Source: a virus
Taxonomy: Duplodnaviria > Caudoviricetes
Strand: one strand, 5' to 3'
IMG/VR virus record: IMGVR_UViG_3300025782_000056
Span: 1 to 26,853 of that record
DNA: 26,853 nucleotides
The notes beneath the pieces are model-generated. The model worked only from the letters and a program-made list of their open reading frames with translations, made no database searches and was not told where the DNA came from. The translations under genes and the position numbers were made by a program. This document shows, in pieces, positions 1 to 26,853 of this stretch. The number at the start of each line of letters is the position of its first letter. Position 1 is the first letter of the stretch.

Positions 1-1
1 A

Positions 2-271
2 GAAGATAAGTTTATTGATCTTGCTTTTAGCATGGGACCAATGAAAGAATTGTCAGCTGAACAAGTAAAACAATACATTCGTTATATTGCTGATCGACGT
101 TTGATTAGCATGGGTATGAAGGGTATCTTCAAAGTCAAGAAGAATCCATTACCATGGGTTGAAGAAATGATCAATGCTCCAACGCATACAAACTTCTTCG
201 AGAACCGTGCAACGGACTATGCGAAAGGTGCATTATCAGGCACATGGGAAGAAGTTTGGGCAAAAGGATAA
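2..271 (+). CDS. nrdB: Ribonucleotide reductase class I beta subunit, C-terminal part (truncated by window edge)
   Basis: EDKFIDLAF...YIRYIADRRL...NPLPW...HTNFFENRATDY is the typical NrdB C-terminal region; frame is open from position 2. Confidence 0.93.
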   Translation, partial: EDKFIDLAFSMGPMKELSAEQVKQYIRYIADRRLISMGMKGIFKVKKNPLPWVEEMINAPTHTNFFENRATDYAKGALSGTWEEVWAKG

Positions 272-277
272 AATACT

Positions 278-931
278 GTGGCATATTTAAATGTGAATAT
301 CCCTCCGATTGAATGTTATGTGAGATCTAATTTTCTACAAAATAGAAAAGAGTTTGAGGAGGGAAAAGATGTTTTTTTTCCTTGTGTAATTTTTGCTATG
401 ACATCTATTCCACATAAAGTTCCTCTATTCAACTTCCTTATGGAAGATGGTGGGATTTGGTGGAAGATGCCGATACATGCTTTTAGTTCTGTTCCTGATG
501 TACCAATGGACGAACTGCACCAGTTAGTATTGTGGGATAGTTTCTCATACTATCCCTCTGTGACTCAGTTTGATATGCTAATTGGCAAAAAGATGTCATA
601 TGTTAACAGAAGCAAAGAAACTGTTAGCGGAACTTATGTAATGACATTTGACTGGGCAGCGGAAGATAAAAACATAGCAGACTTAAGTTTCAGTGAAGTT
701 CCAGGTCAGCATAAATGTGGACACTTGATTAAACTTGATAATGGTAACTATGCGATTCAACCGAATAACAGAGTTAAAGTGTTTGATCCATCGTTTGTGA
801 CAAAACCTGGACAAATGGTAATTCAAAGATTCTTAAACACACATAATTGGACTGTTGAAGACAAAGACAAGTGGGTTCTTTCTGATGATGATAAGTACGA
901 TTATGACGTCAACTTAAAGGCAAAGAAATGA
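278..931 (+). CDS. Conserved hypothetical phage protein
   Basis: 217 aa ORF with GTG start, coupled to neighbours; QHKCGH...GNYAIQPNNR motif; no function recognised. Confidence 0.7.
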   Translation: MAYLNVNIPPIECYVRSNFLQNRKEFEEGKDVFFPCVIFAMTSIPHKVPLFNFLMEDGGIWWKMPIHAFSSVPDVPMDELHQLVLWDSFSYYPSVTQFDMLIGKKMSYVNRSKETVSGTYVMTFDWAAEDKNIADLSFSEVPGQHKCGHLIKLDNGNYAIQPNNRVKVFDPSFVTKPGQMVIQRFLNTHNWTVEDKDKWVLSDDDKYDYDVNLKAKK

Positions 932-1467
932 AATTTAATCAATTTTTAAACGAGAATCGTGAGAAGATTTATCAGAAATCTTTAAACTTCCCTAAGAGTT
1001 ATTTAAGCCCAATAATGAGCGAAGCTACAATCAACTATCATTTTATTGGACTTGCTTCAAAATACTTTGAGCGATATAATAAAGGTGAAGGGGATCCTGA
1101 TTTTAATTATGGTGGCGCAATGCTTCATAATATCTTCTTTGAACAATTCACTAAACCATATTCATCTCAATATGGTAAAATTATTAAAGCGAAAGTCAAT
1201 CGCAAGTATGGGAGTTTAGATGGATTGAAAGATGCTTTCGAAAAAGAAGCAATGGCTATCCAAGGAAGCGGTTGGGTTTATCTCGATTATAAGATGAACA
1301 TTCATACAATTCATAATCATGAATACGATGATGATATGAAGATTGTACTTCTTATTGACTGGTGGGAGCATGCATGGGCATTAGACTATCAAGCAGATAA
1401 GAAAAGCTATCTAAAGAACATTTGGGACATTATCGACTGGAACGTAATTAACGAAAGGTGCTTATAA
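928..1467 (+). CDS. sod: Fe/Mn superoxide dismutase family protein
   Basis: LSPIMSEATINYH, FNYGGAMLHNIFF, QGSGWVYL and DWWEHAW motifs; all four metal ligands present. Confidence 0.92.
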   Translation: MKFNQFLNENREKIYQKSLNFPKSYLSPIMSEATINYHFIGLASKYFERYNKGEGDPDFNYGGAMLHNIFFEQFTKPYSSQYGKIIKAKVNRKYGSLDGLKDAFEKEAMAIQGSGWVYLDYKMNIHTIHNHEYDDDMKIVLLIDWWEHAWALDYQADKKSYLKNIWDIIDWNVINERCL

Positions 1468-1736
1468 TGAAACTATTAAAATTCTACGCAGACTGGTGTG
1501 GTCCTTGTAAACAAATGACAAAGTTGATGGAAAGAATGGGAGACATGATTACCGTTCCTGTTGAAAACATCGATATTGATGAAGAACACAATCAAGACTT
1601 AGTCGCAAAGTATGGCGTCAGAACCATTCCAATGTTTGTATTGGTGAACGAAGAAGGTTTTGAAATCAAGCGCAATGTTGGTTCAATGACTGAAAGTAAA
1701 TTGATGTCATTTATTACTGAGGAATATAGTGAGTAA
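1467..1736 (+). CDS. trxA: Thioredoxin
   Basis: FYADWCGPCK active site and GVRTIPM cis-Pro motif; ATG 1467 overlaps the SOD stop (TAATG). Confidence 0.93.
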   Translation: MKLLKFYADWCGPCKQMTKLMERMGDMITVPVENIDIDEEHNQDLVAKYGVRTIPMFVLVNEEGFEIKRNVGSMTESKLMSFITEEYSE

Positions 1737-2694
1737 TTTCGTTAAGCAAGTGCTAGATGCTGGCGGTGATATTGCGCCATTGATTATTCCCTCTGAACTG
1801 ACCAACGGTACAGGAATCTTCAATCCATCAATCTATAACGACAATGGTAAGTTACTCTGTAACATTCGCCATTGTCAAGTCACAATCTATCACTCTGAAT
1901 TAGGCAAGTTTGAACATCAGTGGGGTCCATTATCATACATGAACCCTGAGAATGATATTAGCCTAACAACAACCAATTATCTTTGCGAGATTGGTGATGA
2001 TCTTCTGATTAAAAAGTTTAATAAAGTTAACACTTCTAAACTGGACACTCCACCAATTTGGGATTTCAAGGGACTAGAAGACGGTAGAACTATTCGTTGG
2101 GATGGTAAACTGTACATTTGTGGTGTTCGTAGAGATACAACTACAAATGGTCAAGGCAGAATGGAACTCTCTGAACTAACTGAGGATGGCGTTGAGATTT
2201 CTAGATTTAGAATTCCTGCTCCAGGGGATGATACCAGTTACTGTGAGAAAAACTGGATGCCTGTCGTTGACATGCCATATCATTTTGTTAAATGGTCTAA
2301 TCCCACCGAAGTTGTTAAAGTCGATCCAGTAAATAGAACATGCGAACAGGTTTATGTTGGTCCAGCATATCAAAGACCTTACGACTATAGAGGTGGTTCA
2401 CATGTTATTACTGTTGGTGAATATCGTGTTTGCTTAACACACACAACTTATTTGTATAAGAGCGAACAAGGAAACAAGAATGCAATCTATCGTCATTGTT
2501 TCATTGTTTGGGATAAAGATTGGAATATTGTAAAATACGGTGAGCCGTTTTCGTTTATGGATTCTAAAATAGAATTCTGCGCAGGAATGACAGAATATAA
2601 TGGTGATATATTAATCACATTCGGTGTTCAAGATAACGCTGCTTATGTTCTAAAAGCGCCAATGAAATTTATTGTGGACTATATCAATGGATAA
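1729..2694 (+). CDS. Five-bladed beta-propeller glycoside hydrolase/phosphorylase-like protein (GH130/GH43-like)
   Basis: FNPSI, GLEDGR, EKNWMP, RGGS, IEFCAG and ITFGVQD motifs. Confidence 0.65.
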   Translation: MSNFVKQVLDAGGDIAPLIIPSELTNGTGIFNPSIYNDNGKLLCNIRHCQVTIYHSELGKFEHQWGPLSYMNPENDISLTTTNYLCEIGDDLLIKKFNKVNTSKLDTPPIWDFKGLEDGRTIRWDGKLYICGVRRDTTTNGQGRMELSELTEDGVEISRFRIPAPGDDTSYCEKNWMPVVDMPYHFVKWSNPTEVVKVDPVNRTCEQVYVGPAYQRPYDYRGGSHVITVGEYRVCLTHTTYLYKSEQGNKNAIYRHCFIVWDKDWNIVKYGEPFSFMDSKIEFCAGMTEYNGDILITFGVQDNAAYVLKAPMKFIVDYING

Positions 2695-3937
2695 ACTAAC
2701 ATCATTAATCAAGGATTATGTAACTAATCCTGAAGATCCAGAAAAGAATTTTAAATTAGCCTGTGAATATGATTCTATTGGGCAGACTGCATCAGCTTAC
2801 ACATTCTATATGCGAGCGGCTGAAAGATATGAAGACGTTTTAATGCAATATGTTTGCTTATTAAGATGCGCCACTTGTTTTGAAAAACAAGGGTATAGAA
2901 GTCACACAGTTAGCATTTTATTAAAACACGCAATCTGTTTACTTCCTAAAAGACCAGAAGCATACTTTATGCTCAGCAGAATGTATGAAATAAAAAGCGA
3001 GCATGTCGACTCTTATGTTTATGCTCAGATTGCTCTTGGTGTAATTGAAGACTCTGAGCCTTTACCTTATCCTGTAGATTATCCAGGTCAATATGGACTT
3101 ATTTTTGAGAAAGCCGTTTCCTCATGGTATTGGGGAAAAGGTATGGAAGCCAGAAAGTTATTCTTACAATTGAAAAGTAATTACAAAGATGTCATGAGCG
3201 ATATGCATAAAACCATCGTTCAAAACAATCTTATGAATTTGGGTTCTGGGCCAGAAGATGTCTCTAAAAGACCATATGTTAAGTCTCAACATTCTAAATT
3301 AAGAAACAAATTTGACAAATCAGATGAAATAGAATATAATTATTCTCAAGTATTTCAAGATATGTTTGTATTACAGTGTCTGAACGGTAAAACAAATGGA
3401 ACATATGTTGAAGTCGGTAGCGCAAGACCATTTTATGGTAACAATACCGCTCTATTAGAAAAACTTGGGTGGACTGGTATTGGGTTTGAGATTAGAGAAG
3501 ATTTTGTAAACCAGTACAATGCGGAGAGAAGAAACAAAGTATTAAAACAAGACGCAACAACTGCAGACTATAATTCTATTCTTAAGAATTTAGCTGTTAA
3601 TGGTGTTGTGGATTATTTGCAATTAGATATAGAACCACCCAATGTCACTTTTGAGGCATTGTTGGCGATTCCATTCGACAACTATAAGTTCGCTGTCATC
3701 ACCTATGAGCACGATTACTATATAGACATGACAGGAACGTATCGTGATAAATCTAGAAAATATCTAAGATCGTTAGGATACGAATTAGTTGTTGGAAACG
3801 TTTCGCCTACAGAAGCAGCTCCATTTGAAGATTGGTGGGTTCATCCAGACTTAGTGGATAGAGAAACCATTGATCGTTTGAAATGCTCTGATCGAGACGT
3901 CATTCCAATAGAGGATTATATGTTTATAAAGGAATGA
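2687..3937 (+). CDS. TPR-domain / FkbM-like methyltransferase fusion
   Basis: N-terminal helical TPR-like repeats (PKRPEAYFMLS); C-terminal YSQVFQD, GTYVEVGS, GNNT, DYLQLDIEP, ITYEHD, EDWW. Confidence 0.7.
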   Translation: MDKLTSLIKDYVTNPEDPEKNFKLACEYDSIGQTASAYTFYMRAAERYEDVLMQYVCLLRCATCFEKQGYRSHTVSILLKHAICLLPKRPEAYFMLSRMYEIKSEHVDSYVYAQIALGVIEDSEPLPYPVDYPGQYGLIFEKAVSSWYWGKGMEARKLFLQLKSNYKDVMSDMHKTIVQNNLMNLGSGPEDVSKRPYVKSQHSKLRNKFDKSDEIEYNYSQVFQDMFVLQCLNGKTNGTYVEVGSARPFYGNNTALLEKLGWTGIGFEIREDFVNQYNAERRNKVLKQDATTADYNSILKNLAVNGVVDYLQLDIEPPNVTFEALLAIPFDNYKFAVITYEHDYYIDMTGTYRDKSRKYLRSLGYELVVGNVSPTEAAPFEDWWVHPDLVDRETIDRLKCSDRDVIPIEDYMFIKE

Positions 3938-4119
3938 TGATGACTGACGATCCATATGTACAAATATCTTGCCCTAATTGTGAATCCCAATATGCAGTAG
4001 AATTTTTAGTTGGTAATGTTGAAGGTGATCCTGATTACTGCCCATTCTGTGGGGATGAAATCCCTGAACAGGATGATGATTATGAAGAAGATGAAGAAGA
4101 ACTCGAAGAGTCATGGTAA
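3934..4119 (+). CDS. Small zinc-ribbon protein with acidic tail
   Basis: CPNC...CPFCG, D/E-rich C-terminus. Confidence 0.75.
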   Translation: MMMTDDPYVQISCPNCESQYAVEFLVGNVEGDPDYCPFCGDEIPEQDDDYEEDEEELEESW

Positions 4120-4676
4120 TCGGAATAGATTATTCATTGACTTCTCCTGCCATGTGCGTGATGGCAGAGCCTAATATCAATAAATGTATTTTCTATTATT
4201 TGACTTCTAGCAGTAAGTTAGTTGGAACATTCAAAAACGCAATCGGAGCACTCCACAAAGAATACTATTCAGAACAAGAGCGATATGATAACATCGCTGA
4301 ATATTTCTTGAATAAGATTCCTCTTGATAAAGGTGTTCCAAATATCTTTATTGAAGATTACTCATTTGGTTCTACAGGTAAAGTTTTCCATATCGCAGAA
4401 AATGCTGGCTTACTGAAATATAAGTTTTGGGAAGTCGGATATAAATTTGAGACAGTTGCTCCGACTACAGTGAAGAAATTCGCTACAGGTAAGGGTAATG
4501 CTGATAAAGCCAAAATGTATGAGCAATTTTGTAATGAGACTGGAGAAAATTATAGTATGTTATTGAATAAGAATTTGACTCTTGGGAGTCCAGTGACTGA
4601 CATTGTAGATAGTTTTTATATTGCCAAGTTTGGTTACGATAAAATCAATCAAAAAGGAGTCGTTCATGGGCAGTAA
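4113..4676 (+). CDS. RuvC-like Holliday junction resolvase
   Basis: IGIDYSLT, FIEDY, PTTVKKFATGKGNADK and DIVDS give the RNase H-fold acidic residues. Confidence 0.85.
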   Translation: MVIGIDYSLTSPAMCVMAEPNINKCIFYYLTSSSKLVGTFKNAIGALHKEYYSEQERYDNIAEYFLNKIPLDKGVPNIFIEDYSFGSTGKVFHIAENAGLLKYKFWEVGYKFETVAPTTVKKFATGKGNADKAKMYEQFCNETGENYSMLLNKNLTLGSPVTDIVDSFYIAKFGYDKINQKGVVHGQ

Positions 4677-5070
4677 ATTAAACCACATTAGAGAGCTTCA
4701 AATAAAAGAAGATGATGTTGATGGTATTTCATTTAGTATCGATGAAGAAAAAACCAACGAAGATCAAATCGCTTGGGACTTTAATATTATGAAATTAAAT
4801 GATGACTTGTCCAGAGATTTTTATAAGCATGAACTCGGATATATGTATCAAATTGTACTATATAAGGATGATGAAGCCGAAGTATTTGAAGCGATTATTG
4901 GCGATATGAAGAATTATGTAAAGGGTCTTGTTCGCGTCAATCAAGAAGGGTTGATCGTCAAGAAGTGTAAAAAATCTGAAGAAATGATGGATAAAATATT
5001 CAAGGGTAAATTTGCTGAAGCTCTAAAAGCTGGCAAAGTAAAAACACCGAGAACTGCAGAGGCTGTATGA
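4666..5070 (+). CDS. Hypothetical protein
   Basis: AAGGAG RBS before ATG 4666; ORF coupled to the next gene. Confidence 0.7.
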   Translation: MGSKLNHIRELQIKEDDVDGISFSIDEEKTNEDQIAWDFNIMKLNDDLSRDFYKHELGYMYQIVLYKDDEAEVFEAIIGDMKNYVKGLVRVNQEGLIVKKCKKSEEMMDKIFKGKFAEALKAGKVKTPRTAEAV

Positions 5071-6029
5071 AAAATCATTATCTCGTGGCTGGTGGTGCTG
5101 GCTTTTTGGGATCTCATTTAACTAAACGATTATTGGATGAAGGTAATGATGTTACAGTTGTTGACAACCTGTGTACAGGTAATATTAGAAACATTGAATC
5201 GTTTTTTAGAAACAGCAATTTCAGTTATGTCAATCGTGATATTAACGACACTGGCATTGTTCGTTTATTCCGCGACCATTATTTCGATGGGATTTTTAAT
5301 CTTGCTTGTCCAGCTAGTCCAATCCATTATCAAAACATTCCAATCCAAACCACCCTCACCTGTGTAGTGGGAACAAACAATTTACTACAATTGGCATTAA
5401 ATCATGGCAGTAAAATTCTCCAAGCGTCTACTTCCGAAGTATATGGTGATCCCGAGATTAGCCCACAACATGAGCACTATGTGGGACACGTTAACAGCTA
5501 TGGTCCGAGGGCTTGCTACGACGAGGGTAAACGTGCCGCTGAAGCTCTTTTCTATGATTATAAACGCATTCACAATGTTGATACTCGTATTATCCGCATA
5601 TTTAACACTTACGGTCCTAATATGTCTGTTGACGATGGTCGTGTCGTAAGCAATTTTATTGTACAAGCACTAAGAGGTCAAGACATCACAATCTACGGTG
5701 ATGGTTCTCAAACAAGAAGCTTCTGTTATGTAGACGATAACATTGAAGGCATGTTAGCTGTTTTCAATTCTAATATTTCAACTCCTGTGAACATTGGTAA
5801 TCCTCAAGAATTTACAATGCTCGAGTTGGCTCAAAAGATTATTAGAATTACACACTCAAAATCTAAAATTACATTTCAACCGCTACCACAAGATGATCCT
5901 AAACAGCGCAGACCTGATATTGGACTCGCTATGTCATTGAATTGGAAGCCCAAAAAAATACTTGACAATGGGCTATATGATACGGTACAATATTTCCGTG
6001 AAATGTTAAATGACAAAACGAAATATTAA
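5067..6029 (+). CDS. UDP-glucuronate decarboxylase (UDP-xylose synthase-like), extended SDR
   Basis: GGAGFLGSH, NLACPASP, ASTSEVYGDP, RACYDEGKR (YxxxK), DGRVVSNFI, QTRSFCYVDD, DDPKQRRPDI. Confidence 0.9.
   Translation: MKNHYLVAGGAGFLGSHLTKRLLDEGNDVTVVDNLCTGNIRNIESFFRNSNFSYVNRDINDTGIVRLFRDHYFDGIFNLACPASPIHYQNIPIQTTLTCVVGTNNLLQLALNHGSKILQASTSEVYGDPEISPQHEHYVGHVNSYGPRACYDEGKRAAEALFYDYKRIHNVDTRIIRIFNTYGPNMSVDDGRVVSNFIVQALRGQDITIYGDGSQTRSFCYVDDNIEGMLAVFNSNISTPVNIGNPQEFTMLELAQKIIRITHSKSKITFQPLPQDDPKQRRPDIGLAMSLNWKPKKILDNGLYDTVQYFREMLNDKTKY
5962..5991 (+). promoter_or_regulatory. Putative sigma70-type promoter embedded in the 3' end of the decarboxylase gene
   Basis: TTGACA(5962-5967), 18 bp, TACAAT(5986-5991), with an upstream A-tract. 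Confidence 0.5.
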
Positions 6030-6393
6030 AATAGCATTGGGTTTGATATTACTTCCTGTAATTGTAATTTATTGGAAAGAAATTGTAACTGCATTAATTA
6101 TGATATTATTTGTAATATCATGTATCGGTATTCTTTATGTTGCAGGTAAAGTTACTGGTGGCGGTCGTCCTGGTAGAATTCGCAATAATGGCGGCTACAA
6201 ATATAAACCAAAAAAGTCAAAACCGTTTGGTAATCCATACAGTTCGACAAAAATCTTATCAAGAAAAAGAACTGGAATTATAACACAAACTCAGACCTTA
6301 AGAAATGGACAAATTAAAAGTTCTATTAGCATAAGTGGTGTGACATCTAGTAGATCTAATAGTAGTGGAAAGTGGAAGACAAGAAAGAGGTAG
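6010..6393 (+). CDS. Membrane protein with basic C-terminal tail
   Basis: Two N-terminal hydrophobic segments followed by a K/R/S/G-rich tail. Confidence 0.6.
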   Translation: MTKRNIKIALGLILLPVIVIYWKEIVTALIMILFVISCIGILYVAGKVTGGGRPGRIRNNGGYKYKPKKSKPFGNPYSSTKILSRKRTGIITQTQTLRNGQIKSSISISGVTSSRSNSSGKWKTRKR

Positions 6394-6396
6394 ATT

Positions 6397-6678
6397 ATGA
6401 ATATTAATGATTATAATGATCTTTATAACTTTTTGAAAAATAATGTTGCTCATATTAAGTTTACAAAAGTAGATGGAACTGAGCGTGTAATGCGATGTAC
6501 TTTAAAAGATGACATGTTACCTGAGCAATATCGTGGTAAGGGAAGTATGTTGACCGAAGCAGGAAATGCTTTGCGTGTATTTGATCTCGATGTTGGTCAA
6601 TGGCGCTCATTCAAACCTGAGTCAGTATTACAATTATCTGCAGCAGCACACGCACAAAGAGTTACACTAAATGGCTAA
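6397..6678 (+). CDS. SH3-like beta-barrel protein (WYL_2/DUF2693-like)
   Basis: FTKVDGTERVMRCTL...VFDLDVGQWRSF motif. Confidence 0.7.
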   Translation: MNINDYNDLYNFLKNNVAHIKFTKVDGTERVMRCTLKDDMLPEQYRGKGSMLTEAGNALRVFDLDVGQWRSFKPESVLQLSAAAHAQRVTLNG

Positions 6679-7711
6679 GACAGCAGTCAAGGTTCAGCTT
6701 GATCCAGAACCAAGTTATAGCGGTGTTGTCCCTGTAACTGAAATAGAGATTAGTCGTGCACTTAACTGGTACGCACGAAACAAAACAACAAAAGATGCAG
6801 CGAAGATTTTGGGTTGTGACTCTAGAGTTGCCAATCCAACACTTGCATGGATGTTGACTCTGAAAAAGAGAGGATTCATTTTTGATGAAAAGAATCAATT
6901 ATGGATCGCAGAGGCACAAAGAATTCTAAAGGCTAAAGTTGATGAAGCCAAAAAAGAAACTGTTGAGTTTGATGAAGAAGGCAATGTCATCAACAACGTT
7001 GTGAATATTCAAGAAAGAATTGCTAACAGAACTAATGTGTACATTGGTGAACTTGAAGGCATGCTTGATGAATATGGTGTTGGTGAAAAAGAATTTAATG
7101 CCTATGAGTGGTTTCAAAAGAATGAAGTCAAGCCTGTTCATGCCACTGGCATTATTGATTATTTTGAAAAACGTCTAGAGAATTTTAACGAAGAAAGCTC
7201 AAGCAAAAAGAATAAAGAATACTATGAGGGTTTGAGTAAGAAACGCATCAAGAGCATTCGCTCTGTTATGGAAACAATTATTAATGATGCGACTCGTCTA
7301 GGTGCAATTAAGAAAACACGCAAGACTCGTAAGGCTAAAGTCCTATCGCATGATAAGATTGTTAAGAATCTCAAGTATCTTAAGAACCATGCTGAATTTA
7401 AACTACAGTCCATTAATCCAGAACTAATCATTGGCGCGGAACATCTATGGGTGTTCAACGTTAAGACTCGTAAACTTGGATTATATGTTGCAAAGAACAT
7501 CGATGGATTAAATGTAAAAGGTTCTTCAATATTAAACTTTACAGAAACTTCAGTGTCAAAGACAGTAAGAAAACCTGAAAAGGTTTTGACTGACGTATTG
7601 AATGGAAGTAAGGTTACGTTAAGAAAGCTGATGGATACTATCAATTCTAAGCCTGTTGCATTGAATGGTAGAATTAATAAAGATACTGTTTTATTAAGAA
7701 TTGTTAAATGA
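6671..7711 (+). CDS. Conserved hypothetical phage protein (basic C-terminal domain)
   Basis: 346 aa ORF overlapping both neighbours; no function recognised. Confidence 0.75.
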   Translation: MAKTAVKVQLDPEPSYSGVVPVTEIEISRALNWYARNKTTKDAAKILGCDSRVANPTLAWMLTLKKRGFIFDEKNQLWIAEAQRILKAKVDEAKKETVEFDEEGNVINNVVNIQERIANRTNVYIGELEGMLDEYGVGEKEFNAYEWFQKNEVKPVHATGIIDYFEKRLENFNEESSSKKNKEYYEGLSKKRIKSIRSVMETIINDATRLGAIKKTRKTRKAKVLSHDKIVKNLKYLKNHAEFKLQSINPELIIGAEHLWVFNVKTRKLGLYVAKNIDGLNVKGSSILNFTETSVSKTVRKPEKVLTDVLNGSKVTLRKLMDTINSKPVALNGRINKDTVLLRIVK

Positions 7712-8232
7712 TAACTGTATCTTCCCCACATCTAGACCAAAAAGACAAAAAACTTATTCGAGATTATTCTAATTTCGTTATAAGTAGGTTTGTTAAGGGG
7801 AGCCTCTTAGACAAGGTTAACATTAAAATTGAAATTGTTACTGCGAACGACTTGGATCATTATGCCGATGTTGATGATCTAAAGAAACTCGAAGCATGGT
7901 GTCAATACTTGGGAGTGTTTAAAGAAAAGAAACATTTTAGAATTGTATTGAATGCCAAAAACATTTCAAAAGTAAATGAACCATTAAGAAAATATAAAAA
8001 GATATTAATCGGACTTGGTCATGAATTGGTACATGTTAAACAATATTTGAACGGTGAGATGTTTGACTATGTTAGTGGTGGTGTAAAGTATAAAGGCTCA
8101 TACTTTGATCATAGTTATCAAAATGTTCAAGAAGCATATTATGATGCACCTTGGGAAATTGAAGCATATGGTCGAGAGTTGGGTTTGTATAAGATGTTTA
8201 TAACTAAGATGAAAGGTGCTGAGAAGAAATAA
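7708..8232 (+). CDS. Putative zinc metallopeptidase
   Basis: GHELVHVKQ (HExxH) and downstream PWEIEAY. Confidence 0.7.
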   Translation: MITVSSPHLDQKDKKLIRDYSNFVISRFVKGSLLDKVNIKIEIVTANDLDHYADVDDLKKLEAWCQYLGVFKEKKHFRIVLNAKNISKVNEPLRKYKKILIGLGHELVHVKQYLNGEMFDYVSGGVKYKGSYFDHSYQNVQEAYYDAPWEIEAYGRELGLYKMFITKMKGAEKK

Positions 8233-8233
8233 A

Positions 8234-8392
8234 ATGGACAACAGACATTTTGATGAGATGAATGATGATTGGAGCGAATACAGAAAAAGCTCTAGAAAGA
8301 AACAAAAACATCGTGAAGACAGTGACAAATCGTTCAAGTTTGATAAAAGAAAAGATTATGATGATGATAGTTATAAAAGACAAAGGAGATAA
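8234..8392 (+). CDS. Small highly charged protein (52 aa), not in ORF track
   Basis: MDNRHFDEMNDDWSEYRKSSRKKQKHREDSDKSFKFDKRKDYDDDSYKRQRR fills the gap between neighbours exactly. Confidence 0.6.
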   Translation: MDNRHFDEMNDDWSEYRKSSRKKQKHREDSDKSFKFDKRKDYDDDSYKRQRR

Positions 8393-8393
8393 A

Positions 8394-8759
8394 ATGAAGA
8401 AAATTATTGCAGGTTTATTATTAGCGACTTCGTTGGTTACTACTATTGCTGCAGCTCATGAGCCTCGTGCCTTTTGGGGCGAGCATCGCGGATGGGCACC
8501 ATATCATGGTGGATGGTGGGGACCATTTGATGTTCTAGCAGGTGTTGTGATTGGTGGTATTGTGATGCATGAGATTGATGTTAATGCTGCACCTCCAGCT
8601 GGATATACTCGCACAGTTGTATGTAACCAAGTCATGATTGGCGTTGACATGTACAATCGTCCAGTTTATCAACAACAATGTCATGTAGAATGGGTACAAG
8701 TACAACAACCAGTTGTTGTTCAACCACAACCTCAACCGCAGCCAGCTCCACAACAATAG
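8394..8759 (+). CDS. Exported/envelope protein with signal peptide and Pro/Gln tail
   Basis: AGGAG RBS; MKKIIAGLLLATSLVTTIAAA signal peptide; LAGVVIGGIV hydrophobic segment; QPQPQPQ tail. Confidence 0.7.
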   Translation: MKKIIAGLLLATSLVTTIAAAHEPRAFWGEHRGWAPYHGGWWGPFDVLAGVVIGGIVMHEIDVNAAPPAGYTRTVVCNQVMIGVDMYNRPVYQQQCHVEWVQVQQPVVVQPQPQPQPAPQQ

Positions 8760-8766
8760 GTGACTT

Positions 8767-8931
8767 ATGGATCTGCCCATTAATGAATATGAATTAGATG
8801 CGATTATTGATGAATTAATTAGGGCTGGTCGTTTCCAGATCTCTGATAAGTTGATTCTTGTCAGAGATCTGATGAAAGAAGGTAAGCCATATAAAAAGAT
8901 TCTACGCGAAGAACACGGAATTGTAGCCTGA
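8767..8931 (+). CDS. Hypothetical protein (54 aa), not in ORF track
   Basis: AGGTG RBS; MDLPINEYELDAIIDEL...KKILREEHGIVA. Confidence 0.65.
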   Translation: MDLPINEYELDAIIDELIRAGRFQISDKLILVRDLMKEGKPYKKILREEHGIVA

Positions 8932-8937
8932 ACAAGA

Positions 8938-8945
8938 TATAAATA
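8938..8945 (+). promoter_or_regulatory. T4-type late promoter
   Basis: Exact TATAAATA in an intergenic gap, 32 nt upstream of ATG 8978. Confidence 0.75.
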
Positions 8946-8977
8946 ATAGAAACTCTCTCTCTATTAAGGATAAGCAG

Positions 8978-9604
8978 ATGACTCCAGTAACAACAGGTAG
9001 CCCATATATATTCGTTTACAATAATGCATTAGACAGCGCAAACTGCGACTTAATCAATGCATGGGTCGCTGGCTCAGACATGGCAACCAATACAGCTTAT
9101 GCTACTGCAAATGCTTGGGAACATGCTACTGCCACTGCTCAAGTTTCAGATTCTAATGTTAGACACTTAATTACTGAGTATAGAAACAATCTAGTCAACG
9201 TTGCCAATACTGCATTCGCAAACTCATTTTCTCCAGAATCTTCTATGTTACTATATTGGAGAAATAACAATTCAATGTATCTACATTCAGATGCAATTGA
9301 TATTGCTAATATTGCACCTGAACATGCGAATACTGTTCCAGTAAATTCATCAATCTTCATGAGAGAAGTTTCGTCAATAACATTCACAAATGATGGTTTC
9401 ACTGGTGGTGAAGTTTCAATTCAAGTTGCTCCACGTGGTGCTAATGTACAGACATATACAGTGACCCCAACAAAGGGAACAGTTGTCATGTTTGACAGCC
9501 ATTGTATGTTCTCTGTGAATACTGTGACTTCTGGCGCAAACAGCATGATCACTCTACCAATCTACTTCACAACAAACGCAAACGCTGTTGAAATTATAAC
9601 ATAA
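8978..9604 (+). CDS. 2OG-Fe(II) oxygenase-fold protein, probably catalytically degenerate
   Basis: Aligns with the next gene (YWR...HSD...TFTNDGFTGGE...PTKGTVV) but lacks the distal His and the 2OG-binding Arg; N/A/T/S-rich. Confidence 0.7.
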   Translation: MTPVTTGSPYIFVYNNALDSANCDLINAWVAGSDMATNTAYATANAWEHATATAQVSDSNVRHLITEYRNNLVNVANTAFANSFSPESSMLLYWRNNNSMYLHSDAIDIANIAPEHANTVPVNSSIFMREVSSITFTNDGFTGGEVSIQVAPRGANVQTYTVTPTKGTVVMFDSHCMFSVNTVTSGANSMITLPIYFTTNANAVEIIT

Positions 9605-9614
9605 GAAAATAATA

Positions 9615-10268
9615 ATGATACAGGTGGATACTGGAATTGATTTAATTTATCGATTCGATCAAATTCTAGATGATAGTTTATGCGATGAGATAGTAGAACA
9701 CATTAAAACAAAAACTGATCTACTATCTTATCATAATGATCCTGCTAATGTAGATAAAGATCCATTCTCATACGACTATCAATTAGAAAAGTATCCTGAA
9801 GATCTTAAAAAAAGAATTGCAGAATACAGAGACAATCTAGCCTCCGTTGTTTCAGAGTGTTACAAAGAAACAAACTATCCAGAATCTTTAAATACTGTTT
9901 ACTGGAGAAAAGGCACATCTATGGACTGGCATCCAGATATTCTTAGTCAAGAGATGATGTCAGAAGAACAAATAAAAGCCCATAAATCAAATTCGTCAAT
10001 ACTGACTGGAAATGTAACAGCTATAACGTATTTGAATGACGATTATGTCGGCGGTGAAACTATCATTGCTGAAGGAAAATGGAAATCTCCTTTTATCTCA
10101 AATACAAAAACATATTTGAGCAAACCAAAAAAGGGTTCAGTTGTTTTATATTTCTCAGGCTGCTTTCATCGTGTTAATGAGATACAAGAAGGCGATAGGT
10201 TCACAATATCAATGTTCTTCACTAAAGAATTTGAATATTCTTATGAAGGAAGAAAGTTAACATTTTAA
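9615..10268 (+). CDS. 2OG-Fe(II) oxygenase (prolyl-4-hydroxylase-like)
   Basis: WHPD, YLNDDYVGGE, PKKGSVV, FHRV, GDRFT: complete HxD...H...R. Confidence 0.85.
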   Translation: MIQVDTGIDLIYRFDQILDDSLCDEIVEHIKTKTDLLSYHNDPANVDKDPFSYDYQLEKYPEDLKKRIAEYRDNLASVVSECYKETNYPESLNTVYWRKGTSMDWHPDILSQEMMSEEQIKAHKSNSSILTGNVTAITYLNDDYVGGETIIAEGKWKSPFISNTKTYLSKPKKGSVVLYFSGCFHRVNEIQEGDRFTISMFFTKEFEYSYEGRKLTF

Positions 10269-10269
10269 T

Positions 10270-11028
10270 ATGATCATACACAAAGAAAAAAAGATTGGAT
10301 TATTTTTTAATCCAAAAGTTGCGTCAGTGACAACTATGAGAATCTTCACAGAAGTCGCAATGACTAAAACTCTTCCAATTACTCTGTATAGAAATAATTT
10401 TAAACCAACAGATCCATCAACATGGGTTCCTGATCATGTGACTTATGACACATTCTATCAAACCCATGGTCAATACATTGAAGACATACAAGATTATAAA
10501 TTTTATTGTTTTTTTAGAAATCCTATTCAGAGATTAATCTCAGCTTATAGATATTATAAAAGACATTATTATTTCTCGTTCTTAGGTTTTTTTTATGGAT
10601 ACAATAATGCTGACACTTATGAGGCTTATGATTATAATGAAGTCCAAAGAGTCGGATATGATAAATTGCCACAACGTTTAAAAGATAAAATTGAAACAAT
10701 AACTCTAGATGATTTCATTAAGAGTAATTACTTCACTATTGATATACATAATGTAATTGGTCCTGTGGTTATTTTTAGACCTCAAACTGATTGGCTCGAT
10801 CATCCGCAAGTTGAGTTGTTAGATTATAGATGGTATGAAAACGAATTAAGAAGATTTATTGTAATGCTCGGCTCGAGATATGATGGAAGAGTCTGGGTTA
10901 TGAATGATAGTGTAAAATTACAGAACGACTCTAAAGATGAAATTCTCACAAAAGAAAGTGAAAACATAATAAGAAAATATTATGAAAAAGATTTTACTTT
11001 TTTTGAGAATAAAGGTATAATATTCTAA
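10270..11028 (+). CDS. Sulfotransferase family 2-like protein
   Basis: FFNPKVASVT (5'-PSB-like), FFRNPIQRLISAY (3'-PB), PQTDWL, YEKDF. Confidence 0.75.
   Translation: MIIHKEKKIGLFFNPKVASVTTMRIFTEVAMTKTLPITLYRNNFKPTDPSTWVPDHVTYDTFYQTHGQYIEDIQDYKFYCFFRNPIQRLISAYRYYKRHYYFSFLGFFYGYNNADTYEAYDYNEVQRVGYDKLPQRLKDKIETITLDDFIKSNYFTIDIHNVIGPVVIFRPQTDWLDHPQVELLDYRWYENELRRFIVMLGSRYDGRVWVMNDSVKLQNDSKDEILTKESENIIRKYYEKDFTFFENKGIIF
10993..11021 (+). promoter_or_regulatory. Putative early sigma70-type promoter
   Basis: TTTACT(10993-10998), 17 bp, TATAAT(11016-11021), just upstream of a run of small genes. Confidence 0.6.
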
Positions 11029-11046
11029 TTATTAAATGGAGCTGTT

Positions 11047-11256
11047 ATGGTTAATGAATTTAATCGTGAAGTTGAAATGAAAAAGAGCAATGACTTTGAA
11101 GTAATGCCGCTCGGCACAATCGAAGAAGTTACAGCAATGCGCAAGTTGTCTAATGAACTTATTGCTGCACAATCTCATCAACAGATCTTAGAAATTATCA
11201 ATAAGATTCGTCAGTTCTACGCATATCACGTGGAAAAGTATCCAGTGATTTTATGA
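11047..11256 (+). CDS. Hypothetical protein
   Basis: GGAG RBS; 69 aa. Confidence 0.65.
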   Translation: MVNEFNREVEMKKSNDFEVMPLGTIEEVTAMRKLSNELIAAQSHQQILEIINKIRQFYAYHVEKYPVIL

Positions 11257-11696
11257 AAAAGTGCCCATACCCTGATTGCTGCATAGATGAGAATACTTGC
11301 CCTAATGAGTATAAAGAAGTTTGTATTCATATGGCTGAAAATAATTTAGGAAATCCTAAATCTAAAGAAGATGTTCTCCAAAGACTTAATGATATTGGAG
11401 AAAAACTGCAAGAAGCAGTTGAAGCTCGAAGACAAGAAATGGATGCATGGTGGGAACAACTACCATACGATGATAAGCTGCGAGCATTCTATTCAGTTGT
11501 TAAACGAATCTATGAGGGTGATGTAGTAGATCGAAGAAGTTATCGCGGAGTATTGTATGGTACGTTCAATTTTGAAGCAGATTCGTACGGTATTGGGATG
11601 GAATGCAACTACCTCGACCTCCATAACGTCATCTTCTCAGGACTTGAAAACGAAGAAAAAACCAACTCAAAGGAAAAGAGTAATGAAACAGAGTGA
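11253..11696 (+). CDS. Hypothetical protein
   Basis: ATGA-coupled ORF with Cys-rich N-terminus and RSYRGVLYGTFNF motif; start uncertain. Confidence 0.65.
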   Translation: MKKCPYPDCCIDENTCPNEYKEVCIHMAENNLGNPKSKEDVLQRLNDIGEKLQEAVEARRQEMDAWWEQLPYDDKLRAFYSVVKRIYEGDVVDRRSYRGVLYGTFNFEADSYGIGMECNYLDLHNVIFSGLENEEKTNSKEKSNETE

Positions 11697-11967
11697 TCGC
11701 ATTGCTGCATTAGAGGCAGCTGTTAAAGAACTACAAGAACAAGTCGCTTCTTTAAGAAGCGGTGCTCCTGTTGCAGCAACAAATGCTGCTGCTCCAGCAA
11801 CCACATTGACTGGCAAGTATGGTCTACAAATTATGGTTGATGAAGATGAATGGGAATGGTATAGTGACTTAACGTCAGGAAATAAGAATCTATTTGATAC
11901 TCAAGAAGAAGCTGATAGCTTCGGCAAACAAAGATGGAAATTCTACAGAGTTGTTAAATTAGGATAA
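11683..11967 (+). CDS. Hypothetical protein with N-terminal coiled coil
   Basis: MKQSDRIAALEAAVKELQEQVASLR followed by an Ala/Pro/Thr linker; ATG 11683 preferred over the track start. Confidence 0.65.
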   Translation: MKQSDRIAALEAAVKELQEQVASLRSGAPVAATNAAAPATTLTGKYGLQIMVDEDEWEWYSDLTSGNKNLFDTQEEADSFGKQRWKFYRVVKLG

Positions 11968-11970
11968 GTC

Positions 11971-12174
11971 ATGCGTTACGAATTTAGAATTTTAATTGAT
12001 GATGAGACTCTTAAAGAACATTTACAATACAGAGAAGTGAGTGTGTTTATAGATTCTTTTTTTCAAACTGAACAAACAGTTCCGATGAGTAATTGGAAAA
12101 CTGTTCCTAGAGTGATAGGTGCTTCACCGCAAGCTGATTATGTGCCATTTGGACAAGTTGAGGATAAAAAGTGA
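11971..12174 (+). CDS. Hypothetical protein
   Basis: AGGA RBS; 67 aa. Confidence 0.6.
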   Translation: MRYEFRILIDDETLKEHLQYREVSVFIDSFFQTEQTVPMSNWKTVPRVIGASPQADYVPFGQVEDKK

Positions 12175-13016
12175 AACCTGTATTCACATCACACAATATC
12201 AGATTAGATGACGGCACATATACTCGCCCTGATGCACCTGAAGGATTCTTCGCTCAAGGATCACATGCTGATCTATTGTACTGGAGCGAATCAGTAAAGA
12301 ATATGTTAAACTTAATTTATCCACAAAAGAACAAGTCTAAGATTAGTCTTGTTGATCTTGGATGTTTAGAGGGCGCATATTCTGTTGAGTTTGCTCGCAT
12401 GGGCTTTAATGTAACAGGAATGGAAGTTCGCGACTCTAATTTTGCATGTTGTCAATATGTTAAAGATAATTGCAATCTTCCTAATCTAAAATTTGTACAA
12501 GATAACGTACAGAACATTTCTAATTACGATGCATTTGACATTAGCTATTGTTCTGGATTATTATATCATTTACACAATCCTCGTGAGTTTTTAGAGAAAC
12601 TTGCAGGAAAGACAAAGAAAGTATTAATCTTACAAACACACTTCTCATTAGAGAATCTGGATCCAAAAGGATTCTATAATAGTGCTTTGTCGCAGAATAC
12701 TTTCCATGAGGGATTATTCGGTCGATGGTTTAGCGATCGTCCTGAAAATCTAACAAAGGAACAACTTGATGAAGCACGTTGGGCTTCTTTTGATCAATCT
12801 AAGTCATTTTGGATTGATAAGAATGATCTGGTTGCTTTATTAAAGATGCTCGGGTTTAATACTGTATTAGAACAGTATGATCATTTTGAAGAACAAGTGA
12901 AGACTAAGAGAAGCTCTCAGTGTCACATGGAATTCAATTCTAAGAACATTTCTGAATTTTTGAGAAACGAATATCCACGTTACATGCGTGGAACATTTTA
13001 TGCTGTAAGGAGTTAA
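12171..13016 (+). CDS. Class I SAM-dependent methyltransferase
   Basis: VDLGCLEG motif I, VTGMEVR, FDISYCSGLLYHLHNP. Confidence 0.85.
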   Translation: MKPVFTSHNIRLDDGTYTRPDAPEGFFAQGSHADLLYWSESVKNMLNLIYPQKNKSKISLVDLGCLEGAYSVEFARMGFNVTGMEVRDSNFACCQYVKDNCNLPNLKFVQDNVQNISNYDAFDISYCSGLLYHLHNPREFLEKLAGKTKKVLILQTHFSLENLDPKGFYNSALSQNTFHEGLFGRWFSDRPENLTKEQLDEARWASFDQSKSFWIDKNDLVALLKMLGFNTVLEQYDHFEEQVKTKRSSQCHMEFNSKNISEFLRNEYPRYMRGTFYAVRS

Positions 13017-13018
13017 TT

Positions 13019-13561
13019 ATGAGCGATTTAGAAGGTAAGAAAGTCCCACAGAATGTGGTGTTTAAGACTCGTGTTCGTGATGAGTCGATTGGTGGTCCAA
13101 ACCCATACCGTTGGGAAGATGTAAAGAGCAAAGACTTGTTTAAGCGCAAGAGAGTTGTATTATTCTCACTTCCAGGTGCTTTTACTCCAACATGCTCAAC
13201 TTATCAACTACCAGATTATGAGAAGTTGTTCCCAGAGTTTCAAGCATGCGGTATTAAAGATATCTACTGCTTGTCTGTTAATGATGCTTTCGTTATGAAT
13301 GCATGGGCAAAAAGCCAAAATCTTGAGAATGTTAAAGTTATTCCAGACGGCAGCGGAGTTTTCACTAAGAAGATGAAGATGCTTGTTAAGAAAGATAATC
13401 TTGGCTTTGGTGCACGCTCATGGCGTTATGCTGCTGTTGTTAAGAATGGCGTTATCGAAAAGATGTTCGTTGAGCCAGGATTTGAAGACAACTGCGCAAC
13501 TGACCCATACGGTGAGTCAAGCCCACAAACTGTTCTTGAATGGTTGAAGAAGAATAGTTAA
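13019..13561 (+). CDS. Peroxiredoxin (Prx5/type II)
   Basis: FSLPGAFTPTCS active site, SVNDAFVMNAW, RSWRYA. Confidence 0.93.
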   Translation: MSDLEGKKVPQNVVFKTRVRDESIGGPNPYRWEDVKSKDLFKRKRVVLFSLPGAFTPTCSTYQLPDYEKLFPEFQACGIKDIYCLSVNDAFVMNAWAKSQNLENVKVIPDGSGVFTKKMKMLVKKDNLGFGARSWRYAAVVKNGVIEKMFVEPGFEDNCATDPYGESSPQTVLEWLKKNS

Positions 13562-13764
13562 TGGGATCTGAATTAAAATTAGCAAGAATGCTTCTAGACG
13601 TCTGCGATGATATTAAAAGTTCACCAGACGATCTAGAAGATAAACTGGCACAATTCCTCGCCATCTTCAAATTGTTGATTGAGAACGATCACGTTGATGG
13701 TGAGGAGATTATGAGACTCTCGGAAAGGAAAATAAAAGCACTCGAAAAGAAGCTCAAACTGTAA
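13561..13764 (+). CDS. Hypothetical protein
   Basis: TAATG-coupled ORF, 67 aa, helical. Confidence 0.6.
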   Translation: MGSELKLARMLLDVCDDIKSSPDDLEDKLAQFLAIFKLLIENDHVDGEEIMRLSERKIKALEKKLKL

Positions 13765-13767
13765 CTG

Positions 13768-13827
13768 CAAGTCATTGATTTGATTAGATTTATTTGAATT
13801 GCCTTTTCCCGACTGAAATAGTATAAT
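13768..13827 (+). promoter_or_regulatory. Early sigma70 promoter with upstream IHF-consensus site
   Basis: CAAGTCATTGATT(13768-13780; YAANNNNTTGATW), TTGCCT(13799-13804), 17 bp, TATAAT(13822-13827). Confidence 0.75.
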
Positions 13828-13851
13828 AGTTCTATAAGTTGGGAGATCGCT

Positions 13852-14619
13852 ATGAACCTGTTGAATATTGACGCAAATGCTAAGACTGTAAAGGGTCAAA
13901 AGAAGGGTTACATGACCGCCATTTTATATTTGGCGCCATGGAAGTTGTCAGGTTATCAAGTCTGTCCGATGGCAGAGATCGCTGGCTGTGTCGGCGATTG
14001 TCTTAATACCGCTGGTCGCGGTGGCATGGCTCGTGCTGATGCTGATACTGTGACTATTGACGGTCATACTGTAAAATTAAATGCCATTCAAAAAGCGCGA
14101 ATTGCTCGCACTCGCATGTTCTTCGAGAATCGCTCTGGCTTCATGCATCAATTAGTCAAAGAGATCGAAGCTGCTTACATCAAAGCGCAAAAGAAAGGTC
14201 TCACTCTCGTTGTTCGATTGAATGGCACTTCCGACATTCGTTGGGAAGATGTCAAAGTCTATCCTGAGACTTCAGATAAAAACATCTTCGATGTTTTCGA
14301 ACATATTTTCTTCTATGACTACACGAAGATCGCGAATCGTCGCGTCAAGCATATTGACAACTATCACCTGACATTCTCTGTGTCCGCTCGCAAGGAATTC
14401 TATCCTTTCTGGCTGAAAGCGCAGGAGAACTATGGTCGCGGCATGAATTATGCCGTGGTGTTCAAAGGCAAGACTTTGCCGACTGGTTATGATGGCTATC
14501 CTGTCATCAATGGTGATTCCACGGACTTGAGGTTTTTAGACCCTAGAGGAGTAGTCGTTGGTTTGAAAGCGAAAGGTCGCGCTAAGAAGTCCGATTCAGG
14601 TTTTGCGGTGGCTGCATAA
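13852..14619 (+). CDS. Gp88-like Cys-motif protein (possible radical-SAM-like Fe-S fold)
   Basis: CPMAEIAGCVGDCLNTAGRG, RLNGTSDI, FYDYTK, DLRFLDP, VGLKAKG; GGGAG RBS. Confidence 0.55.
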   Translation: MNLLNIDANAKTVKGQKKGYMTAILYLAPWKLSGYQVCPMAEIAGCVGDCLNTAGRGGMARADADTVTIDGHTVKLNAIQKARIARTRMFFENRSGFMHQLVKEIEAAYIKAQKKGLTLVVRLNGTSDIRWEDVKVYPETSDKNIFDVFEHIFFYDYTKIANRRVKHIDNYHLTFSVSARKEFYPFWLKAQENYGRGMNYAVVFKGKTLPTGYDGYPVINGDSTDLRFLDPRGVVVGLKAKGRAKKSDSGFAVAA

Positions 14620-14623
14620 TGAC

Positions 14624-14652
14624 TTTACTTTTACAATTGAGTGGAGTATAAT
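14624..14652 (+). promoter_or_regulatory. Early sigma70 promoter, probably producing a leaderless mRNA
   Basis: TTTACT(14624-14629), 17 bp, TATAAT(14647-14652); ATG follows after 6 nt. Confidence 0.65.
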
Positions 14653-14658
14653 AGTCTT

Positions 14659-14997
14659 ATGATCGTTGTAAAAGAAATTACAGTTTGGAATATGGAGGGT
14701 AAACAGCCCAACCATGTCTATTTGCTTGACGGCGACAGAGTTGTCGCCTATCAGAAATGGGGCGAGGGTGAGCCGATATACTCTAAACACCGAGCACGTA
14801 TAGACAAACGATATCGCAAATTCGTTGAGATTAAGAATCATCCGTTTAAGATTGAAGAAACCAAAAGCAATCTGATTAAGATTACAGGCAGCAAAGGCAA
14901 CACATATTTCGTTGACCCTGATAAGAAAACCTGTACTTGCTCTGGCTTTCAGTTTAGACGTAGGTGTAAACATGTTGAACAGGCATTAGCATCGTGA
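14659..14997 (+). CDS. SWIM zinc-finger protein
   Basis: GSKGNTYFV...TCTCSGFQFRRRCKHV (CxC...CxH). Confidence 0.8.
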   Translation: MIVVKEITVWNMEGKQPNHVYLLDGDRVVAYQKWGEGEPIYSKHRARIDKRYRKFVEIKNHPFKIEETKSNLIKITGSKGNTYFVDPDKKTCTCSGFQFRRRCKHVEQALAS

Positions 14998-15182
14998 GTA
15001 ATCCCAAAGCTGAACAGGTTTTAAAATTGTTGGGCGAGTACAAAAAACTATTGAGTACACTTGGTTCATACAAATCTGAAGAAGATGCAACTGAGACTTT
15101 AAAAAAGATGGAAGATATTGTCCATAAAATTGAAGAATTATCAGATAAAGGAAATAGAGATGTCAGTAGTAACATTACCTGA
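14994..15182 (+). CDS. Hypothetical protein
   Basis: GTGA-coupled ORF, coiled-coil-like. Confidence 0.5.
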   Translation: MSNPKAEQVLKLLGEYKKLLSTLGSYKSEEDATETLKKMEDIVHKIEELSDKGNRDVSSNIT

Positions 15183-15333
15183 ACATAGGAATTTAGAATC
15201 AAAACTGCTTTCAGTTATGAATCAATTGACTGTAGTTGAGAATCGAGTAAAAGAACTGGAAGATTTTATAAAGACACAACCAAAGATTGTTCATAAAGAT
15301 CAACAGTTACCTGAGTTTCTAAAGAATGACTGA
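15160..15333 (+). CDS. Hypothetical protein
   Basis: AAGGA RBS before ATG 15160. Confidence 0.55.
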   Translation: MSVVTLPEHRNLESKLLSVMNQLTVVENRVKELEDFIKTQPKIVHKDQQLPEFLKND

Positions 15334-15493
15334 GGAGCAAGTAGCACAGTTACATGCTAAGATGATGGAGATCTTTGGTGAGAACATGGCAAATCCTGAT
15401 CATGAACCAATTAGATTTGATTATCAGATTAAATTTGCAATGTATAAACTTGGATGGAGAATAGAGAAAAATGTTCATAAACCCCAACCCTGA
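15326..15493 (+). CDS. Hypothetical protein (55 aa), not in ORF track
   Basis: MTEEQVAQLHAKMMEIFGENMANPDHEPIRFDYQIK... fills the gap between neighbours. Confidence 0.6.
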   Translation: MTEEQVAQLHAKMMEIFGENMANPDHEPIRFDYQIKFAMYKLGWRIEKNVHKPQP

Positions 15494-15689
15494 TTGTCAA
15501 GATGAGTGTTCCTTCGCAGAAGGTGTGAAATCGAAAACAATGGTGAATTATCCTCCACGTTATGATAAACATGGGAATAATACTAATCCTGATCGTAACT
15601 GGACATCTTACAGCGTGTCTTGTCATAAATGCAATACGACTTGGAACGTAAAAACAAATGGCGATTTTACTGAGATCAATAAAGTATGA
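15471..15689 (+). CDS. Small putative zinc-ribbon protein
   Basis: CQDEC...CHKC; GGAG RBS. Confidence 0.6.
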   Translation: MFINPNPDCQDECSFAEGVKSKTMVNYPPRYDKHGNNTNPDRNWTSYSVSCHKCNTTWNVKTNGDFTEINKV

Positions 15690-15934
15690 ACGAACGAATT
15701 AAACAACTTGCTGAACAGGCTAGACAAGAATTTTTAGAACTACCAACTGGATATACACCTGAGCAAGTTGGAATGTATCCACAGTTGATGCAAAAGTTCG
15801 CCGAGTTGATTGTTCAGGAATGTGCTCAAGCGTTTGAAGCAGAAGTAGATACTTGGAAAGAAATGGATCCATATCAAGGCAGTATGAAACGCAAGGGCAC
15901 ACAAGCGATTAAACAACATTTCGGAGTTGAATAA
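15686..15934 (+). CDS. MNERI-family mini-protein, copy 1
   Basis: MNERIKQLAEQA...KFAELIVQEC...HFGVE. Confidence 0.8.
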   Translation: MNERIKQLAEQARQEFLELPTGYTPEQVGMYPQLMQKFAELIVQECAQAFEAEVDTWKEMDPYQGSMKRKGTQAIKQHFGVE

Positions 15935-16155
15935 TGAACGAACGAATCGCAAAACTATATGACCAAGCAACCATTTTAGAAGGCAATGGCGACTACGTGG
16001 CAGGTGAGTTGGATCCTGTAAAGTTTGCCGAGTTGATTGTTAGGGAGTGTGCTAATCAATGTGACTTATTGTTGGATCATAAAATAAGTTCAGAATGGGC
16101 AAGAGGGACACATGATTGCTCAAAAGCGATTAAGAAACATTTCGGAGTTGAATGA
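15934..16155 (+). CDS. MNERI-family mini-protein, copy 2
   Basis: MNERI...KFAELIVREC...KHFGVE. Confidence 0.8.
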   Translation: MNERIAKLYDQATILEGNGDYVAGELDPVKFAELIVRECANQCDLLLDHKISSEWARGTHDCSKAIKKHFGVE

Positions 16156-16367
16156 TGACCAATCAAGAACTTGTTGATACACTGAACACAGCCAGTGAAA
16201 GTGCTGGTGGCAATATTGCCCTGTCCATGCTGTTGAAAATTGCCGCAGACCGTATTCTAGAATTGGATGACCGATGTGATGAATTGGCCGCAGACAAAGG
16301 TACTTATTTTAGGTTATATGAAGCATTGTGTATTAAAGTTGAATCAGACAAGAGGGCAAAAGAATGA
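16152..16367 (+). CDS. Hypothetical protein interleaved in the array
   Basis: Starts directly after block C and ends overlapping block A; AADRILEL helical motif. Confidence 0.65.
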   Translation: MMTNQELVDTLNTASESAGGNIALSMLLKIAADRILELDDRCDELAADKGTYFRLYEALCIKVESDKRAKE

Positions 16368-16624
16368 ACGAACGAATTAAACAACTTGCTGAACAGGCTG
16401 GATCGACCCATAAACAAAATCTTGGTGTCTATCAATTCTTTACAGACGAATTAGAAAAGTTCGCCCAGTTGATTGTGAAAGAATGTATCAACGAGATTGC
16501 CTACATTGGAAAAGCAAATGAAGTATTTGGTGATAGAACCGATAGGGGTGGTTTGAATCATATACTTTGGACTACTGAAACAGCGATTGAGAAGATTAAA
16601 GAACATTTCGGAGTTGAAGAATGA
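16364..16624 (+). CDS. MNERI-family mini-protein, copy 3
   Basis: MNERIKQLAEQAG...KFAQLIVKEC...HFGVEE. Confidence 0.8.
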   Translation: MNERIKQLAEQAGSTHKQNLGVYQFFTDELEKFAQLIVKECINEIAYIGKANEVFGDRTDRGGLNHILWTTETAIEKIKEHFGVEE

Positions 16625-16710
16625 AAGAAAAATTTGGTCCATATTTTCTAGATATTTTAATAACAATATGTATTGTTTATGATATTGTATATTTTACTTT
16701 TTGGAGTTGA
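16621..16710 (+). CDS. Small hydrophobic peptide (29 aa) in the array
   Basis: MKEKFGPYFLDILITICIVYDIVYFTFWS, using the GGAG of block C as RBS. Confidence 0.5.
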   Translation: MKEKFGPYFLDILITICIVYDIVYFTFWS

Positions 16711-16713
16711 ACA

Positions 16714-16962
16714 ATGAACGAACGAATTAGAGAACTTGCTAAAAAGGCTGGATTCAGTACTGAATTGTCAGAAGCAATGGCAACACGTCATAATACAACA
16801 TCGGCATTTGAAAAGTTCGCCGAGTTGATTGTGAAGGAATGTATCAGTCGAATTGAAGGATGTGCAGTTGAAACAAGCCCTGATGATTTTGTAAAAGGAT
16901 ACAACAAAGGTGTTAGCAAAGTATCCAGTCAGGTTAAACAGTATTTCGGAGTTGAAAAATGA
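16714..16962 (+). CDS. MNERI-family mini-protein, copy 4
   Basis: MNERIRELAKKAG...KFAELIVKEC...YFGVEK. Confidence 0.8.
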   Translation: MNERIRELAKKAGFSTELSEAMATRHNTTSAFEKFAELIVKECISRIEGCAVETSPDDFVKGYNKGVSKVSSQVKQYFGVEK

Positions 16963-17225
16963 GTTTGACTATCCATCATTTTAATCGTAACGGCGAAAAA
17001 TTAATTGATTGTAAGAATGTTTACGAAACTGATGAAAAATTCTTTCAGGATAACAATATTAAAGTTTCTGTGGAAGAACTAAGTGGGGACATCATTGTAT
17101 ATGGCTGTCCCTACTCTGATGAATCTGAAGAATCAGAAGTTATTGTGTTTGCTGGAAACAAGCCTTTTGAAGATACATTGAGTGAACTTGTAATATTGTG
17201 CCGAAAACATTTTGGAGTTAAATGA
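16959..17225 (+). CDS. Hypothetical protein ending in block C (KHFGVK)
   Basis: Unrelated body flanked on both sides by block C. Confidence 0.65.
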   Translation: MSLTIHHFNRNGEKLIDCKNVYETDEKFFQDNNIKVSVEELSGDIIVYGCPYSDESEESEVIVFAGNKPFEDTLSELVILCRKHFGVK

Positions 17226-17431
17226 TGAACGAACGAATCAAGGAATTGTATATTGAGACATCAAATGAAACCGCTGACGGTAAAGAGTGGGCGATTGGCG
17301 GCATGAAAAATGCTGAGAAATTCGCCGAGTTGATTGTGAAAGAATGTGCTTATATTATGGACAAGGATGCTGATCATCCATTTGTTAGCCGTGGTAGTAT
17401 TTTGAAGCATCATTTCGGAGTTGAAGAATGA
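17222..17431 (+). CDS. MNERI-family mini-protein, copy 5
   Basis: MNERIKEL...KFAELIVKEC...HHFGVEE. Confidence 0.8.
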   Translation: MMNERIKELYIETSNETADGKEWAIGGMKNAEKFAELIVKECAYIMDKDADHPFVSRGSILKHHFGVEE

Positions 17432-17520
17432 TGTGGTATTACCTTAATATCCTATTATATTGTGTTTTTTTATTATGTGGCTTTGCGTTATTATGGGCTA
17501 CTTGGAGAAATCAGAAATGA
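17428..17520 (+). CDS. Small membrane peptide (30 aa) in the array
   Basis: MMWYYLNILLYCVFLLCGFALLWATWRNQK, ATGA-coupled at both ends. Confidence 0.55.
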   Translation: MMWYYLNILLYCVFLLCGFALLWATWRNQK

Positions 17521-17723
17521 ACGAACGAATTAAACAACTTGCTGAACAGGCTGGATCAACCCATAAACAAAATCTCGGAGTATATCAATTTTTTACAGAT
17601 GAATTGGAAAAGTTCGCCGAGTTGATTGTGGCAGAATGCATCGGTGTTGCAGTAGATAACGGATGCGGCGATTTTGTTGACATTGAACATTTATTATTAA
17701 AACATTTCGGAGTTGAAGAATGA
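17517..17723 (+). CDS. MNERI-family mini-protein, copy 6
   Basis: Start placed at ATG 17517 (block A); N-terminal 34 aa identical to copy 3. Confidence 0.8.
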   Translation: MNERIKQLAEQAGSTHKQNLGVYQFFTDELEKFAELIVAECIGVAVDNGCGDFVDIEHLLLKHFGVEE

Positions 17724-17794
17724 ACGTATTATTAATTGTTATCGCTGTTGGAATCATTGGTGCTCTTGTTTCAACCAAATTACCAAAGAAGTAA
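17720..17794 (+). CDS. Small membrane peptide (24 aa)
   Basis: MNVLLIVIAVGIIGALVSTKLPKK directly after the last block C. Confidence 0.5.
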   Translation: MNVLLIVIAVGIIGALVSTKLPKK

Positions 17795-17795
17795 T

Positions 17796-18029
17796 ATGGC
17801 AAGAAAGAAACAACAAGCTGGTAAAATCTTAGCGAATGAATATCTAGAAGGATTGAAAGCTGCTATGAATACAGACACAGATTATGGATACAATCCTTAT
17901 CTAAAGGATCGTCCGCACTCTGAGGATTTTCAGAAAGCAGAAAGTTGGAGATCTGGATTCGCTGATGGTCTAGCCAAAAAATCGAAAAGGAAAAAGAGAA
18001 ATGGAAAGGCCAACACCCGAAGTTGTTAG
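17796..18029 (+). CDS. Hypothetical protein
   Basis: ATG 17796; YLEG...NPY...WRSGF pattern loosely reminiscent of RMF-like phage proteins. Confidence 0.6.
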   Translation: MARKKQQAGKILANEYLEGLKAAMNTDTDYGYNPYLKDRPHSEDFQKAESWRSGFADGLAKKSKRKKRNGKANTRSC

Positions 18030-18270
18030 AATTGGAAGACTTGAGAAGAAGATTCGCAAGTTGAAACAACAACTGGCAGCAACAAAAGAGCAGAATGCTT
18101 TCTTCAATGAGGTTTTACGATACTATCCTTATTCTATGAGAACGTATGAAGAAAAGATGCGGCAGCAATCAGATAGAGAAGAATTGAAAGAACTGAGAGT
18201 AAGAGTTAAAGAACAAAGTGCATTGATCAAGAAATTGACTGATGAGAATGAGAAAAAGGAAAATGTATGA
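18001..18270 (+). CDS. Hypothetical coiled-coil protein
   Basis: 89 aa heptad-rich ORF. Confidence 0.65.
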   Translation: MERPTPEVVRIGRLEKKIRKLKQQLAATKEQNAFFNEVLRYYPYSMRTYEEKMRQQSDREELKELRVRVKEQSALIKKLTDENEKKENV

Positions 18271-18449
18271 GATTACATGAGTTTTTTCAAAAAATTAATT
18301 TGTTTGAGATGTATCGAAAACATAAGAGAGATCGCGAATCGAAAAAACTAATCAATGAGGTTGTTCATCAGTTGTCTAAACAGGCGTCTCCAAATCGTTT
18401 GAGTTTTGAATATATGTATGTTAATAAAGATAACAATGAAAAATCTTAA
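18267..18449 (+). CDS. Hypothetical protein
   Basis: ATGA-coupled, AAGGA RBS. Confidence 0.55.
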   Translation: MRLHEFFQKINLFEMYRKHKRDRESKKLINEVVHQLSKQASPNRLSFEYMYVNKDNNEKS

Positions 18450-18543
18450 TCCTCTCGCACAGTTCTTTGCTGCAATAACTATCACATTTGGTGGCAGTTA
18501 TTTGATTGCATTCATTCTCAAAATTATAAAGAATTTATTATGA
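18436..18543 (+). CDS. Small membrane peptide (35 aa)
   Basis: MKNLNPLAQFFAAITITFGGSYLIAFILKIIKNLL; stop overlaps the next ATG. Confidence 0.5.
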   Translation: MKNLNPLAQFFAAITITFGGSYLIAFILKIIKNLL

Positions 18544-18926
18544 TAGAATGTATGATCATTGGCGACAGTATTGCTGTCGGTGTTGCTAATTATAGACATG
18601 AGTGTGAAGTATATGCTAAAGTTGGCATCACATCTCATAACTGGAATGTAACAAATAAGAATGTGAACATTGAAGCTGAGACTGTAATCATAAGTCTCGG
18701 CACCAATGATCGTTTGATGAATACTGAGAAAGAATTATTGGCAATCAGAGACAGAACAAAGGCAACTAAGATTGTGTGGATAATTCCAGCCAAGAACAAT
18801 AAAGAAATTGTACAAGGTGTCGCGTTTGAAAGTCATGACAAATACATTACAATTGATAAGACAGCAAATGATGGCACACACCCAACAATGGCAGAATATA
18901 AAAGAATAGCAGAGAATACAAAATGA
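18540..18926 (+). CDS. SGNH/GDSL hydrolase (minimal)
   Basis: IIGDSIA (Ser), KVG, SLGTND, DGTHPT (DxxH). Confidence 0.8.
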   Translation: MIECMIIGDSIAVGVANYRHECEVYAKVGITSHNWNVTNKNVNIEAETVIISLGTNDRLMNTEKELLAIRDRTKATKIVWIIPAKNNKEIVQGVAFESHDKYITIDKTANDGTHPTMAEYKRIAENTK

Positions 18927-19510
18927 GAAATTTTTGCGTGGATGTAGAGACGCTCGGGACAGAATCAACTGCTGTTATTCTGTCGGCGGCACTTATTCCA
19001 TTTGAATTAAATGAAAAGCCAGTCTACGAAGAACTATTAGAACGTGCTATCTTTGTTAAATTTGATGTTGAACAACAATTAAGAGAATTACATAGAACTG
19101 CTGAACAGTCAACTATGGAATGGTGGCAGAAACAATGTGATCTCGTAAAAGATAAAAGTTTCAAAAAAGATAAGAAACGAGATGTTGATGCTGCGACAGG
19201 TCTCACCTATTTGAAGAATAAGGCAGAGTTGTCGTTAATAGCAAAAGAGAATAAAGATGTAATCTTTTGGTCTCGTGGTTCTTTAGATCAGGTCACAATT
19301 GACAGTTTGTCTAAACAAGTACATAATGAATTGGTCATCCCATTTAATAACTGGCGCGATGTAAGGACAGCTGTTGATCTGTTGTGCGAAGGTGCATCGG
19401 GTGGTTATTGTGCTGTTACAGGTTTTAATAGGGATATTGTATTAAAACATGACCCTGTGGCAGACTGTGCATATGATATTATGATGCTCTTGGCTAATAA
19501 TAGGGTCTAG
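18923..19510 (+). CDS. dexA: DEDDh 3'-5' exonuclease, T4 DexA-like
   Basis: VDVETLG, WSRGSLD, RDVRT, HDPVADC. Confidence 0.75.
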   Translation: MRNFCVDVETLGTESTAVILSAALIPFELNEKPVYEELLERAIFVKFDVEQQLRELHRTAEQSTMEWWQKQCDLVKDKSFKKDKKRDVDAATGLTYLKNKAELSLIAKENKDVIFWSRGSLDQVTIDSLSKQVHNELVIPFNNWRDVRTAVDLLCEGASGGYCAVTGFNRDIVLKHDPVADCAYDIMMLLANNRV

Positions 19511-19555
19511 AATAAGACCGCTGTAGGGCGATTGCAGGACGTCCAATAAGATCTG

Positions 19556-19615
19556 TAAGTCATTGATTCCATTATGTTTTTCATGTTTGCCTTTTTAACA
19601 AGAGTGGTATATAAT
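19556..19615 (+). promoter_or_regulatory. Early sigma70 promoter with upstream IHF-consensus site
   Basis: TAAGTCATTGATT(19556-19568), TTGCCT(19587-19592), 17 bp, TATAAT(19610-19615). Confidence 0.75.
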
Positions 19616-19641
19616 AGTCTTATCGAATGGAGGGATTATAT

Positions 19642-20511
19642 ATGCCGCGAGGAAAACCTAAAGCTGGATTCCGTATGACTGCGAAGCGTCTTTCTTCTTC
19701 TCGTCTTACCAAGAATCTCAATGTTGTTAAAATTGCTGTTAAGCAAGAATCTGAAGCCGAAATCGCTGAGCGTTTGTCTGAGCGATTCAATTCACAGTGC
19801 GCGATGGTAAATGCTACTGTGTCTGGTAAGAATCGTGCGATGATTATCTCTGGTCCTCCTGGTGTTGGTAAGTCTTACAACGTTGGTCAGATCCTCGGTG
19901 ACGCCAAGCATGTATATTCTACCGTCATCAAGGGTTATGTACGACCGACTGGTTTGTATAAGACTCTGTATGAATTCCGTCATCCTAATTCTGTTGTCGT
20001 GTTCGACGATGCTGATTCTATTTTCAACGATGACGTTTCTTTGAATCTTCTCAAAGCTGCGTGTGATACTACTAAGAAGCGCATGCTTCATTGGCTCACC
20101 GAAACTAAGATGGAAGACGAAGAAGGTGAACGCATGCCTCGCAATTTTGAATTCGAGGGTTCTATAATCTTTATTTCTAATTACGATTTTGACGATATGA
20201 TTGCGCGCGGTTCTAAACTGGCTCCTCACTTTGAGGCTTTGGTTTCTCGCTCGCATTATCTAGATCTCGGCATGAAGACTGCTGAAGATTATATCGTGCG
20301 TATTAAGCAAGTTGTGCGCGAGCATGGCATGTTGCGTTCGCAGGGTTTTACTGTTGAGCAAGAAAATGACGTGCTTGACTACATTCAAGAAAACAAGACT
20401 CGTTTGCGCGAGTTGTCTTTGCGAATGGTTTTGAAATTGGCTAATTTGGTTGAGATTAATCCTAATAACTGGAAGAATCTCGCGCGTGCTACTTGTTTGA
20501 AGGGAGTTTAA
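19642..20511 (+). CDS. AAA+ family ATPase
   Basis: Walker A GPPGVGKS, Walker B VVVFDDAD, sensor 1 IFISN, ALVSRS Arg finger; GGAGG RBS before ATG 19642. Confidence 0.85.
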   Translation: MPRGKPKAGFRMTAKRLSSSRLTKNLNVVKIAVKQESEAEIAERLSERFNSQCAMVNATVSGKNRAMIISGPPGVGKSYNVGQILGDAKHVYSTVIKGYVRPTGLYKTLYEFRHPNSVVVFDDADSIFNDDVSLNLLKAACDTTKKRMLHWLTETKMEDEEGERMPRNFEFEGSIIFISNYDFDDMIARGSKLAPHFEALVSRSHYLDLGMKTAEDYIVRIKQVVREHGMLRSQGFTVEQENDVLDYIQENKTRLRELSLRMVLKLANLVEINPNNWKNLARATCLKGV

Positions 20512-20513
20512 TT

Positions 20514-20903
20514 ATGGGTTTAGATATGTATGCATTTCGTGTTCAAAAAGAGAATGCGATCAGTGAAACTGAAGTTAAGAAAGACGCAGAGGGATCTTCT
20601 TTGCATGAAGAAGAAATTTACTACTGGCGCAAGCATCATGACCTCCATGGTTGGATGCAAAATCTCTATCATGAGAAAGGTGGGACGGAAGTGTTTAATT
20701 GTGAACATGTTCGATTGACATCGGAAGACCTTGACTCATTAGAGAATGATGTTAAGGACAATAAACTTCCAGCAACTACTGGATTCTTCTTTGGTAACTG
20801 CCCACCTGATGATGACTCGAAAGAGGGTGATCTCGGCTTTATAGAAAAAGCACGTCAGGTTATCTCTGAAGGCGATTGCGTTTATTATTACAGCTGGTGG
20901 TGA
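20514..20903 (+). CDS. Conserved hypothetical phage protein
   Basis: MGLDMYA...YWRKHHDLHGWM...GFFFG...YYSWW; GGGAG RBS. Confidence 0.75.
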   Translation: MGLDMYAFRVQKENAISETEVKKDAEGSSLHEEEIYYWRKHHDLHGWMQNLYHEKGGTEVFNCEHVRLTSEDLDSLENDVKDNKLPATTGFFFGNCPPDDDSKEGDLGFIEKARQVISEGDCVYYYSWW

Positions 20904-20913
20904 GGAGACTACA

Positions 20914-21426
20914 ATGCCTAATTGGTGCTATAATTCTGTAACATTGAGCCATAAGAACAGCAAGAAGATTGCTTCTCTTATGAAACACCTCAAGGGTAAG
21001 GATGTTGCGTTGTTTCAACATCTTCGCAAACGTCCCAAAGATCAGGAAGACAACTGGTATCAATGGAATGTTGATAATTGGGGCACCAAGTGGGATGCAG
21101 CAATTTCAGAATATGAACAAATGGACGAATCAACTGTTTTTATCAGTTTCGAAACTGCATGGAGTCCACCTATTGCGTTGTATGATTATCTAACTGAAAA
21201 GGGATGGTCGGTACAAGCCAAATATCATGAGCCAGGAGTGTGTTTTGTTGGTGATTATTTGGATGGTGACGATCAACCGATTGAGTATGGTTATTGCATA
21301 GATGATTTGAAAGCTCTTAAGAATCTTATTCCCGAAGATCTATTTGAATATGCTGGAATAGAACAAATATATGAAGTTCATGTGGAACATTTGAACGAAC
21401 AAGAGGAAAGAGAAAATGCCAAATAA
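20914..21426 (+). CDS. YubB/DUF1281 ferredoxin-like domain protein
   Basis: MPNWCYN...WNVDNWGTKWD...FETAWSPP...YHEPG. Confidence 0.7.
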   Translation: MPNWCYNSVTLSHKNSKKIASLMKHLKGKDVALFQHLRKRPKDQEDNWYQWNVDNWGTKWDAAISEYEQMDESTVFISFETAWSPPIALYDYLTEKGWSVQAKYHEPGVCFVGDYLDGDDQPIEYGYCIDDLKALKNLIPEDLFEYAGIEQIYEVHVEHLNEQEERENAK

Positions 21427-21742
21427 TGATATGGTTCGAATTGTCTACAATACATGTTATGGTGGCTATATTCTTTCGGACAAAGCAATAAAGCGTTATT
21501 GGGAGATCAAAGGCGAACCAAAACCAGAAGACTGGTTAAAAAGAAAAGTTTTTGAACGCCATGATCCCATATTGTTACAAGTCATCGATGAGATTGGACT
21601 TGCTGAAGCAGCAGGTGGTCGTTATGCTGAGTTGGCAATTGTTGAGTTGCCTCGTGGAACAAAATACTACATCAATGAGTATGATGGTCTTGAGAATGTC
21701 GTGACGGAAGAAGATATTAAGTGGTCAATCGCAGGGGAATAG
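21416..21742 (+). CDS. Conserved hypothetical phage protein
   Basis: NTCYGGY...RHDPIL...EYDGLE motifs. Confidence 0.7.
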   Translation: MPNNDMVRIVYNTCYGGYILSDKAIKRYWEIKGEPKPEDWLKRKVFERHDPILLQVIDEIGLAEAAGGRYAELAIVELPRGTKYYINEYDGLENVVTEEDIKWSIAGE

Positions 21743-21743
21743 T

Positions 21744-21938
21744 ATGGAATTCAATTGGGTGATGTTTTTGGTTGATTTGGGTTTGTTGTTCGCTGGCTTT
21801 TATATTGGTCAATTGACCATGTTGATCAGAGTCACCAACAATGTAAAGATGCTGGACAATCTTCCTGCTCCGACTCCTCAAGAAATTGAAGAGATCAGAG
21901 CAAAATTAAAAGCAATGCGTGATTCTAGAGGAGAATAA
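21744..21938 (+). CDS. Small membrane-anchored protein
   Basis: N-terminal hydrophobic helix. Confidence 0.6.
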   Translation: MEFNWVMFLVDLGLLFAGFYIGQLTMLIRVTNNVKMLDNLPAPTPQEIEEIRAKLKAMRDSRGE

Positions 21939-21939
21939 T

Positions 21940-22194
21940 ATGGGCGGTCGTGGATTTAAAACTAAAAAGAAAATGGCAAGAGACAAGTTGAGTTCAAATT
22001 TTGAGTTATCATACGACGATCTGTGTGATATCGCAAACTGCGTGATGATTGTTATTGAAAAACGCCGAGAGCATGAAGACGTCAATAACATGTTCCACGA
22101 CGGAGAAGAAGAACTCCCGATTGATCCAATTAGAGAACGTCTTGAGGTATTGTACGATCGCATCACTGGTGAGATAGATGCGCAAAGTTTTTGA
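21940..22194 (+). CDS. Hypothetical protein
   Basis: GAGGAG RBS before ATG 21940. Confidence 0.65.
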   Translation: MGGRGFKTKKKMARDKLSSNFELSYDDLCDIANCVMIVIEKRREHEDVNNMFHDGEEELPIDPIRERLEVLYDRITGEIDAQSF

Positions 22195-22291
22195 AATACT
22201 CATCGCAATGATGGCTGTCGCCGCAGTGGTTTTGATCTCTGTGGTGATGGTCCTTTTCTATTACAAAATTAGGAGATACTATGTTTGTTGA
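22178..22291 (+). CDS. Small membrane peptide (37 aa)
   Basis: MRKVFEILIAMMAVAAVVLISVVMVLFYYKIRRYYVC. Confidence 0.5.
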   Translation: MRKVFEILIAMMAVAAVVLISVVMVLFYYKIRRYYVC

Positions 22292-22451
22292 ATTGTTTTA
22301 CAAAGTTTTGTATTATTTTAGAAGAATCGTAACAGCATACTGTTTGGTGTACGCTGGAGTCTATTATATGAATGGTGATACTTTTATCGCTGACATATAC
22401 TCGATCGCTTTTTGTGGTTGGTTGCAGTCTATCTTATTAGAAGATAAATAA
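22281..22451 (+). CDS. Small hydrophobic protein (56 aa)
   Basis: AGGAG RBS; MFVELFYKVLYYFRRIV...SILLEDK. Confidence 0.55.
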   Translation: MFVELFYKVLYYFRRIVTAYCLVYAGVYYMNGDTFIADIYSIAFCGWLQSILLEDK

Positions 22452-22462
22452 ATTTAATAGGA
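22432..22462 (+). promoter_or_regulatory. Late-promoter-like ATAAATA in the loop of an RBS-sequestering hairpin
   Basis: TCTTATTAGA(22432-22441) pairs with TTTAATAGGA(22453-22462) with two G-U pairs; ATAAATA at 22444-22450. Confidence 0.55.
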
Positions 22463-22468
22463 GACATA

Positions 22469-23134
22469 ATGGCATACACATACACTTGTAATGTACTATC
22501 ACTGAGCACATTTTCAAACAATGTGGTTGACAGTGCGCATTTTACATACAATGTGACAGACGGAAGCAACAATGCGTCAATGAACGCATCTGTTTCGTTT
22601 GACTATGCCAACAATCCTGGAGTGTACGTTGTATCTAATACGACTAATCAAAATACAGTCAACACTTGGATTTTAACCAGTCCTGATACAATTAACCTAC
22701 AGCCATTCCTATTGAATACACTCGGAACAACTCCACAAGAGTATCCGCTTCCGCAAAGTTTATTTCCTTGGACGCCAGTGCTTCAATTCACATCCAGTGC
22801 AACAAACGTAAATGTGTTCACATCGAATACATCTATCGCAAGCAATGGTGTCTCATATGGTCAATTGACCACCTACGCTGTCGGGAACGTCTACATCAAT
22901 AATGGCGCATCTACATCTAACCCGACTAACACATCAACAGGGGTTGCCTCTGTTGCACAATTAAATGGTTTTACAGTCATCGGCACGTTGTATACAAACG
23001 ATGGCATTCAGTTACCACTATCAGGTGCTGGAACATACTTTATGACACCAAACACTGCGACACCAACAGCCAATGCTGTGGGTGGAAACAACGTCAGTGT
23101 CATTGCTACAACATATGGAACATTTGCATCATAA
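22469..23134 (+). CDS. Asn/Thr/Ser-rich putative virion or surface protein
   Basis: 221 aa with no Lys or Arg and very few Asp/Glu; beta-rich composition; late-type promoter upstream. Confidence 0.6.
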   Translation: MAYTYTCNVLSLSTFSNNVVDSAHFTYNVTDGSNNASMNASVSFDYANNPGVYVVSNTTNQNTVNTWILTSPDTINLQPFLLNTLGTTPQEYPLPQSLFPWTPVLQFTSSATNVNVFTSNTSIASNGVSYGQLTTYAVGNVYINNGASTSNPTNTSTGVASVAQLNGFTVIGTLYTNDGIQLPLSGAGTYFMTPNTATPTANAVGGNNVSVIATTYGTFAS

Positions 23135-23147
23135 TCTAAGGTGATTT

Positions 23148-23762
23148 ATGGATGGATTATTTGAAGTCGTACGAAAAGCAGTACACCCACAAGCAATAGA
23201 ACTGCTAAAGAATTCCCTCTTAATAGAAAAAGACGTGTTCTATCACAATAAACGTGTAGACCCGAACAACGTCGGCGCATTCTCTGAAGCTGACAATGTA
23301 ACAATGGGTGACCACTTTAACAAATACTCAGCAATGGTCGGTGAAGGTATGATGGTCACTCTGTTGCCATTAGTACAAAGTATCACAGGCAAACGTCTGT
23401 ATCCCACCTACTCCTTTGTAAGATTTTACTATAAAGATTCAGTCTTACATCGTCACCGTGATCGTCCATCGTGCGAATACTCAATGACAATGTGCGTTGA
23501 GTCTGATCCTGAGCCATGGCCAATCTTCGTAGATGGTGTTGGTGTTTCTTTGAATCCAGGTGATCTGGTTGTATACAAGGGCTGTGACGCATGGCACTGG
23601 CGTGAACCATACAAGGGTAATCGTACGATACAAATCTTTATGCATTATGTTGACGCCAATGGACCATACAGCAACTTCCATTATGATCGAAGAGATCTGC
23701 TTGGGCTTAGTGGTGGTGGCTGCATGCGTCCTGATGAATATCTAGAATATGAAACAAGATGA
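23148..23762 (+). CDS. 2OG-Fe(II) oxygenase
   Basis: LYPTYSFVRFY, LHRHRDRPSCEYS (HxD), PGDLVVYKG, HWRE, QIFMHY. Confidence 0.8.
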   Translation: MDGLFEVVRKAVHPQAIELLKNSLLIEKDVFYHNKRVDPNNVGAFSEADNVTMGDHFNKYSAMVGEGMMVTLLPLVQSITGKRLYPTYSFVRFYYKDSVLHRHRDRPSCEYSMTMCVESDPEPWPIFVDGVGVSLNPGDLVVYKGCDAWHWREPYKGNRTIQIFMHYVDANGPYSNFHYDRRDLLGLSGGGCMRPDEYLEYETR

Positions 23763-24559
23763 AACACGTAAGAATCAATAAACTGATTGAGCCCAAGATT
23801 AAACCACACAAGACTTCAGACGTTGCGATTGTGGTGACGGCATATTGTGCTGAACCCGACTTGGCGCGCAAAATACACATGACAAAGAAACTGTGTCAGT
23901 CTTTTAAAGACTCGCCCCATGTGATCGTTCTTGCCTCTCATTCACCAATGCCAGTTGAAATTCAAGAGATGGTAGACATTTACATCTACGACAAAGACAA
24001 TGAGTTTCACTGGAATGGATTCCCGAAAGGTGCACTAAAACCATACATGAAATTTGATGAGCGCACTGGCGCATTGGTCGCCTATTCTGGGATTGCTGAA
24101 TTAAAATCAGTCCACAATGCAATCTATGCGCTTCAGAAATATCCAAATGTTAAGTCAATTTTAAAAGTTGCCTACGATGAATCACCTAAAGTTGATCATC
24201 ATTCTATAATCGAAAAGGCAAAGAAAACCAAGAAGCGAGCAGTCCTAGCTGTTCTTCGCGAGAAGAGTGACTGGAATCCAAGAATGCTCGCCGAGAACAA
24301 TGTTCCAAGAGGATCTTTTGGAACTCATATCTTTTACTCCGACATTGACTTCTTTCAAGAAACTCTTTCGATGGATGAGATTCATCGATACGACACTGAG
24401 GTTGTTCCGTGGTTGGAGTGTATTTGGTATTCTTCAATCGCAGACAAGAATCTATTGAAAGATGTATACAATGCGGGAGAATACTACAATTATATGGGAG
24501 AAACGATCTTTCAATATAACGATTCTTCCATCTCAGAAACTGACAGTTACCCATTCTAA
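23759..24559 (+). CDS. Hypothetical protein (possible glycosyltransferase-like fold)
   Basis: AIVVTAY..., IVLASHSP, ILKVAYD pattern; lies between an oxygenase and a GT2. Confidence 0.5.
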   Translation: MKHVRINKLIEPKIKPHKTSDVAIVVTAYCAEPDLARKIHMTKKLCQSFKDSPHVIVLASHSPMPVEIQEMVDIYIYDKDNEFHWNGFPKGALKPYMKFDERTGALVAYSGIAELKSVHNAIYALQKYPNVKSILKVAYDESPKVDHHSIIEKAKKTKKRAVLAVLREKSDWNPRMLAENNVPRGSFGTHIFYSDIDFFQETLSMDEIHRYDTEVVPWLECIWYSSIADKNLLKDVYNAGEYYNYMGETIFQYNDSSISETDSYPF

Positions 24560-24568
24560 GGAAAATCT

Positions 24569-25216
24569 ATGTTTACTGTAATCATTCCCACCATGTGGCG
24601 CGGACAAGAGATGGTTCGCATGCTTCCTGCTGTTCATGATCATCCTCTCGTCGGAGAGATTATGTTGATCAACAACAATAAGAAAATAACACCTGATTGG
24701 TATTTGAACGGCAACTGGACCAAAGTAAAACAATATGCGCCAGAAGATAATATCGGTGTTAATCCAGCATGGAACATCGGAATTCAGAATGCACAATATG
24801 AAAAGATTCTATTGCTTTCTGATGATGTACTGTTTACAACTTCGCTATTAGATTTTATACATCCCCACGTAACTGAAGAAAACGGATGCATTGGACCACA
24901 TAGTGTAAACACTCCAGCAAAAGGTCCATATCGATTACAGAAAGCCGAGAGAATGCGTGGTCAATATGGCTGTTGTTTGTTTTTACACAAAAATAATTTT
25001 GATTTCATTCCTAAAGAGTTTATAATATACTACGGTGACAACTGGATCTTTAGAACTCATGTATTGAAAGGCAAACAGCCGATGTTCATTGAGAACTCTA
25101 ATATTTCAACTCCAGTGATGGCAACTTCTAGTCTCGGTGTGTTCAAGAAACAAGCTGATGAAGAACACAAAGCATGGAAGAAAATGTTTAAAGGCGAATT
25201 TACGACAGAACCATGA
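24569..25216 (+). CDS. Glycosyltransferase family 2-like
   Basis: FTVIIPT, EIMLINN, NIGVNPAWNIG, LLLSDDV, YYGDNW. Confidence 0.75.
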   Translation: MFTVIIPTMWRGQEMVRMLPAVHDHPLVGEIMLINNNKKITPDWYLNGNWTKVKQYAPEDNIGVNPAWNIGIQNAQYEKILLLSDDVLFTTSLLDFIHPHVTEENGCIGPHSVNTPAKGPYRLQKAERMRGQYGCCLFLHKNNFDFIPKEFIIYYGDNWIFRTHVLKGKQPMFIENSNISTPVMATSSLGVFKKQADEEHKAWKKMFKGEFTTEP

Positions 25217-25434
25217 ATATAATTCTAAACCGAATCGATTGGTTTATAAAAGAAAACAATAAGAGAAAAATAATACTAAGAGCAGAAAACAATCATTATT
25301 TGATCGAAGTCATGCATTATGCTTATACAACGCGCAGTCCTGATTATGCAATCTTTCAACTTAAAAGAGCTGCATTTTTCTCATTTTTCAAAGAGATCAG
25401 TGGTCATATTGATTCACATAGGCACTATAAATGA
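25213..25434 (+). CDS. Hypothetical protein (repeat-domain family unit)
   Basis: KIILR...YLIE...AAFFSFFKEIS. Confidence 0.55.
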   Translation: MNIILNRIDWFIKENNKRKIILRAENNHYLIEVMHYAYTTRSPDYAIFQLKRAAFFSFFKEISGHIDSHRHYK

Positions 25435-25474
25435 GTCTTTTAACCCCTTCAGGTATCATTAATAAGACGATCCC

Positions 25475-25807
25475 ATGATTCTAATAGTATTGAAAAAGCA
25501 AGAACGACTTTATGTAATGGAAACTCATAATATTCGAACTGCACATAAATTCTATGAAAGAACTGCAAACGCAGGGTTTAGAAGATTTATTACCGAAGTC
25601 AATCACAATGTAACAATTACAAAATTAATAAAGAGTCATAAAATGGTCAATATAATCCTAAGAAAGAAACAAAATCTCTATGAAATAGAGGCATATATGC
25701 CTGGACGTCTTAGGATCATAGTGGGTGATCAGATGCCTTCAGAGGCAGCGATGAAAAGATTCTTCCAAGAAGTCAGTCTAATTATACCACAAAGAAAAAC
25801 ACCATGA
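25475..25807 (+). CDS. Hypothetical protein (two repeat-domain units)
   Basis: LIVLKK..YVME..AGFRRFITEV and NIILRK..YEIE..AAMKRFFQEV. Confidence 0.6.
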   Translation: MILIVLKKQERLYVMETHNIRTAHKFYERTANAGFRRFITEVNHNVTITKLIKSHKMVNIILRKKQNLYEIEAYMPGRLRIIVGDQMPSEAAMKRFFQEVSLIIPQRKTP

Positions 25808-26055
25808 GATTATTATTGAAAAGACAAATGAGCTATATCAAGTCCTATGAGGTAAAGACTGTAGTTCCTTATGAAGGTGATGAAAGAATATTCTTTGAAA
25901 ATGATTCAAAATCAGCACTTGAAAGATTCATAATTGAATTATTGAGGAACGAAATCGTGAGGAACGAAATCGTGAGGAACGAAATCGTAAACATGTGCAT
26001 ACTGAATATTGAGGAACGAAATCGTGAGGAACGAAATCGTAAACATAAATGTTGA
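25804..26055 (+). CDS. Hypothetical protein running into DNA repeats
   Basis: RLLLKR...SALERFIIEL; C-terminus encoded by the 15-bp repeats. Confidence 0.45.
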   Translation: MRLLLKRQMSYIKSYEVKTVVPYEGDERIFFENDSKSALERFIIELLRNEIVRNEIVRNEIVNMCILNIEERNREERNRKHKC

Positions 26056-26068
26056 GGAACGAAATCGT
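25944..26068. repeat. Six exact 15-bp direct repeats GAGGAACGAAATCGT (3+2+1), iteron-like
   Basis: Copies start at 25944, 25959, 25974, 26011, 26026 and 26054; each cluster is preceded by TT and followed by AAACAT. Confidence 0.95.
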
Positions 26069-26117
26069 AAACATGTGCATGCATATATAATGTACGGTAG
26101 GTCAACCCTGTAATAGC

Positions 26118-26729
26118 ATGATAAAATTATACTTTCTATTTAAATATGTAAATTTGGTGTTACAGAGGGAATATTGGGGTGTACATGCGACAGATGATCT
26201 GGAATGGGCTACAACGCATGCAAGAGATCGATGGGTGCCAAATGTTAAAGATATTAAAGATGATCTCTTAAAGACAGGTCCAAACTCGTATATTATTCAT
26301 GTGATTCATTGTTTTCCTATAGAAGCTGACGCTAGTCGTGCCTTGCAAAGACATTTAGAGACTGCCCCTGCTGATCCTGCTCTTAATTATAATAAAGCTC
26401 TTAATAATAAACTGGCAGAGGGTCGAACTGGTACTATACAGTCTGCTGAGACTAGACTATTAATCTCAAAGGCAACTACTGGTGAAAAGAACCCATTCTA
26501 CGGTAAAAAACATAATAATAAGACCATAAACACCCTCAAAGAATATCGTAAAACCCAGCGCTGGATTAATAACGGCATACAAGAGCTACAAGTACCAGTA
26601 GGCACTGAGCTTCCTGAGGGCTGGGTGTACGGTCGTTCGCCTACTATCTCAAAGAAGGTAAGCGAAGCCATGGTTTTACACCATGAGAAGCGACATTCTA
26701 ACGTAAGTATTACAAAAAGTCAATCGTAA
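26118..26729 (+). CDS. Seg-like (divergent GIY-YIG) homing endonuclease family protein with NUMOD3 motif
   Basis: LYFLFKYVNL...YWGVHAT, YNK, QSAETRLLIS...GEKNPFYGKKH, WINNG, GWVYGR. Confidence 0.6.
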   Translation: MIKLYFLFKYVNLVLQREYWGVHATDDLEWATTHARDRWVPNVKDIKDDLLKTGPNSYIIHVIHCFPIEADASRALQRHLETAPADPALNYNKALNNKLAEGRTGTIQSAETRLLISKATTGEKNPFYGKKHNNKTINTLKEYRKTQRWINNGIQELQVPVGTELPEGWVYGRSPTISKKVSEAMVLHHEKRHSNVSITKSQS

Positions 26730-26821
26730 TAACTCTAATAATATCAAAGAGTTATAACTCATTGATTTTTATAGAGAGTGTGTGCCCTCGCCGTCCATCC
26801 CTTACTATTCGAACTAGAACC

Positions 26822-26851
26822 ATTATACCTTAGACCCCACTAATTGTAAAC
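26822..26851 (-). promoter_or_regulatory. Leftward sigma70/T4-early-type promoter
   Basis: Minus strand reads GTTTACA, 17 bp, TATAAT (TGTAAA at 26845-26850 and ATTATA at 26822-26827 on +). Confidence 0.65.
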
Positions 26852-26853
26852 CA

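Follow-up and report, generated by a model that had tools for sequence, protein, structure and literature searches.

A mini-gene array of large T4-like freshwater phages whose variable segments are probably exchanged at three short coding blocks

Targeted diversity or swappable small-gene arrays are made by integron cassettes and by diversity-generating retroelements. The proteins of the T-even internal-protein locus share an N-terminal capsid-targeting sequence and undergo head packaging and injection. Some T-even internal proteins act in counter-defence (PMC4122927). In gp38, the tail-fibre adhesin of T-even phages, conserved glycine-rich coding motifs lie between hypervariable segments, exchanges often occur in or near the motifs and the conserved parts form the core (PMC3157838). 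For the PeSL cassettes of T4-type phages, repeated conserved sequences have been described in variable genome regions, at which small accessory genes are exchanged and for which a dedicated recombinase has not been identified; the PeSL is an intergenic element of promoter plus stem-loop that moves whole ORFs (PMC2839356; PMC4122927).

The stretch of DNA analysed here, called the window, is a virus record of 26,853 bases with T4-like genes, including a RuvC-like resolvase, an exonuclease and a peroxiredoxin (Pfam/PHROGs scan of the window: 28 of 170 listed ORFs). The peroxiredoxin gene is located at 13019-13561, and the ORF at 928-1467 is presumably superoxide dismutase-like. Several ORFs at 8978-10268 and 23148-23762 resemble by eye what we take to be 2OG-Fe(II) oxygenases. 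An 83-aa ORF that precedes a NUMOD3 homing-endonuclease-like gene contains about seven imperfect copies of a tandem 15-nt repeat (25923-26074). An earlier note on this DNA had reported six genes with the common layout A-V1-B-V2-C, in which A, B and C are constant and V1 and V2 vary, and the six genes were indeed found on the plus strand, from 15686 to 17723:

15686..15934, plus strand: family gene 1, 82 aa; its V2 is paired with different V1s in L001, L002 and L003
15934..16155, plus strand: family gene 2, 73 aa; its V2 is common to L004 (100%), L074 and L107
16364..16624, plus strand: family gene 3, 86 aa; its V2 is in common with L135 (98%)
16714..16962, plus strand: family gene 4, 82 aa
17225..17431, plus strand: family gene 5, 68 aa
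17517..17723, plus strand: family gene 6, 68 aa; A, B and C are helical in its AlphaFold2 model
15686..15721, plus strand (example): block A, gene start, predicted helix 1 and apparent exchange point; also at 15934, 16364, 16714, 17225 and 17517
15794..15822, plus strand (example): block B, predicted helix 2 and apparent V1/V2 exchange point; also at 16021, 16457, 16813, 17318 and 17610
15917..15936, plus strand (example): block C, end of predicted helix 3, GGAG ribosome-site-like word, stop/start overlap and apparent exchange point; also at 16138, 16604, 16697, 16942, 17208, 17411 and 17703

The start common to all six genes is ATGAACGAACGAAT. The first 36 nt, previously noted as identical in copies 1, 3 and 6, agree at 36/36 positions among these three and at 23-32 of 36 in the other copy pairs. 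Block B consists of 20 constant nt, 4 free nt and GAATG, with small departures in three copies (CAG for GAG in copy 3, TTT in copy 2 and AAA in copy 5). Block C occurs eight times in the window rather than six; the extra two copies (16697 and 17208) end non-family genes, and the one at 16697 is read in another frame (T-F-W-S-stop). The array repeats are the second to sixth largest repeat families within the window, and therefore do not reflect chance. The V1 of gene 2 is also present in a close relative (L356), joined there to another V2, and the V1 of gene 3 is common to gene 6 and to L006, L072, L137 and L147. The V1-V2 combinations of copies 1, 3 and 6 were recovered with 0 differences on single contigs of another run (X2), which cover 15692-15932, 16375-16622 and 17528-19000 of the window.

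Four small non-family genes lie between the family copies and one more follows copy 6, and all of them belong to the system. These genes and the array borders are as follows:

14624..14652, plus strand: sigma-70-like promoter match upstream of the small-gene run; consensus match only, with similar DNA near 19587
15471..15689, plus strand: small gene just upstream of the array; ATGA overlap with block A; precedes a gene-2-type V1 in L352
16152..16367, plus strand: cargo gene, 71 aa, between C and A; sits after gene 6 V2-C in L353 and the run X20
16621..16710, plus strand: cargo ORF, 29 aa, hydrophobic; its end is C-like DNA (16697-16711) in another reading frame
16959..17225, plus strand: cargo gene, 88 aa; terminates in block C (HFGVK)
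17428..17520, plus strand: cargo ORF, 30 aa, hydrophobic; found at 100% identity in L356, where its V2 and V1 neighbours are different
17720..17794, plus strand: small ORF, 24 aa, hydrophobic; takes its start from the last C block and marks the array's right border; two copies in L353

ATGA-type overlaps join nearly all of the array genes, and block C provides the GGAG word ahead of the next start. Searching viral contigs with the 88-aa cargo gene yielded no relative. Many cargo ORFs are single hydrophobic stretches of 24-40 aa and are candidate membrane peptides (16621-16710, 17428-17520 and 17720-17794 in the window; others in L069, L250 and L007). The promoter-like match at 14624-14652 upstream of the array would fit early expression. 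Intergenic repeats of 33-43 nt with -35/-10 matches occur at 13765-13827, 14624-14660 and 19553-19623 of the window and are possibly PeSL-like early promoters. A second modular small-gene family, with the common end WVGLTDEEI...EAKLKEKN and different starts, adjoins the array (L356:125-397; L352:27-164; L023 and L053).

The independent assortment of V1 and V2, which the earlier note had put forward as a test, was assessed in genes parsed with a pattern that required all three blocks. This pattern kept 596 of the 767 B matches in 419 sources, corresponding to 369 distinct genes, and dropped partial or diverged members. V segments at least 80% identical were counted as shared, and a partner V below 60% as unrelated. 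Assortment proved to be almost free: 101 of the 108 pairs with the same V1 have an unrelated V2 and 82 of the 90 pairs with the same V2 have an unrelated V1, seven pairs sharing both, and congruence of the paralog type was not seen. The first set of 282 genes had given discordance in 80/85 pairs for V1 and 45/50 for V2. By comparison, a control built from 1494 pairs of other ORFs of these loci, each ORF being divided into two 75-nt pieces, showed discordance in 12/262 and 10/251 cases; this control includes shadow frames and is BLAST-preselected. The 369 genes contain 279 V1 and 285 V2 alleles in 362 combinations. Nearly every allele seen more than once has several partners (51/52 for V1 and 53/58 for V2), and the Chao1 estimates are 1084 V1 and 858 V2 alleles. 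The V-sharing pairs lack independence, and a single cycle is all that the allele graph contains, which makes it weak as a four-gamete test; so few cycles are expected when about 1000 alleles per slot are sparsely sampled.

Identity falls from about 0.9 to about 0.3 at the block edges. Common upstream DNA was found in 2/76 pairs of V1 sharers and common downstream DNA in 0/44 pairs of V2 sharers, and on this comparison A and C appear to be exchange points too, besides B. Among the close V-sharing locus pairs, 20/25 have no other 300-bp stretch in common; these are variable regions, so the count is not proof of distant phages. Only 2/142 and 1/116 pairs share alleles within one locus, indicating that the alleles spread mostly between genomes. 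Diverged, longer members (L043:1620; L283, on the minus strand) share V alleles with standard members, which suggests an older pool that supplies the V pieces. Some genes have a doubled B block (P0121, P0133, P0140 and P0244). The use of V1 alleles in the V2 slot was rejected, as the 17 matches were all short and chance-like by eye and contained no whole allele.

The arrays of close relatives are assembled from partly the same and partly different pieces. L351 is identical to the window and gives no independent evidence. In L356, whose right flank is 95% identical over 5 kb, the V1 of copy 2 is joined to a new V2, followed by the 30-aa cargo gene at 100% identity and then by an A block with a new V1 and V2; the array of L352 agrees with this order. 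L353-L355, with flanks of 96-98% identity, have another array, in which the V2 of copy 6 is followed by the 71-aa cargo gene. One 825-nt contig of an RNA run (X20) reads A(2), a new V1, B-V2(6)-C, the cargo gene at 16152, A-V1(1)-B, a new V2, C and the right flank, with one ambiguous joint at which 36 letters fit either side. Three of the X20 joints are also found in X21, and the joint from V2(6)-C to the cargo gene at 16152 is present in both L353 and X20. The earlier note had named a fixed order as a mark of ordinary paralogs, yet close relatives whose flanks are 95-98% identical do not have their genes in the same order. All identity edges inside the array (20/20) fall in the blocks, which make up 34% of it, with block limits that were set after seeing the data and local alignments that run on through blocks; the edges outside the array (15463, 17802, 18022 and 18169) are not at blocks and were excluded from this tally. 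Many more joints at blocks were seen in other runs, but most of these joints may belong to other phages of the same samples. RNA runs contain parts of the array of a relative at a depth of about 5, which is not proof of transcription. All evidence of exchange is from assemblies, recombination being read from contigs. About 300 bp to the right of the array (window 18018-18466; joints at 18017-18327 and 18169-18467) is absent or replaced in L352, L354, L355 and L356, not at family blocks.

Silent sites vary far less within the blocks than codon usage predicts, in agreement with the previous claim that the same GC-containing codons are kept there, codons that are rare elsewhere. The test used 168 genes from loci found by protein patterns, those found by a DNA pattern being kept apart. 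The preferred codons are GCC (139/167), GAG (116/134), TTG (148/166) and AAG (136/155) in block B, CGA (132/153) and AAC (139/163) in block A and GGA (157/168) in block C, compared with fractions of 0.19-0.33 for the same codons in V segments (0.19-0.29 when AAG and AAC are set aside). The block B consensus holds in loci differing in GC content, and its exact 20-mer is estimated to occur in about 1600 IMG/VR stretches. The further claim that the blocks are constrained or homogenised at the DNA level stood in part: the codon uniformity supports it, but the blocks are not frozen, and the conservation of block C and its GGA has a plain second reason, because the GGAG ribosome site and the ATGA overlap lie there. 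Block silent-site differences of 0.32-0.49 between unrelated genes are about the same as those within one V allele (pS 0.30-0.38), which fits continual homogenisation. The dN/dS in the blocks is 0.02-0.32, indicating constraint at the protein level. No repeated promoter or terminator match was found at the blocks.

The V alleles are under purifying selection, with dN/dS values of 0.12 for 51 V1 alleles and 0.17 for 58 V2 alleles (one pair per allele), and the pieces thus matter as protein. The members are acidic, with a median net charge of -4. The V pieces are 9-50 aa long and rich in Asp, Glu and aromatic residues; the hydrophobic pattern next to the blocks is kept and the frames stay open. 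In alignment A2, the Cys of block B is invariant and the His of block C nearly so, which makes them candidates for binding a metal such as zinc in an oligomer. AlphaFold2 predicted three helices on A, B and C for gene 6 (pLDDT 87), and for a second member (pLDDT 82) a lower-confidence loop at V1 and a V2 that lengthens the B and C helices. Of the helical scaffold with two variable loops that the earlier note had proposed, the helices on the blocks are retained in these predictions, whereas V2 is predicted to extend two helices instead of forming a simple loop. No PDB fold match was obtained at E 0.001; the best VIA Z was 4.6, with none of at least 5 among 48,161 chains, which implies neither a new fold nor a function.

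The family is unnamed and is found in large T4-like freshwater phages. It comprises about 10,500 representatives at 50% identity clustering, and 7977 of the 7998 scored candidates at 90% clustering gave profile matches. A total of 303 members were found in 76 IMG/VR loci and the window, with 1-11 per locus. Each of five large carrier records (292-355 kb) contains 3-12 matches, mostly in one cluster, and gp23 and a RecA/UvsX-like gene are present in 5/5 of these genomes. Pfam and PHROGs contain no family for the six window genes, and the scans of 113 and 150 members yielded scattered weak matches only. The cultured-phage collection gave two weak matches (E 0.2 and 0.7) and no usable isolate, and the ESM Atlas gave unnamed viral clusters only, with no usable named match; the BFVD matches are uncharacterised Caudovirales proteins. 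In prokaryote genomes the family was matched on 25 MAG contigs, which come from scattered taxa and probably represent binned phage DNA. Family genes are present on four short contigs that belong to a single Rhodoferax record (L364, L365, L370 and L371), a weak hint of either a Comamonadaceae host or binned phage DNA. The motif words KFAELIV, HFGVEE and MNERIK are absent from the literature searched, and no description of the family was found by topic in titles and abstract starts, with supplements and subscription papers outside the scope; the searched passages of PMC12373910 hold no relevant text.

Sharp edges at the blocks could also be made by a dedicated site-specific recombinase, integron- or Tn916-like, that recognises the blocks and uses the four free bases of B as its overlap region. 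These four bases track neither side even in pairs of at least 97% identity (the same in 6/16 pairs for V1 and 5/12 for V2; background 167/3000), and the word GAGTTGA is found in both B and C, in different frames, with all 12 plus-strand copies in the window falling inside the array. We nevertheless consider such an enzyme unlikely. No tyrosine integrase, the only type searched, was found in the five large carrier genomes (0/5), three of which are less than 90% complete, the window's own genome being a fragment. The edges wander within the blocks, and three different blocks serve. None of the six block pairings was below 7% of random synonymous versions with RNA and DNA parameters, and an A:B or A:C hairpin noticed by eye was rejected (A:B at 22%). 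GAGTTGA was also rejected as a genome-wide Chi-like word, with 11 copies vs 18 expected and 40 vs 34. The V pieces, being selected and diverse, might instead be decoy copies of those essential phage or host proteins which defence systems sense, a reading to which we give slightly less weight. When the V peptides of 369 genes were compared with 1598 long ORFs, among them those of two almost complete carrier genomes, 4 matches were obtained at E <0.001 vs 1 reversed and 1 shuffled, and 20 at E <0.01 vs 10 reversed and 20 shuffled, the two strong matches being other family members. Mimicry of core proteins was thus not supported above controls, with limited sensitivity for short motifs, and the scattered weak matches of the PHROGs/Pfam scans also speak against it.

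It is very improbable that the blocks themselves spread, as selfish or passive cassette joints, while the proteins do little. This reading would account for the coupled ORF not parsed as family that follows 249 of the 369 genes (one cluster of 17 of these being family missed by the parser) and for the C DNA kept in another frame at 16697, but not for the low dN/dS of the V segments (0.12-0.17), the conserved hydrophobic pattern and the open frames. Assembly chimeras at the 20-36 nt repeats have to be considered as well, since all data are assemblies and contigs often break at blocks. Against them, the same arrays occur in separate assemblies (L353, L354 and L355; L352 and L356), X2 keeps the window combinations unchanged, L353 and X20 have a joint in common, and silent sites differ between copies of a shared V allele (pS 0.30-0.38), so that this origin of the mosaics is hardly credible. 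The least probable explanation is that of ordinary old tandem paralogs with conserved motifs and a fixed order, which agrees with the protein constraint on the blocks but is contradicted by the different arrays found in relatives of 95-98% identity and by the rarity of allele sharing inside one locus.

We propose, at a probability of roughly 0.7, that the array forms a mix-and-match library whose V1, V2 and small neighbouring genes are exchanged at three short coding blocks, likely by general phage recombination, giving acidic mini-proteins of a predicted three-helix scaffold that likely bind varying host targets early in infection. Crossovers would occur at the 20-36 nt of homology, during co-infection or inside a replicating genome, by UvsX-type or other short-homology recombination; T4 recombines at homologies of 6-10 bp (PMC9391042). 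Because each block holds a fixed place in fold and frame, every A-A, B-B or C-C crossover would give an in-frame, ribosome-coupled product, and a like-for-like crossover would keep frame, fold and ribosome coupling and thus yield viable recombinants. Block C combines stop, ribosome site and start, so foreign small genes could be swapped too. Blocks matching the common sequence would join more exchanges, by which silent sites would be kept alike across lineages, and out-of-register crossovers would give products with two B blocks. The free-base pattern of B, which follows neither the V1 nor the V2 side, is not predicted by a simple crossover in the longer arm.

Selection may have shaped each V allele into a surface that binds a protein of the host or of a rival phage, for instance a component of a defence system; we judge the odds of this to be somewhat less than even. 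More tentatively still, the arrays might constitute an antibody-like, community-wide binder library of lytic phages, with one helical scaffold and two slots of about 1000 selected alleles, reshuffled across lineages at coding handles selected for compatibility, each allele being aimed at a host defence or regulatory protein; we regard this wider picture as doubtful. Among the unnamed small-protein families of freshwater phages this is one of the largest, and the proposed exchange would explain its diversity by part swapping at coding handles, not by point mutation. The system would unite two principles so far known apart from each other in T4-like phages, the shuffling of segments in one adhesin and of cassettes at intergenic repeats, and provide a case in which selection for compatible recombination between phage lineages can be measured. 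If V alleles do bind host proteins, the family would be a large natural collection in which to look for new defence systems and counter-defences as well as for a small binder scaffold.

Compared with integrons, no attC-like hairpin was found here, and no tyrosine integrase in the five large carriers. Diversity-generating retroelements act by adenine-specific mutation, whereas segments are replaced here with a change in length and the V alleles are unrelated. Like the T-even internal-protein locus, the array consists of small variable genes with a common coding start; the internal proteins have one shared block and unrelated bodies, whereas three blocks and a common predicted fold are found here. 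As in gp38, variable segments are exchanged at conserved coding motifs. However, gp38 is a single virion gene, an essential one, that draws on a limited set of segments, some of them often linked (PMC3157838), whereas the array family has multiple copies of 60-95 aa, is non-structural, has an estimated 1000 or so alleles per slot in near-free assortment, and its handles also move whole genes. Glycine-rich motifs, a fibre-attachment domain and a tail-fibre locus were not found, the neighbours being small genes of no named function. As with PeSLs, flanked cargo ORFs are exchanged at a repeated element between close relatives and expression signals are part of the handle; in contrast to PeSLs, the handles A, B and C are protein-coding, have no promoter or hairpin, and cut the genes into half-gene modules. 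The array thus works like gp38 motif shuffling together with PeSL cassettes, yet fails the defining features of both, and what is new here is known shuffling principles acting on an unnamed family of unusual scale.
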